64,000 bases of DNA from contig CAXXHG010000043.1 in NCBI GenBank assembly GCA_963666315.2, forward strand, positions 96,001 to 160,000. The letters run 5' to 3'. This stretch comes from Candidatus Binatia bacterium. Its GTDB lineage: Bacteria > Desulfobacterota > Binatia > Bin18. This document shows, piece by piece, positions 1 to 64,000 of the stretch. Numbering within the stretch: position 1 is the first letter of the stretch; each line of letters opens with the position of its first letter. The notes beneath the pieces are model-generated. The model was not told the DNA's origin, ran no database searches, and worked only from the letters and a program-made list of their open reading frames with translations. The position numbers and the translations under genes are program-made.

Positions 1-972
1 TAGCTTATTGACCGACCCCTCTGGTCCGGGCGGATTGCCTTTGAGCCGCTTACTAAAACTGCGGAACATATTGTACGTGATAGCATTACATTCAATAGAA
101 AACTGGGCCAGTTTCTGACGTACGGCAGGATCTTCGCTGGCCGGCCTGCCATGAATTTCAACCGTCTTACACACCTTGAGCAGCTCAGCAAGCTGCCGAT
201 GTACCGGCAGCTCAGACCCAATCCCGGCCCGTTCGTGCATCAACGTGGTCACTAATACTTTCCAGCCCTCGTTCTTGGGCCCAATCAGATTGGTTTTCGG
301 TACGCGGACATCCTCAAAAAAAATCTCGTTAAACTCGGAATCGCCCGTAATCTGTACCAGCGGTTGAACCGTGATGCCGGGAGTTTTCATATCCACAGCC
401 AGACAACTAATCCCCCGATGTTTGGGGGCATCCGGATCGGTGCGGACAAAGAGCTGGATAAAGTCCGCGCGGTGGGCAAAACTGGTCCAGACTTTCTGGC
501 CGTTCAGCACAAAATAGTCACCCTCTTCCACCGCCCGCATTTGCATCGAGGCCAAGTCGGAACCGGCACCGGGCTCGGATAAGCCTTCACACCAAATTTC
601 GCTGCCAGAAAGAATCTGGGGCAGATGGCGTTGCTTTTGCTCCTCAGTTGCCCAATGAATCAGGGTCGGACCTGACATCAGGAGCCCCAGGGTGTTGGCA
701 AAACGTGGCGCGTGGGCCTTGTGCATCTCCTGATTGAAGATGAACATTTCCATCAGGCTGGCGCCGCGTCCACCGTATTCCTCAGGCCAGTGTATGCCCA
801 CCCAACGGTCTTTGCAGGCCGTCTGCTGCCAGGTGCGTTGGTACTCAAAGCGCGCGTCCGCGTCGATATCGTCAAAATGCTTCGGATCATAGCTTGCGGG
901 CAGGTTATCTTGTAACCAGGAGTGTAGCTCCTGACGAAAGGCTTCTTCTTCCGGGGTAAAGTTAAAATCCAT
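1..972 (-). CDS. Acyl-CoA dehydrogenase (partial, runs off left edge)
   Basis: Hand translation from ATG 972: MDFNFTPEEEAFRQELHSWL...WPEEYGGRG...WCEGLSEPGAGSDLASMQ...LNGQKVWTS...FNEIFFEDVRVP...GWKVLVTTLMHERAG; open to the edge. Confidence 0.9.
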   Translation of the reverse strand, partial: MDFNFTPEEEAFRQELHSWLQDNLPASYDPKHFDDIDADARFEYQRTWQQTACKDRWVGIHWPEEYGGRGASLMEMFIFNQEMHKAHAPRFANTLGLLMSGPTLIHWATEEQKQRHLPQILSGSEIWCEGLSEPGAGSDLASMQMRAVEEGDYFVLNGQKVWTSFAHRADFIQLFVRTDPDAPKHRGISCLAVDMKTPGITVQPLVQITGDSEFNEIFFEDVRVPKTNLIGPKNEGWKVLVTTLMHERAGIGSELPVHRQLAELLKVCKTVEIHGRPASEDPAVRQKLAQFSIECNAITYNMFRSFSKRLKGNPPGPEGSVNKL

Positions 973-1114
973 TCCGCTCTCCTCTGCGGCCCTAGCTTAA
1001 CCGCTTCAAATCTAAGGGTAAAGAGTGACACCCAAACAACGTGCGGCCTGGCAGTTCCAGCCGCTTGGCGTCATAAACAACGCATAAGAGTACAGGTCCA
1101 CAGGAGGGACGACC

Positions 1115-1621
1115 ATGGCAACAACGCCTTTTGCTTATATCGCAGCCGGGCATCATCAGATTGCCTTTGTGGTGAAAGATCTCAAAGCAGCAGAGAAATT
1201 TTTCTCTGGAAAAATGGGAGCTCCTCGTTTCTTTCGCCTCAATGATGTCGAGGTCTATGAGTCATTCTACCGGGGTGGACCGGGCGATTTTCACATGGAC
1301 ATCTCAATCGGCTATGCGGGAGATTCTCAGATCGAGCTCATTCAGCATCTCTCGGGCAGCAGTATTTATAAAGAATTTCTTGATAAACGCGATGAAGGGC
1401 TGCATCATCTGGGATTCATTGTTCCGGACCACGACCAAGTAGTGGCCGACTTTGAGGCCAATGGCTTTCCACGAATCCAAAGTGGCCGGATCGGAGACGA
1501 CCCGGGCGTTCAGTTTGCCTATTTTGATACTGAGGCGACCATAGGCGCGATCATGGAAAGTATTGTTCTTGATGACAATACTAGGAATTTATTCGATCGG
1601 ATCAAACGGGGCGATTTCTAA
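1115..1621 (+). CDS. VOC/glyoxalase family protein (methylmalonyl-CoA epimerase-like)
   Basis: HQIAFVVKD, IELIQ, GLHHLGF, FAYFDT motifs; GGAGG RBS. Confidence 0.8.
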   Translation: MATTPFAYIAAGHHQIAFVVKDLKAAEKFFSGKMGAPRFFRLNDVEVYESFYRGGPGDFHMDISIGYAGDSQIELIQHLSGSSIYKEFLDKRDEGLHHLGFIVPDHDQVVADFEANGFPRIQSGRIGDDPGVQFAYFDTEATIGAIMESIVLDDNTRNLFDRIKRGDF

Positions 1622-1681
1622 GACTCAGGACGATTGCTGAGACTGTTCAGTTGATTTGATGCAGGAGAGGAAATCTCGTTG

Positions 1682-1972
1682 TTATTCCCCTCCTGGATAT
1701 ATTTTTTCCAACCGAGAAAGTAAGTCTTCTTGGCTGCCAGGCTGCTGCACGTCTTTTGAAGGAATCGTTTCTTTGTTTCCAGCCGTCTCCGCTACATCCT
1801 GAGTATTCTGAGCATTCTGAACAGCCTGAACATCTTGAGACTGCTCTTCCAAAAGCTGCTGCTTCAGCCGAGCGATTTCCTGATCGCGTTCTTCCAATTG
1901 CTGTCGGAGCTGATAGACGAACGCCACCAGCTCGCCGTACGACAATGCTGTTATATCCGGGCCAGATTCCAT
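1682..1972 (-). CDS. Hypothetical coiled-coil protein
   Basis: 96 aa, Q/E/L-rich heptads; degenerate 9-nt repeat (QDVQAVQNAQNTQDV). Confidence 0.55.
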   Translation of the reverse strand: MESGPDITALSYGELVAFVYQLRQQLEERDQEIARLKQQLLEEQSQDVQAVQNAQNTQDVAETAGNKETIPSKDVQQPGSQEDLLSRLEKIYPGGE

Positions 1973-2086
1973 TTTTTCTTCTCATCTTCCCATCATGAGC
2001 GTGTAGGCTTTGCAACACTCCTGTCCGGTTTGGCCAAATTTTGACCAACTTTGACAAGCACAGGCTCGATTGCTACGTCGTCAGGT

Positions 2087-3172
2087 ATGGATACAAAACT
2101 GCGCCGAGCGCTGGATTCAGCCGTTGCTGAGAAGTGGGGGAAAGGGACTCTGATTGCCCGCATCGATCCCTTAGCCGGGGATGCTTCGAGCCGGAGCTAT
2201 GTTCGTTTGCACTTCAGTGGCGATAGTCCACATTCAGCCAGTTCAGCCGTGGTCATGGTTCTTGCCGGCAGTGGGTTGGCGTTGTCTTCTGACGAACTTG
2301 CCGTTTTTAACAAACCGCTGAGAGAGCTGCCTTATCTCAACCTGCATTATTTTCTTGAACCGCTCGGCGTCCGCGTTCCGCAGCTCTACGTGGATGGCCA
2401 ACAGGAGGGGTTTCTCCTGCTCGAAGATATTGGCGATCTGTCTCTGCGCGAAGCAGTCCAAGGCTTACCAGAAGCCGAGGTCGGACAATGGTACCAACGC
2501 GCTATCGATCAATTGCTCCTCATCCAAATAGCGGGCACACGGCACAAAAACGATAGCTGTATCGCCTTTCAGCAACGCTTTGATAAGCGTCTGTTCTTAT
2601 GGGAGTTTGAACATTTTGTTGAATGGGGTTTAGACAAACGTGGCGGAAAAGCGCTCTCAACCTCAGAAACGCGCACGCTCCAAGGAATCTTTGAGCACAT
2701 TTCTATTCGCCTTGATCAGGCAAATTTTTTCCTCAATCATCGCGACTACCACAGTTGGAACTTATTCGTGCAACAGGCTGGCATTCGCGTCATTGACTTC
2801 CAGGATGCCCTGCTCGCCCCGGCACCATATGATCTGGCCACATTGCTCAATGACCGCGATACACCTGAAGTGATCAGCCCTGTATTGGAAGAAGCCTTGG
2901 TCAACTACTACCACGATACCTGGAATCAGAGCGACGGCCCTTCTCTGTCTTCCGAACTGGTTTGGGAAGAATACAATCTGTGCCTGCTGCAAAAAGCGTG
3001 TAAAGTTGTCGGACGCTTCTATTATCTGGAGCTGGAAAAGGGCAAGACCGGCTATCTGCGCTATATTCCGCCCACGCTGGCAACTATTCGACGTGTTTTG
3101 GCGCGGCTGCCGCAATACACCCACCTGCAGGACATCCTTGTAGACCACTTTCCCGAACATTTCTCAGTATAA
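2087..3172 (+). CDS. amgK: Anomeric MurNAc/GlcNAc kinase (aminoglycoside phosphotransferase fold)
   Basis: LAGDASSRSYVR, LLLEDIGD, HRDYHSWN, IDFQDA, YDLATLL; directly upstream of a murU-like gene. Confidence 0.8.
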   Translation: MDTKLRRALDSAVAEKWGKGTLIARIDPLAGDASSRSYVRLHFSGDSPHSASSAVVMVLAGSGLALSSDELAVFNKPLRELPYLNLHYFLEPLGVRVPQLYVDGQQEGFLLLEDIGDLSLREAVQGLPEAEVGQWYQRAIDQLLLIQIAGTRHKNDSCIAFQQRFDKRLFLWEFEHFVEWGLDKRGGKALSTSETRTLQGIFEHISIRLDQANFFLNHRDYHSWNLFVQQAGIRVIDFQDALLAPAPYDLATLLNDRDTPEVISPVLEEALVNYYHDTWNQSDGPSLSSELVWEEYNLCLLQKACKVVGRFYYLELEKGKTGYLRYIPPTLATIRRVLARLPQYTHLQDILVDHFPEHFSV

Positions 3173-3186
3173 CTCCTAGTATAACT

Positions 3187-3930
3187 ATGCGCGCCATGAT
3201 TCTCGCCGCAGGTCTGGGCACCCGGATGCGACCGTTGACCAATTCGATTCCCAAAGCGCTTGTCCCAATCGCCGGCCGGCCTTTGATTGAATACGCCTTA
3301 CTGTTTGTGAAGGCCCAAGGCATCCAAGAGGTCGTCATTAACCTGCATCATCATGGCCAGAAGCTCAGAGAGACCTTGGGAAACGGCAGCGCTTATCGTT
3401 TGCAGATCACCTACTCTCCAGAAGATCCGATCCTGGACACAGGCGGAGGGATTAAGAAGGCCCAGCCGTTTCTCGACGGCGAACCCTTTCTGGTTCTCAA
3501 TTCAGACACCATTCTCGATTTTGATCTAACAGCATTCCTCGCCGTACACCATCAAACTCAAGCCATTGGGACGCTACTGCTCAGACCCAACCCTGACCCA
3601 GAGCAGTACGGCCTGATTGAAACTGACCAGCAAGGAGCTATTCGTCGCATTCGGGGAGAACCGGGCGAGATTATAGTCAACGCGCCCCTTGCTACTTTTA
3701 TGTTTACGGGCTGCCAAGTCCTAGAGCCGCGTATTTTTGACTACATGCCGGAAGGACAGGCCTTTAGCACTACCCACGAACTCTACCCTCAACTCATACG
3801 AAGAGGAGAAACACTCCAGAGTTTTCTTCACGCTGGAGCATGGCTAGGGGTCGATGACACAGACGGAATCGCCCGAGCCACACAAGCGATAGTCTCTGGT
3901 CAGTTGCGCTTATCCTACCTGCGCCCGTAA
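3187..3930 (+). CDS. murU: MurNAc-1-phosphate uridylyltransferase-like nucleotidyltransferase
   Basis: MRAMILAAGLGTRMRPLT...PKALVP...LDTGGGIK...LVLNSD; amgK-murU synteny. Confidence 0.75.
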   Translation: MRAMILAAGLGTRMRPLTNSIPKALVPIAGRPLIEYALLFVKAQGIQEVVINLHHHGQKLRETLGNGSAYRLQITYSPEDPILDTGGGIKKAQPFLDGEPFLVLNSDTILDFDLTAFLAVHHQTQAIGTLLLRPNPDPEQYGLIETDQQGAIRRIRGEPGEIIVNAPLATFMFTGCQVLEPRIFDYMPEGQAFSTTHELYPQLIRRGETLQSFLHAGAWLGVDDTDGIARATQAIVSGQLRLSYLRP

Positions 3931-4674
3931 CCGCTCCATGACAATCGAAGCAAAGTTATTGAGGCAGCGCTGTGCTGCTGGCGTGCTCCGAACAGTTTTG
4001 CGAAGCCAGTCCTGGAGGGGCCCCTCGTCAGATGGCCAACGCGGGAATGATTCTAGAGGCAACGCAGCTGTGTGCAAGGCAATCAACACCTGCATAAGTG
4101 CAGGCGTATATTCCGGATGGAATTGAGTGCCCCAGATGCGATCATCGAGAGAAAATGCCTGATATGCGCAGTTGTCATTGTGGACTAAAGCACGCGCACC
4201 GGGCGGCAGTTCAGTCACGATTTCTCCATGACTCTCTTGAGCCAAAAAAGACTCGGGCACTGACGCGAAGAGAACATTCCGTTGTCCTTCTTGTGTCAAA
4301 GAGACCGTTGCCGTACCAAGCTCCCAGCCGCGAGGATTTTTTTCAACACGGCCGCCAAACGTGCGAGCAACGTGCTGATGACCGAAACAGATGCCATAGA
4401 TTGGAACTGACTGATCAGCGGCCCGTTTCAGAAAATCCTCGCTCTTCGCAATCCATGGGTCGGTATCATTGGCCGAAGCAACCGAGCCGGTCACAACGAT
4501 GCCCGCAATATTGCGCGCCCAACCGACCTCAGGCAGGGTTTCCTTACGCGCGTCAACCACGGCACATTGCTCTTCTCCCAGCAGGTCCAAAAACGCCTGC
4601 TCGGAGCGGCCGAATTGCGCAATCATGCGGCGGGATAGTTCTCCGGTTTTCAGAATAAGAATAGGTTTTATCAT
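3910..4674 (-). CDS. Class I glutamine amidotransferase / gamma-glutamyl hydrolase (TdnT/AtdA2-like role)
   Basis: GICFGHQ nucleophile and QFHPE triad; last gene of the GS/Rieske operon. Confidence 0.85.
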   Translation of the reverse strand: MIKPILILKTGELSRRMIAQFGRSEQAFLDLLGEEQCAVVDARKETLPEVGWARNIAGIVVTGSVASANDTDPWIAKSEDFLKRAADQSVPIYGICFGHQHVARTFGGRVEKNPRGWELGTATVSLTQEGQRNVLFASVPESFLAQESHGEIVTELPPGARALVHNDNCAYQAFSLDDRIWGTQFHPEYTPALMQVLIALHTAALPLESFPRWPSDEGPLQDWLRKTVRSTPAAQRCLNNFASIVMERLRAQVG

Positions 4675-4685
4675 ATTTTCATTTC

Positions 4686-5294
4686 TTACAGGAAGAACGA
4701 AATATTGCCCTGAGCCTGATCTGCGTCGATGAGGTTGATCTGCTTTAGCTCGATGAGCCAGTCGTCCTCAGCTTGCCGTTGTAGTACATAGCCACCCATG
4801 CACGGTAGCGTCTGTTGTTTTCCTTTGCGATAAGTATGAATAGTCAGATTGGTGCGCACTCGCAGTTCGTCAGCACCAACCGCCCAAATCTCAATATTGC
4901 TCAAACAGTGTCGGGTCCGAGTTGGCGGAATTTGTGAGAACGCGTGACCAGTGCGTATCCGGGCAACACGGTCTTCCAAGCGCCGCCGGTCTTGCAATTC
5001 CCAGGTGATTTCGCGACGTGGGTCCTGCGGCACCACATCGCTGGGTATCCAATAGATGCAGTGCTCGACAAAGAGATTGAGCCACTCCTCGAATCGTCCA
5101 CCGTCGAGCAAGCGACACTCTTGATTGAGCAAGGCAGTAACTGTAGCGGCCTGTGAGGCAGGAACCGCTAGACCTGCCTCTGACCATTGCGCGGAAATCT
5201 TTAGCAGTCGGTCGTACAGCGCGTCATCAACATACGTCGATGGACCTGGGTGTTCTCCCAGCAGGTGGCGTTTTTTACTGGCAGAGGCGCTCAT
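4686..5294 (-). CDS. Aromatic ring-hydroxylating dioxygenase beta subunit
   Basis: ECRLLD..FEEWL.LF...YWIP, LEDRVARI, PPTRTRH; overlaps the alpha stop codon. Confidence 0.9.
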   Translation of the reverse strand: MSASASKKRHLLGEHPGPSTYVDDALYDRLLKISAQWSEAGLAVPASQAATVTALLNQECRLLDGGRFEEWLNLFVEHCIYWIPSDVVPQDPRREITWELQDRRRLEDRVARIRTGHAFSQIPPTRTRHCLSNIEIWAVGADELRVRTNLTIHTYRKGKQQTLPCMGGYVLQRQAEDDWLIELKQINLIDADQAQGNISFFL

Positions 5295-6640
5295 CCGTTC
5301 TTTCCCTGACGCTGGTTACTCAAGTCGATACGCACCTCGCTACGCATAAGGCGTTGCCACTCGCGGTAAAAGGTCCGCATGGTCAGGTCACTGGTGACGA
5401 GCGCACGTATCCCGTCCTGTTCTTGGACTTCTGTCGGACTGTTCAAATGCCGGCTGCAATCAACCCACTCGTCTTCCTTTATGCCTAACCCCTCTTGGCA
5501 CGCCTCAAAGTTTTCCACATCATCGACTTCCCCAAACATTGGAAAATCTTCCTGGGTTCGCATGCGGAGCGTGTTAATCTCGTCAGGGAGGTCCGCCACG
5601 CTGGTGGCAAACCACCACACGTCGGTCTTGTCGACTGCAATAGGGTCAACCAATTGGATCTGATTACCAATGAGCAAGAGATTGGGAAAGATGTTCAGGT
5701 TCATTCCCGCGCCAACGGCAAGTTCGAGCAGGCGTTTTGCCTCCTGCTCGCCGTAACGGCTCTGCAGTTCGGCTTCGTAGTGCTCACGGCCTGGTTGCGG
5801 GCGTTGTGCGGCCCAGGCGGAGTCGGCAAACATTTCCGGGCGTTGGTCCACATAAAAATGGCCGTTATCAAAGCATTTGACGAACATCCTGGATTCGTCA
5901 ACGTTCCCACCAAAATAAGACATGTCCCGGTCGGCACCATAACGCTGACTTGTCATCGACAGCAGCGAGAGGTGGGAGTACGCGGGATGGTAGCCATCTC
6001 CTTGGTTATCGGTGACAAATTTCCAGTTTGCAGCGATCCGATAACGCGGTGTTCCCGTTACCACAATGGCGCCACCATCATAGCGATCAATCCAATCATC
6101 AAAGGGGCTACGCACGCCAGCCAGATATGCTTCGATTTCTGGTGCTTCTGAATTGAGCGTCCCAAAAATAAAGCCGCGATACGATGTCACGCGTGGCACT
6201 TGAAGCAAATTATATCTGCGGCTGCTTCGATGGTGTCTGTAGGCATCCCTCAGCGGTACCGATACGGAACGACCGCTGAGATTATACGACCACGCATGGT
6301 AGGGGCACACGAACATCTTGGTCGAACCTCTATCCGCCCGACACACTTTTGCCCCTTTATGCGCGCAGCGGTTGAACAACACGTGAATCTCACCAGTGCT
6401 GTCCCGGGTGAGGATGACGGGGCGTCCACCAAAGCGCCGGGTGATAAAGTCATTGGCGTTCGGAATCTCGCTTTCATGGCCCACGAAGACCCAGGCGCTG
6501 CCAAAGATATTGACCATTTCACGCTTGAAAATATCACCATCAGTATAGACCGATCGATGGATCCGACTCGGGTGGACGACAAAGCCCCACTTATCGGCAA
6601 TATCGTTGCGTTTGTGTTCAGCTAGTGTGGTGACACTCAT
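5291..6640 (-). CDS. Rieske dioxygenase alpha subunit (aniline dioxygenase-like)
   Basis: NRCAHKG...CPYHAW Rieske motif; DGYHPAYSH and DDVENFE mononuclear Fe ligands. Confidence 0.92.
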   Translation of the reverse strand: MSVTTLAEHKRNDIADKWGFVVHPSRIHRSVYTDGDIFKREMVNIFGSAWVFVGHESEIPNANDFITRRFGGRPVILTRDSTGEIHVLFNRCAHKGAKVCRADRGSTKMFVCPYHAWSYNLSGRSVSVPLRDAYRHHRSSRRYNLLQVPRVTSYRGFIFGTLNSEAPEIEAYLAGVRSPFDDWIDRYDGGAIVVTGTPRYRIAANWKFVTDNQGDGYHPAYSHLSLLSMTSQRYGADRDMSYFGGNVDESRMFVKCFDNGHFYVDQRPEMFADSAWAAQRPQPGREHYEAELQSRYGEQEAKRLLELAVGAGMNLNIFPNLLLIGNQIQLVDPIAVDKTDVWWFATSVADLPDEINTLRMRTQEDFPMFGEVDDVENFEACQEGLGIKEDEWVDCSRHLNSPTEVQEQDGIRALVTSDLTMRTFYREWQRLMRSEVRIDLSNQRQGKNG

Positions 6641-6675
6641 CGGTCTTCTCCATCTTGCGTCGATGAAAGGAGCCC

Positions 6676-8155
6676 TTAATACAGCTCAAAATACTCTTTG
6701 TGTTCCCAGTCGGTCACATAGGCGAGGAAGCGGGCAATTTCGAATCGTGTGAGTTTCAGAAAATAGTCTACGAATTGATCGCCAAACCCGGCTCGCAACG
6801 CAGCAGAGTGATCAAGCGCATCGACAGCCTGCATCAGGCTATTTGGTAGGGGTGGTTTATCGATTTGTGCGTAGGGATCATCTTGGATCGGATCGCCCGG
6901 GTCGGAGTTATTACCTATACCATCAAGACCAGCATGGATCTGCGAGGCCATGTATAGATAGGGATTGGCGCTCGGGTCACCGCTTCGATTCTCAATATGC
7001 GTGTCCGACGCTCCGTATCCGCCGACCAGGCGCAGCATGGCGCCACGATTGTCGTGTGACCAGATGATTCGGTTCGGAGCCAATAGGTTAGCGTTGAGGC
7101 GTTTATACCCATTGATGGTCGGGTTGGAAAAGGCCGTCGCAGCAGCAGCATGTGTCAGCAAACCGCCAATATAATACCTGCCAACATCGCTCACCAAAGT
7201 GTGCGCATCGCTGGCGGCGAACGCATTGCTAGCCGAGTCCTTATCCCGCAAAGACTGATGCAAATGCCAGCCGCTAGAATACACGTTTGGCAGCGCTGGC
7301 TTGGCCATGAAAGTGGCGAGGCGGCCTTGCCTACGCATCAGGTGCTTGGTCGCCGTGCGAAACATTAAGAGGGTATCAGCCGCGTCGAGACCGGTTAAGG
7401 GATTAAAAGTGACTTCGAATTGTCCCGGTCCCCATTCAACCTCAATGGTCCGTAACGGCAATCCAAGCGCAGCCATGGCATCACGCAGCTGATCCGCCAG
7501 CGACTCAAGAGCGTCGATTTGACCACTCCCGTGCAGCTGGTAGCCGTGATTAAGGGCGCGTACCGTTGGCGGCTCGGCCGGCTGCCCGGAATCGGTCAGT
7601 GAAAGACACGGATCATCAATATCAAAAATGTAGAACTCGAGTTCAAGTCCGGCGACAAAGTGATAGCCTTGCGCTTGTAACGCGTTGAGGGCGTTGCGCA
7701 GGACATAGCGGCAATCGAAAGGACAGCGGCTGCCGTCTTTTAGGTATAGGTCAGAGAGTATCCAGGCTGTCTGCGGTGCCCACGGCAAGACCTTCAGCGT
7801 ACAGGGGTCAGGCACCAGTACCATGTCACCCCCACCGCCCATTTGCTCCATACCAAAACCGCCGTCACGATCGAATAGAGGGAAGGCAATCATGTTGGCG
7901 GTATCCATACCGAGCGTCGCCACCGTCTCTGCAACACCATTGCGTAACGCCAATAGAAAGTTTTGCGCGGTTAGGCTTTTACCCCGCATCAAGCCGTGCG
8001 GATCGCAAGTACGCCACACGAACCGTCTTGATACCGTGCTCGTCAAGTAGCGCAGGAAGACGCTGCGCTGCATCGGATTGCACCTCGCTCCAGGCGTCTG
8101 CTTCAGCAATGAAATCTTTGCGGCCTATCGTCAATTCACCCGCATCATCAACCAT
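6676..8155 (-). CDS. Glutamine synthetase-like gamma-glutamylation enzyme (TdnQ/AtdA1-like), frameshift near 8008
   Basis: DPHGLMRGK, GLELEFY, EVEWGPGQFE, SGWHLHQS, NRGAMLR, ENRSGDPSANPY. The true N-terminus (ATG 8155, ...DFIAEADAWSEVQSDAA...GIKTVRVAY) lies in another frame, one extra base. Confidence 0.85.
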
Positions 8156-8160
8156 TGGGA

Positions 8161-9264
8161 CTACCTTTCCCTATGATCCCGTTCTTGGCCCGGCTCTTTG
8201 GGATGTGCGTACGGGTGAGGCCGATCCATCTGAACGTCAAAAGGAATCTGTGCTAGACGCTGCATACTGTCTTTATACGCGGCAACGAGGCGGTCTTCAG
8301 CCTCATAGTTGAAAGGGTCTTGGAGGCGTTTTTCAATTTCTCCACCGCGCTCTGGCTGATTTTCCAAATACCACTGCACCGTCTTCTGTATAGCATCTTC
8401 AACCGGGTAGAGGTCAGTATAGCCGAGTTGGGTTTTGATTTTTGTCAGATCAACAACGCGGTGATGCGCTGTCTCTTGCATGGTGTAAGGTCGCGCCGGA
8501 CGGGCCAGATCGTTGGGCATACTCACCACTTCCAACTCGTAGCTCATCACCTTGGCGATGACTTCAATGACCTGATGTATCGTGAGCTGCGTTTCATCAC
8601 CGCAGTTATACAATTGCCCGGCTGATGCCTTGGGCTTATCGATCGCAAGCAGAACCGCATAGGCCAAATTGGCCGCATAGCCATGCGTGAAAAGCGTCAG
8701 ACCACCGTCGGCAACAATCATATATGGGCGTTTATCCAGAATACGACGCATCACGCTCCACTCTCGCGGGACGAGTTGGTAGGGGCCGTACACATACGGA
8801 TAGCGGAAGTAGGCGGCTGTGGGGTGATATTCCAACACGGCTTGTTCGGTTTGGGCGATCAGATAGGCAAAACGCAGCTCTTCTTCACTCTCGACAACGG
8901 GCGCATCCTCGGAAACCGCTAACTTGAGCCCGACCGGAAATAGAACGTGCGGGTTCATATAGCCCCGATAGCTGGCGACTCCACCCACGCCAACAAAGCG
9001 GCCGATTTTCCCAACCAACGCTTCGGCCACAAAACGAATACGACCATAGGTCACGACCGCAAGATCAAACGTCCGTCCGGACAGCGCCGCGTCTATGGTT
9101 TCTCGAAAATGCGGATCGCCGTGAATATGCTCCACTTCAGGTGGGATCTCAGGAATCTCGTGCGTTCCGCGGTGAAAGATGGTGACGTTGTAACCACGCT
9201 CAATCAACCCATTCACAATAAACGGCCCGGTCGGCCCGGTTCCCCCAACGACAAGTGCCTGCAT
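8161..9264 (-). CDS. NAD-dependent epimerase/dehydratase family protein
   Basis: VVGGTGPTG Rossmann start, RYPYVYGP, YNCGD. Confidence 0.8.
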   Translation of the reverse strand: MQALVVGGTGPTGPFIVNGLIERGYNVTIFHRGTHEIPEIPPEVEHIHGDPHFRETIDAALSGRTFDLAVVTYGRIRFVAEALVGKIGRFVGVGGVASYRGYMNPHVLFPVGLKLAVSEDAPVVESEEELRFAYLIAQTEQAVLEYHPTAAYFRYPYVYGPYQLVPREWSVMRRILDKRPYMIVADGGLTLFTHGYAANLAYAVLLAIDKPKASAGQLYNCGDETQLTIHQVIEVIAKVMSYELEVVSMPNDLARPARPYTMQETAHHRVVDLTKIKTQLGYTDLYPVEDAIQKTVQWYLENQPERGGEIEKRLQDPFNYEAEDRLVAAYKDSMQRLAQIPFDVQMDRPHPYAHPKEPGQERDHRER

Positions 9265-9284
9265 GCTTCTCCTTTGTGTTTTCT

Positions 9285-11038
9285 CTAGCTTGGAATCACT
9301 GGAAGTGTGATATGCGATGGATAGTCGTTATCATGAAAAATCGTCTGCTGCGCAGTGCGCAGCTCGCTGTCCACACCAAAGTCATGGCCGGTGTTCGGGT
9401 TGCGATCATAACGCGGGAAGTTGCTGGACGAGACCTCCAGGCGCAGCTTATGACCGGTTTTGAACACGTGGCTCGTAGCCCACAGGTCGATCCTGTAGCC
9501 ATGCACTTCCCCAGGGGTAATGAGAGTCGGATTTGACAGCGACTCCCGAAAGCGAGCACGGATCACACCTTCTGCAATATTCTGCGCGTACCCATCTGGA
9601 CGAACGTCAACAAGCTTGGCGGTGAAGTCTGTATCCGGGGCTGAGGACGCAGCATACAGCCTCAGTGAGATCGGCCCGGTGACTTCCATGTCTGCACTCA
9701 GCAGGTCGCCGGTGTACACGAGCACATCTTCTCTGACTTCGACCTTATTTTGGTCGAGCACGCCCATGGCCATGCCCAGCGTTGTCCCGCCACGGGTCGG
9801 CACGGGATCTTTGGGATCGTAGACATAGCTGTCCTGCTGCTCTTCGGCATTCGGTGCGATCAACGACAGCGAGCCATCGCCGTTCAGACTATTCGCCTTA
9901 CCGCCACTGTGCAGATAAACGTCCGTGTACTGCGTCCGCGCCAGCGGCCATTCGTTCTCATCACGCCAGCGGTTGTCACCCATGACAAACAGCCGGATGG
10001 GTGGTTCATCAAGGACGCCAGTGTCTTGGCCTTTCAGAAAATAGTCGAACCAGCGTAGTTGGATATCGTGCCAGTTCAATCATTGCTTCAGGACCAAAAT
10101 CGATATCGCCGGTTCCCCCTGAGGTCGGTATGGAATACGGCAGGAGATGCCCCCACGGCCCCATGAGCAGCTTCTGACCTTGGCGTGCGTGTGCCGTCAT
10201 CGCCCGTTCACGTAGGCCGCTGAAGAGCGTCAGCGTGTCGTACTGAAATACGTCATACCACGAGCCCACGTGGAGCATGGGCACGTTGATATTACTCAGC
10301 TGACGGCGCAGATCTGTAGCCTGCCAGTACGGACCATCGGTCGGATGTTTCAAGAAATCGGCAAAATAGGGTGCTGCCTCTTTAAGCCGATCTCCCCAGT
10401 CGGAGAGAGGCAGATGTCGGTAGACCTCTTTTTTAAGCGGTGAGAGGGGGAGTTCCGGATGCGACAGATAGCTATCAAGAATTTCCTGCTGTTGTTCGAG
10501 ACCTTTTCGGTCGAGCGTATTGCGAGCCATGAAAGTAAAATACGCCAGCATCCAGCCCAGCTCGAACACGCCACGCCGATAGGTACAATTCTCAAAATAG
10601 GTCACCGGACCGGACACCGGGCTCATCGCGCGCAGATGAGGCGGGCGTTTCTTGAGCGGCAAGGTACTGAACCAGGCCGAGATAGGATTGGCCCACCGTT
10701 GCCACGTTGCCATCAGACCAGGGCAGGCCGGCGGCCCATTCAATGCTGTCATAACCATCTCGGGCCTCATAGATAAACGGATAGAACTCTCCCTCTGAGC
10801 GAAACCGGCCACGCGTGTCTTGCACCACAACGACATAGCCGTGCTGCGGGAAATAGTCCTTCTCGGTGAGCGCCATGTCGCCACTTTTGTCATACGGCGT
10901 ACGCACGACGAGCACGGGAAAGCGGCCGTCAGCGTCAGGCCGGTATACATCGGCGTATAATGTCACGCCGTCACGCGTCGACATTGGGACATCCTTTTCG
11001 ACCACTACGGTATGACTGCCGGCATTCCCCTGATCCAT
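9285..11038 (-). pseudogene. CocE/NonD family serine hydrolase split by two frameshifts
   Basis: RDGVTLYADVYRP, RTPYDK, QDTRGRFRSEG, GQSYLG, GSWYD, GPWGH, SSSNFPRYDRNPNTG spread over three overlapping ORFs; breaks near 10650 and 10075. Confidence 0.85.
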
Positions 11039-11215
11039 GTTTCAGCCCTCTTGAAGATTCCGCCAAGAACAGAGCATCATTCGTATTCATCTGAGCGTTT
11101 TAGCGCAGACCCAGCTTCTTCTGCTCGCTCGTATTCCTAGTTGATACGCTCTCAGTGCTGCGGGTGGACATCCGGCCCTAGGGGCCGCTCTTCACCCTGA
11201 AACCACCCTTTCACG

Positions 11216-11452
11216 CTACGGGTCATTTTGGAGTACAACGATTCTTGCCGGCTTTTCTTCTTTTTTTTTTGTTTTACGAGCCGGTTGCCAGCCAAACTCG
11301 CGTTTCACCTCGTCCCACACACCTTCATCCTGTTGCACCAGATGCGGACGATACACCAGACGTTCGGTTTGCGAGACACACCCGCTTTCAATCAGACCGC
11401 AGAGGCCGATACTCAGCAACAAAAAAAATAGAGACGCTTTCCACGTTTTCAT
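11216..11452 (-). CDS. Small exported/lipoprotein-like hypothetical protein
   Basis: Basic N-terminus, hydrophobic core, SGC lipobox-like site. Confidence 0.4.
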   Translation of the reverse strand: MKTWKASLFFLLLSIGLCGLIESGCVSQTERLVYRPHLVQQDEGVWDEVKREFGWQPARKTKKKEEKPARIVVLQNDP

Positions 11453-11755
11453 TGTCCAAGACTAAAACTCAACAGCATTCGGGCGACTACCCTACCACAT
11501 GCAGTACTATTGGAAAAAGTCTCAGCAATATCAATCTGCTCAATCTGCCTCGTAAATCGGGCAGCAGCGCCACCTGCAGGACGCACTTACCTGGCCCGAA
11601 TCTCAACCCCGTCGCCAAACACCTCATACTGCTGTATTACTTTAAGACATGCCACAGCCATGACTATGTTACTTTTTATGGCATTTTAAGCTTTCGGTCT
11701 GCCTCAGACTTCTCTATCCGCTGGAAAATATTCGCATTTCTGCCCGATCCGCTAG

Positions 11756-11771
11756 TGGCACACTTTCTGCT
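11756..11771 (+). promoter_or_regulatory. Putative sigma-54 promoter
   Basis: TGGCACACTTTCTGCT: GG-N10-GC spacing, about 70 nt upstream of ATG 11843. Confidence 0.5.
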
Positions 11772-11842
11772 CTTAGTGGGGGCTCTAGGAAGGCTAAGAA
11801 GACAAGACCATTGTCCTCCTTAATAGTATAGAAGGGAAAAAC

Positions 11843-12280
11843 ATGGCCACAGAAGACCAATTTGCCTCAGCACTTCAAGCAGACATCATGGTGCCCTCGC
11901 AGTATTTTGATCGGGTTCGGTCTGAAGACTCATCCCAACCCGAAAAGCGCCTCATGCTCGCGGTCATGGAAAACGCGATTGGTACCTTCCAGAAGTCGAT
12001 TTACTCCGGAACTCGTCGCCAACGACGCTTACTCAAAGAGACTGAGGAGTGGATCCATTCCCTCGATACAAGCTGGCCATTCTCGTTTGAGAATATCTGT
12101 GATTCGCTCGGTATTGAAGCAGCGTATTTGAGAAATGGGCTGACGCAGTGGAAAGGCACTCAGCTTGAACACTATGCGGTTCAAGGCGAACCTGTCCCTC
12201 GTTCACCACTGCGGCGCATGAGTAGCCGCCGGCATACCCTGTCAAACTATTCCTCAGCCCCACGCGCAAAGGCTGCCTAG
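11843..12280 (+). CDS. Hypothetical protein (QYF...PEKRLMLAV...WPFSFENIC type)
   Basis: 145 aa, purine-rich RBS, helical protein-like composition, basic C-terminal tail. Confidence 0.75.
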   Translation: MATEDQFASALQADIMVPSQYFDRVRSEDSSQPEKRLMLAVMENAIGTFQKSIYSGTRRQRRLLKETEEWIHSLDTSWPFSFENICDSLGIEAAYLRNGLTQWKGTQLEHYAVQGEPVPRSPLRRMSSRRHTLSNYSSAPRAKAA

Positions 12281-12295
12281 AGACCGGCTTCACCG

Positions 12296-13057
12296 TTACG
12301 CCGCAGGCGCCAGTTCCTGTCGGAATGACGCAGACTGTTCGATGGCGTAATCGTACTGCTCGTGCGTCAACCGGCCACGCAGTAATTCCACCCGCAGAAA
12401 AAGGAAATAGGTTTGGATGACATCATTGCGGCAATAGCGATGAATGTCGTTCAAACGTCCGTCTTGCCACAACTCCTGGACCATGGAGCCGTCAATGTCG
12501 GTTTTCCCCGGCAGACCGATCATCTTGGCCAACACGTTGAATCCACCCCGCAGCCGGTGCACGCCGTAGTTCGTCAAAAAATCGTACAGATCGTAGTGGC
12601 CTTCATCAGAAAAGCGATAACGCGATTTCCCACTAAAATAGCGTGGCAGACGGCATCCGTACTTGAGTGCATGGAGTTCAAGAACAGGCAGATCAAAGCC
12701 TCGCCCATTAAAACTGACTAAGGTACCGGGAAATTTTTCGAGCCGTTGCCAGAAGGTTCGAATTAAAGCTTCTTCGGCTTCCTCTTCGTTCTGGTTTGAT
12801 ACACTCGCCTCACCAGCATTGACCGTCTCCACCCCGGCCAGCACGTGCTCATCGTTGACCTGACCGACAGCGATAGAAATGGGGACGTGAAAAGAGAGCG
12901 GGAAAAAATCGTTCCCCTGCTCTTCGCGAAGACGCTGCTGTATCTGGCTATAGGCATCCTCGTCCGAGATTTCGTCTTTTTCCGCATGTGGGAAATAGAC
13001 AGCCCGAACGAGGCTTTTCTCTATGCGTGTTTCAATGTCGAAGATGGTGTAGCGCAT
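12296..13057 (-). CDS. Predicted 3'-5' exonuclease (PolB-like, DEDDy)
   Basis: FDIET (ExoI), SFNGRGFDLP (ExoII), YCRNDV (ExoIII). Confidence 0.85.
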   Translation of the reverse strand: MRYTIFDIETRIEKSLVRAVYFPHAEKDEISDEDAYSQIQQRLREEQGNDFFPLSFHVPISIAVGQVNDEHVLAGVETVNAGEASVSNQNEEEAEEALIRTFWQRLEKFPGTLVSFNGRGFDLPVLELHALKYGCRLPRYFSGKSRYRFSDEGHYDLYDFLTNYGVHRLRGGFNVLAKMIGLPGKTDIDGSMVQELWQDGRLNDIHRYCRNDVIQTYFLFLRVELLRGRLTHEQYDYAIEQSASFRQELAPAA

Positions 13058-13132
13058 ACAATCAGAAAGAGTTGAAGCCGAAACGCGGCACAGAGCATAT
13101 CTCTTGCCACCATCTATCGTCCAATATTTGTC

Positions 13133-13477
13133 CTAGACCACAAATCGAATCGTGCCGTCGTCTTCGAGGCGCCGTACCTCGCCGTTATACATGAACAGGT
13201 GTAAATGCGCGAAGGTCTCAAACGTTGCCGCAAAAATATGAAAAATCGGCAGCTCTGACTTCAGATCGAAGACCTGAGAAGCAACTTCATAGGCGGACTG
13301 CGCTTTGGCGTGCACAATGTCGCGCATCTCTTCCAGGCGATACTTGTGATGCTGGATGATCTGCTTAGCCCGGTAACGGTGATCTTTAAACACGCCGCCA
13401 TGCGCCACGGCAAGAGAAACCGCCTCTTCTATACTTGTTGAAGACAAACCGGTGAGTTCTATCGTTTTTTCGACCAT
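13133..13477 (-). pseudogene. Chimeric remnant: dodecin N-terminus fused to an MBL-fold hydrolase C-terminus
   Basis: GGAGG RBS then MVEKTIELTGLSSTSIEEAVSLAVA (dodecin start), followed by HGGVFKD...HHKYRLEE...ETFAHL. Confidence 0.55.
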
Positions 13478-13638
13478 ACGGCCTCCTGCTGTTGCTCTGG
13501 CGGAGGCACTAGCGCTCGGCTGAAGAGTGTGACGAGCGGGCACCACCGCACGCGGGTGCGTGAACCGACGCGGAATATGGACCCGGTGCAATGAAGGTAT
13601 GTTTTAGGTCGTACATCCGCAAGTCCTGCTCTACAAAA

Positions 13639-13962
13639 TCACACGACGTGATGAGGGTGAGACTCCAAATCCCAAATTGGAACAGTAGAAAAAGAGACGA
13701 CACCGAGACCAGAAGCAAACTGGACATGTACCGGCGTTATAAAATTGTAAAACACAAAAAATAGAAGGGCCCGAATCCCAGCACGGAAGTCAGCGACGAC
13801 CTCACCCAAACATACGCCACCCGGCTGATGCCGATCCGGGTCATGTCCCCGCTGCTTACACAGTACGCGCGCGACTTTCTGGACCAGCTCATCTCTTAGC
13901 GCGGGCAGTGCATCGACCGCTGTTCGCACCTGCCCGCACCCATTCGTCAGGTCATCCATCAT
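13639..13962 (-). CDS. Hypothetical protein
   Basis: 107-aa ORF with AGGAG RBS; no recognisable motif. Confidence 0.3.
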   Translation of the reverse strand: MMDDLTNGCGQVRTAVDALPALRDELVQKVARVLCKQRGHDPDRHQPGGVCLGEVVADFRAGIRALLFFVFYNFITPVHVQFASGLGVVSFSTVPIWDLESHPHHVV

Positions 13963-14046
13963 GAGTAGCTCCTAAAGCTTTGTAGCCGCGTGATAACATG
14001 AGAAAAACAAAAAACGATCCCAACGGAGAAATCCACCATCGCCGTC

Positions 14047-14991
14047 TCACTGCTGTGGCAGATGCTCGAACAGCTTCCCGAGGTCGTCCGGGAGGCGATG
14101 GGTGAAGCGGCAATGGAGATGGACCTTTCCGTCAAAACGGCGGGACACTATCAGGGCCGATAATATGTTGAGGCAGGTGGTCTGCCGGAACGTTTCCGCC
14201 GGAGGCAAATCCAACTTAATGTGGAGAAGCCGCTTGTCACTTGAATCGGGCAGAGGCTCATCCAGGATGAGTTGTGTGCCGCCTAGCGAAAGGTCATGCA
14301 CGATAGCCGGTGTCGCGGTTTCAGCCTGCACATACTCGGAAGGGCGATAGAGACTATCTCCTTGCGGGTCAGATAGCACATCTTCAATCCGAGTGATTTG
14401 GTTGTATCCGTTGCTAGAGGTAAGGGATGTGATCTCTCGTACCGGTTTGAGTTCTTCCGCAAGCAGCTCGAGGTTTCTTGTGGGAGAGAGTGTATGGACG
14501 ATTCCGGGCTCAGCGAGTTTCACTACGGAGCGGAAATCGTGGCGAGGGCTTCCGTACCTGATATGGACGCCGCGGGCATCTACCTTCAAGACCCTTCCCT
14601 GGAGGGTATATTTTCGGTCATCATCTCCCATAAATACAGCGATAGTGGACTGATCGCGCTTCCGGTCGAGCCTTATCGTACCTGCTGTATACTTCATTCG
14701 TACAACAAGATGCGCTTCGGTGAAGGATAACAGAGTAGCCGGATACACGTGCTTGTCCTGAGTGAGAAGCATAAGCTCCCGTGTACCGGCGCTATAGGAG
14801 TTGAGGAGGGCATCAGGAAGGCGCCGCGGGTTGTCTATCTCAACCGTATTCGAATCGAAGAGACATTCGAGACTCGCCGCCAGCGCGACATTCTCCGGAA
14901 GAGTTTCGGATTGGTCCGACTGTTTCTTTGGTATGTTCCCGTCACTGGCCACGAGAAACGCGTTCCCCAGCGTTGAGGTATCGAGTGCCAT
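14047..14991 (-). CDS. PilZ-domain protein (flagellar-brake-like architecture)
   Basis: RHDFR (RxxxR) and DLSLGG (DxSxxG) motifs after an N-terminal beta-rich region. Confidence 0.65.
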   Translation of the reverse strand: MALDTSTLGNAFLVASDGNIPKKQSDQSETLPENVALAASLECLFDSNTVEIDNPRRLPDALLNSYSAGTRELMLLTQDKHVYPATLLSFTEAHLVVRMKYTAGTIRLDRKRDQSTIAVFMGDDDRKYTLQGRVLKVDARGVHIRYGSPRHDFRSVVKLAEPGIVHTLSPTRNLELLAEELKPVREITSLTSSNGYNQITRIEDVLSDPQGDSLYRPSEYVQAETATPAIVHDLSLGGTQLILDEPLPDSSDKRLLHIKLDLPPAETFRQTTCLNILSALIVSRRFDGKVHLHCRFTHRLPDDLGKLFEHLPQQ

Positions 14992-15058
14992 AGTGTCTCC
15001 CAGTCACCGAGCTCGGCAGTACAACATCACCTAGTTGAAGCTCCGCTTGGCAAACTAG

Positions 15059-15319
15059 TCACAGCCGTTTCGACACGAGCTGCCCCGTAACGTATTGGTT
15101 GTCGTAGAGAAAATATTCCACCTCCGCCATAGGGACACAGCGGATAAGCACGCCAGTCTCACGCTCCGGGACCCTGATCACGATCTCGCCCGACTTCTCA
15201 TCAAGCGCGAACCGAAGTGACTGTCCTATCGGGGACCGCTGCACCGGGTCTTTCGGGTTCGCCTGGAGCGGTGTTGCGGCTGGTGTATAAGTGAGGTTGA
15301 GAGCCCGGATAATTGCCAT
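15059..15319 (-). CDS. flaG: FlaG-like flagellar protein
   Basis: LRFALDEKSGEIVIRV..ETGVLIRCVP matches the FlaG pattern. Confidence 0.6.
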   Translation of the reverse strand: MAIIRALNLTYTPAATPLQANPKDPVQRSPIGQSLRFALDEKSGEIVIRVPERETGVLIRCVPMAEVEYFLYDNQYVTGQLVSKRL

Positions 15320-15464
15320 AGTGGCTAACTAATCGGGCGCTCGACTACGGACGTGTAGGTTGCAAAATTTCTTACTCACTCCCAGTTGTCGGCTGATGCG
15401 CTGCGACAGGCCATCGAGTTGACTATGACTGCGCGCCAATGCTCCCTGCAAACTTATACACAAA

Positions 15465-15917
15465 TTGTTCAACCGTCATACCAATCGTTCTCTTTCATTT
15501 ATACTCTTATCTAGCCATTTTATACTACAATTTCAATTAGACGTGGCCATTCCAGGTCTAGCCGATTTGCTAGTGCAGCAGTTCCTGGTCACTGGCGTGC
15601 GCGAGATGCAAAGGCTGGAAGCAACCTTTCAGCGTATGAGCCGCGTCCTAGAAGGCCAGCGCTTTTCGCCCGTGCCGGTGGTATTCACCGATGGCCGGAG
15701 TGAGCAAACTGAGCAGACTGAGTACGACCTCAGTCACAGAGAATCACAGGTCTTGGTCGGGCTGCTCGCCGGCCAACGTGTGGCGAACATTGCCGCCGTC
15801 ATGGAGATCAGCCCCAACACGGTGCGTAATCATTTGAAAGCAATCTTTGTGAAGGTCGGCGTCCATTCTCAAATTGAGCTGCTCCAACGCGTCCGGTCCT
15901 GGGCTTGGGTGGAGTAG
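15465..15917 (+). CDS. LuxR-type HTH regulator (start uncertain, possibly truncated)
   Basis: LSHRESQVLVGL..G...IA..MEISPNTVRNHLKAIFVKVGVHSQIELL. Confidence 0.7.
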   Translation: MFNRHTNRSLSFILLSSHFILQFQLDVAIPGLADLLVQQFLVTGVREMQRLEATFQRMSRVLEGQRFSPVPVVFTDGRSEQTEQTEYDLSHRESQVLVGLLAGQRVANIAAVMEISPNTVRNHLKAIFVKVGVHSQIELLQRVRSWAWVE

Positions 15918-16103
15918 GTATGCTGACACGTGACCGCTTCAGGGCATGTCCTAGCTGATTTCGGCCAAACTGCGTTGGCGGTTCGCCGATATGAATTTCA
16001 GATGGCGGTAGAGCATACCATCGCTCCTATCCTCTTTCTCAGACACGTCGGACAAGTTTCAGCAGTCCCCCTAAGCGTCCGGGAAACCACCGATAATACG
16101 TCA

Positions 16104-16730
16104 CTAGTGGGATGATAAAGCGGAATGTGAGTGAGGGTACTGGGCGGCAGGACCCGGTCTATACAGCCGAACCTGCAATGTTTCTTTGAACCGGACCAGT
16201 AAGTCCCGAGCGTTTATTTTACTCCGCTGATCAACAAGCCGTTGGATCAGCAAGCCATTCAGGGTTGCCATAATCAAGGCCGCATCCTCAGCAGGCTGGA
16301 TAGACGGATCAAAAAGTCCGGCTTTTAGACCCTGATCAAGAATAGAGGCCAGGAGTTGTTGATAGACCTGGTAGAGGGCGCTGACATGATCAACCACTTC
16401 TTTGGCATTCTCTTCCTCTCGGACGACTTGTCCAAGAACAAACTTCACGGAAGACAGGTGCTGTGCGATGAACTCGTAATAATCGTCAATCAGCTTCTCA
16501 AACTGTTCGCGTTCATTGAGTCCCTGCAATCTTGTAGCGTCAATGGAATACGGTGAGAGGAAGTTTTGTAGAGCGGTCCGAAAAAGATCATCTTTTGTAC
16601 CAAAATGCCACAGGATGAGTGCTTTACTGACCTCTGCCGCCTGTGCAACCTGGGCTAAGGAGGTATCCGTATACCCGTATGTCGCGAACAGTTTCCCAGC
16701 AACGTCGAGAATTTTTTCACGCGTGGTCAC
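16104..16730 (-). CDS. TetR/AcrR family regulator
   Basis: REKILDVAGKLFATYGY..TSLAQVAQAAEVSKALILWHFGTKDDL. Confidence 0.9.
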   Translation of the reverse strand: MTTREKILDVAGKLFATYGYTDTSLAQVAQAAEVSKALILWHFGTKDDLFRTALQNFLSPYSIDATRLQGLNEREQFEKLIDDYYEFIAQHLSSVKFVLGQVVREEENAKEVVDHVSALYQVYQQLLASILDQGLKAGLFDPSIQPAEDAALIMATLNGLLIQRLVDQRSKINARDLLVRFKETLQVRLYRPGPAAQYPHSHSALSSH

Positions 16731-16813
16731 ACGTGCACGGTAAGTAAAAAATCACTAGCTGTCAACGCAACAGCCGATGAATACAAACAGGCACGACCAT
16801 GTGACATGCAGGA

Positions 16814-17731
16814 TCATGTGACATGTTTATTAAAGCGTTCATTCACCTCTCGATGAATAGAGAAAATCGCTCTTCCGACCTGATCGGCCGTCCACGTAAT
16901 ACGCGGGAAGTCCGGATAGGTTATATACCCTCCCGAGAAGACCTCATTCCGGTTACCGTTAGGCCCCAGGAAATAAATCGTCGTACCACGTGTGATGCCG
17001 TGCCGCGCCGGACCAAAATCGATCTGCACATTATTGCGACCCAGGATATCACCCGCCCGCAGGATATCGTTCCAACTGTCCAGCCAGAAAGCAAAATGAT
17101 GCAGCTTGCCGTTCGGTCCTTTGACAAAGGCAATATCGTGCGCCTTGTTGGAACAAAAGAGAAACGCAGCCAAGAGTTCCTCATTATCGAGAGCGGGGAT
17201 AATGCGCTCGCTCATCCGAAAGCCTAGGACGCGGGTGAAAAAATCCACATTGGTCTGCACATCCTCAGCCGTCACTAAGAGATGATCAAGCCGGTCCGGA
17301 CCGATCCCACCGGACGGACGGTCGCTCGGCCATGGATCGGGATTCAGTACCCCAACTTGTGTTCCGCTCTGCTCCGCCTCAGCGTACAATTCCAATACAT
17401 GTTCAGACGGCAGCGTGCAGCGGATGGCCTGCCCAATGCCCAGATTCTCGCCCGCTGAGACTCGGGTTACGGGCAGTCCAAAGTTCTCAATAGCTTTTTC
17501 TATGTGGGCCAGTTCGTCCTGGCTTGCGACCTTATAGCCCATCTTCACCAGACCCAGTCCGCCATTTTCGACCACAAGACTATGATGGTCATACTCATCC
17601 CAGCATTTGAAGTAGTATTTGCCATCTTGGTGAGCCACCTCCTCGAGTCCGAGCACATTGGTGTAGTAGTCAATTGCCTTATCCAGATCCGACTCGCGGG
17701 TGTGTACATAACCAAGCCGCATTACACTCAT
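16814..17731 (-). CDS. xylE: Catechol 2,3-dioxygenase
   Basis: MSVMRLGYV, KCWDEYDHHS, RLDHLL, KAHDIAF, GKLHHFAFWL, GPARHGITRGTTIYF, GNRNEVFSGGY; GGAGG RBS before ATG 17731. Confidence 0.93.
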   Translation of the reverse strand: MSVMRLGYVHTRESDLDKAIDYYTNVLGLEEVAHQDGKYYFKCWDEYDHHSLVVENGGLGLVKMGYKVASQDELAHIEKAIENFGLPVTRVSAGENLGIGQAIRCTLPSEHVLELYAEAEQSGTQVGVLNPDPWPSDRPSGGIGPDRLDHLLVTAEDVQTNVDFFTRVLGFRMSERIIPALDNEELLAAFLFCSNKAHDIAFVKGPNGKLHHFAFWLDSWNDILRAGDILGRNNVQIDFGPARHGITRGTTIYFLGPNGNRNEVFSGGYITYPDFPRITWTADQVGRAIFSIHREVNERFNKHVT

Positions 17732-17744
17732 GGTCGTTCCTCCA

Positions 17745-17792
17745 ATCTTGCGATCTTGTGATTTTGTGATCTTGTGATTTTGTGATCTTGTG
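17745..17792. repeat. Six tandem 8-bp units ATYTTGYG
   Basis: atcttgcg atcttgtg attttgtg atcttgtg attttgtg atcttgtg, directly upstream of the xylE RBS. Confidence 0.9.
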
Positions 17793-17892
17793 TTTGTTTC
17801 AGCTTTATATCCCTCGTTCAGTACTGTCCAGCTCGCAATGCAGTTATTACGGCCCGGTTGTTGCCCGACAGGCGAACCGCTAGGCTGGTCGT

Positions 17893-18231
17893 GTGAAGTG
17901 CTCGTACTGCCGGAAACGCGCCGGTTGGTTACGCAAGACGTGTGTAGACTGTCGCTCATTACTCGATATTTATAACCAGCATCGAGGCCAACTCGCATTG
18001 CTCCAGTTTCTTGATTTGTTTGTTGAAAAAGGCCTGTCCCGCGAGAAGATCGAGGCATTCATGAACGCCGACCCGCATGGCGATGGGAGCATAAAAGATC
18101 AGATTACTGCCGATATGAGCAGTGAACTCCTCGCTGCAATGGGCATCCACGTGAAGCAAACAGCCCAGGATGTGAAGCAACTGCGCAAAAAGGACAACTG
18201 GCAACGGATGGGCGAGCGGACAGAGGAATAG
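17893..18231 (+). CDS. Hypothetical protein with N-terminal zinc ribbon
   Basis: CSYC-x9-CVDC. Confidence 0.65.
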   Translation: MKCSYCRKRAGWLRKTCVDCRSLLDIYNQHRGQLALLQFLDLFVEKGLSREKIEAFMNADPHGDGSIKDQITADMSSELLAAMGIHVKQTAQDVKQLRKKDNWQRMGERTEE

Positions 18232-18307
18232 GGGTAAAGCAGGCCCTACCAGCAAAAAACGAGAGTAGTAAGCAGCCCCCCTACACGGTTTGTGGCCCGT
18301 GCGCTAC

Positions 18308-18359
18308 GGAGGGGTGGCAGGCGAGGGAAACCCACCCCGGCGCTACGCGCCACCCCTCC
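18308..18359. repeat. GC-rich inverted repeat (REP-like or terminator) between convergent genes
   Basis: GGAGGGGTGGC (18308-18318) pairs with GCCACCCCTCC (18349-18359). Confidence 0.55.
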
Positions 18360-18432
18360 CAAGAGAGGATTTTCAACGATATAGGGGTAGGGCTTGCTAC
18401 TCAAAGGCGGACGCAGCAAACAGAAAAATTTG

Positions 18433-18834
18433 TTACCGATGCAAAAACTGCTGTACCAGCTTGCGTGCATATGTCCGCGTCGCGTGTAAGGAAAACGACC
18501 GGCGCTTGAGAAGATCGAGTCGAAGGATCTTCCACCCAATTTGCTTGGCAATCGCCTTACGCTCGCTCTCGTTCTCAATGTAAACGAGCAGGTCTTTCAG
18601 GCTCCGAATCTCGCTGCGCAGTTCGACCTCGGGCGGCATGACGTGCGCATTCTTTAATACATGGTAAGCCAGCCGGAGGTCGGCAGGTATAAGGCTGAGG
18701 TCCTTGAACGCCAACGGCTTGCCTTTTCCCGATAGATTCTCAAACGCTCCATTTTGTTGCGCCTCACGGATACGGTCTTCAGCCATGCGGGAAAAATGAG
18801 AAAAAGCCACTCGACATCCTCCTGCGGTTGCCAT
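18433..18834 (-). CDS. DUF1992 family protein
   Basis: AEDRIREAQQNGAFENLSGKGKPL...LRLAYHVLKNAHVMPPEVEL. Confidence 0.8.
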   Translation of the reverse strand: MATAGGCRVAFSHFSRMAEDRIREAQQNGAFENLSGKGKPLAFKDLSLIPADLRLAYHVLKNAHVMPPEVELRSEIRSLKDLLVYIENESERKAIAKQIGWKILRLDLLKRRSFSLHATRTYARKLVQQFLHR

Positions 18835-18944
18835 ACGGATAGGCCGCGCCGAGTGTCAACGCGACTTGAATTTGCTTTGGCCTTGGCTTGATTCGGTGTC
18901 CCATGCAACGATATGAGAGGAACATCACTTAGGCAGGAGGAAGC

Positions 18945-19856
18945 ATGGCAAAAATAGAATTTGGTACGGCGTTGCCGAGCATGGACAATATTGCGCAATT
19001 TGCGCAGCGAGTAGAAAACTTAGGTTTTGACTATCTCGGCTGTGGGGAGCATGTCATGTTCCACGGGCCGGTGGGCAATACCTTTATCTCGCTGTCGGTC
19101 GCAGCCGGAGCAACGCAGAAAATCAAACTGCTCAGCTCTATCGTGCTGCTGCTGTATCCGGCCGCACTCGTGGCCAAGATGGGCGCAGCGCTCGATGTGG
19201 CTTCAAACGGACGCTATAATTTTGGGGTCGGTATCGGGGGAGAGTTTCCAAAAGAGTTCGAGGCCTGCGGGGTGCCGCTGAAGCAACGTGGCTCCCGGAC
19301 CAATGAAGCCCTTGAAGTCATTAATAGATTGTGGACGGAACAAAAAGTCTCTTTTGAGGGCAAATACACCACGCTGAACGAAGTCAGCATTGAGCCGGCA
19401 CCCATCCAAAAACCGCGTCCGCCGATTTGGGTCGCGGGCCGCAAGGAACCGGCCATGAAACGCACGGCCAAATACGCGGACGGCTGGCTGCCGTATATGT
19501 ACACGCCGGAACAACTGCACAAGAGTATTGAGAAAATTAAAAGTCAGCGCAAAGAGTACGGCCGGGATGCGGAATCTTTCATCCCGGGGATATTTATATT
19601 CACCGCAACACACGCCAATGGGGACACAGGCCGTGAGATGGCGGCAACTCGGCTCAGCAAGCAGTATGCCCAGGACTTTTCTAAGTTGATAGGGAAGTAT
19701 GCCTTAGCCGGCACCCCGGAAGAGTGCCGTAAGCGGATACAGCAATATATTGATGCTGGAGCGCAGACGGTGATCCTGCCCTCCGCCTGCCCAACGAACT
19801 ATATCGACGAGAATACGCGTCTTATCGGGGAAGAGATCATGCCGGCATTTCGGTAA
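18945..19856 (+). CDS. LLM-class (probably F420-dependent) oxidoreductase
   Basis: GFDYLGCGEHV, LDVASNGR, GVGIG...EFEACG, PPIWVAG. Confidence 0.88.
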   Translation: MAKIEFGTALPSMDNIAQFAQRVENLGFDYLGCGEHVMFHGPVGNTFISLSVAAGATQKIKLLSSIVLLLYPAALVAKMGAALDVASNGRYNFGVGIGGEFPKEFEACGVPLKQRGSRTNEALEVINRLWTEQKVSFEGKYTTLNEVSIEPAPIQKPRPPIWVAGRKEPAMKRTAKYADGWLPYMYTPEQLHKSIEKIKSQRKEYGRDAESFIPGIFIFTATHANGDTGREMAATRLSKQYAQDFSKLIGKYALAGTPEECRKRIQQYIDAGAQTVILPSACPTNYIDENTRLIGEEIMPAFR

Positions 19857-19865
19857 GCAGCGCCG

Positions 19866-20114
19866 TCACGCAGCCTTATACTCGTCGCGGCAGGCGGGGC
19901 TGCAAAAATACAGATCCTGCCCCCGGCGCGAGAGACGAAGCGCTTCGTGCTGGGGGATAAATCGGCCGCATTGGGGATCTTGCACCAGGGCGACGCTCAC
20001 CTGTCCCGGCTGGCCCGCCCGCTCACTATTCGGGAGAGAGGACGGCAGGAAGAAGCGGCGGATACCAGACGCGATCAGGTATCCCAGCCCAATGAAGAGC
20101 AGTAGGCGAAACAG
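19866..20114 (-). CDS. Membrane-anchored YHS/TRASH-type metal-binding protein, CTG start
   Basis: GGAGG-N6-CTG right after the hflC stop; MFRLLLFIGLGYLIASGIRRF...VQDPQCGRFIPQHEA...GQDLYFCSPACRDEY (82 aa). Confidence 0.75.
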   Translation of the reverse strand: MFRLLLFIGLGYLIASGIRRFFLPSSLPNSERAGQPGQVSVALVQDPQCGRFIPQHEALRLSRRGQDLYFCSPACRDEYKAA

Positions 20115-20126
20115 TCGGGTCCTCCG

Positions 20127-20996
20127 TTATTCGCTCATCCCTCGTGGAGTGCCCGGACTTTGCAAATAGCTCAGCAGCGCTGAGTCCGAACCGAGGACTA
20201 AGGTCGTATCCTGACTCAGGATTTTTTCATACGCCTGGAGTCGGCGGGTAAAGGCGTAGAATTCAGCATCCTTGCCGAAAGCGTTGGCATAAATACTGGT
20301 CGCCTTAGCGTCGCCCTCACCTTTGAGCTTTTCACCCGTCTCGTACGCGGTGGCCAGAATCACTTCACGTTCCCGGTTAGCTCCCGCTCGCAGCTCTTGC
20401 GCCTGCTCTTCCCCTTCCGCCCGGTAGCGCTTGGCAATACGTTCCCGCTCAGCCCGCATCCGGGCGAACACGCTGGACTGCACTTCGTCGGGCAGGTCGA
20501 GTCGTTTGATGCGGACATCGGTGACCATAATCCCAAAGTCCTTGGCCGTCGTACGCGTATCCTTGGTTACAATCGCCATGATCTCTTCACGATTCTCGCG
20601 GATCAGATCGAGGAAATTGTGCGTCGCAATCTCTTGTCGTAACCGGGCGGAAATAATGTCATCCAAGCGCGCCATTGCTCGTATTCGATCTCGCACGCTG
20701 CGGTAAAATTGGAGCGGATCTTCAATACGCCAGCGTGAGACATGGTCGACCAAGACGCGTTTCTTATCCAGCGTAATATATTCGGCCTCGCGCGCATCGG
20801 TGGTGAGTATGCGCTTCTCAAAACGCACCAGATTTTGGACACCGGGTAGCTTAAAATAGAGTCCGGGCTCTTGGATAATACGTTTGGGATCCCCAAACTG
20901 AACAACCATGCCTTGCTCCCACTCACCTATGGTGAAGGACGCCTGCGCAGCAACAAAGACGAGGATTAACCCCAGTCCAACCAGTAATCGTACCAT
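20127..20996 (-). CDS. hflC: FtsH protease modulator HflC
   Basis: EPGLYFKLP, DVRIKRLDLP, RMRAERERIA, GEGDA, EFYAFTRRLQAY. Confidence 0.93.
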   Translation of the reverse strand: MVRLLVGLGLILVFVAAQASFTIGEWEQGMVVQFGDPKRIIQEPGLYFKLPGVQNLVRFEKRILTTDAREAEYITLDKKRVLVDHVSRWRIEDPLQFYRSVRDRIRAMARLDDIISARLRQEIATHNFLDLIRENREEIMAIVTKDTRTTAKDFGIMVTDVRIKRLDLPDEVQSSVFARMRAERERIAKRYRAEGEEQAQELRAGANREREVILATAYETGEKLKGEGDAKATSIYANAFGKDAEFYAFTRRLQAYEKILSQDTTLVLGSDSALLSYLQSPGTPRGMSE

Positions 20997-20999
20997 CGC

Positions 21000-22064
21000 C
21001 TATCTCCCTTCCTGACCGACCACAGCCCCAGCTGCCGTCTCTCCCGCGCCCATGTCTCTGAGTGGCAGCAACGGCACCACCCCTCCAGCGTTTCGCGAGT
21101 CGAGAATAAATTTTTCCATATCAGGCATAATTCGCTCGATGCTCTCCAAATAGAGTCGATCCCGGGTAACGACCTTTGCCTTCTCATATTCAGCTAGAAC
21201 ATACAGAAATCGCTCCGCATCACCATTGGCCCGAATCACACGCTGGGCCTTATATGCCTCGGCTTCCTGAATCATTTGCGCGGCCTGACCCCGCGCCTTG
21301 GGCACTACGTCTTCCTGATAGCCTTGGGCCTCCTGTTTGAGCCGATCCCGGTCCTCTAAGGCGCGCACCACATCGTTGAAGGAGTCGCGCACAGCGGTGG
21401 GCGGATCAACCGCGAGCAAGCGCGCCTCGGTCACAATCAATCCTGTATCATAGGCAGTAAGCAAACTCTGGAGCGCTGCCTTGGCCTGCTCTTGGACATC
21501 CAGTCGGCCGGCCGTCATGGTGTAATCGATCGTGTTCCCGCCGACCGAACTGCGCAGCGCGACCTCTGCCGAAGAGTGCAATATTTTTTCCGGCTCATAC
21601 GCGCCAAACAGAAATTCGACCGGGTTTCCAACCCGATACTGGACGACAAGATTGACCTCGACAATGTTTTCGTCGCCGGTCAGCATCAGGGCTTCTTGCG
21701 GAATGGTGCGTGTGTTGCCCCGACCAGTCCGTCCGGTGGTTCCGGATGTACGGTAGCCGACTTGGACGCTGCGCACGCGCGCAATATCCACCGTAACATG
21801 CTTCTCAATCGGCCAGGGGAAATGAAAGCGCAGTCCAGGGCCCGTTTCCGCTACAACGGCTCCAAAACGCAGGACGATGCCACGCTCGCTAGGGCCAACA
21901 ACGTATATGCCGGAGCCGAGCCACAGCAGGGCTACCGCGCCAATGATCAGCCATACGCCCGCGCCTTTGGTAAAACGCTGCAGCGTCCGTTTCAGGTCCT
22001 CAAGGCCCTGGAGGAGTTCGTCACCCGGCGAGCCTCCGCCTTGATTTTGCCATCTGTCTGCCAT
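21000..22064 (-). CDS. hflK: FtsH protease modulator HflK
   Basis: GIVLRFG, PGLRFHFPWPIE, MLTGDENIV, PKARGQA, VTRDRLYLE. Confidence 0.93.
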   Translation of the reverse strand: MADRWQNQGGGSPGDELLQGLEDLKRTLQRFTKGAGVWLIIGAVALLWLGSGIYVVGPSERGIVLRFGAVVAETGPGLRFHFPWPIEKHVTVDIARVRSVQVGYRTSGTTGRTGRGNTRTIPQEALMLTGDENIVEVNLVVQYRVGNPVEFLFGAYEPEKILHSSAEVALRSSVGGNTIDYTMTAGRLDVQEQAKAALQSLLTAYDTGLIVTEARLLAVDPPTAVRDSFNDVVRALEDRDRLKQEAQGYQEDVVPKARGQAAQMIQEAEAYKAQRVIRANGDAERFLYVLAEYEKAKVVTRDRLYLESIERIMPDMEKFILDSRNAGGVVPLLPLRDMGAGETAAGAVVGQEGR

Positions 22065-22298
22065 GCTTGCCCTCCGTATCTCCTGCTGATGAGGTCGTGT
22101 GTCTAGGGCAGGAGGTAGTGTGAGATGTCTGAGAGAATATACACGCTAAGTCAAGACAAATCCCGAGAATCTGTTTCGTCTGGCGCCATCTTATACTGGA
22201 TGGGGGAGCAACACCAGAGACTCGGCGCGTAGACAAAGACCGGCTGAGAACGGTATGCTCGGCGTAGTTTGAGTGTACCCCGATAAAGGAGCTGCGTT

Positions 22299-23087
22299 AT
22301 GTCTGACACATTACTCCTGCACAAAGAGCCGCCTTTGGCCTGGATCGTCTTTAATAAGCCCGAGCGCCGCAATGCGGTTGATCTCGATATGTGGCTAACG
22401 CTCCCGAAGCTCGTTGCAGAGGTCGCCGAAGATGACACCTTGCGTGTTCTGCTACTTCGGGGAGCGGGTGAAGAAGCCTTCATCTCAGGTGCCGACATTT
22501 CACAGTTCGGGAAGATTCGCTCCGGACCAGACACCGCGCACGAATATGATCGGGCCGTAGACGGTGCACTGAAATCGCTCTCCACTCTCGAGAAACCGGT
22601 CGTCAGCATGATCCATGGCTTCTGCATGGGAGGTGGGTGCTCGGTCGCCGTCATGTGCGACCTGCGGCTGTGTGCGGATGACGCGCGTTTCAGTATCCCA
22701 GCCGCCCGTCTTGGTATTGCCTACCCACTTGAACGCGGAGTCGAGCGTCTGGTGCATATCGTCGGGGTCTCCAACGCGACCGAGATTCTCTTGACCGCCC
22801 GGGTGTACAAAGCGGAAGAGGCGGCGCATATGGGACTCGTCAATCGCGTCTTACCCAAAGCCGAGTTGGACTCGTATACCCGTGAGTATGCAATAAAATT
22901 GGCTGATAATGCCCCTCTCAGCGTGGCGGCGCATAAATTTTCCGTCCGGGAGAGTGCCAAAGCCGCAACGCTGCGCGATCTGGACAAGGTCAAAGCCTGG
23001 TCCACCCGCTGCTTTGGAAGTGCCGACTACCAGGAAGGCGTCAAGGCCTTTATGGAAAAACGTCGGCCTCGGTTTCAAGGCAAATAG
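22299..23087 (+). CDS. Enoyl-CoA hydratase/isomerase family protein
   Basis: AFISGADI, GFCMGGG, CDLR, PAARLG, DYQEGVKAFMEKRRP. Confidence 0.9.
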   Translation: MSDTLLLHKEPPLAWIVFNKPERRNAVDLDMWLTLPKLVAEVAEDDTLRVLLLRGAGEEAFISGADISQFGKIRSGPDTAHEYDRAVDGALKSLSTLEKPVVSMIHGFCMGGGCSVAVMCDLRLCADDARFSIPAARLGIAYPLERGVERLVHIVGVSNATEILLTARVYKAEEAAHMGLVNRVLPKAELDSYTREYAIKLADNAPLSVAAHKFSVRESAKAATLRDLDKVKAWSTRCFGSADYQEGVKAFMEKRRPRFQGK

Positions 23088-23105
23088 CGACAGTAGAGAG
23101 CACGC

Positions 23106-23131
23106 TTAAATTCTGTGCGCGCCAGCCGATG
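23106..23131 (+). promoter_or_regulatory. Putative sigma-28 (FliA) promoter
   Basis: TTAAA-N14-GCCGATG upstream of the PilZ gene. Confidence 0.45.
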
Positions 23132-23139
23132 AAACAGGC

Positions 23140-23712
23140 ATGGCGCAGCGTATATTAGAAAAAGCCGGGCAAACAGGGCGTTCTCGTCTAGCTTCTTCGG
23201 TCGCGGTCAAGACGGTCGCAGCGAATAAGCGCGAGTTCTTACGGACAGCGACGGCCATTACAGCAGAACTCCAGCCTGAGCAAGGAAACCCGTTGAGCGG
23301 CCAGGTGACAGACCTGAGCATGAAGGGGCTCCACTTTGCCTGCAACAAAAAAATACCGCTTGGATCCAGATGTCAGATTGACATTCTGCTGACTGGCTCA
23401 AAAACCCCTTCGCCTCTTTTGCCGATTTCACCCCAGGTTAAGATCAATGCTCAGATCACGCGCCAGACGGCTACCGGGATGGGGCTTGAGTTCACTGCCA
23501 TTGTCGGACAACAGAGTTTTGTCTTCCTGCAGCAGTTGTTACGGCATCTGTCACCCGACCGCGAGCGCATTAAAGCGGAAATTCAAGCCTCTTCGTGGGC
23601 GCATACAAAAGAGGACCAGCACTTCGAGTCCGCATTCTCTTCTTTTTCGACCACACAAACCGTCATCAAACGCCGTCGAGGGCGTCACCTGCCAGCCACA
23701 CATCAGCGCTGA
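23140..23712 (+). CDS. PilZ domain protein
   Basis: KREFLR and DLSMKG motifs; GMGLEF. Confidence 0.8.
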   Translation: MAQRILEKAGQTGRSRLASSVAVKTVAANKREFLRTATAITAELQPEQGNPLSGQVTDLSMKGLHFACNKKIPLGSRCQIDILLTGSKTPSPLLPISPQVKINAQITRQTATGMGLEFTAIVGQQSFVFLQQLLRHLSPDRERIKAEIQASSWAHTKEDQHFESAFSSFSTTQTVIKRRRGRHLPATHQR

Positions 23713-23749
23713 TCTTGCGCGCGCACGCCCTTTCTTCGCTGGGACGCCC

Positions 23750-23793
23750 GTCTGAATCCTGTCCGAGTCCTGTCTAAATCCTGTCTGAAGTCC
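23750..23793. repeat. Four degenerate 11-bp tandem units
   Basis: gtctgaatcct gtccgagtcct gtctaaatcct gtctgaagtcc. Confidence 0.75.
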
Positions 23794-23797
23794 GGCC

Positions 23798-23823
23798 ATA
23801 AGAAATTATCGTATCCGCCGATA
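23798..23823 (+). promoter_or_regulatory. Putative sigma-28 (FliA) promoter
   Basis: ATAAG-N14-GCCGATA upstream of the PilB/GspE gene. Confidence 0.5.
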
Positions 23824-23878
23824 CTCTCCCCGAGACCACTGTGTCTCGGCAAACAGGCACAGACGCCGGAGGAGAACT

Positions 23879-25813
23879 ATGCAAACACGCCGAAAAAGAT
23901 CAAAATCGGTGAGATCCTCGTCCAAGAGGGCTTGCTCACCCAAGAGCAGGTCGCCTTTGTTCTTGACCAACAAAAATATACCAAGAAAAAGCTCGGCGCG
24001 CTCTTAGTCGAACAGGAGGTTTTGACTGAAACCTCGCTCGTCAAAGCCCTCTACCAACAGGCCCAATCAACGAAACGAACAGCCAGTCGCTTGGACGAAC
24101 TCGTTACTACACAGCGCGTCAATCAAGAGGATCTCGATGCCGCCACCCTGGAGGCCAGAAAAACGCACCGGTCTGTCGAGTCTGTGCTTATTGAACACTA
24201 CGACGTCAGCAAGAAGGATATTGGAAAAGTGCTGAGCACCTTCCACAAGCTGCCTTTTTCTGGATTATAACGAACAAACGAAAATCGACCCCGCCCTTGT
24301 CGGTAAAGTCAACCTGAGTTACCTCATGGCGAATCATTGGATTCCCCTCACCGCCACCGCAGAGAGCGTCGATGTGTTAATCGACGATCCGCACTACTTC
24401 CAAAAATTGCAGGACATTCGGCACCTTTTCCCAGGCAAAGAGGTCCACTGCTTCGTTGGACTCCAGGAGGACATTCTCCGTTACATCAACGATTCCAAAC
24501 CCGGTGGCAACTCAGGTGACGCAGCAGCATCTCTTTCAAATATTCTGGGACAGTTAGAAGAAGAGGAAGGGCATCCTGTCGAAGAAGCGCTGGGGACCGT
24601 TGTCGATGAGAATGACAGCGCTATCGTGCGTCTCGTCAACCAGATCATCGCGGATGCATACGAAAAGGGCGCCTCGGACATTCATATCGAGCCCTACGGC
24701 GAGCAAAGAGACACGGTTGTCCGCTTCCGTATTGATGGCATCTGTCACCAATATCTCAAGGTCCCAGCCATCTACCGCCGTGCCCTGGTCTCTCGTATCA
24801 AGATTATGGCCCAGTTGGACATTGCCGAACGCCGTAAACCCCGAGACGGCAAAATGCGCTTTCGGGTGCGAAATCAGGATATTGAGCTGCGGGTTGTCAC
24901 TATGCCGACCGCAGGGACGGCCAATGAAGACATCGTCATGCGTATCCTGTCGGCCAGTAAACCCATGCCGCTCGAACAGCTCAAAATGTCGAAACGCAAT
25001 CTGCGCGAGTTTCAAAACGTACTGATAAAACCGTATCGGATGATTCTGTGTGTCGGCCCCACAGGCTCGGGCAAAACCACGACTCTGCACTCTGCTTTGG
25101 GACAGATTAATACGCCGGAGCGCAAGATCTGGACGGCAGAAGATCCGGTTGAAATTACTCAGTATGGCCTGCGCCAGGTCCAAGTCCGGCCTAAAATCGG
25201 CTTCGATTTCTCTGCCGCCATGCGGTCGTTCTTACGGGCGGACCCGGATGTCATCATGGTGGGTGAAATCCGCGATCAGGAAACAGCCGAGATTGCTATT
25301 GAGGCTTCACTCACCGGCCATTTAGTCTTGAGCACGCTACATACAAACAGCGCGGTTGAAACGGTCGTGCGCTTACTGGATATGGGCATGAATCCGTTCA
25401 ATTTTGCTGATGCGCTGCTCGGTATTCTGGCCCAACGCTTGGCACGCACGCTGTGCCAACAGTGTAAAGAATCATACCAGCCGACTCGGGAACAATTTGA
25501 GGCGTTAGCGCATGGCTACGGCGAAGCAGCCTTTGCCCAGCTCGGCATCTAGTATGACGAAAATTTCCGGCTGCAGCGCGGCACAGGCTGTGAACAGTGT
25601 TCCAACACCGGCTATCGTGGCCGTCTTGCTCTACATGAGTTCCTGGTTGCAACAGACACCATAAAATCCCTTATCCATGCCCAGGCCACCGTCAGGGAGA
25701 TGTTCCAGGCCGCCATCGAACAAGGGATGACAACGCTACTCCAGGACGGCATACACAAAATCCTGGAGGGTTGGACCGATTTCAAGCAAGTCCGCGCCGT
25801 CGCACTGAAATAA
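23879..25813 (+). pseudogene. GspE/PilB-type ATPase with MshEN-like N-terminus, disrupted
   Basis: KIGEILVQEGLLT, ASDIHIEP, GPTGSGKTT, EDPVE, LRADPD, STLHTN, GCEQCSNTGYRGR. ATG 23879 is out of frame, frameshift in the T-run near 24258, in-frame TAG at 25550. Confidence 0.88.
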
Positions 25814-25834
25814 CACCGGCAAAATACGATCAAT

Positions 25835-25860
25835 ACAAGATTTTTCTCCTGGGCCCGATA
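25835..25860 (+). promoter_or_regulatory. Putative sigma-28 (FliA) promoter
   Basis: ACAAG-N14-CCCGATA upstream of the HDOD gene. Confidence 0.4.
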
Positions 25861-25898
25861 ATAGCGGGTAGGACACATTGTTTGGGTGAGGATGCATT

Positions 25899-26732
25899 AT
25901 GCTGTCAGCAAATCTGGTCACGATCAGTGTGCTAACCCTGACTGGAGTCGGCGTCATATTCTTGGCTCGCCTGGCCATCCAATCGCGCTCCCAAACCGCT
26001 CAGCGCCGCCCACGTTCACACTCGGCGGCAAGCCGTTCAGCAGCTTCGCGGCCGTCTCAACGCCGAGCAACATCCTCGCCCGATACTGATACGACCGTCC
26101 TGCGCCGCACTGTTCAAGAAGACGAGCGGCGGGCGCAGACAACGGAGGAGCAATCAGCCCAAGCCGACGCACGGAAAAACGCGTCGCAAGAGCAAATTGC
26201 CCGCTACTTCCGGGAAGTTTCCGAACAATACAAGCTGCCGCCTCTCCCCAGCGTTGTCACCCAGGCGCTGGGAATGCTGCGTGACCTCAATGTCGATATC
26301 GTCAAGCTGTGCCGCGTCTTAGCAAACGACGCCGCCATGGTAGGACGGGTTCTCAGCCTCTCACACTCCGCCATCTATGGCTTACGGAATACTCCCAAGA
26401 CCATCAAAGAAGCCGTCCCCATCCTTGGTCAGAAGGCACTCCAACGCATCCTGTTGACTGCGGGCACCCAAACGTTATGCATCGGCCATACGGGCGCCTC
26501 GGCTGCATTATGGGATCATGCCATGGCCACCTCTCTGGCCGCTGAAGGGTTCGCGCGCAAGGTTCGCTTTCCTGACCCGGATCTCGCTTTTCTGGCGGGT
26601 CTCATGCACGACATCGGGCAAATGGTACTCCTCCTGAGTGACGCTGAGCGGTTTGGACGACTCCGAGACCAAGCCCGGCTTTATCCTCACGAAGGCATGG
26701 TCACAAGCTGGGATTTTATTGATTTTCTTTAA
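25899..26732 (+). CDS. HDOD domain protein, apparently C-terminally truncated
   Basis: LPPLPSVV, NDAAM..RVL, LWDHAM, AFLAGLMHDIG; ends before the usual H...G..L..W.LP helix. Confidence 0.8.
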   Translation: MLSANLVTISVLTLTGVGVIFLARLAIQSRSQTAQRRPRSHSAASRSAASRPSQRRATSSPDTDTTVLRRTVQEDERRAQTTEEQSAQADARKNASQEQIARYFREVSEQYKLPPLPSVVTQALGMLRDLNVDIVKLCRVLANDAAMVGRVLSLSHSAIYGLRNTPKTIKEAVPILGQKALQRILLTAGTQTLCIGHTGASAALWDHAMATSLAAEGFARKVRFPDPDLAFLAGLMHDIGQMVLLLSDAERFGRLRDQARLYPHEGMVTSWDFIDFL

Positions 26733-26734
26733 AA

Positions 26735-26759
26735 TGACTATATAGTCAGTCATATGACT
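26735..26759. promoter_or_regulatory. Palindromic operator candidate for the adjacent TetR
   Basis: Perfect TGACTATATAGTCA (26735-26748) plus AGTCATATGACT (26748-26759) overlapping the ATG. Confidence 0.6.
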
Positions 26760-27398
26760 AAAGATTCAGCCACTAGAAAGGAGGACGTGCTGCGCGAGTT
26801 CCGAGTGCGCGAAATTTTGGATGCCACGTGCCGGGTAGTCGCACAGCACGGATTTCAGGGAGCCACAGTCGAACGCGTCGCTGAAGAAGCGGAAATCGCC
26901 AAAGGCACCGTTTATCTGTACTTCCAGAATAAAGAGAGTCTCTTCACGGCTGCGGTCGAACAAGGGATTCAGAACTTTACCAGCCAGGTTCGCAGCCAAG
27001 TTGCCGAGGCACTCACTCCGCTTGAAAAAATCCAACGCCTGATTGAGACGAGTCTTGAGTTGAGCGATATTCATCGCGACTTTTTCAAAACCCTCCTGCT
27101 TGAGCGCAACTTCCTGGCTGCTTCTCCGCACCACCCGGAGGCCGCGCATATGCTCGACCTGTATCTTGCCCATATCCACTTCGTTGAAGAACTGATTCAA
27201 GACGGCGTCCGCGCCGGCGTCTTTCGTGCCCACAACGTGGAAGCCTCTGCTTTTGCTCTGAACGAGGCGATTCGTGGCTGTTTTCAACAACGGGCGCTGG
27301 GTCTGACTGCGCGTCCGGCGACTGAAGATGCCGGCATTTTGCTCGATATATTCTTTAACGGGGTGCTGAATCAAAACTATAAGGAGCCTGTGTCGTGA
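26754..27398 (+). CDS. TetR/AcrR family regulator
   Basis: EILDAT..V.AQHGF...TVERVAEEAEIAKGTVYLYFQNKESL. Confidence 0.92.
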   Translation: MTKDSATRKEDVLREFRVREILDATCRVVAQHGFQGATVERVAEEAEIAKGTVYLYFQNKESLFTAAVEQGIQNFTSQVRSQVAEALTPLEKIQRLIETSLELSDIHRDFFKTLLLERNFLAASPHHPEAAHMLDLYLAHIHFVEELIQDGVRAGVFRAHNVEASAFALNEAIRGCFQQRALGLTARPATEDAGILLDIFFNGVLNQNYKEPVS

Positions 27399-27720
27399 AA
27401 CGGTATGCATGTGTTATAAACCAAATCTTCATTCTCCTGGGCTTCTTCGTCATTTACCGGCTGTAATTGGTCCAGCTCGGAAGCCGCAGGCTCCACACAG
27501 ACTGAACTTGCTCCCCCAGCACTCTCTATCCAGATCGCAAAGCCGGTCTGGCGGACCATCCAGCGCACCGGCAGGGGTCAAGGCGCGCTCTTTGCCAAGG
27601 AGAGCGTGATTCTATCGAATAAGCAGGACGGGTATGTCAGCACGGTGCACGTCGACTTTGGCGACAAGGTCAAAAAAGGCCAACTCCTGGCTGAAATGGA
27701 ACGTGAGGAACTGGCTGCGG
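27395..27720 (+). pseudogene. Remnant of an RND efflux periplasmic adaptor
   Basis: Hand translation gives GALFAKESVILSNKQDGYVSTVHVDFGDKVKKGQLLAEM; interrupted upstream and truncated. Confidence 0.65.
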
Positions 27721-27742
27721 AACCGCTCATTCCTCAACGTCG

Positions 27743-28138
27743 TTACGCGTCTTGCTCGTTGGGAGACGGTTCCTTTGGATAGACACGCAGACTTTTCCAG
27801 TGGCGCAATAAGACTTTGCCCGGAGGGAAACCACGCGGTTTTGTCACATCTGAGACGCGACAGATATGGACTTCAGCCTTGCCCCGGCTACCGCGGGCCT
27901 TGGAGTACGAGGCAGCCAGCTGGGCAGCATGGCCCCGAACAATAGGCGGCAGGTCAGCGAGCTGATCGGGATTACGCACGACAACATGGCTGCCGGCAAA
28001 ATTGACAACGTGCAGCCAGAAATCTTGAGGGTCAGCAATAGAAAAAGTAAGCGTGTCATTTTCCGCGTCCCCCTTGCCAACCAAGATTTCAAACCCTTCA
28101 AAAGAGAGGATGCGGAATGCCAGGCCTTTGCTTGCCAT
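27743..28138 (-). CDS. Stand-alone NFACT RNA-binding domain (DUF814) protein
   Basis: ILVGKGDAEND.LTF..A...DFWLHV...GSHVV...AA.LAA.YSKA...KPRG.PPG.V. Confidence 0.85.
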   Translation of the reverse strand: MASKGLAFRILSFEGFEILVGKGDAENDTLTFSIADPQDFWLHVVNFAGSHVVVRNPDQLADLPPIVRGHAAQLAASYSKARGSRGKAEVHICRVSDVTKPRGFPPGKVLLRHWKSLRVYPKEPSPNEQDA

Positions 28139-28282
28139 GTTTTAGGATTGCGTCTTTTGCATAGTGATATGGTACACAACTTAGACAACGTATGACTGAT
28201 TTACAGTAGTACTGGTTTGGGGCTGACCCGAACAGGGCCATGATGAATAATTGCGGACACACAAAAGAAGGAGGGGCCTTCT

Positions 28283-29125
28283 ATGGCAGCAACACAGACG
28301 TCGGCCGCGGTTGAAATTCAGGTAAAAGAAACCAAGCAAGAGCAAACGGGGTATGGCGAAATGCCGTTCATGCGCTTCATGGTTATAGGCTCAAGCCTTG
28401 GACTGCTTTCTTTACTTCTCATTAGACTGTGGCAAGGCGAGTGGTGGTTCCCGGTTGGCCTTGACGCCACAACACCCGAATTTGCCACCTATTGGCTAGG
28501 CCTGCTGTATATTGAGTGGGTCGTCCTTATCGCTGTCGGCGTGATGGGCTACCTGGCATACCGTAAACCATGCGCGATCTGCGCAGCCCATAAAATAGAG
28601 CTGGGCCGGATTGACCCCGAGCACGAACTCAACCACATTGGCAAGCTGTGGGCCACTGTTGCGGTGGCAGCCATCTTCGGCTTTGGCGTCAGCTATTTTG
28701 CTGAGCAGGACGCCTCCTGGCATCAAATCGTGGTACGAGACACAGCCTTTACCCCCAGCCATATTCCGCTCTTCTTTTATGCCTTTCCGATGTTGCTTGT
28801 CATGACCGCGATCAGCTCCTGGTACGCCTATAACCGCCTGCACCACCTGTATGTGGGTGAGGATGGTAAGGGCATCCCGCTCTCCTACCTGCTGTTTCCA
28901 GCTGGTGGCTGGCTCTTGTTCGCCAATGTTGCTTTTAATGAACTCGGACATTCGAGCTGGATCACTGAGGAACTCTTCGTCCAGCCCTTCCACTTCCCGT
29001 TTGCTTGGGCGACCTATTTCTTTTTCGCCGGATTTGCCCTGCTCTTTAAGACCGTCCCGCATATCTTTGAAAACCTGAAAGCGATGACACAGCAAGAGAC
29101 TCCAACTTCTGTGCATGCCTCGTAA
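28283..29125 (+). CDS. pmoC: Copper membrane monooxygenase subunit C (divergent PmoC/AmoC/HmoC)
   Basis: GLD..TPEF..YW, SYFAEQDASWHQIVVRDTAFTPSHI, NELGHSSWITEELFVQPFH; AGGAGG RBS. Confidence 0.92.
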   Translation: MAATQTSAAVEIQVKETKQEQTGYGEMPFMRFMVIGSSLGLLSLLLIRLWQGEWWFPVGLDATTPEFATYWLGLLYIEWVVLIAVGVMGYLAYRKPCAICAAHKIELGRIDPEHELNHIGKLWATVAVAAIFGFGVSYFAEQDASWHQIVVRDTAFTPSHIPLFFYAFPMLLVMTAISSWYAYNRLHHLYVGEDGKGIPLSYLLFPAGGWLLFANVAFNELGHSSWITEELFVQPFHFPFAWATYFFFAGFALLFKTVPHIFENLKAMTQQETPTSVHAS

Positions 29126-29196
29126 AAAGCCTCGCAGCAAGTCTCAATTCGTGTTACCCGCGTTGTCGAAACTCGTCATATAAAGACAGTAGCAGT

Positions 29197-29940
29197 ATGA
29201 AGGCCGAGGAACTCACCGCACTCGGACAGCATCGCTTGGCTAAGGCTTTTGACGTGATACTGCTCCTCGCCCTTATTGGCTTTTTCACCGTCATCCCACA
29301 TGTCAGTCGGATGCTGTATATGGGCGACTGGGATTTTTGGGTCGACTGGAAAGACAAACTGTGGTGGCCGATCGTCGGACCTGCTTCTGCGCTTTTAGTC
29401 ACTACCGTAGGCCATTATCTGGCTTGGTATTATCTGCGTCTCCCTCTTGGCGCGACCTTTGCCGCGGTCTGTGTTTTGATCGGGGCATGGATCAGTCGGA
29501 TCTTCAGCTTCTATGGGCTGGAGTATTATCCGCTGAATTTTGTCTGGCCTGCGACGACTATCCCTATGGCGCTGGCGCTTGATCTTATCCTTTTTTGGTC
29601 ACGCAGTTATTTGGTCACGAGCTTCGTCGGCGGATTTTTGTGGGGCTTCATCTTTTATCCCATCAACTGGCTCATGCTCATGCCTTTTCTCCAGCCCATT
29701 ACACTCTTTGGTAAGACGTTTACGATTGCCGATTTAATGGGCTATTACTTCGTACGCCCGCAAACGCCGGAGTATTTACGGCGGATTGATGAAGGCACCT
29801 TGCAAGCCTTCCTTGGCCAGCGGATATGGATCAGCGTCTTAACGGCTGGTGTGGCTTGCACCATTGTGTACTGGGTCGGTATCGGGATAGGCAAAGCGCT
29901 CGGGGTCATGCCCCTGAATAAAGTGATCCGGCAAACGTAA
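29197..29940 (+). CDS. pmoA: Copper membrane monooxygenase subunit A (divergent)
   Basis: GDWDFWVDWKDKLWWP, RLPLGAT, YPLNFVWP, FYPINW, ADLMGY.FVR..TPEYLRRI. Confidence 0.93.
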   Translation: MKAEELTALGQHRLAKAFDVILLLALIGFFTVIPHVSRMLYMGDWDFWVDWKDKLWWPIVGPASALLVTTVGHYLAWYYLRLPLGATFAAVCVLIGAWISRIFSFYGLEYYPLNFVWPATTIPMALALDLILFWSRSYLVTSFVGGFLWGFIFYPINWLMLMPFLQPITLFGKTFTIADLMGYYFVRPQTPEYLRRIDEGTLQAFLGQRIWISVLTAGVACTIVYWVGIGIGKALGVMPLNKVIRQT

Positions 29941-29979
29941 CCTCCTCGCGTCAGACGAATAGCCTTACAGGGAATTTTC

Positions 29980-31324
29980 ATGTCTCGTTGCGGAAAACTG
30001 TGCGCCACGCTCACCCTTGCTCTCTGCCTGTGCACGACGGGGGTTTCACCCCCTGGGGTTTCACGCGTCCAAGCCCATGGCGAGCACAACTTGGAGCCTT
30101 TTATTCGTATGCGTGGGGTGACGTTTTTCAACGTGCAGTTCACCCACGACCAGCTCAAAGTCAATGAGACCATGACCGTGACTGGTAAGTTCCGGCTAAT
30201 GCACGCCTGGCCACGTATGCTCACAACGCCCGAGCTGTCTTGGATCGGTATTCTGGTACCCGGCCCGAAGCTTGCCGTGCGGGAACGCTGGATCAATGGC
30301 CGCTTTATCCAAAACTCATTTCATACCGAGCTGGGAGAAATATACGATTTCAAAATGGTTCTCCAGGCTCGGCAGCCCGGCCGCTATCACATCCATCCGC
30401 TCGTCAACCTGTCTGGTACCGGAGGACTGGTGGGCCCTGCCAAATGGATCACCGTTGTCCCTGGAGACGCCCCACCTTCCTATACCGTAGAGGTTGCGGC
30501 AACGGGCGAGATCATAGACCTAGAACACTTCGGATTCGCTCGACATAGACCTAGAACACTTCGGATTCGCTCGAATAGTTAGCTGGCATCTTGTTTTTGG
30601 TATTCTTGGAATTGCCTGGCTCGGGTATTGGGCGAGAAGACCCATAATCGTACGCTACGCTCTCTTATTAGAAGGCGTTGACGAAGAACAGATCACAGAC
30701 AAGGACCGTCGGGTTTCTTACATTTTCGGCGTAGTCTTGGTCGCTGTGGTTGTTGGCGGGTTGTGGGTAACAAATTCTGGCAGTCCGCCAACCATTCCGC
30801 ACCAAACGGGCGGTATATGGGATCTGTCCGGTCTGCCGCATCCCAATGCTGTGCAGACCAAGGTCAAGGAGTTCCGTTACAGCCCGACTCAGCGCGCCCT
30901 GAGCATACAAGTTGAAGTGACAAACAATTCAGACCAATCCGTATTATTACGAAAATTCAGTACGAGCTATCTGACTTTCATCAACCAGGACAGCCAAGCG
31001 CTGTACCCTGACGCCCAGAATGAGGTTCCTGTTATGAAAGTGGAACCTGAGGGACTCATCCAGCCTGGCGAAACCAAAGCCTTGACGCTGACTATGCAGG
31101 ATGCGGTGTGGGAAACGGATCGGTTCATCGAGTTCGATCAGCCCCAGATCAGCGCCGCCGGCGTACTTGTTTTTACCGACGCCCAGCCTCTTCCAGCAGA
31201 AGAACTTGAGCCCATGATGATGGGCAACAGCCGAGAAGGCTTAGGTGTTCCGTGGGAACATATCTCGAGCGTGAATGAGGTCTATTCCAATCTTCTGGTC
31301 GATTTTGGGCAAGTAGGGCAGTAG
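29980..31324 (+). CDS. pmoB: Copper membrane monooxygenase subunit B, frame broken by a 31-bp duplication (437 aa if one copy is removed)
   Basis: Signal peptide ending VQA then HGE at residue 33, PGP...R...NG, PGRYHIHP, IDLE..G...VSWH, two TM helices, second domain with VTNNS...IQPGETK...DAVWETDR. Confidence 0.9.
30513..30574. repeat. Perfect 31-bp tandem duplication
   Basis: CATAGACCTAGAACACTTCGGATTCGCTCGA at 30513-30543 and 30544-30574. Confidence 0.97.
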
Positions 31325-31500
31325 CGACTTTTGCCATCGAGCGCGACCAAAAGAGCACGAGCCGTTTGCTCCTGCGTGCGTGCTCTTGATCTTGAAGCGA
31401 GACCGCTGCCCGGGCAATTCATAATTGCCCCTACACACTGCTCTCACAGCTCCATGGCAACCCTGCCAAAGAATTGGCGATCTTCGAGCGAGCGGTATGC

Positions 31501-32022
31501 TTACACGGGCTCAGCGTCGATGAGGATGCCGGCCAAAAGTGCCGGCTCATCGCTTCGGTTGACCCACGCGTGATTTGTGCCACGCTGCACAACCACGTCA
31601 AAGGGTTCCAGGTCGACCTAACCCTCGTCAAGTAGGAGGGTCACCTTGCCCGACAGCAGAATGATGTAACCAACCGTGTGGGTAGTATGCATGCCTGGAT
31701 GACGGGTCATACCGACGAGCGCGCTCTCAGCGCCAATACTAGCAAACATTTCTCGCGTCCGAGTGGCAAGCGTCTGCGCATCCAGGTCAGCGGTTGCAGA
31801 ATCAGGTGCAAGTTCAAAATACCGAAACAACGATCCGAGCGGCGGGGGTTGGAGCTACACCGGCCGGTCGGCGGCATCGGCATTGCCTTGATTACTCGCC
31901 GGGATCTCTTCCGTGGCCCAAATCTCGGTCACCGGATCGAAAGCCTGGGGTGCATCATCGAACAACACAACCGATTTGCCCTGGGCGTTATGTCCCGTCA
32001 CCACTCGTCGAAGTTTTCGCAT
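31501..32022 (-). pseudogene. Cupin domain protein with two in-frame TAG stops
   Basis: RRVVTGHNAQGKS, PGMHTTHTV.Y, VVQRGTNHAWVN all in one frame; TAG at 31855 and 31618. Confidence 0.85.
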
Positions 32023-32284
32023 ATTTGCCTCCTTGTCCAAAGCGAACTGCCGCCTCAGCGTCCGGTACGTAATCCGCACGTCGCTCTTCAGTAAGGCACG
32101 GGTTTGCCTGATAACCTCAAAGAAAATCCATATCCGTCTGCCAGTCGCGATGGATTGTACAAGAGTGAAGCAACCGGGGATAGAATCGTCCCTAGCGCGT
32201 CTTTACTCCGGGGCCCGATCCGGCATAAGTTGACACAGACCGGTTCCCGCTCCCGCTATGCTCACCCCAAAGGAGATAACAATC

Positions 32285-32575
32285 ATGCCACTGTATTTAG
32301 ATGAAATCTATCTCAACGCCAGCAGCCCCGAAGCCGCGAAAAAAAGCGTCGGTCTCATCCAACAAGTCCTCAAGGACGGGTTTCCGCCCGGAGTGACCCT
32401 CAAGGCTGGGCCATGGGGATCGAATGAAGAGGCCAAAGTGGTGCTCATCCTCGATATCCAGGACCACTCGTTGACCTTTGACGGCTTTGCCAAAGCGGTC
32501 AGTGCCGGTCTTATTACGAAACGGCGTCTGACACCTTTGGTAGAATGGAGCGCTGTGGAGAAAGCCATGAGTTGA
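32285..32575 (+). CDS. Small hypothetical protein (DUF3303-like)
   Basis: 96 aa, AAGGAG RBS, PPGVTL.AGPW and LTPLVE motifs. Confidence 0.6.
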   Translation: MPLYLDEIYLNASSPEAAKKSVGLIQQVLKDGFPPGVTLKAGPWGSNEEAKVVLILDIQDHSLTFDGFAKAVSAGLITKRRLTPLVEWSAVEKAMS

Positions 32576-32931
32576 TATCCGCACGCTACCGACTGCGTCA
32601 CATCCCAACTGGCGGTGAGCCGGAACCGACTGAAGGGTAGGGGACCCGTCTCAAGCACGCGGAGCTCTCGTCTCGCACTATAACTGCTCCGATATTCCCA
32701 CAGACATTTCCGCAAGCACCCGAAGCGCAAATTCCCGCTTGAGCACTCGGTACGTTATCCGGCCCGTCGCTGCAGGGCGCGAGATTGTTCGTTAATGTCG
32801 GTGAAATTCACCCGCTCGTCTCCCCTCATAGACCAACTCCACCGATAAGAGCAGGCAAGCAGGCGGCGGACAATGTGTGTCGGAGCAGGGCTGTCCTTGC
32901 CCTACGCCTCCATGCGAAAGCAGGCCGGCTC

Positions 32932-34277
32932 CTACTCTGGAGCAGGCTGATCCTGCACAGGAAGCGGAGCAAGTTCCGCAGTATCGAGCACCACAGGCTT
33001 GCTGGCATCAATCCGGAGCCACACCAGCGCGCCCACAAGAGTAAGGAACACCATCACATAAATGGCGACCTCCCAGCCAAACCGATTCGCCAAGATCGGG
33101 GTGAGGGTCGGTGCGAGTACCCCACCCAAGATAGTCATGATGTTGGCGAACCCATAGGTCACCCCAGTGTACGGGCCACCAATATCTATGATCGTGGCAA
33201 ACGCGGACGCAGCGGACATATATAAAAAGCCATCCCCCAAAGACAGTAATACGATGGCCACATACGGGTCCGCCGCAGTTGCCCCAATGCCGGCACACAC
33301 CGCGCTCAGGACCAGGCCGACAATCGCCCCGGCGCGGCGGCCGTGCTTGCGCCCATATCGCCGGACCAGTGCGTCAGACCAGATCCCGCCTAAGGGACCG
33401 AGCAGCGCCACGGCTATGAAGGGGCCGGTGGCAAACATGCCCCCCCGAGTTCGCTGAATCCGCGCTCATTCACCAGGTATAGATAGAACCAGGCTTGATA
33501 CAGAAAGACTCCATAGCCCATGCAGAAGCCCGCGCTCCCGAGCAACCACACATTGGTATTGGTCAGCAAACGACGCCAGGGGATAATCGCGTCGGCGGCA
33601 CTCGTCAGGCGAGGATTATCGCCACGAATGTGCTGCAATTCCTGTGGGCTAATCTGAGGGTGTGTCTCAGGCTCATCAGTCACGTAGGTGTACCACCGAA
33701 TGGCGAGCCCGATCCCGATGAACGCAAACATGTAAAACGACACGCGCCAGCCGTACTGCACCATGAGGAAGGCTACGATAGGCGGCGTGATTGCATAGCC
33801 GATACCCATACCACTCAGGACGAGCCCGCCAGACGAGGCCCGCTCATCCGGGGCCATCCAACAGGCCAGCAGCCGGGTTGACCCGGGATAACATGCCCCT
33901 TCGGCCAAGCCAATGAAAAAGCGCACGACGAGAAAGGCCGCAAACGGTCCCAATAGCGAGAGGCCCGGCACCTGCGGGGCAACGGCGGTGAGCGCGGTAA
34001 ACACGGACCACCACACGAGTGCGGCACCCAGCAGCTTGCGCGGCCCCAGCACATCGGCCAACACGCCCCCGGGCAGATGAAAGGCCGCATAGCCCAAGAG
34101 GTAGACTGAGTAGAGGACGCCGATCTGCACCTCGGTCGGTCCATACTCTGGCATGATTTGCTTGGCGGCCACCGAGAAGTTCACCGCGTCCATACTGCGC
34201 ACCACGCTGATCAGCACCAGCAGCCAGACGAGCCTCCAGCGGATCGAAGACACGCCGGTCATGGGTGGTGCCCCCAA
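32932..34277 (-). pseudogene. MFS transporter (anion:cation symporter-like), frameshifted
   Basis: NFSVAA, GVLADVLGPRK, RFFIGLAEG..YP, YGWRVSFY; break in the C-run near 33440-33446. Confidence 0.82.
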
Positions 34278-34369
34278 CTGCCGTCCTTCTCCACGGCCAG
34301 CTCACGGGCGTCGGGGAGCGCTGCTCGGCGCGTATCGCAGCCCTGATCATTCCTGGCGCATGCACGCGG

Positions 34370-34444
34370 AAGAGTCCTATACCTGATACGACCGGATTCT
34401 CGGAGGAGCGGGCGCGCTGCTTTAACGACTTCGGAGAATCTCAC
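34370..34444 (-). pseudogene. Orphan N-terminal head of an adenylate cyclase/AAA/TPR family gene
   Basis: MRFSEVVKAARPLLRESGRIRYRTL resembles the head of the gene at 35210. Confidence 0.55.
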
Positions 34445-35210
34445 ACAGCCTCCGACAGTTCGTCCAGAACCGCCTTGGCGTCTTTCAAATCTGCCGTGTC
34501 AAAGCCTTCAGTGAACCAGTTGAAGACCGGAGCGAGAAGGTCACAGGCTTCAGCCGTTTTTTCCTGCCGCTGCCACAGGCAAGCGAGGCTCGTGGCGGCA
34601 CGGAGCTCTAGGGACTTGGCTTGTTGATTTTGAGCAATTTCGATGGCCTGTTGAAAACATTCTTCTGCTTCCTCTTCGATCCGTGACCTGTCGCTTTCTA
34701 CTTGCGACTTTTTAAGCGTCAGCTCCCCTTTGAGCCGATACAACTCCGCCTCATAGAAACGCGCCGGTTCGATGGTGGCGCGAGCGTCTTCGGGATCGAG
34801 TCCTTCGATCAGCGCCGTCGAGCCCTTGAGGTCAGCAAACAGGGCGGTTATCGTTTTGCGCTCGCGTCACTCGCCCCTCGGGATTCCATAGCTTGCTGTT
34901 CGGCCCGGATACGCGCGGCTAGGCGTTGGGGCGTGTAGCTGGCTAGGGTCTGGGGAATAGGGGTTGGGGGTCGGACTCGGGATGCAGCTTCTCCGTTTCC
35001 CCGATTCTCGGTTTCGTTTCCCTCTCCTATCCAGACAAGAATCTTATCGTCTTCGTCCGAGGCCACTCGCTCGGAATCAACCAACTCGACCTTGATGTCC
35101 TCAAGATATTCATAATCCAGATCAAACTGACGTTTCAAAGCTCTATGAGAAATCCGGCCTTTACTCCGCAACAGCGCACGCGCTTGGTCGAGGACATCGA
35201 TAAACGTCAT
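34441..35210 (-). pseudogene. Adenylate/guanylate cyclase-AAA ATPase-TPR gene with a large internal deletion
   Basis: N-terminus MTF.DVL.QAR.LL...GRIS.RALKRQFDLD; cyclase start KTITALFADLKGST..IEGLDPE joined directly to the C-terminus EAELYRLKGEL...KSLELRAATSLA.LW...WFTEGFDTADL. Confidence 0.85.
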
Positions 35211-35282
35211 GTTCTCCCCACTTGGAGAGGCGATTATAGGAGAGAAAAGCCGGGCAGGATAGCTTTATGCCTTCGGGCCGGT

Positions 35283-36260
35283 CTACGGTACCAAAACAAC
35301 CTTACCGTAGGCTTTGCCCTCTCCACTCACTGCCCGGTGAGCTTGGGCCGCTTCAGCGAGCGAGAATTCTTGCCCAATGACGGGCTGGAGGGTGCCATTG
35401 GCGAGCCCAGCCACAAGCGAGGCGTGGATGCGGACAAGGTCTTGTGGCGTCGCGTTGCGTAAAGTCATGCCGATAATCGATGCGTCACGCATCATGGCCG
35501 CACGTGGGTTAATCTTAACTGTACCTTGGTTCTTCTCCCCCCGATTGCCAATCACGATAACACGTCCCCGCATTGCAAGCAGATCAATATCTTTGCCAAG
35601 ATTGACGTTCGCCAGCATCTCTAAAATAACATCCACTCCGTGCTCGCCGGCCAGCGTCTTGGCCTCTTCTAAATAGGACGGCGCGCTGTGGTCAAGGACG
35701 TGCTGCGCACCCTGTTCAGCTACCAACTGACGCCCGCGTTCGGTACTCGCCGATCCAATTACCGTCATGCCAGCCGCCCGAGCAAGCTGGACACCGGCAA
35801 TGCCAACTCCACCGCTCGCCCCATGTACAAAAAGCGTTTCACCAGGCGCAGCATGTCCGCAGTGGAAGAGCGCTTGGTAGGCGGTCGCATAAGGGACAAA
35901 AATCGCGGCCCCTTGGGCAAACGCTGCAGACTCAGCTAGCGAGTGGACCTGATTTTCCGTACACAGAGCCTGTTCCGCATACGATCCGCTGAGTGACCCA
36001 GCGATATAGACACGATCTCCTACAGTAACACGGCTCACACCTTCGCCCACAGCCTCGATCACACCGGCTCCATCTGAGCCAGGGGTGTATGGCGTAGGCG
36101 GCTTGGGATAAATGCCGGAGCGAATATACGTCTCAACTGGATTGACTCCAGCCGCATGCATGCGTACGACGACCTGGCTAGGTCCGGGGGTGAGATCCGC
36201 GACCTCGTCTAGTTGCATCACCTCTGGATCACCAAACTCATGGACACGAATGGCTTTCAT
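35283..36260 (-). CDS. qor: NADPH:quinone reductase (zeta-crystallin-like MDR)
   Basis: AAGVNPVETYIRSG, TPGSDGAG, VHGASGGVG, GKVVL. Confidence 0.88.
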   Translation of the reverse strand: MKAIRVHEFGDPEVMQLDEVADLTPGPSQVVVRMHAAGVNPVETYIRSGIYPKPPTPYTPGSDGAGVIEAVGEGVSRVTVGDRVYIAGSLSGSYAEQALCTENQVHSLAESAAFAQGAAIFVPYATAYQALFHCGHAAPGETLFVHGASGGVGIAGVQLARAAGMTVIGSASTERGRQLVAEQGAQHVLDHSAPSYLEEAKTLAGEHGVDVILEMLANVNLGKDIDLLAMRGRVIVIGNRGEKNQGTVKINPRAAMMRDASIIGMTLRNATPQDLVRIHASLVAGLANGTLQPVIGQEFSLAEAAQAHRAVSGEGKAYGKVVLVP

Positions 36261-36281
36261 GGCTGTTCCTCGTCGTTCTGG

Positions 36282-37724
36282 CTACGATGCTGATTGCGCC
36301 TCGCCCGCATCTCTTGTCTCAAGCGCGGTCAACATTTCTTTGATCGTTGTCATTTTTTTACGCGGCTTGCCGATCTTTTTGCCTGTCTCGACTTCAATCT
36401 GATCAAGGTATTGCCAATCAGGAAAGGATACGGACCGCACGCCCTTCCGCGTGAGAAGAGCGAGGATAGCCTGCTCGTCGGCCGGTACAGCTTGGACGTC
36501 GGGCGGGGCCTGTCCGCTCCGAAAGTCCTCCAACATGAGCTGGACCGTCTCCACTGCATCGGCTTTATTTGTCCCTATTACGCCGGAAGGGCCACGCTTA
36601 ATCCAGCCAGTAACATACAGCCGCTCAATCGGCGCCTTGGTTTCTGGATCAATGACCCGCCCCGTATCATTCGGAATAATTCCGCCGCGTTCATCAAACG
36701 GAACATCTTTGAGGGGATGGCCTTTATAACCAATAGACCGAAAAACCATTTGGATGTTGGGTAACTCTTCGTATTCGCCAGTGCCACGCGCACGCAGCGT
36801 TCCCGCATCATCCTTCATCAAACGGTTCTTTTCGAGCTTCATTCCCTCGACGTGGTCGGTCCCATACAGTTCAACTGGAGAGACAAAAAAGCGGGCACGA
36901 ATCTTCCTCTGCGCAGAGCCCTCACCCTTAGGGATTTGGGCAATCAGAATATCCATATTGCGCTGATGGACCGGCTCTGTGGCCTGTTCCATAAATTCTT
37001 TATTCGCCTCGTCAAGTTCGAGATCTTTCGGCTCGACAACCAAGTCAGTAATAGGCATCTCGGAAAGTTCTCGAATTTCGGGATTGGTAAACGCCGCCTG
37101 GGCAGGACCGCGCCGCCCGAGCAGATAAATTTCTTTGACTGCACTTTTCTTGAGCGCCTCAAGCGCATAGTCTGCAATGTCTGTTATTGACAGCTCCTCA
37201 ATGGAACGCGCCAGGATACGTGTGACGTCCATGGCCACATTGCCATTGCCAACCACCGCCACACGCTCGACGTTGCTGAGGTCGAACTGGAGGTCACGAT
37301 AGTCCGGGTGTCCGTTGTACCAGCCGACAAAGATGGTTGCCGGATCACTGCCGGGCAGGTCTTCGCCTGGAATACCGAGCTGGCGATCAGATTCGGCTCC
37401 CGTTGCAAAAAGAACCTGGTGATAGTGCGCTAAGACATCGGCCAGCAGCAGATCCTCGCCAAAGGTCACATTGCCAAAAAACCGAAAGCCAGGCCGGTTT
37501 GCGATTTTCTCGTATTGTAGAATGACGGCTTTGATCTTTTGATGATCCGGTGCAACCCCACCGCGCACGAGCCCATACGGGGTGGGCAGCCGGTCAAACA
37601 AGTCCACGGTAATGGTGATATCTTTTTGCCGCAGCAATTCGCCTACGGCGTAGAATCCTGCCGGTCCGGAGCCAAAGACGGCCACGCGGAGCGGGTTAGT
37701 AGCGCTTCCAATCTGTTCTGCCAT
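36282..37724 (-). CDS. fprA: Ferredoxin-NADP+ reductase (FprA/adrenodoxin reductase type)
   Basis: GSGPAGFY, PYGLVRGGVAPDH, FVGWYNGHPD, GNGNVAMD, RRGPAQAAFT, GWIKRGPSGVIGTNK. Confidence 0.88.
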   Translation of the reverse strand: MAEQIGSATNPLRVAVFGSGPAGFYAVGELLRQKDITITVDLFDRLPTPYGLVRGGVAPDHQKIKAVILQYEKIANRPGFRFFGNVTFGEDLLLADVLAHYHQVLFATGAESDRQLGIPGEDLPGSDPATIFVGWYNGHPDYRDLQFDLSNVERVAVVGNGNVAMDVTRILARSIEELSITDIADYALEALKKSAVKEIYLLGRRGPAQAAFTNPEIRELSEMPITDLVVEPKDLELDEANKEFMEQATEPVHQRNMDILIAQIPKGEGSAQRKIRARFFVSPVELYGTDHVEGMKLEKNRLMKDDAGTLRARGTGEYEELPNIQMVFRSIGYKGHPLKDVPFDERGGIIPNDTGRVIDPETKAPIERLYVTGWIKRGPSGVIGTNKADAVETVQLMLEDFRSGQAPPDVQAVPADEQAILALLTRKGVRSVSFPDWQYLDQIEVETGKKIGKPRKKMTTIKEMLTALETRDAGEAQSAS

Positions 37725-37919
37725 GTAGCCCCTTTTCCCAGAAGACCTGTGAGCTTTCTCGTGAGCATGCTCTTCTTGCGGAATTTGTACGCTATACATA
37801 GATCGATTTCAGTCGTCAACGTCAACTGGGAGAATAGGAAAGATTCCTTGCTTTAAGAACTAGAGAATGGCAAGTCATGAAGTGCCGTATAGTGAACGCG
37901 TGGAAAAGGAGAGTAGTCT

Positions 37920-38945
37920 ATGAGTGAGAACGGGAACCCCAAAATTCGCTTTGGCATGTGGTACGACTTTCGCAACCCGCCAGCCTGGAAACGTCCATAT
38001 GACCAACTCTATAACGAAATTATCGATCAGATCGTGTGGGGGGAAGAGAACGGCTTTGATAATATTTGGCTGTCTGAGCACCATTTTATTGAAGACGGCT
38101 ATTCGCCTGCGCTGATGCCGATTGCAGCCGCAATCGCCTCTCGGACTAAGAAAATCCACATTGGTACTAGCGTTATGCTCATGCCTTTCCATAATCCGGT
38201 TCGGCTTGCTGAAGATGCCGCGACCGTGGACGTGATCTCAAGTGGACGGTTCGAGTTGGGCGTCGGCGTTGGGTACAAGGTTGAAGAATTCGAGAGCTTT
38301 GGTGTGTCGAGCAAGGAGCGCGGAGCACGCACGAATGAGGGCCTCGAAATCATCCGTCGCCTATGGGAGGGCGAAACGCTCACGTTTGAAGGCAAATATT
38401 ATACGGTGACCAAGGCCAAGCTAACCCCAGAGCCAATTCAGCAACCACGGCCACCCATTTGGGTAGGAGGCTTTACTCCGCCAGCCCTCAGGCGGGCGGC
38501 GAAATATGGTGATGGCTATATCGGCGTCGGACCGCTCAAAGAAGCATATGAGCGCTATGTCACTGCGCTTGAAAAGATCGGCAAACCAACAACGGATATT
38601 CGCCTCGCCGGTGGCTATTTTTGGCTGATTCCGTCTGAAGATCCCGAAAAGACTTGGAACGAAGCAGCCGAACACGTGCGTTACCAGATCAACGCCTACG
38701 CGAAGTGGTCGGAGATGGCCGGCATGCCACTGTTTCCCCATATGCCGGATCTGACAGCGTTACGGGAATCTGGTATGTTCCAAGTGGTCGACGTGGACAC
38801 CTGTATTCAGATGATCCGCGACTATGCTTTAGAGACTCCATTAACGCATTATTATTCTTGGACACTTCCTCCAGGACTACCGGCAAGCTGGATTCAGCCG
38901 CACTTGGAGCTCTTTGCGAGTAAGGTTATTCCAGCGTTTCGGTAA
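37920..38945 (+). CDS. LLM-class flavin-dependent oxidoreductase
   Basis: GFDNIWLSEHHF, PVRLAED.ATVD.IS.GRFELGVG.GY. Confidence 0.9.
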   Translation: MSENGNPKIRFGMWYDFRNPPAWKRPYDQLYNEIIDQIVWGEENGFDNIWLSEHHFIEDGYSPALMPIAAAIASRTKKIHIGTSVMLMPFHNPVRLAEDAATVDVISSGRFELGVGVGYKVEEFESFGVSSKERGARTNEGLEIIRRLWEGETLTFEGKYYTVTKAKLTPEPIQQPRPPIWVGGFTPPALRRAAKYGDGYIGVGPLKEAYERYVTALEKIGKPTTDIRLAGGYFWLIPSEDPEKTWNEAAEHVRYQINAYAKWSEMAGMPLFPHMPDLTALRESGMFQVVDVDTCIQMIRDYALETPLTHYYSWTLPPGLPASWIQPHLELFASKVIPAFR

Positions 38946-38978
38946 TTTGATCATGATCTGGGTAGACAGGAAACAGAT

Positions 38979-39848
38979 ATGGACTTGCAGACACCCGGCG
39001 TTTTTACCTTTCTCGATGGCCTCAGCGGTGCGCAGACGGGCCAGTTTGCCCGCAAAGTCGAACAACTCGGCTATAGCGCTCTGTGGTTTCCCGAAGTCCT
39101 TGGGCGCGAGCCCTTTTCATTTGCGTCCTATCTGTTAGGCCAAACGGAACGGCTAGTAATTGCCACTGGCATTGTCGTGCCGTATGCCTACGAACCCATC
39201 GTTATTGCCAATGCCACACGCACGCTGGCAGAACTCTTTGGTGACCGTTTTCTTCTTGGTCTGGGTGTGAGCAATGCGCAGGCCAATGCCAGACGCGGCA
39301 TCCCATACGGCAAGCCGCTCAGTTTTACGCGTGAGTATCTCGCCAAGATGAAAGCGGCCCCATATAATGCTCCGTCTTCGCAAAACGATCCGCCCGTCGT
39401 ACTGGCCGGCATGATGCCGAAGATGCTTGAGCTTGCAGCAACACAGACCAACGGAACACATACCTATTTCAGTGTAGTTGAACAGATTGCAGCGACCCGC
39501 AAGGCCCTCGGACCTGAGCCATGGCTGTGTGCTGAGATCGGCGTGATGCTGGAATCAGACGCAGACAAGGCCCGCTCGGCCGCGCGCAGTTATATGCGGA
39601 TTTATCTCCAAGTTGACCATTATGTGCAGCGGCTCAAAGAAGTGGGCTTTGCGGCTGCTGACTTTGCTAATGGAGGCAGTGATCGGCTTGTGGATGCGGT
39701 CATTGCCTGGGGAGATGTGGCCAAGATTCGAGAGTCTATTGCGGCGTATTATGAGGCCGGTGCGTCACACGTATGCCTCATGCCACTAAGTTCTGGAGGT
39801 GGCATGAACCCGGACGAGCGAGCAATCGAAGTGCTGGCACCAAATTGA
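38979..39848 (+). CDS. LLM-class F420-dependent oxidoreductase (MSMEG_4141-like)
   Basis: LGYSALW, ATGI, RFLLGLGVS, GGSDRLVDA..AWG, AGASHVC. Confidence 0.85.
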   Translation: MDLQTPGVFTFLDGLSGAQTGQFARKVEQLGYSALWFPEVLGREPFSFASYLLGQTERLVIATGIVVPYAYEPIVIANATRTLAELFGDRFLLGLGVSNAQANARRGIPYGKPLSFTREYLAKMKAAPYNAPSSQNDPPVVLAGMMPKMLELAATQTNGTHTYFSVVEQIAATRKALGPEPWLCAEIGVMLESDADKARSAARSYMRIYLQVDHYVQRLKEVGFAAADFANGGSDRLVDAVIAWGDVAKIRESIAAYYEAGASHVCLMPLSSGGGMNPDERAIEVLAPN

Positions 39849-40294
39849 TCAGGTTGATTTGTTGGTTGCTTAGTTCTTAACTCAACCCACTCGCTGTCGT
39901 GAAACCACGTCACTGCTTCATCTTCTGAATGAAAGAAGCGCGTTCTAAAAGTCCGTGGCTGGTCCGGATTGGCGCCAGCATCCTGAGCAGGAGAAAGCTG
40001 CGCATTCGGTCCGATGATATACCCCATCTTTTGAATGCCGACGGCATTATAGCGCGGGATAATTGCGCTATCTCGCCGCTGACCGATTTCTTCCGAGAGT
40101 GCAGGTTTAAAGCGCTGGACATCCACGAGCAAACAACGGGCGCTGTGTTGCTCAGCATGGCTAGCAAATCGGCTGAGAGCGTCTTTAAAATCAGCGTCCG
40201 TCATGTGCGCAGTCTTCTCAGTCCAGTCTATTTTCACGCTGGATACAGCTTCATCGTAGGAAATCTTCCACAGGTAATTTTGGTGCAGCTGCAT
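39749..40294 (-). CDS. STAS/SEC14 (SpoIIAA-like) hypothetical protein
   Basis: LLVDVQRF, IIPRYNAVGIQKMGYI, RFFHSEDEAVTW; AAGGAGG RBS; 3' end uncertain. Confidence 0.55.
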   Translation of the reverse strand: MQLHQNYLWKISYDEAVSSVKIDWTEKTAHMTDADFKDALSRFASHAEQHSARCLLVDVQRFKPALSEEIGQRRDSAIIPRYNAVGIQKMGYIIGPNAQLSPAQDAGANPDQPRTFRTRFFHSEDEAVTWFHDSEWVELRTKQPTNQPDQFGASTSIARSSGFMPPPELSGMRHTCDAPAS

Positions 40295-40388
40295 GAGGTC
40301 GTCCTCCTTTCTACATCGGAACACAGATCCCAGAGAGAAATCGGTAGTTGAGATGACTGGGCAGGCCTGGGAGCCTCCGCTTAGCCCT

Positions 40389-40702
40389 CTATCGACGAAG
40401 CGACGAAGCAAGCCGCGACAGCTTAGTAACGGTCAGACCATTCTCACTCCGCTCCTTGGTGCCCGCACTGAAAGGGCCAAAAAGCGGCAGGGCCTGCAGT
40501 CGGGAGCCAACCTCGCCGTTGGCCATCTGAATATGAAGCACGAAAGAAGCCCCATCTTCGGCTTTGTAAACGGAGTATTCGACCTCAGGATCATTCAAGG
40601 CCGGAATCGATCCGACCCATTCGCAGATAGCAGACTCCCGTTCCGCGACTTTATCCCCTTGATCGTGTATCGGACCAAAACAGTTGATGCTGGATTTTGC
40701 AT
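40389..40702 (-). pseudogene. Small dimeric alpha-beta barrel-like protein, frameshifted
   Basis: AAGGAG RBS, VLVRYTIK, then a shift in a G-run to ...YSVYKAEDGASFV. Confidence 0.45.
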
Positions 40703-40898
40703 AGAAGTCTCCTTTCTTTGTTTATGTTTGTATCAATCGTTGCCTCCTCCCTACTTGATAATACGAATATGGATAGAGAAAGGATACGTCTTTAGAAAAA
40801 TTTTCTTCTTCCCCTTCGACGTAGCCCTCGCTCGCCTTCTCAAATTCTCCGTTTGGTAGTATGTCTCTTCTTCATCAAGTGCAAAAAGGAGGGGCCTC

Positions 40899-41774
40899 AT
40901 GAAATTAGGGATTTTTGGTATCAATATGGGACCGTGCAGTACGCCGGAGGCTTCGGCGCGGGTGGCGCAGACGGCGGAAGCGGCGGGGTTTGAATCAGTC
41001 TGGGCAGGCGAGCACGTTGTGCTACCGGACCCGCAAGAGCCGCCTTCACCTCTGCCGCCGACCTACCCGATGCTCGACCCAAATATCGCTTTTGCCTTTT
41101 TGGCTGGTCAGACAAAAACCATTCGGATGGGAACCGGCATTATTATTCTTCCCCAGCGCAATCCGCTTGTACTGGCCAAAGAAATGGCCAGCCTCGACGT
41201 ACTGTCAGGCGGACGGCTCATCTTTGGCGTGGGCATTGGCTATCTCAAGCCGGAATTTGGTGCTTTGGGTATACCGTTTGCTCAAAAAGGGCCGCGTACG
41301 CTCGATTACGTCGAGGCCATGCGCGCCATTTGGAGCCAGGACGATCCAGCGCATCAGGGCCAGTTTGTGTCCTTTAGTGGCATAAAGGCCTTTCCCAAGC
41401 CCGTTCAGCAGTCAGGTCCGCCGGTTGTCTTCGGCGGTATGACGCCTCAGGCATTCCAGCGCTCTGTCACGCATGGGAACGGTTGGTACGGATTTGCGCT
41501 TGATGCGGACGGAACCAGGAAATGCCTCGACGGCCTCAAGGCCGCACAAGAGGAAAACAAACGGCCGAGCGAACTCGGCAAGTTGGAAATCAGTGTGACT
41601 CCGCTAGGGCGGGTAGATCTCGATATGGCCAGACGTTTCGCCGACCTTGGCGTGGATCGTTTGGTTTCGCTCTTTCCGCCCAAAGGGAAAGAACTCTTCT
41701 CGCTCAACTCCTCAGAGACAGAAATTACCGATTACATCAAAGAGGTGGGAGAAACGGTGGTCGGCAAGGTGTGA
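40899..41774 (+). CDS. LLM-class F420-dependent oxidoreductase (Rv2161c-like)
   Basis: GFESVWAGEHVVLP, PQRNPLVLAKE.ASLDVLSGGR, GVGIGY. Confidence 0.9.
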   Translation: MKLGIFGINMGPCSTPEASARVAQTAEAAGFESVWAGEHVVLPDPQEPPSPLPPTYPMLDPNIAFAFLAGQTKTIRMGTGIIILPQRNPLVLAKEMASLDVLSGGRLIFGVGIGYLKPEFGALGIPFAQKGPRTLDYVEAMRAIWSQDDPAHQGQFVSFSGIKAFPKPVQQSGPPVVFGGMTPQAFQRSVTHGNGWYGFALDADGTRKCLDGLKAAQEENKRPSELGKLEISVTPLGRVDLDMARRFADLGVDRLVSLFPPKGKELFSLNSSETEITDYIKEVGETVVGKV

Positions 41775-41796
41775 TTAGGTAAAAATGATTACGCCT

Positions 41797-42603
41797 CTAT
41801 GATGATGACTGCGCCCGGCCACGCTGTTGCACGCCCTCACGCCGGGCGGCGATGTCGTCCGGTGTAACTCCGCGGACCTGTTCACGCCAGACGGTCGCTT
41901 CAATTTGCAGGCCGTCATGCAAGGTTTGCGCATAGCCTGTGTTAATCACCCGCTTCATACTGCGCAGCATCTCGGGCACGCAGGACAACATGTCTTTTGC
42001 CAGCGCTCGACACGTCGGGACAAGCTCGTCGGGGGGAACCACACGATTCACCAACCCCCAGGATTCTGCCCGTTCTGCCGACAAAAAATTTCCAGTCAAC
42101 GAGAGTTCACGCGCGCGGTAGATGCCAATCACACGCGAGAGTTTCTGACTCAGCCCCCAGCCGGGCATCACACCCAGCCGAGCATGTGTGTCAGCAAAAC
42201 GCGCTTCGCTGGAAGCAATCAATACATCACACGCCAAGGCCAACTCGAATCCTCCGGTGATGGCAAAACCATTGATTGCACCAATGATCGGTCGGTCAAA
42301 CGCCTGCATAGTTTGCACGATATCCATACTACCTTGACTACCCGGACTACCCTGGGTCGGTTCTGACTCGCGCAGCGGGTCACTCGTGCGGCTGAGTTCC
42401 TTGAGATCCATACCAGCGCAAAACGCTCGGCCCGCTCCAGTCAGAATCACCACGTGGGTGCCCGTTTCCTTTTGCAGCATCTCAAATGCCTTCACAATTG
42501 CGAGGCGCAATTCACGCGATAAGGCATTCATGGCCTTGGGACGGTTCAAAGTCAGGGTAGCAATACCATCGGCTTTTTCAATCATTAAGACTGGTTCTGA
42601 CAT
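41797..42603 (-). CDS. Enoyl-CoA hydratase family protein
   Basis: AFCAGMDL, AITGGFELALACD, FADTHARLG..PGWG. Confidence 0.92.
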   Translation of the reverse strand: MSEPVLMIEKADGIATLTLNRPKAMNALSRELRLAIVKAFEMLQKETGTHVVILTGAGRAFCAGMDLKELSRTSDPLRESEPTQGSPGSQGSMDIVQTMQAFDRPIIGAINGFAITGGFELALACDVLIASSEARFADTHARLGVMPGWGLSQKLSRVIGIYRARELSLTGNFLSAERAESWGLVNRVVPPDELVPTCRALAKDMLSCVPEMLRSMKRVINTGYAQTLHDGLQIEATVWREQVRGVTPDDIAARREGVQQRGRAQSSS

Positions 42604-42883
42604 GGGAACTCCTCCCTCAGTTCAACAAAACGTTCCGGCGTTCTGGCCACTATGCCTTGAGCGAGACAGATCGCCAAGCGGCTTTTTTTAAGATCGCCTC
42701 AAAGATCGCTTCGAAAATCGATCTGAAAGCCGATGCCAAGGCCGCTTCATTGACGCTAGCCACGTTCGTATCTACACTCCTCTTCTTCTAAGCAGATGAG
42801 CAGATAAGGAGGATCGATATAGAAACCCACATGAAATTTATCTTCACTAAGGCAGACACCGCACATCGAGGCTAGGCGGGTTT

Positions 42884-44128
42884 TTGGAACAACAGAAACC
42901 CTATTCGCCTGTATCGGCCTTTTCCTATCCCAACTTTCAGCGCTATTGGGCCGCCCGGTTATGCGTCACGCTAGCCATTCAAATGCAGGCCGTGGCCATA
43001 GGCTGGCAGGTCTATAACCTCACCCGCAATCCGCTTGATTTGGGCCTTGTTGGACTTGCGCAATTCTTACCTTCGCTTGGTTTAGCGCTCATCACTGGCC
43101 ATGTGGCCGACCGTTATGACCGGCGGCGTGTATTGGCCGTGTGCATTGTCGTTGAGGTGATCTGCGCGCTGCTCTTCCTCGGCTTCACTGTACAGGGTGG
43201 CACAAATACGTTGTTTCTCTTTGGCGTGCTCGTTCTGTTTGGAACAGCACGCGCGTTCGAATTCCCGGCTTCGGTGTCCCTCATGCCCAATTTGGTGCCC
43301 CAACGTCTTTTCACCAATGCTGCGGCGTGGAGTTCGTCTGCGTGGCAATCGGCAACTATTGCGGGCCCAGCAATCGGCGGCTTGCTGTACGCGGTCGGGC
43401 CGGAGGTTGTGTACGGCTGCTGTGCATTGATGTTCAGCGTTTCCATCCTCCTGGTCAGTATTATTCATATTGGGCCACGAACGGTCGAACAGAAAGCTCA
43501 GACGTGGAAGTCACTTGTCGCCGGGATTTCTTTTATCCGGAGTCAGCCGGTTGTACTAGGCGCGGTGTCTCTCGATCTGTTTGCTGTGCTATTAGGCGGG
43601 GCAACGGCACTGCTGCCCATCTATGCACGCGATATTTTGCACGTTGGCCCCTGGGGACTTGGCATCCTACGTAGCGCACCGGCGCTTGGCGCGCTGGTGA
43701 CTGCCGTCATCATGGCCCGCCGACCTATTCAGCATCATGCAGGCGTTATTTTGCTCGGAACGGTGGGGATATTTGGGTTGTCCATCGTAGGCTTTGGGCT
43801 GTCGCGGAACTTATGGTTGTCCCTTGTCATGCTCATCATACTCGGCGCGTCGGATATGGTCAGCGTAGTGATTCGCCGGGTCTTGGTTTTAGTCAAGACT
43901 CCAGACCAGATGCGGGGTCGGGTGAGTGCGGTGGAGTCGGTTTTTATTGGCGGATCAAACGAACTCGGGGAATTTGAGTCCGGCGTAACCGCAGCGTGGT
44001 TCGGCGTTGTACCGGCGGTGATCCTGGGTGGTCTCGGAACACTCGCGATAGTTGGATTGTGGGCACGCATTTTCCCGCAATTGCGGCAGGTTGATTCTTT
44101 GGAGGAAGAGGCAACAGGAGACCCATAG
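42884..44128 (+). CDS. MFS transporter (EntS/DHA3-like)
   Basis: GHVADRYDRRRV, DLFAVLLGGA.ALLP, MRGRV, SNELGEFESG. Confidence 0.9.
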   Translation: MEQQKPYSPVSAFSYPNFQRYWAARLCVTLAIQMQAVAIGWQVYNLTRNPLDLGLVGLAQFLPSLGLALITGHVADRYDRRRVLAVCIVVEVICALLFLGFTVQGGTNTLFLFGVLVLFGTARAFEFPASVSLMPNLVPQRLFTNAAAWSSSAWQSATIAGPAIGGLLYAVGPEVVYGCCALMFSVSILLVSIIHIGPRTVEQKAQTWKSLVAGISFIRSQPVVLGAVSLDLFAVLLGGATALLPIYARDILHVGPWGLGILRSAPALGALVTAVIMARRPIQHHAGVILLGTVGIFGLSIVGFGLSRNLWLSLVMLIILGASDMVSVVIRRVLVLVKTPDQMRGRVSAVESVFIGGSNELGEFESGVTAAWFGVVPAVILGGLGTLAIVGLWARIFPQLRQVDSLEEEATGDP

Positions 44129-44190
44129 ATGTTGATTTCCCATAGGGACTATGTTTCCCATAACATCCTGACCGAAGCAATGGAGGGGAT

Positions 44191-45207
44191 ATGAAACTCG
44201 ATAGCCTGATGACTGCTCGCTCGCTCGACGAAGCCATCGCCATAGCGCGGAACGCAGAAGACATGGGCTTTGACAGCGTGTGGAGTATGGAGAACCAGCA
44301 CGATCCCTTCCTGTCTCTCGCAGTCGCGGCGACTTCAACCACCAAGCTCAAACTCGGAACGGCGATTGCCCTGGCTTTCCCGCGCAGCCCCATGTCTTTT
44401 GCCTATACGGCTTGGGACCTCCAACGCGCCTCAAACGGGCGCTTCATCCTCGGACTCGGCACCCAAGTCAAAGGCCATAACCAACGCCGCTATAGCGTAA
44501 AGTGGGAATCTCCTGGTCCGAAGTTACGGGAAATTGTTCTCGCTCTACGCGCCATTTGGGACTGCTGGCAGAACGGGACCAAGCTGGATTTTCAGGGCCA
44601 ATTTTTTAGCCATACACTCATGACTCCAGCTTTTTCACCAAGCAAGATCAAACATCCACATATTCCAATTTATATCGCCGGTGTGAATCCATATATGTGC
44701 CGTCTGGCCGGCGAGTTGTGTGACGGCTTTCATGCCCACCCCTTTCACTCAGCGAAATTTCTACGCGAACGCGTACTTCCCCAGATAGAAGAAGGCGCCC
44801 AAAGGGCCGGCCGGAGCCGTAAAGACGTGGTGGTCTCAACCTCATCCTTTGTGATTATGGGTGACAGCCAAAAAGAGAGAGATGAGATGCGTGAGAAGGT
44901 GCGCATGCAGATTGCCTTTTATGCTTCGACACGGACGTATAAGCCCGTCCTCGATGTGCATGGCTGGGGCGACGTCTGCCAGAGCCTGAACGAGAAAGCG
45001 TCCAAAGGCGAGTGGGCAGCCATGGCCAAAGATGTCACGGACGAGATGCTTGAGGAGTATGCGATAACCGGCTCACCGGACGAGGTATCCGCCATGCTCA
45101 AGGCCAAATATGACGGGTTGCTGGATCGAGTAGCATTCTACCATCCAGATCGACCAGGAGTGAATGATGCGCGTTGGCGCAAAATTGTCGAAGCATTTTA
45201 CACGTAA
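44191..45207 (+). CDS. LLM-class F420-dependent oxidoreductase (MSMEG_2256-like)
   Basis: HDPFL, AFPRSP, GRFILGLGTQVKGH, IAFYASTRTY..VL..HGW. Confidence 0.9.
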   Translation: MKLDSLMTARSLDEAIAIARNAEDMGFDSVWSMENQHDPFLSLAVAATSTTKLKLGTAIALAFPRSPMSFAYTAWDLQRASNGRFILGLGTQVKGHNQRRYSVKWESPGPKLREIVLALRAIWDCWQNGTKLDFQGQFFSHTLMTPAFSPSKIKHPHIPIYIAGVNPYMCRLAGELCDGFHAHPFHSAKFLRERVLPQIEEGAQRAGRSRKDVVVSTSSFVIMGDSQKERDEMREKVRMQIAFYASTRTYKPVLDVHGWGDVCQSLNEKASKGEWAAMAKDVTDEMLEEYAITGSPDEVSAMLKAKYDGLLDRVAFYHPDRPGVNDARWRKIVEAFYT

Positions 45208-45236
45208 ACGGCAAATCCAATAACAGGAGGGATACT

Positions 45237-45768
45237 ATGGCAATCTCACTAGGCGATATCAGCATCCCGCGTGTGGTCGAAATGGAAGGTCCGCTGATGG
45301 AACCACAGATGCTCTTGCCAGACGCGACGGCGGAAGGGATGACTAGGCATAAACACTGGCTGGCTCCACAGTTTGTGGCTGAGAATGGCAAGCTCAGCAT
45401 AAGTATTCAGACCTAAGTGGTAAAAACGCGCCATCACACCGTTCTGGTTGACGGCGACCACGCCATTGACGATGAGATGCATCTGTCACCCTCAGCCCGG
45501 CCACACCCCCGGTCACGTGTGCCTGCACCTGCAATGTGGCGGGAAAAAAGCTATGATGCCCGGCGACATGATGCACTATCCGGTCCAGTGCTCTGAGCCA
45601 CAGTGGAGCAGCGGTTTTTGTGTTGATCCGGTACAGTCGGCGGCAACGCGGCGCAGCTTCCTTGAGGCCTATTCTGATCAGGAAGTGATCGTCTTAGCCG
45701 CTCACTTTTTGGCACCCGACGGCGGGCGCATTGTGCCGAACGGAGATACCTGGAAGTTGCAAGTGTAG
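45237..45768 (+). pseudogene. MBL-fold metallo-hydrolase remnant
   Basis: TAA at 45414; TVLVD joined to PGHTPGH...GDMMH...AHF, with the HxHxDH segment missing. Confidence 0.75.
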
Positions 45769-45832
45769 TGAGCCGTAATCAGGTAGAATCGTTCGTTTCA
45801 AAGCTCATCGGTCTGAGAAAAGGAGGCCCCAC

Positions 45833-46843
45833 ATGCGTGCATGGCAAATCAGTCAAGAGTTTGGCATTGACAACCTGAAACTGACCGACCAGCCTGACCC
45901 GGAACCCGGATACGGTCAGATTGCCATCCGGGTTCAGGCCACCTCGCTTAATTACCGCGACCTCATGACAGTCAAATATGGCGGCATGCGAGGTCTCAAA
46001 CAGCCGCTTATTCCATTGTCCGATGGGGCTGGTGAAGTTGTTGCGATTGGTCAAGACGTCACTCGTCTCAAACCGGGTGATAGGGTAGCCGGCATTTTCT
46101 TTCAAAACTGGCTGGCAGGTGGATCGGATGCATCCCATGCTGCCTCGGCGTTGGGTGGTGCGCTGGATGGCATGCTCGCCGAGCAGGTGGTGCTGCATGA
46201 AAACGGCGTGGTCGCGATTCCAGATTATATGACCTATGAAGACGCGGCCTCCTTGCCTTGTGCGGCAGTCACCGCATGGCAGAGCATGGTCACCCTGGGC
46301 AATATGAAGGCCGGGCAAACTATTTTGATTCTTGGGACTGGTGGGGTTTCTATCTTTGCCCTTCAGTTTGCCAAAGCCGCCGGTGTCCGCGCCATCATTA
46401 CGTCGAGCAGTGATGAAAAGCTCGAACGTGCTAAAGATCTCGGCGCATCGGAGGTAATCAACTATAGGACTACGCCGCAGTGGGGCAAAAAAGTTTTAGA
46501 ACTTACAGACGGCATCGGCGTTGATCAGGTTGTCGAAGTGGGTGGAGCCGGCACTCTGGCCCAATCTATGGAAGCTACACGTGTAGGCGGCATGATCGGC
46601 TTGATCGGAATCTTGGCCGGGACTGATGGGGAAGTGAACCCTGTCCCGGTACTGATGAAGAGCCTTCGTCTGCAGGGTGTGTATGTCGGCTCGCGTGAGA
46701 TGTTTGAGGATATGAATGCAGCTATGACGGTAAATCAGATCAAGCCCGTGATTGATAAGGTCTATCCCTTTGAAGAAGCTCGCCAAGCGCTCACGCTTAT
46801 GGAAGGCGCGTCGCACTTTGGCAAGATTGTGATCACGGGGTAA
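45833..46843 (+). CDS. NAD(P)-dependent MDR alcohol dehydrogenase-like oxidoreductase
   Basis: SLNYRD, PLSDGAG, LPCAAVTAW, GTGGVS, HFGKIVI. Confidence 0.9.
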   Translation: MRAWQISQEFGIDNLKLTDQPDPEPGYGQIAIRVQATSLNYRDLMTVKYGGMRGLKQPLIPLSDGAGEVVAIGQDVTRLKPGDRVAGIFFQNWLAGGSDASHAASALGGALDGMLAEQVVLHENGVVAIPDYMTYEDAASLPCAAVTAWQSMVTLGNMKAGQTILILGTGGVSIFALQFAKAAGVRAIITSSSDEKLERAKDLGASEVINYRTTPQWGKKVLELTDGIGVDQVVEVGGAGTLAQSMEATRVGGMIGLIGILAGTDGEVNPVPVLMKSLRLQGVYVGSREMFEDMNAAMTVNQIKPVIDKVYPFEEARQALTLMEGASHFGKIVITG

Positions 46844-46900
46844 AAGCCGATACAGTGCTAGGGGTGACCGGGCGGTCGCTGTATACAGCATACCGTGCCG

Positions 46901-47473
46901 CTACAATTCAGAAACCTCCTCATACCGAAAACAATCCGTCGTATGATCATTCACCATCCCGGTAGCCTGTATAAACGCGTAACAGATTGTCGATCCCACA
47001 AAAGAGAAGCCGCGCTTTTTGAGGGCCTTACTCATCGCATCAGACTCAGACGTGTGAGCGGGTATGCCCTTCAGTGACCGCCGTGCATTTTTCCGAGGAC
47101 TCCCATCGAAAAATTGCCAAATGTACACATCAAAGCTGCCAAACTCCTTTTGTATGCTCAGAAAGGCTTTGGCATTCTTGATTGTTGACTCGACCTTGAG
47201 GCGATTTCGGACAATGCCAGGGCCGGCGAGTAGTTTCGCGGCCTTGCGCGGCGTGTAGCACGCCACGCGAGTCGGATCGAAATTGTCGAAGACTTTTCGA
47301 TAGTGAACGCGTTTCCTGAGGACGGTATCCCAGCTTAGGCCAGCTTGTGCACCTTCGAGAATCAGAAATTCGAACAGCGTTCGTTCGTCATGGACAGGCA
47401 CTCCCCACTCTTCATCATGATACTGGATGGCGAGTTCATTCTTTGCCCACGTGCAGCGTTTGATAGATTCCAT
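46901..47473 (-). CDS. tag: DNA-3-methyladenine glycosylase I
   Basis: RCTWA, YHDEEWG, LEGAQAGLSW, RNRLKV, FVGSTICYA...GMVNDH..DC. Confidence 0.95.
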   Translation of the reverse strand: MESIKRCTWAKNELAIQYHDEEWGVPVHDERTLFEFLILEGAQAGLSWDTVLRKRVHYRKVFDNFDPTRVACYTPRKAAKLLAGPGIVRNRLKVESTIKNAKAFLSIQKEFGSFDVYIWQFFDGSPRKNARRSLKGIPAHTSESDAMSKALKKRGFSFVGSTICYAFIQATGMVNDHTTDCFRYEEVSEL

Positions 47474-47619
47474 CTAGTCTTCCTCTGCGCCTTCCGCGCT
47501 AGGATACCTATTCCTTTCCCCTTCTTATGCCAGCACCAGCTTGAGTGCTATAATCAGTCGCAGCACAGGTGCCGGAGGAGTCCCCTCTGTTTAGCGAACG
47601 TGCTAAAATTAGCGGGCGC

Positions 47620-48842
47620 GGATGCAATATGAAACCCTTGTCCAAGAAGACCGCGTTCGTGCCTCACTCTATACCAATTCGCAAATACTCTAGGTCGAAC
47701 TCGAAAAGATCCTCTATAAGGTCTGGGTCTTTGTTGGACGCGAGAGTGAGATTTCGTATTTCGCAGATTTTTTTATCTGGACCATTGGCTGCCAACCGGT
47801 CATTGCGAGCCGGGGCAAAGATAAGAATATTTCAATTTTTCTCGATCGCTGTGCTCACCGAGGCACGGCAGTCTGCACTGTTGAACGCCGCAATGCGAGG
47901 TATTTCGTGTATCCGTACCATAGCTGGATGTATGATTTGAACCACGCGCTGACCAGCGTACCGAATCCCTGTACGTATGGACAAGACTTCAAGCAAAAAG
48001 ATCATGGACTCCCGCGTTCGGCTCGGTGCGAAAGCTATCCTGGGGTTATTTTTGTCAGCTTGAGCCGAAATGGTTCGTCGTTAGACGTGCATTTAAGGAG
48101 TGCTAGAAAACTGATCGACCGCTCATGTGATTTATCACCCGGAGGTTAAATTGAGCTCAGTGCCGGCTAGCTCAAGGATCGGTATCATTCTAACTGGGAG
48201 ATGACACAGGAGAACAACACGGACGACCATCATCTCGGCATTACCTATGGGGCCTTTTTCAAAGTCGCTGGTACACGATATGCCCGTTTTGTGGGGGAAG
48301 AGTATAGTATAAAAGTTGTACTGCGTAATTGGGATAGTGGACACAGCGAGATTGAGTTGGCGCACGGGTACCAACGCCCGTCTGATCGGTGTGGTAGGGG
48401 TTCAGAAACAAAGTTTGCCGCGTACTTGTCTGCTGTGGAAAAAAGCCACGGTAAGGCAAGCACCCAGCAACGGATTTTTTGACGGACCATCCAGCACATT
48501 GATTTTCGCCAATTTATTTTTAGGCGAAATAAACATTCTCTTTTTTAGAGCAAGTAGTGTGAATGAAGCCGTGCAGTGGCATACTTCTATATTTCTCAAA
48601 GGTGTTTCAAAAGCGGAACCTGGACATGTTGCGCCACAGCGAAGTCGTCAGGCGTCTTTTATCTTGCCGAAGACGAACGATTGCCGGTCGAAATAAGATG
48701 GGGTTCTAGGCCTGAAAACGAGGCTCGCGGGATTTACGCCGTGGAATGTATCGGGAAGGACTCGTCAGCAAAGGCAGCCGGGTGCCGTACTTTACCGACG
48801 AGACGACTAATCCTGGCTTTTGGCGGCACTACAGACATCTGA
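47620..48842 (+). pseudogene. Heavily decayed Rieske dioxygenase alpha subunit
   Basis: Fragments WVFVGRESEI, DRCAHRG, YPYHSWMY, ENNTDDHH across several frames with stops. Confidence 0.75.
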
Positions 48843-48844
48843 CG

Positions 48845-49367
48845 ATGCAAGCATAAATCGAAGAGAGTCGTCGACAGGACGTCCGACACCGAATATCGCA
48901 CGATCGAAGCCTTTATCCACAAAGAAGCCCGGCTGGCAAACGAGTCACACCAAGACAAATGGGATGCTCTGTAGGACGATGACGCCTTCCATTGGGTGCC
49001 CGCCTCATCGATCGACAACGTCAATCCCGAACGCAAGATTTTACACATTTATGACAACCGGCCTCGCATTGTGATACGGATGAGGCTGCTCCAAAGCGGA
49101 CTTCACCATAGTCAAGCGCCAGGGTTTCCGATGCGGCGCCTGATCTGGAACATTAAAGTCGAGAAAGCTAACGTCGGCGACTGTATCCCGGACTCTAACT
49201 TTTCGTTACTCGAACTCTCCATACAAGCCCAACAGGAAACACATCTCTGGGCCGGTCGAATTATTTACAAACTACGTCAAGTCGATGAAAATCTCAAAAT
49301 GTTTTGGAAACAGGCACTTCTCGGCGACGCAGCTGAAGCACCGCAAAACTTGACGTTTCTGGTTTAA
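48845..49367 (+). pseudogene. Decayed dioxygenase beta subunit
   Basis: IEAFIHKEARL...WDAL*DDDAFHWVP...IYDNR...PMRR...LTFLV; TAG at 48972. Confidence 0.75.
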
Positions 49368-49408
49368 AGAGGTCGGAGCTTACGCTACGCGTACGATTAT
49401 CCGCCCCC

Positions 49409-51781
49409 TCACGGCAATGGCCCATCTTTCAAAAACCCTCGAATCACATTCTCGGTTAGGCGGGACACATTATTGTCGTAGTTATTGTGTGACAGACTGC
49501 CGCACCATGCCATTGAGCTAGCAGAGAACACAGCCCCGTCGTTTGGGGTTTTGAAATATACCATGTCAGCGCGGATATAGGGATTTTGATCGCCGGTACC
49601 GCCTGCCGCGAAATACCCACGGGCGTTGAAGGTCGATTCTTCTGAGACTGTAACAAAGATGTCATTATGCCCCTCGGAATGAGCGAGGAGCAATGCGTTA
49701 TGCGGAGTGCCAAGTTCTAGGTCGTAACGGTCCAGCTCAAGCCCGGCGGCGCCGCCACCGACTAGGCCGAAATTACCAATCGGCTCATCCTCGCCTATGC
49801 CTTCGAACATCCAAGAACATTCAGGGCGAAAACTGTCCGGCGCGCGACGGTAGTAGCTCGAGGCGGTCAGCCCAAACGACGTGAAGCTTACCCCGGTCAG
49901 CTTGCTCATATTTCGGCCCCTTACCCGCCACAGACCGCCGTGTTTTCCGTCAAAGGCATTACAGTATTCACCTGGATTCATCGTCCAGGCTCGCGTACCG
50001 TTATCTCCTTTGCGGACCTCTATAATACCGGGATTATCGGGATGAAAGACTGTACACCAGTAAAAGCCATTGGCTGCCAGATAGAGCCAGCGGCCGCCTT
50101 GCTCCTGGTAGGCCTCATAGGCATCCAGCATCTCTTCCGAGCAGTACTCAGGATGATGACAGGTTAGCACCACACGGTACTGCTTGAGCAGCTCAACCCC
50201 TTCGAGCTGGAGATCTTCATCAGTATGGATGTCAAAATCAAATTCCATAGTTTCGAGCCAGTCGGTGAGATGCAAGTCTGCATTGAGCTGCCACACGGAG
50301 GGGGAGAGGACATGAGAATATTTGGGCCGCATGTTCAAAATAGGCCGCAGTCGTGACGAGAAGTGCACACCCCAACCGTCGCTATGAACGGTGTAGGTGC
50401 CATACCCATAGCCGTCTTTTTCTTGCAGTAGGAGATCGCCTGGCTGCATAAGTGGAACGCGGCCGGTAAGCAATTGAGCGACCTGCGAATCCGCACTCAG
50501 GTTTTCATTGGCATACGCCATATAACTCGCAGTGGGAATAATCACCGCGATCTTAGCTGTTGGTTTTCCAGTTGGGGGTCGGACGAAGAAGGGAATATAG
50601 TCCTCACTGCCAGCAGTAACCCGACCTCCCAAACACAGACGAGCGGCATAAACCCCGCTTTTCATTGTTTCGGGAATGGTCAGTTCGAAATCCACGTCCC
50701 AGCGAGCATCGTCGACCGCATCATCATGAAAGTGAATCGCACTGTACTCTTGGGGCGCGGCAGCAAAGCTCATATAGTCGGAAGTCCAGTTGTGGCCGGG
50801 CATGCCCCGCGCCGGCAGGTTGATACAGTGACCGTGTAGGCGATGCAACGAGTCGTCTAGCACCTGAGTCGAGGCAGCATTGGGCACAATATTCGCCGCA
50901 AAGTCCCAGGACGCTACGACAGCGGGTCGTAGATCCGTAGGTAACGGCCGTGGTCCTCGCAGGACGCTTTCGATTTCAGCACGCTCGAGTACACGATTGG
51001 CAATAGCCGGACGCTCGATGCGACCGTTGAATTTTGCTCCGTGCTCAGGAATCTCAACCGGCGATAGTATGTGTTTGAAATGGCCGCCGCATATGTAGCG
51101 GCCAGAGTGAGCTTGTATTGTTGCTGCGGCAATGAGAATGGGGCAGTCATTCGTAGCTGGTACTTGGGGTGAGCCTCGTAGGTCCACTTCAGTCGAGGTT
51201 TCTTCAATCGGGTGCACCAACCGCATCCCGTGGCCGCTATTGGTACTCGTCACAATCGGCTGTTGAAAGAGTCTCACCTTTCCGGTCGTGGCGTTAAAGT
51301 TAGCAGCCGCGAGATACCATACCTTGCGGAACATCGGTTTGCCCGAAGAAAAGCGCTCGACCGCGCCCGTCCCCCGGCCAATCCACAATGCCAGCTTGCC
51401 TTGCTCATCAATAAACAACCCATACCCAGTTTCATCTGGCTCGGACCATTTTGTCACAATACCTTGGATCCCCTTTGGCATTGTGGGGAAGATAAGCGCC
51501 ATGAGGGTGAAGCTACTCAGGTCAAACTGCGCATCGTGTGGAACACAAATATATGACCCAGCATGGACAGCTTGGTGACGGCCGGGATATTCACCAGTCA
51601 CCATGGTCTCAATCTCTTCTTCTTTATAGCCGGGTCCGTCTGGATTAGTATCCCCATGGATGAGCCGAATGATGTCGGCCTGGTATGATTCACTCCGTTC
51701 AGAGTGGACATAAAACCGGATCGTCTGTCCGGGTTGAACAGAAATACGGTCACTATAACCAGTGACACCAAGCGTTGTCAT
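49409..51781 (-). CDS. dmfA2: N,N-dimethylformamidase large subunit
   Basis: 790 aa; GYSDRISV.PG, HGDTNPDGPG, HFHDD, YMAYAN, Y..HSDG.GV..SSRLRP, HPEY, ANGFYW, GLELDR, VSRLTENV. Confidence 0.9.
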   Translation of the reverse strand: MTTLGVTGYSDRISVQPGQTIRFYVHSERSESYQADIIRLIHGDTNPDGPGYKEEEIETMVTGEYPGRHQAVHAGSYICVPHDAQFDLSSFTLMALIFPTMPKGIQGIVTKWSEPDETGYGLFIDEQGKLALWIGRGTGAVERFSSGKPMFRKVWYLAAANFNATTGKVRLFQQPIVTSTNSGHGMRLVHPIEETSTEVDLRGSPQVPATNDCPILIAAATIQAHSGRYICGGHFKHILSPVEIPEHGAKFNGRIERPAIANRVLERAEIESVLRGPRPLPTDLRPAVVASWDFAANIVPNAASTQVLDDSLHRLHGHCINLPARGMPGHNWTSDYMSFAAAPQEYSAIHFHDDAVDDARWDVDFELTIPETMKSGVYAARLCLGGRVTAGSEDYIPFFVRPPTGKPTAKIAVIIPTASYMAYANENLSADSQVAQLLTGRVPLMQPGDLLLQEKDGYGYGTYTVHSDGWGVHFSSRLRPILNMRPKYSHVLSPSVWQLNADLHLTDWLETMEFDFDIHTDEDLQLEGVELLKQYRVVLTCHHPEYCSEEMLDAYEAYQEQGGRWLYLAANGFYWCTVFHPDNPGIIEVRKGDNGTRAWTMNPGEYCNAFDGKHGGLWRVRGRNMSKLTGVSFTSFGLTASSYYRRAPDSFRPECSWMFEGIGEDEPIGNFGLVGGGAAGLELDRYDLELGTPHNALLLAHSEGHNDIFVTVSEESTFNARGYFAAGGTGDQNPYIRADMVYFKTPNDGAVFSASSMAWCGSLSHNNYDNNVSRLTENVIRGFLKDGPLP

Positions 51782-51861
51782 ACATCTCTCCTATTTTTTC
51801 TCACCCGACGGAAAACGCTGTCTTGCCGGCGAAAATAGATGCCTAGATCTGAGGGAAGTTC

Positions 51862-52284
51862 CTAGTCTTTGATCCCGTACGCTTCAAGCAATGCGTCTAG
51901 ACGTTTGAGGAAAATAGCGTGCTCTGCTTCTTCGCGAGTTGGATATGCTTCGTCCGTAATCGCAACAGATTGGCCACGTACGCCGGGAAGGACACCGATA
52001 CGATATTCCTCCCAGGGCTTAGTCTCGACAATGATGTGTTTGCCTTGTTGCGGCACGACGCGCAAGCGGTCTAGCAGACGAGCAAGCTCAGGACTGTCTA
52101 TGGGAGCAGGCTTGCCGGGCTGAGCGGCTTCGTAAATCGGTCGGGCGCGATGTTCGGCGATCAACACCGCACGGTGTTCGCGATCATTGAGGGCCGGGAG
52201 AAGATACATGCGGGTATTATAGTCATCCACTGCGCGGTAGGCGTAATCCTCTTGAAGGGCAGTCTTTTCCGGCTTGTTCTCCAT
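51862..52284 (-). CDS. dmfA1: N,N-dimethylformamidase small subunit
   Basis: LIAEHRARP...SPELARLL..LR...GK...EEAEHAIF.KRL; immediately upstream of the large subunit. Confidence 0.75.
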   Translation of the reverse strand: MENKPEKTALQEDYAYRAVDDYNTRMYLLPALNDREHRAVLIAEHRARPIYEAAQPGKPAPIDSPELARLLDRLRVVPQQGKHIIVETKPWEEYRIGVLPGVRGQSVAITDEAYPTREEAEHAIFLKRLDALLEAYGIKD

Positions 52285-52388
52285 CCATCCTCCCTGCGTC
52301 CCTTTTCAACTTAAGAGATCAGTATGCTACACTGCGCTGCCGCATTGATAAAGTAAGCATTTTTGGCAGGTACTGACCTATACTGTTC

Positions 52389-52982
52389 ATGCTTAAAGGA
52401 GTCTTAATGTCAGACGCACCCATTAGCCGCTACCCAGTGACCAAGCTCGAAGATTTACCTGACGACGTTCGTACTCGCATCACCGAGGTACAGGCAAAGG
52501 CCGGGTTTATTCCCAACGTCTTTCTTGCCCTAGCCCATCGGCCTGCTGAGTTTCGCGCTTTTTTTGACTATCACGACGCGCTCATGCTCAAAGACAGTGG
52601 CCTATCAAAAGCGGATCGTGAAATGATAGTCGTGGCAACCAGCGCAGCGAACGATTGTCATTACTGTGTGATTGCCCATGGGGCCATTCTGCGTATTTAC
52701 GCCAAGAATCCACTGATTGCCGACCAAGTTGCGGTGAATTATCGCAAAGCCGATATCACACCACGACAACGCGCAATGTTAGACTTCGCGCTCAAGATCA
52801 CCCTCCATGCTCAGGAGATTGAAGAAGCAGACCATGGCCGACTCCGGGAGCACGGTTTTAGCGACGAAGATATCTGGGATATCGGCGCGATTAGCGCGTT
52901 CTTTGCCCTCTCCAATCGGATGGCACATCTCACCGATATGCGGCCGAACGATGAGTTTTATACCATGGGCCGGGGACGCTAG
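52389..52982 (+). CDS. Peroxidase-related AhpD/CMD family protein
   Basis: GFIPNVF, EMIVVATSAANDCHYCVIAHGA, SNRMA, PNDEFY. Confidence 0.9.
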   Translation: MLKGVLMSDAPISRYPVTKLEDLPDDVRTRITEVQAKAGFIPNVFLALAHRPAEFRAFFDYHDALMLKDSGLSKADREMIVVATSAANDCHYCVIAHGAILRIYAKNPLIADQVAVNYRKADITPRQRAMLDFALKITLHAQEIEEADHGRLREHGFSDEDIWDIGAISAFFALSNRMAHLTDMRPNDEFYTMGRGR

Positions 52983-52988
52983 GGCCAG

Positions 52989-53864
52989 CTATACTGCCGG
53001 TACTTGGGCTTTCACGTCAGCCAAAAAATCGAGCACGGCTTTGCTGAAGATGTCATTCTTATCTCCTGCAACCATATGCCCGGCGTCAGACACATCAACA
53101 TATTTGGCATGCGGAACAGCATCAAGAAATTCCTGCGTGGTTTCATCGCTAATGACGTCACTCAGCTTGCCACGGATAAGCAGAGTCGGGACGCGCAACG
53201 CACGGGCTGCCTTCAGCATCCGCTCGGGATCCCGTCTCAAGCGGGCAGGGTTCAGCATGTTCGGGTCCCAATGCCAGCGGTAGCGGCCATCCTCTCCTTT
53301 GCGCAGGTTTTTTTCCAGCCCGCTCAAATCCTTGGGGCGGGGACGGTGTGGAATGTATTCGGCAATCGTGTCCGCGACTTCTTCGAGGCTAGCAAAGCCG
53401 TCAGGCCGGGCCGTCATAAAGGCGCGTATGCGATCGACGCCCTTCTGTTCAACCCGCGGCGTAATATCCACCAAGACAACACCGGCGCTGATCGGCTCAG
53501 GAGACTCACCCTCAGTGAGTAAGGACGTCATGCCGCCGAGCGAGGCACCGACGAGTACCGGTCGTTGGTCGAAATGGCTCAATATCGTGTGTAGATCGGC
53601 AACATATTTATCGATATGGTAATCCCCATCCGGGGCCCAGTTACTCTCTCCGTACCCACGTAGATCGAGGGACACCGCATACCAGCCCTGCTCGGCCAGA
53701 GTCTGTGCGGTGTTACCCCAGGCATGCCGGGTTTGTCCGCCGCCGTGCAGGAGCAGGGCCGGCACATTCGTTTTGTCTCCCCAGGCGTCTCCAACAATAG
53801 AGAGTCCCTCTTCGACGTCATACGTAACTCGTTGTGCTGAAAAGATGGCTGGCTGTGCTGTCAT
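52989..53864 (-). CDS. Alpha/beta hydrolase
   Basis: HGGGQTRHAW, GASLGG, AGHMVAGD. Confidence 0.9.
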   Translation of the reverse strand: MTAQPAIFSAQRVTYDVEEGLSIVGDAWGDKTNVPALLLHGGGQTRHAWGNTAQTLAEQGWYAVSLDLRGYGESNWAPDGDYHIDKYVADLHTILSHFDQRPVLVGASLGGMTSLLTEGESPEPISAGVVLVDITPRVEQKGVDRIRAFMTARPDGFASLEEVADTIAEYIPHRPRPKDLSGLEKNLRKGEDGRYRWHWDPNMLNPARLRRDPERMLKAARALRVPTLLIRGKLSDVISDETTQEFLDAVPHAKYVDVSDAGHMVAGDKNDIFSKAVLDFLADVKAQVPAV

Positions 53865-53995
53865 ACGTTTACTCCTGAATGCGTTCGCTATTGGTAACGC
53901 TTCATTGTCACACGGATCTTGCGCTTACGTCTTCTCCGTCTCTTACTGAGCTATCAGCTTTCCGGTATCCGCAGGCTCGTATGAGAGTCCCACGT

Positions 53996-54025
53996 CACGA
54001 TGAAACCAATCACGATGAAACCAAT
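53996..54025. repeat. 15-bp perfect tandem duplication
   Basis: CACGATGAAACCAAT x2, intergenic. Confidence 0.85.
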
Positions 54026-54174
54026 AAAGAGGGGAATGCGACGAAAGGTATGAACCGAGAAACAGGGGAGAGCTTACCATCCCGTCAGAACCGAGACAAG
54101 GCGACTACCTCAGACTGGAACAGGCCAAGACTATGCATATTATGGAAGAAACGAGAAACTGACCCACCCTGAGT

Positions 54175-56036
54175 CTAACTGCTCTGGGATGTCTCTCGAT
54201 GACACGGCAACCAGATACGAAAAGTCGTCCCGTGTCCCACTTCGCTTTCGACTGTGACTGTCCCGCCAAGAAGGGTCACAAATCGTTTCACGATGTTGAG
54301 ACCCAGACCCGATCCTTTGAGGAGGCCGTTTGCCGAGTTATCGACTTGTTGAAAGGGTTCAAAGATGCGGGCCAGTTCGTCTGACGGAATCCCGATCCCA
54401 GTTTTGACCACGCTGATTTCGATGCCACCTTGCTGAGAGCGTACGACGACGCTCACACTCCCGTTTTGGGTAAATTTGACTGCATTTCCAATCAGACTTT
54501 TGACTATGACTTTGAGTTTGCGCAGATCCGTCTGCATGGGGGGCAGGTTTGAGTCTACGCTCCAGACAAACGAGAGCGAAGATTGATCTTGCAGCCCCTG
54601 AGTTTCAGCTTGGATCTCTGAGATAAGCGTACGAATTTCGACGGCCTGACAGTGCACGGGTAGCTGACCTGCTTCAAGGCGATTCAGATCGAGTAACGCC
54701 GTAATAAGATCGAGCAAATCTGTCGCACTTTTCCGAATGCGCTGCAGCCCCGTCCGCTGCTCAGCGTCTAGATTGCCGTTCTCGTCATCTTCCAGCAGGT
54801 CGCTATAACCAAGAATTACCGTAAGCGGAGTGCGAAGTTCATGCGACATGGTGGACAGAAATTCCGGCTTTGCGCGGGCGGCTTCTTCCGCCGCCTCCTT
54901 CGCATGCAGGAGTTCTCGTTCTGCCTTTTGCGCTCTGTCACGTCCCGATAGATGCCCTGAAAACCAGTCTGTCGTCCGCTGCTGTCACGGATAAACCGCG
55001 TGCGCCCTTCCGTCGTTAAAACGCTGCCATCTTGACACACCCATTCGACTTCGAAAATCGACGGGACCTTCTCCCCCGTCAGTATCCGTTGATGGTCGGC
55101 TTCCGCCTCCCGAGCAGCCTCGGGTGTCAGCCAGGTGCGATAATGCGTGCCACACATCTCTTCACGCGACCGGCCCAACATCAATTCGAGACTCCGGTTC
55201 ACGGTGAGTACTGTTCCGTCTAAGGCAAAGGTAGCGATACCGTCGCTGGTATTTTCAAATAGCTCCCGATAGCGCATCTCCGATTCATGCACGGCGTCCT
55301 CAGCCCGTTTTCTCTCGGTGAGATCAACCCCATAGGCACGCACGAGCCGCATTTCCGGCAAGGGGGAAAAAGACGAGGCATAACACCAGCGTCCATTATC
55401 GACATCAACCCCCTGCACGGTGAGCTGCGTCTGCAGACACTCCTGAATAAGAGACATGAGATTAGCCGGAAGAATGGTGGGAAACGCAGTGTCTGAGAAT
55501 CCCACCTGTACGAGGAGATCCCTCATCGCGGGATTAGCGTAGACCATATTGGCATAGCTATCGAATTCGACGATGGGTCCGGGGCTCTCTTCCGGAATAG
55601 AAATGAGCCGCTGCCGCTCCCGCTCAAGTTCAAGCTGACGGCTGACATCTCGAAAAGAGATCAGCACTCCGCTGACCGACTCTTCGAGCAGCGGGATGCA
55701 TTCGCATTCAACAGGCTGTCGTCGTCCTCCCTGCACCTGAAGGAAGGTGAGTGTCGGGCGGACGGACCGTCCAGTTTGGAGTACGTAGTTGACTGGGCAG
55801 CCGACTTGGCTGCATGCATCTACTTCCTGGCTGGCGGCGTCTGCTTCAATATGGCACTGGGTACGCCGAAAAGACTGTCCATGACAATCGTCCCCCCGCT
55901 GTCCAATCAACTTTTCCCCTGCAGGGTTGATAAAGAGGATCTGCCCGTTGGTATCAACGCAACACACGCCAAACGGAATCGCACGGACAAGCGCCTGGAG
56001 ATAGTCCGAACGCATGTCCGGTGCATCCGTCCTCAA
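54175..56036 (-). pseudogene. PAS-domain histidine kinase, frameshifted near 54920
   Basis: PAS repeats ending DLTERK and DVTERK; MSHELRTPL, GNAVKFT, GIGI, GSGLGL in the next frame. Confidence 0.85.
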
Positions 56037-56087
56037 GGTGTGTCAAAACAAGGAGTCTGGAAGGCCATGCAGCTAGTACCCTTCGGC

Positions 56088-57446
56088 TTAGCTGCCAACG
56101 ATGTCCATATTCTCGGTAGTCGGGTTGAGGACATTCCGAACCGTCCGCGGCTCATCCCCACTTTCATCCACAAGGTCAATAATCACTACCTCAGAAAGGG
56201 ACTGTCGGGCTCGATCAGTGACGAGTTTGACTGTAGGTTTGAGCGCATCTGTTGGGTTCGTAGCGATCACCACCCCACGCTCTCCGGTATTCAGCTCAAC
56301 AAGCGCACCAACCGGATACAGACCCAGAAAACGGATCAGCAGGCTGACCTGTATGGCGTCAAAGGCACCACACAACCCCATCTGGTAGAGTTCCCGTAGA
56401 GCCTGCGTTGACAACGGCGGAGGAAACTCACCATTCCCCTGCAGCATGGCATCATAGGTATCTGTCATGCCCACAATCTGGCTGAGCGTCGAGATCGTCT
56501 CGCCCTGGAGCCCGTAGGGATACCCGGATCCATCAGGTCGTTCATGATGCTCAATGACCACTCGACATACGTCTTCAGACACGCCGGAGCTGCGTAGCAT
56601 AACCGCTCCAAGTTCGGGATGTTTCTGCATCAACTTGCGTTCTTGGGGCGTGTACAGACCGCTTTTGCGTCAAATATTACGTGGCAAACGAATTTGTCCC
56701 ACATCATGCAGATAAGCACCTGTGGCCAAAGTTTGGAGGAGCTCGGAGACCAACTCTTGCCCCTTGCCCATAACGAGGGACAAGACGCACACATTCACCG
56801 TATGGGTAAACAACTCCGCATCGAACTGGCGAATCTGGACGAGAAATAACGACGCTTCCGGGCAACGCCACACACTGTCCATCAAGCCGTGTACCGCCGC
56901 CTTGATGCGGGCATCATTAATGCGGGCTCCGGTCCCCACCCCGTCAAAAACACTTTGCGCCGTTTTGAGGGCTTCTTTCCGAACGTTCTGCGCGTTTGCA
57001 AGTTCATTGTTGAGAGCGTTCAAAGCCGCCGGCCCTCTGCATTTGGTTGGCGCGGGTTCGGCATCCTCTTCAACTGCCATGGGCTTTTGCTCAGCCGCCT
57101 CAACCCTGACCGGTCGAGCCAGGTCCACACTAGGAGCTTCTTCGGAGACAACGCCAGGTTCTTGCAGAGATTCTTGCAGAGCCCTTGCCACTGGAAGAAC
57201 CGGCGGTGTAGACACAGCTTCGCTTGCACAGTCCTTGCCCGGTTCAGGAGCAATCGCGACCTGGCGGATGCCGGCCTGGCGTAATATATCGATATCATCT
57301 TCCCCGCAAATCCAACGCTTGTGGAAGAGAAATGGTGTCTTGAACCATGACTGATCTACTCCGACAAGGAACATGCCGGCGGTCAGCTGATCGATGTGAA
57401 TCTGCTTACGCATAACTTCCCCCGTTTGCCTCTCGCTCAGGAACAC
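56088..57446 (-). pseudogene. HD-GYP c-di-GMP phosphodiesterase with DUF3391-like N-terminus, frameshifted near 56668
   Basis: LTAGMF...W...PF, HTVNV, LHDVG, HHERPDGSGYP.GL, GLYPVG.LVELN.GE. Confidence 0.85.
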
Positions 57447-57583
57447 GCAGAGAGACCCCTGCTCCCTATAGTCAGTAATCGCAGGAAAGTGCGGTTTGTT
57501 TATTTTTTATTGTATTGTCTGAAACTTGCGGGAACTTGCCTTCCTTCAGGAAGATTCGTACACAACAGGCAGAGGAGGAAAAC

Positions 57584-59062
57584 ATGATTGCAGATGAGAG
57601 AGGCCAAATAAGCGACAGAGACGAGATATGCTGGATGTCGGCAATAGATCTGGCGAGAGCGATTCGGCGAAAACAGGTGTCCCCAGTTGAAGTGACACGA
57701 GCCGTGCTCAATCGTATTGAGCGGCTTAACTCACAGCTCAATGCCTTTGTCACACTCACCCCACACGCTGCTATGCGAGAGGCACGGAGAGCAGAGCAGG
57801 TCCTCATGCAGCGGTCCGCCTCGATTGGCCCACTACACGGTGTTCCCTTCTCAACGAAGGATTTGGTCACGACCAAGGGCATTCGGACAACGTTTGGGTC
57901 GCCGCTCTTCGCGGACAATATTCCGACCGAAGATGCGCCCATGGTGGCTCGCCTACGGGCAGCAGGGGCGATTCAGCTTGGGAAAACGAATACGCCGACT
58001 TTCGGCTGGCTCGGAGTGACGCACAATCTCCTATTTGGCTCCACCCGGAATCCGTGGAATCCGGATCGTACCCCGGGCGGCTCAAGCGGCGGTGCCGGGG
58101 CTGCGGTTGCAGCCGGGATGGGGCCGCTGGCCATAGGCACGGACGGCGGAGGCTCTATCCGTATCCCTGCTTCCTTCAGCGGTGTGTACGGCATCAAACC
58201 CTCTTTTGGCCGAATTCCCGTCTACCCACCGAGTGGAGCCTGGAGCCTGTCTCACGTTGGGCCGATGACGCGCACCGTGGCAGACGCGGCACTCATGCTC
58301 AACGTCAGTGCCGGACCGGACGGGCGAGACCAATATTCGCTGCCGGCCGAAAAAACCAATTATGTCAAAGCGCTCAAGGTATCGCTCAAAGACTGGCGCG
58401 TAGCGTGGTGTGCCGACCTAGGCTTTACCAAGGCTATAGATCCTGAGATCAAAGCCATCTGCGCCACAGCAGCCCGACGCTTTCGGGAGTTCGGCTGTCG
58501 AGTTGAAACGGTCAAGCCCAACTGGCCAAATCCGCAAAAGGCATGGGAAGGGATTTTTTGTGGTGGGATTGCAGCCCGGTTAGCCCCGGCTCTCAAAACA
58601 CGCCGGTCGGTTATTGATCCGGGCCTGATCACACTGATTGAAAAGACCCAAAAGTGGAAACAACAGCACTACATCAACGCATGGTTGGAGCGGCTGGACT
58701 GGAATGCTGCTGTTCAGCGCTTGTTTGAGAAGTATACGCTGCTCATTACTCCAACCCTACCCTGCCGTCCGTTTGCGGTCGGGCTCGATAATCCCAGGTC
58801 GATCAACGGCACACGGCTTGCCCCGTATGAGTGGCTGACGTTTACGTTTCCGTTTAATATGACAGGCAATCCAGCGGCTTCTATTCCGTGTGGTTTTACC
58901 ACCGACGGGCTGCCGGTTGGACTCCAGATTGTCGGCCGTCGTTTTGACGATGTGAGTGTGCTGCAAGCCTCAGCAGCTTTTGAGCAGGCGGCTCCGTGGG
59001 CGGATAACAGGCCGTCGGTGGGTACTGTCAAGTTACCAGGGCAGAGCGCAAAACTCACGTAG
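57584..59062 (+). CDS. Amidase (amidase signature family); final codons supplied by the IS
   Basis: GPLHGVP..KD, GKTNTP, PGGSSGGAG, GTDGGGSIRIPA, GLPVGLQ. Confidence 0.92.
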   Translation: MIADERGQISDRDEICWMSAIDLARAIRRKQVSPVEVTRAVLNRIERLNSQLNAFVTLTPHAAMREARRAEQVLMQRSASIGPLHGVPFSTKDLVTTKGIRTTFGSPLFADNIPTEDAPMVARLRAAGAIQLGKTNTPTFGWLGVTHNLLFGSTRNPWNPDRTPGGSSGGAGAAVAAGMGPLAIGTDGGGSIRIPASFSGVYGIKPSFGRIPVYPPSGAWSLSHVGPMTRTVADAALMLNVSAGPDGRDQYSLPAEKTNYVKALKVSLKDWRVAWCADLGFTKAIDPEIKAICATAARRFREFGCRVETVKPNWPNPQKAWEGIFCGGIAARLAPALKTRRSVIDPGLITLIEKTQKWKQQHYINAWLERLDWNAAVQRLFEKYTLLITPTLPCRPFAVGLDNPRSINGTRLAPYEWLTFTFPFNMTGNPAASIPCGFTTDGLPVGLQIVGRRFDDVSVLQASAAFEQAAPWADNRPSVGTVKLPGQSAKLT

Positions 59063-59858
59063 TGTGAGGTGGGATGAGGGTCGCCCTTACGCGGCCTCCA
59101 GACACGTTGTCACGTCGCGCCACGTCGCGAAAGCTCGATCCCGACACAGCCGATAATGGACCGCCCGCATCAGGTGGCGTCCAAGCCGAAAGAGATTATT
59201 GAGAGGTCCGTGGACGGAGAGAAACCGTTGGACGTGGCGTGGAGATTTAAATCGGCGCATCTGTCGTTCCCGCTGCCGGGTGGGTTGGTGTGAGACTTCG
59301 GCGCGGTTGTTGACGTACGGCCTTGTGCAGTGAGTCACCGACGGCATAATATCTCGGTGGGCTGCCCCATAGCTGCGCAGCTGGTCGGTGACCAACTGAT
59401 TTGGTACGTACTGTAACCCCCTCAACAACTTGCGGAAGAAGCGCTTGGCTGCCCCGGTATTCCGGCGTTTTTGCACGAGAATATCTAACACCTGCCCATC
59501 TTGATCCACGGCTCGCCACAAGTAGTACCGCGCTCCGCCTATCGTGATAAACATCTCATCGAGATACCGTGTATCGCCTGGTTGACCCGTCGATGGCGCA
59601 GCTTCTTGGCGAACGCCTGCCGAAACTTGAGACACCATAGGCGTACGGCCTCGTAGCTGACGATGACGCCACGCTCAGCCAACATCTCCTCGACATCCCG
59701 GAAACTCAGACTGAAGCGTGATACAGCCAGACCGCATGGCTGATGATCTCTGGGGGAAAGCGATGCTTTCGATACAGACTTATGGTACGAGAACTCATGC
59801 TCCAGTTACGGCATACGAAGCCGCCTTCTGGCAAGTCCCTCGATAACTTGACAGTACC
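59021..59858 (-). mobile_element. IS6 family insertion sequence (838 bp)
   Basis: Perfect 15-bp terminal inverted repeats GGTACTGTCAAGTTA / TAACTTGACAGTACC; no flanking direct repeat. Confidence 0.92.
59087..59798 (-). pseudogene. IS6 DDE transposase with two frameshifts
   Basis: HRFPPEII.HAVWLY, LSFRDVEEMLAERG, LDEMF, YLWRAVD, VTDQ, NNRAEVSH. Confidence 0.9.
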
Positions 59859-60925
59859 GCCGGACGTATTCGATCGTCTACCCTGTTGCTACGAAGCAAA
59901 AATGGGAGGTCATTGGCACCAGTAAGCGAGCTGCAGAGAAAGCGCTTGCGGCCAGGCTTGCAGAACTTAATCTCGGCCCCTACCGAGACCTCAAGAAGAC
60001 CACGTTTTCAGACTTCGCTCATAAGTGGCTCACGACATACGCAGAAGTCAAAGTGAAGCCGGGTACGCTAGATCATTATCAGCGCCTCGTTCGCGTTCAC
60101 CTCACCCCGTACTTTGGCGACGCCCTGCTCCAGGACATTACACCAGACCAAGTGCAAGGCTTCGTCTCCAAGAAGGTGGCTGAGGGGAAACTCACACCGA
60201 AGACCATCAACAATAGTCTCGTCCCCTCAAGACTATGTTCAAACATGCAGTGCGCTGGGGCTATTTGCGTGAGAGTCCGGCTCTCTACGTGGAGAAGCCT
60301 CGCGCGGACCGGAAGGAAATGGATTTTCTCGTACCAGAAGAAATCCGAAGCCTATTAGAGCATGTCCGCCCCCAGTTCCACGCGCTCTTCCTTAGTGCGG
60401 TGTTGACTGGCATGCGTCGAGGGGAGCTGCTGGGCCTGCAATGGGGCGATATCGACTGGAACGGAGATCAGATTTATATTCGCCGCTCATTGTACTTTGA
60501 AGCGCACAGAAAGGGAAAAGAAAAACGATGGCGTTTCATCACACCCAAGTCGAAGAACTCAATCCGGGCAATCAATATGAGTCCGACCCTCGCCCTGGCA
60601 CTGAAGAAGTACAGACTTGCGCATGCAGCCGGGTCATTTGACCTCGTTTTTTCCCACGTGGATGGCCGTCCACGAGAGCCTGGCAATCTTGTAAAGCGCG
60701 AATACCTCCCGGCCCTCAGGCGTGCAGGCTTGCGACGGATCACCTTTCACTCGTTACGCCACAGCTTCACCGCCCTGTTGATAGCGCAAGGCGAAAACAT
60801 CAAATACATCCAGAGCCAGCTTGGGCATGCCTCAGTCCAGACCACACTAGACCGCTACGGGCACCTCCTGCCGGCGACGCATAAAGACGCAGCGAAACGT
60901 CTCGATGCGACGCTCTTTGGAAATT

Positions 60926-60947
60926 CCGTTAGCAAACCGTTAGCAAA
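60926..60947. repeat. 11-bp direct repeat pair, candidate integrase arm-type sites
   Basis: CCGTTAGCAAA x2, about 70 nt from the tRNA 3' end. Confidence 0.5.
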
Positions 60948-60978
60948 TGACTCGGTAGTTGGCGTGACTCATAAAGGC

Positions 60979-61013
60979 GAAAGCCCCGAAGTTATTGAAC
61001 TTACGGGGCTTTC
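60979..61013. terminator. Stem-loop downstream of the tRNA
   Basis: GAAAGCCCCG-AAGTT...AACTT-A-CGGGGCTTTC. Confidence 0.6.
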
Positions 61014-61016
61014 ATA

Positions 61017-61092
61017 GGTTGCGGGGCTAGGATTTGAACCTAGGGCCTCGAGGTTATGAGCCTCGCGAGCTACCGGACTGCTCCACCCCGCG
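61017..61092 (-). tRNA. tRNA-Met(CAT), initiator type
   Basis: CGCGGGGTGGAGCAGTCCGGTAGCTCG-CGAGG-CTCATAA-CCTCG-AGGCC-CTAGG-TTCAAAT-CCTAG-CCCCGCA-A; C1:A72 mismatch. Confidence 0.93.
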
Positions 61093-61179
61093 CAGGACGA
61101 AAAACGCAGCTTACGCTGCGCCTAGTAGATGTACCCACCTCGGGTCATGAAGTCAAGGCCAGACGGGCAGTTAAGGGCA

Positions 61180-61935
61180 TTACGACCGGGATTGAACGGG
61201 ATTTTCAACCAGACGCTTGAGCAGTTGGATCTCGTGCGGTGTAAGAGACCGGTAGCCACCAACCGGTACGTCTAAACTGAGCGGCCCGTATTGGACCCGC
61301 ACTAGTTTTTCTACCCGATAGCCTAAGGCTTCACACATCCGCCGTACCTCGCGGTTGCGTCCTTCACGTAAGACCATTTCCAGCCAAGTTTTTTTTGCCG
61401 AGGTGCGCAGAATGCGTACTTCGGCAGGTGCGGACAGCGTTCCGTCATCCATGCGCGCACCATGGCGCAAGATGCTCAGGGCCTTTCTCGCTACGACCCC
61501 GCCGAGCTTAGCTTGGTACGTCCGAGGCACCTGAAAGCGCGGATGCAGCAGGCGTTCGGTCAACGCACCATCATTGGTCAGCAGCAGGAGTCCGGACGAA
61601 TCGTAGTCCAGCCGCCCAACCGGAAACACACGTTCTCGAACATCAGTCAGAAGGTCACGGACTGTCGGTCGGCCTTCCGGATCTTTCAGCGTACTGACAA
61701 CGCTGGGCGGTTTGTGGAGGAGAAAATACTGCCAGCCGGCGGGTAACTCAACCAGTTGACCGTCAACTTCAATTTGGTCCTGTCGCGGGTCCGCCGTTGT
61801 CCCCAGCCGCGTGACCGTTTGTCCATTCACGCGCACCCGACCCGCCTGGATCAGCTTCTCCGCTGCTCGCCGCGAGCTGATCCCGGCTTGACTCAAAATC
61901 TTCTGCAGCCGTTGGGTCTGGGATGTCTTCTGCAT
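61180..61935 (-). CDS. rluB: rRNA pseudouridine synthase (RluB/RsuA family)
   Basis: RLQKILSQAGISSRR S4 domain, PVGRLDYDSSGLLLLTNDG, EGRNREVRRM. Confidence 0.92.
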   Translation of the reverse strand: MQKTSQTQRLQKILSQAGISSRRAAEKLIQAGRVRVNGQTVTRLGTTADPRQDQIEVDGQLVELPAGWQYFLLHKPPSVVSTLKDPEGRPTVRDLLTDVRERVFPVGRLDYDSSGLLLLTNDGALTERLLHPRFQVPRTYQAKLGGVVARKALSILRHGARMDDGTLSAPAEVRILRTSAKKTWLEMVLREGRNREVRRMCEALGYRVEKLVRVQYGPLSLDVPVGGYRSLTPHEIQLLKRLVENPVQSRS

Positions 61936-62464
61936 ATGGGTTGATTGTCGGTTCATGAATCTCCGGCAGAGGGGGCAAGCTTCCAATATTGTCTAAGCTG
62001 AAAATTTCGAGAAAGTGCTGACTGGTGCCGTACAGCCACGGCCGGCCGGGAACATCCTTTCGTCCCGAAACGCCAATGAGCTTTCTGGTCAGCAGCGAAT
62101 TGAGCACGCCGTCCACATCCACTCCGCGGATGGCCTCAATATCTATCTTCGTCAAAGGTTGATTATAGGCAATAATGGCCAAGGTTTCGAGCGCGGCGCG
62201 GCTGAGCTTCACCGGTTTATCTCGTCCGAGTGCTTTCACATAGTCGGCATGATCGGAAACGGTGCGGAACTGATAGCCTCCCGCCACCTCCATCAGTCGG
62301 ATGCCCCGGTATGGCGCGGCATACTCGGCGCGCAGTGCGGCTAAGGCTGCCTTGACCTCGGCCTTGGTCACACCGATCACTTCGACCATGCGGCGCAGCG
62401 GCAGTGGCACTCCGGCTGCGAATAACAGACTCTCAGCGATAGCCTTGATGGTATCTATACTCAT
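61769..62464 (-). CDS. scpB: SMC-Scp complex subunit ScpB
   Basis: ESLLFA, EVAGGYQFRT, LSRAALETLAIIAYNQP, IRGVD, PGRP.LYGT. Confidence 0.93.
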   Translation of the reverse strand: MSIDTIKAIAESLLFAAGVPLPLRRMVEVIGVTKAEVKAALAALRAEYAAPYRGIRLMEVAGGYQFRTVSDHADYVKALGRDKPVKLSRAALETLAIIAYNQPLTKIDIEAIRGVDVDGVLNSLLTRKLIGVSGRKDVPGRPWLYGTSQHFLEIFSLDNIGSLPPLPEIHEPTINPYAEDIPDPTAAEDFESSRDQLAASSGEADPGGSGAREWTNGHAAGDNGGPATGPN

Positions 62465-63255
62465 AGATGTTCGAGCGCCTCAGGTAAGGGTTCGTCTGGA
62501 CTGACGGCCAGAGAGGTCACAATGGGACCAAACATCTCGTCTTGCCCGACACGAATGATCTGGTTTCGGACAAGCTCTAAGACGGCTAGAAAGATGACAA
62601 GGACTTGGCGCCGACAGGTGCCTGGGGAAAAGAGGTCGTGGAAAAAGACTTCTCTTTTTTCTCGGAGTGTATCGAATACGGCACACAGCTGGTCACGCAA
62701 GGAGATATGTTCGAAAATGATTTGCTGCGCTTCTTCAGAATCCGTGCGCTTGATCACCTCCTGGAGGGCGTCGAGCAGATCGCCAAGAGACAGATCATAC
62801 ACCACGTCCTCTTCACCCTCTTGTCCGTCGGACAGGGGCGGACGGGCGAAAACGTCACGGTCAAGTAGATCGCGACTGATGAGGACCTGAGCGGCTTCTT
62901 TAAAGCGCTGGTATTCTAAAAGTTGTCTGGCGAGTTCGGCCTGCGGGTCTTCGCCGTCCTCTTCTTCGAGGGTTTCCTCAATCGGCAACAGCAGCCGCGA
63001 TTTGAGGTGCAGCAGGGTTGCCGCCATAACGAGATACTCGCCCGCGATATCAAGATCAAGTTGTTTGAGTAGATCAAGATACGCCAGGTACTGGTCGGTG
63101 ATAACGGCGATCGGAATGTCGGGCAGCTCCACCTCGTTCTTCTTGACAAGGTGGAGCAGCAGATCGAGCGGACCTTCAAAAACGTCGAGTTTTACGCGAT
63201 AGAACATGGAAAGGGCTTTGTGCTCGTCGCCGTTCGCCATTACCCATGCGGCCAA
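62461..63255 (-). CDS. scpA: Segregation/condensation protein ScpA
   Basis: FEGPLDLLLHL, EYLVMAATL..LKSRLLLP, FLAVLEL. Confidence 0.93.
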   Translation of the reverse strand: MAAWVMANGDEHKALSMFYRVKLDVFEGPLDLLLHLVKKNEVELPDIPIAVITDQYLAYLDLLKQLDLDIAGEYLVMAATLLHLKSRLLLPIEETLEEEDGEDPQAELARQLLEYQRFKEAAQVLISRDLLDRDVFARPPLSDGQEGEEDVVYDLSLGDLLDALQEVIKRTDSEEAQQIIFEHISLRDQLCAVFDTLREKREVFFHDLFSPGTCRRQVLVIFLAVLELVRNQIIRVGQDEMFGPIVTSLAVSPDEPLPEALEHL

Positions 63256-63327
63256 AGACAGTGCGTCTACACTCTGCAGTCAACCTGGCAGCCGACCTGC
63301 AAAAAGCAGACTTCTGCTTTCGCCGCC

Positions 63328-64000
63328 CTACACACCAACAACTTCCCGCACCTCCGCCATGGTCTGACGGGCGATTTCATGAGCCTGACGTTTCCCTTCC
63401 CGGAGCACGTCGCGCACGTCGTCGCGGTGATTTTTCCAGTACGTCCGTTTTTCGCTGAATTGAGCCAAATCGTCAAGGACATGCTTGATCATAATCTTCT
63501 TGCACTCGAGGCAACCGATGTCGGCCGTCTTGCAGCCATTGGTCACAAATTCGATCTCTTCCTGGGTGCAGTACAGCCGGTGCAGATTAAAAGTCGGGCA
63601 GTCTGCCGGATCACCCGGATCGCGCCGCCTCGCCCGGCGCGGGTCGGTTATCATCCGCGACAGCTTGGCATCGATCTCCTCGGGCGGATCGGACAGGACG
63701 ACAGCATTGCCGTAGCTCTTGCTCATCTTCCGCCCATCAAGCCCGGGAATCTTGGGAATCTCGGTTAAGAGCGCCTGCGGTTCAGGGAAGACGTCCTTCT
63801 TATAGATCAGATTAAAACGCCGGGCGATTTCGCGCGTCAGTTCGATATGCGGTACCTGATCAACGCCAACGGGAACGTGCTGGGCCTTATACATCAAAAT
63901 GTCCGCAGCCTGCAAAACGGGGTAGCCAAGCAGGCCGTAAGGAATCGTCGTGACCGCCGTGTCATCATCAGAGTCGATAAACCCCAGTTCGCGCGCTTGC
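63328..64000 (-). CDS. trpS: Tryptophan--tRNA ligase (partial, starts beyond right edge)
   Basis: GYPVLQAADIL, VPVGVDQ.PH.E..REIARRFN, KMSKS. Confidence 0.95.
   Translation of the reverse strand, partial: QARELGFIDSDDDTAVTTIPYGLLGYPVLQAADILMYKAQHVPVGVDQVPHIELTREIARRFNLIYKKDVFPEPQALLTEIPKIPGLDGRKMSKSYGNAVVLSDPPEEIDAKLSRMITDPRRARRRDPGDPADCPTFNLHRLYCTQEEIEFVTNGCKTADIGCLECKKIMIKHVLDDLAQFSEKRTYWKNHRDDVRDVLREGKRQAHEIARQTMAEVREVVGV

Follow-up and report, generated by a model that had tools for sequence, protein, structure and literature searches.

Positions 28283–31324 of the window, the analysed stretch of 64,000 nucleotides, encode a copper membrane monooxygenase (CuMMO) in an operon of the pmoCAB type, and the source organism is a marine Binatia bacterium. 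The findings taken together are probably best explained by a deep-branching marine Binatia CuMMO that acts on a small hydrophobic substrate, the copy found here having been broken by a recent duplication. CuMMOs initiate the oxidation of methane, ammonia and short alkanes, and their substrates are not yet readable from sequence. Marine and sponge Binatia have been counted as methane sinks from pmoA-like genes. The features of the operon are as follows.

28283–29125, + strand: pmoC, subunit C, 280 aa (Pfam AmoC, 150.4 bits)
29197–29940, + strand: pmoA, subunit A, whole, 247 aa (Pfam AMO, 210.2 bits)
29980–31324, + strand: pmoB, in two frames overall (Pfam Monooxygenase_B, 171.6 + 84.8 bits)
29980–30582, + strand: 5' part of pmoB, with a signal peptide and the N-terminal cupredoxin domain (His33, His137, His139), followed by 12 out-of-frame residues and a stop (profile 1–153 of 380)
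30513–30574, + strand: perfect tandem duplication, two copies of a 31-base unit (TRF), giving a +1 frameshift just before the first pmoB transmembrane helix
30545–31324, + strand: 3' part of pmoB in the +1 frame, with two transmembrane helices and the C-terminal domain (profile 211–364 of 380)

The gene order is pmoC, pmoA, pmoB (CAB), and the three subunits, encoded side by side, all score far above the Pfam gathering thresholds (26.7 bits for AmoC, 27.5 for AMO and 22.7 for Monooxygenase_B). A preliminary description of the window had recognized C, A and B subunits in this order, and the open reading frames lie exactly where it placed them. Its hint that a "repaired operon" would be needed was well founded: pmoC and pmoA are whole, but pmoB is interrupted by the 31-base duplication.

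This duplication is plainly visible in the sequence itself (TRF period 31, 2.2 copies) and shifts the frame of pmoB by +1. The first start codon in the 3' frame is a TTG at 30737, within the second transmembrane helix. As judged from the reading frames, PmoB would be cut after its periplasmic N-terminal domain, and this truncation most likely renders the copy inactive; the operon copy is probably dead. The broken pmoB fits a wider gene decay in this genome, in which three of five PQQ-dehydrogenase loci are broken and an MFS gene adjoining the operon is split.

In nearly all related genomes the gene is intact. All 20 related species-level loci have pmoB as one open frame, as do 24 of the 25 other genomes compared within the genus, and the extra 31 bases were found in none of the eight relatives aligned at the duplication site. 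A contig from another study (X3), which is otherwise identical over 1286 bases (0 mismatches, 100%), skips exactly 31 bases, that is, one copy, as does a seawater contig (X4; 15 mismatches, 99%). The duplication in this strain is very recent.

It is quite unlikely that the duplication arose in sequencing or assembly and that the living cell has an unbroken pmoB. The single-copy X3 contig would agree with an artefact. Against it, a 60-letter unitig (30514–30573), all of whose 31-mers span the junction between the copies, occurs in two runs, X1 and X2, at depths of 2 and 3, equal to those of the flanks, and the 31-mer unit is at double depth (4 and 6, respectively). X1 and X2 have different sample codes, and each contains the junction-specific words two or more times. 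These depths are low, the junction unitig extends 30 letters to either side where the bridging rule asks for 31, and X1 and X2 come from one study, which may be the source of the assembly itself. X1 and X2 may also contain some intact molecules as a minority, because the words, at 31 letters, are no longer than the repeat unit and the single-copy allele has none of its own. Also speaking against an artefact are the many other broken genes of this genome and its further perfect tandem duplications, 13 in number, whose units measure at least 20 bases.

The preliminary description had pointed to Binatota, rightly: PmoA is 79–94% identical to that of Binatia genomes, in 20 species-level loci (L003–L022); the next locus is at most 48% identical. 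With these loci the operon forms a monophyletic clade (support 100 in the CAB tree and 100/94 in the careful PmoA tree). The clade is a single 50%-identity cluster, the next full-length representative among 1.84 billion being 45% identical. Of the 55 other genomes of the order, 30 carry the operon type, and these belong to two genera only: 25 of 27 other genomes of its own genus and five of eight of the second carry it, and it was found in none of 20 genomes from nine other genera of the order. The two genera are probably the order Bin18 of the literature. In G014 the operon copy contains a TGA, in G027 it is reduced to a 98-residue relic, and the type is missing in three of the eight genomes of the second genus. 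Sixteen runs (X5–X20) labeled seawater, marine or vent hold 8–67% of the words, with 8% in one metatranscriptome; these figures are of word sharing only.

The operon had been called highly divergent, and it nests in no characterized clade. All NCBIfam equivalog cut-offs for pMMO and AMO (TIGR03078/79/80, NF041557, NF041640, NF041641) were missed, with scores of about half: 160 against a cut-off of 319 and 142.6 against 280.6 for subunit C, 227.3 against 290 and 209.3 against 318.15 for subunit A, and 188.6 (+84.9) against 336 and 140.5 (+74.4) against 394.9 for subunit B. In PDB searches with PmoA, pMMO and AMO chains score alike, at 155–169 bits. The stem of the clade is long, 0.85 changes per site in the PmoA tree and 1.42 in the CAB tree, and P0004, P0006, P0007 and P0009 form its sister clade. 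The careful PmoA tree groups the clade weakly with actinobacterial HMO (84/80), whereas the quick CAB tree puts it apart from them (97 SH-aLRT with the other side), and an AU test on the CAB data with the two joined gave a p-AU of 0.033. The tree position is deep and is unstable between PmoA and CAB data. In the CAB tree the clade is a separate lineage with full support. Two profile searches for reference sequences yielded few organism names and none from Methylococcus, Nitrosomonas, Nocardioides or SAR324; the comparison with canonical pMMO and AMO is therefore that of the PDB searches. A class-level search for canonical anchors matched three of 401 genomes, and a single match exceeded the cut-off.

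The copper ligands are fully conserved. In alignment with pMMO chains, PmoC has the CuC ligands D143-x3-H147-x12-H160 and the CuD ligands N219-x3-H223-x13-H237, and PmoB has the CuB ligands His33, which follows the signal peptide, and H137-x-H139. All nine, noticed earlier as the D/H/H and N/H/H sets of PmoC and the N-terminal His plus HxH of PmoB, are present here and in the 20 clade members, and they are invariant across the aligned loci (82 PmoC and 78 PmoB, one PmoC being gapped at three CuD columns). The canonical pMMO marks are replaced. PmoC reads RDTAFTPSH, in which Ala155 occupies the position of PmoC Asp168; the four pMMO chains compared read RDTDFTPSH. The positions of M. capsulatus PmoB His48 and His72 are Thr48 and Arg72. 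These readings agree with those given in the preliminary description. The bis-His site His48/His72 is not universal among pMMOs.

Ala155 is also the equivalent of A151 in actinobacterial HmoC. In the 295-aa reading of HmoC from Mycolicibacterium chubuense NBB4, position 151 is occupied by the Ala of RDTAFTPSH and positions 139 and 143 by the D/H ligands, in agreement with the numbering given in a review (PMC13058606). The same source states that the A151D change in HMO lowered butane activity more than ethane activity (PMC13058606). The Ala had been taken as a hydrocarbon-type signature, a reading that is weakened: it occurs in all 20 clade members, in the second CuMMO of the genome, in all three actinobacterial HMOs and in 46 of 56 other loci, and is not diagnostic. 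It says little because it is common to most non-proteobacterial relatives.

The same genome holds a second CuMMO operon (G000:C24, locus L002), of a Binataceae-type clade, which is intact and has the order CAxB, with a 111-aa open reading frame between A and B in place of the plain CAB of the window operon. The two share the family, the copper ligands and the Ala at the A151 site, but are only 33% identical in C, 37% in A and 25–36% in B. This second copy is presumed to be TUSC-like. Of the 56 genomes of the order, 50 have a PmoA within its identity range (35–46%), the 46% match in G051 being of another type. Both CuMMO types occur together in 27 of the 55 other genomes, and most genomes with the window type have the very different second operon too (PmoA 36–37% identical between the two).

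The surroundings of the window operon had been described as heterotroph-like, lacking methanol dehydrogenase, pmoD and hao. None of these genes was found among the 25 window ORFs scanned (20.1–44.1 kb; Pfam and NCBIfam), and within the window the description stands; genome-wide it does not, given the second CuMMO operon and two whole PQQ methanol/ethanol-family dehydrogenases outside the window. One of the two lies ~3.6 kb downstream of the second operon. In relatives, a PIG3-type quinone oxidoreductase (15 of 20) and a Pyr_redox_2 protein (9 of 20) lie downstream of the operon; upstream, 10 of 20 have a GCS2+CBS protein together with an AstE/AspA-like protein, and 6 of 20 have an NFACT-R protein. 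A function could not be derived from synteny, as these conserved flanking genes form no pathway, and no alcohol or aldehyde dehydrogenase is conserved in the relatives' flanks. A scan for promoters and terminators was not above chance (one promoter-like site, 3.1 expected). A possible split pair of cupin-like ORFs is located at 31618–32079.

By homology, the intact enzyme would be a membrane-bound trimer of C-A-B protomers, in which copper held by PmoC (CuC, D/H/H; CuD, N/H/H) and by PmoB (the CuB His brace) would activate O2, and the activated oxygen would hydroxylate a small hydrophobic substrate. The identity of this substrate is the weakest step. From residues and trees, a C2–C4 alkane or alkene appears somewhat likelier than methane, with slightly less than an even chance. 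The Ala at the A151 site and the Arg at the His72 site, both of which match NBB4 HMO, were counted toward it, as were the effect of A151D in HMO and the grouping of PmoA with HMO; the CAB tree and its AU test stand against it, as do XoxF-like dehydrogenases of the genome, which would suit C1 use, and the lack of a conserved alcohol or aldehyde dehydrogenase beside the operon. This lean is weakened by the presence of the Ala in the presumed TUSC-like second copy and in most other loci. Of the earlier proposal of a CuMMO lineage for C2+ alkanes or alkenes, the position outside characterized clades was borne out, but the Ala on which it was based does not discriminate.

It appears unlikely that this lineage represents genuine particulate methane monooxygenase, with which marine and sponge Binatia would oxidize methane. 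The enzyme keeps all pMMO copper ligands, the genome has its two whole PQQ methanol/ethanol-family dehydrogenases, and sponge-transcribed Binatota pmoA is treated as a methane sink by Ramirez et al. (2023; PMC9999580). On the other hand, every NCBIfam pMMO/AMO equivalog cut-off was missed, Asp168 of PmoC is an Ala, and Fae and Mch were not found in the genome, which is 92% complete. The dehydrogenase near a CuMMO operon adjoins the second operon, not that of the window. A 2026 preprint places Binatia pmoA-like clades among hydrocarbon monooxygenases and describes TUSC-encoding Binatia MAGs without methane-processing modules (10.64898/2026.02.02.703227). An ammonia monooxygenase is extremely improbable. 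The best PDB match of PmoA is an AMO chain, but its 169.3 bits, compared with 155–166 for pMMO, are not a meaningful difference, and PmoC and PmoB score lower with AMO (96–99 bits each) than with pMMO (104–124 and 101–138 bits). The AmoA/B/C_BACT cut-offs were missed. The genome has no match to the multi-haem HAO family (PF13447), a weak point since this search of a 92% complete genome had no positive control.

It is also conceivable, if rather doubtful, that this is a third functional kind of CuMMO with a substrate other than methane or C2–C4 alkanes, such as an alkene, acetone or another small volatile of seawater or animal hosts. A different substrate would explain why two genera keep it alongside the HMO/TUSC-like enzyme, and the repeated decay (the frameshift here, the TGA, the relic and the three absences) would then point to a niche-dependent accessory function. 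In a lesser variant of the third-kind reading, the 31-base duplication would serve to switch the gene off reversibly, given that tandem duplications are readily lost again and that there is an otherwise identical single-copy allele. The preferred reading remains the deep Binatia CuMMO in a recently broken copy.

Marine Binatia of this kind usually hold two very different CuMMOs, and the type in the window is an isolated lineage of unstable placement that is being lost in some strains. The usual "hydrocarbon" residue fails to discriminate CuMMO types. Transcripts or amplicons mapped to "Binatota pmoA" can mislead unless the two paralogues are separated, and pmoB should be inspected for breaks before the gene is counted as functional.

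Compared with the pMMOs of M. capsulatus Bath and Methylotuvimicrobium 20Z (PDB 3rgb, 7s4h, 7s4l), the operon has the same three subunits, with CuB, CuC and CuD ligands that align residue for residue, and differs in the Ala of PmoC and the Thr/Arg pair of PmoB. NBB4 HmoCAB (plasmid pMYCCH.01, locus L083) resembles it in CAB order, the Ala, the Arg at the His72 site, the lack of the bis-His pair, the retention of all copper ligands and the weak PmoA grouping. However, identity is only 37% in C, 43% in A and 25–39% in B, a clade uniting the two is marginally rejected on CAB data, and none of the window ORFs scanned corresponds to the NBB4 flanking genes for an NDMA-dependent methanol dehydrogenase and an AMP-binding protein.

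The closest systems are those already reported in Binatota, as had been anticipated. Murphy et al. (2021; PMC8262859) report CuMMOs from the orders Bin18 (two of two genomes) and Binatales, with two copies in some genomes; they distinguish two pmoA clusters, propose a link to SAR324 and leave the substrate undecided. Sponge Binatota transcribe pmoA, according to Ramirez et al. (2023; PMC9999580). Insofar as these sources describe them, those CuMMOs share with the window operon the phylum, the marine or host-linked setting, CAB order, the conserved CuB histidines, the presence of two copies (CAB and CAxB) in some genomes and the undecided choice between methane and short alkanes; the frameshifted pmoB is the difference. 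Binatota CuMMOs are thus already published, and the window operon adds a member, in the form of a frameshifted copy. That this type is confined to two genera and stands alone as a single 50% cluster are results of the present analysis.

The pmoCAB operon at window positions 28283-31324 has three co-directional genes in CAB order, exactly where the preliminary description had placed them.

Genes of the pmoCAB operon (window coordinates)
28283-29125, pmoC, open reading frame of 280 aa; Pfam AmoC, E 7.5e-44
29197-29940, pmoA, open reading frame of 247 aa; Pfam AMO, E 5.8e-62
29980-31324, pmoB, with a premature stop at 30582 and the remainder, up to 31324, in frame +1; Pfam Monooxygenase_B, in two pieces

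The Pfam scores of all three subunits are far above chance and the operon belongs to the family of copper membrane monooxygenases (CuMMOs); the match of the split pmoB spans positions 1-153 and 211-364 of the 380 in the Monooxygenase_B profile. None of the subunits reached the NCBIfam pMMO/AMO equivalog cut-offs, their scores being about half of these. PmoA scored 155-166 bits against the pMMO chains of the PDB and 162-169 bits against its AMO chains. Alignment to solved pMMO chains, together with alignments of 82 PmoC and 78 PmoB sequences, bore out the metal ligands described earlier, which are intact: D143-x3-H147-x12-H160 and N219-x3-H223-x13-H237 in PmoC, and His33, following the signal peptide, and H137-x-H139 in PmoB. 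At the bis-His site of PmoB, the positions of M. capsulatus His48 and His72 are occupied by Thr and Arg, as had been noted. We infer a role as a trimeric copper-dependent hydroxylase, a membrane complex in which the copper of PmoC and PmoB would serve to activate O2 for the hydroxylation of a small hydrophobic compound.

When 1.84 billion 50% representatives were searched exhaustively, a single full-length one exceeded 50% identity (86%), the next being at 45%. In species-representative genomes, the PmoAs of the 20 best loci are 79-94% identical, and the next locus is at most 48% identical. Nearly all of the 20 bear the title of Candidatus Binatia or Binatota MAGs, many of them closed chromosomes of 3.8-5.7 Mb, and the operon is conserved in many species. 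Some Binatia-type CuMMO operons (L003, L018, L022, L031, L053 and L082) lie in public MAG records whose titles read 'uncultured Enterobacteriaceae bacterium' or 'Klebsiella pneumoniae', which look like mislabelled records.

The named anchors of the trees, drawn from plasmid records and a few named proteins, were NBB4 hmoCAB (Mycolicibacterium chubuense NBB4), Rhodococcus sp. ZPP, Mycobacterium dioxanotrophicus, a Methylomagnum operon of ABC order (which, judged by that order, we take as pxm-like), Methylacidimicrobium, Haliea ETY-M, Methylomonas paludis and Caldinitratiruptor. One further row in the PmoA and CAB trees, L070 (from genome G056, flagged unpublished), is among 56 "other loci" and the subject of one cut-off result, and no conclusion depends on it alone. 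In a careful PmoA tree of 81 rows, hand-chosen from 301, support for the clade was 100/94 and for the clade with its sister group, four metagenome-only clusters of 54-58% identity, 100/100 on a stem of 0.85; these together grouped weakly (84/80) with actinobacterial hydrocarbon monooxygenases (HMO) and one Pseudonocardia MAG. A quick PmoA tree of the same rows separated an "HMO half" from a proteobacterial/verrucomicrobial/pxm half with 99 SH-aLRT. The concatenated CAB phylogeny that had been suggested, a quick tree of 37 rows in which an X bridges the two pieces of the window PmoB, also gave a deep, separate clade (support 100, stem 1.42), but its placement differs from that in the careful PmoA tree: the clade here adjoins the proteobacterial-like side with support 97. 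Forcing it to group with five actinobacterial rows was 12.7 log-likelihood units worse, with a p-AU of 0.033 that is generous because the tested group was named only after tree inspection. The claim of a separate lineage was upheld insofar as there is no tight nesting in any characterised clade of these PmoA and CAB trees, which contain no canonical pMMO, AMO or SAR324 sequence. We conclude from these sequences that the clade is a separate deep lineage, with an exact position that the data do not fix.

Within the window, pmoB is broken. A perfect 31-base unit in two tandem copies at 30513-30574 leads to a stop 12 codons on, and the remainder of the gene is read in the +1 frame. PmoB is thereby severed between its N-terminal cupredoxin domain and its first transmembrane helix, just ahead of the latter, and the earliest start codon in the +1 frame falls within the second helix. 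The duplication was checked by comparing contigs of four public runs with pmoB. Those of X1 and X2, one study with two sample codes and possibly the source of the assembly, are interrupted at the repeat. In both, a 60-letter unitig at 30514-30573, every 31-mer of which spans the copy junction, has the depth of the flanks (2 and 3), the 31-base unit being at 4 and 6; with 30 letters per side, it is one under the rule for bridging. With unit and word of the same length, no word is peculiar to a single-copy allele, and a minority of intact pmoB molecules may be present in these two runs. In X3, from a different study, a 2304-letter contig with no differences omits exactly 31 bases, as does a contig with 15 differences in X4, a seawater metagenome. 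The X3 contig ends in 22 loose letters at window 30008, presumably the SMART cDNA primer, in which case X3 is a cDNA run; this is a hint, short of proof, that the intact allele was transcribed in that sample.

The gene is a single open frame in all 20 related loci and in 24 of the 25 other same-genus genomes that have it, the exception (G014:C5:4017-5246) having one in-frame TGA. In an alignment of this site, all eight relatives lack the additional 31 bases. Taken together, the reads and the single-copy relatives and contigs establish that the duplication is genuine at read level, confined to this strain and of very recent origin. The window copy of pmoCAB is most likely a fresh pseudogene; what the preliminary description had observed was confirmed, and its interpretation was partly right.

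The genome around the operon is decaying. Three of the five PQQ-dehydrogenase loci of the window's own genome (G000) are split into two frames or have stop codons.

PQQ-dehydrogenase loci of G000
G000:C3:644-2186, broken
G000:C40:52698-54279, broken
G000:C46:24586-26262, broken
G000 contigs C24 and C30, whole

Downstream of pmoB, at a distance of 1.6 kb, an MFS transporter (32932-34277, minus strand) is spread over two frames, as ORFs of 287 and 168 aa that overlap by 25 bases, likely a further frameshift. Across the genome, 77 perfect tandem duplications have units of 12-80 bases, and in 14 of these the unit is at least 20 bases long; several of these longer units are not multiples of three (22, 23, 25, 26, 29 and 31 bases). 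About 4 kb (31325-35280) separates pmoB from a quinone-oxidoreductase gene, a block that contains, besides the split MFS gene, what may be a split cupin-like ORF pair (31618-32079). Its ORFs have counterparts in the flanks of none of the 20 relatives, and the quinone oxidoreductase lies nearer behind pmoB in 15 of them.

Among the 56 genomes of the order, G000 included, window-type PmoA is present in 25 of 27 other genomes of the same genus, 5 of 8 of a second genus and none of 20 from nine other genera. The window-type operon is being lost repeatedly, as seen in the complete same-genus genome G027, which lacks window-type pmoA yet retains a 98-residue relic of pmoB (G027:C1:463458-463757, 73% identity). 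A second PmoA, of 35-46% identity, occurs in 50 of the 56, and both types are found together in 27 of the 55 other genomes. G000 itself has a second operon.

Second CuMMO operon of G000
G000:C24:35054-38757, L002: C, A, a 111-aa ORF and B; intact

In the trees its PmoA groups with Binataceae sequences. About 3.6 kb downstream is a PQQ methanol/ethanol-family dehydrogenase (L087, G000:C24:42399-43928; 609 bits against an NCBIfam cut-off of 480).

With respect to substrate, C2+ alkanes or alkenes, or another compound, had been proposed on the basis of a "hydrocarbon-type signature" and gene context. PmoC does contain the RDTAFTPSH described, where the pMMO chains shown have RDTDFTPSH, and its Ala aligns, as claimed, with A151 of HmoC from NBB4, the source of the characterised HmoCAB. 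In the 295-aa reading of NBB4 HmoC the ligands are residues 139 and 143 and the Ala is residue 151, the numbering quoted in a review, which also relates that A151D reduced butane oxidation by HMO more than ethane oxidation (PMC13058606). Ala occupies this site in all 20 clade members, the second copy, 3/3 actinobacterial HMOs and 46 of the 56 other loci; being common to most loci compared, it is weak evidence. The ORFs scanned at 20.1-44.1 kb of the window include enoyl-CoA hydratases, three F420/luciferase-like oxidoreductases, MFS transporters, a TetR regulator and a quinone oxidoreductase, with no dedicated alcohol dehydrogenase among them. The operon flanks differ among relatives, and gene context does not decide the substrate. 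PQQ dehydrogenases are present in G000; Fae and Mch were not found in this genome, which is 92% complete. We lean tentatively, at somewhat short of even confidence, toward C2-C4 alkanes or alkenes, with methane as a less likely substrate. This is the least supported step.

CuMMOs had, as the preliminary description held, been reported in Binatota, in the orders Bin18 (2/2 genomes) and Binatales (9/48), with gene order CAB or CAxB/CAxxB and two copies in two genomes (Murphy et al., 2021). In that account the pmoA sequences are divided between two clusters, TUSC and Actinobacteria/SAR324, and the substrate of the latter, methane or short alkanes, is stated as undecided. Sponge Binatota are described as transcribing pmoA (Ramirez et al., 2023). 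According to a 2026 preprint, Binatia pmoA-like clades fall among hydrocarbon monooxygenases, and TUSC-encoding Binatia MAGs are without methane-processing modules. In Leu-type analyses of archaeal HMO, Binatota are likewise counted among the HMO holders (PMC12533140). The split of the two Binatia paralogues may already be present in published supplements. The window operon belongs to a CuMMO kind that is already published, and the points of interest are modest: the paralogue pair, the isolation of the window type and its repeated loss.
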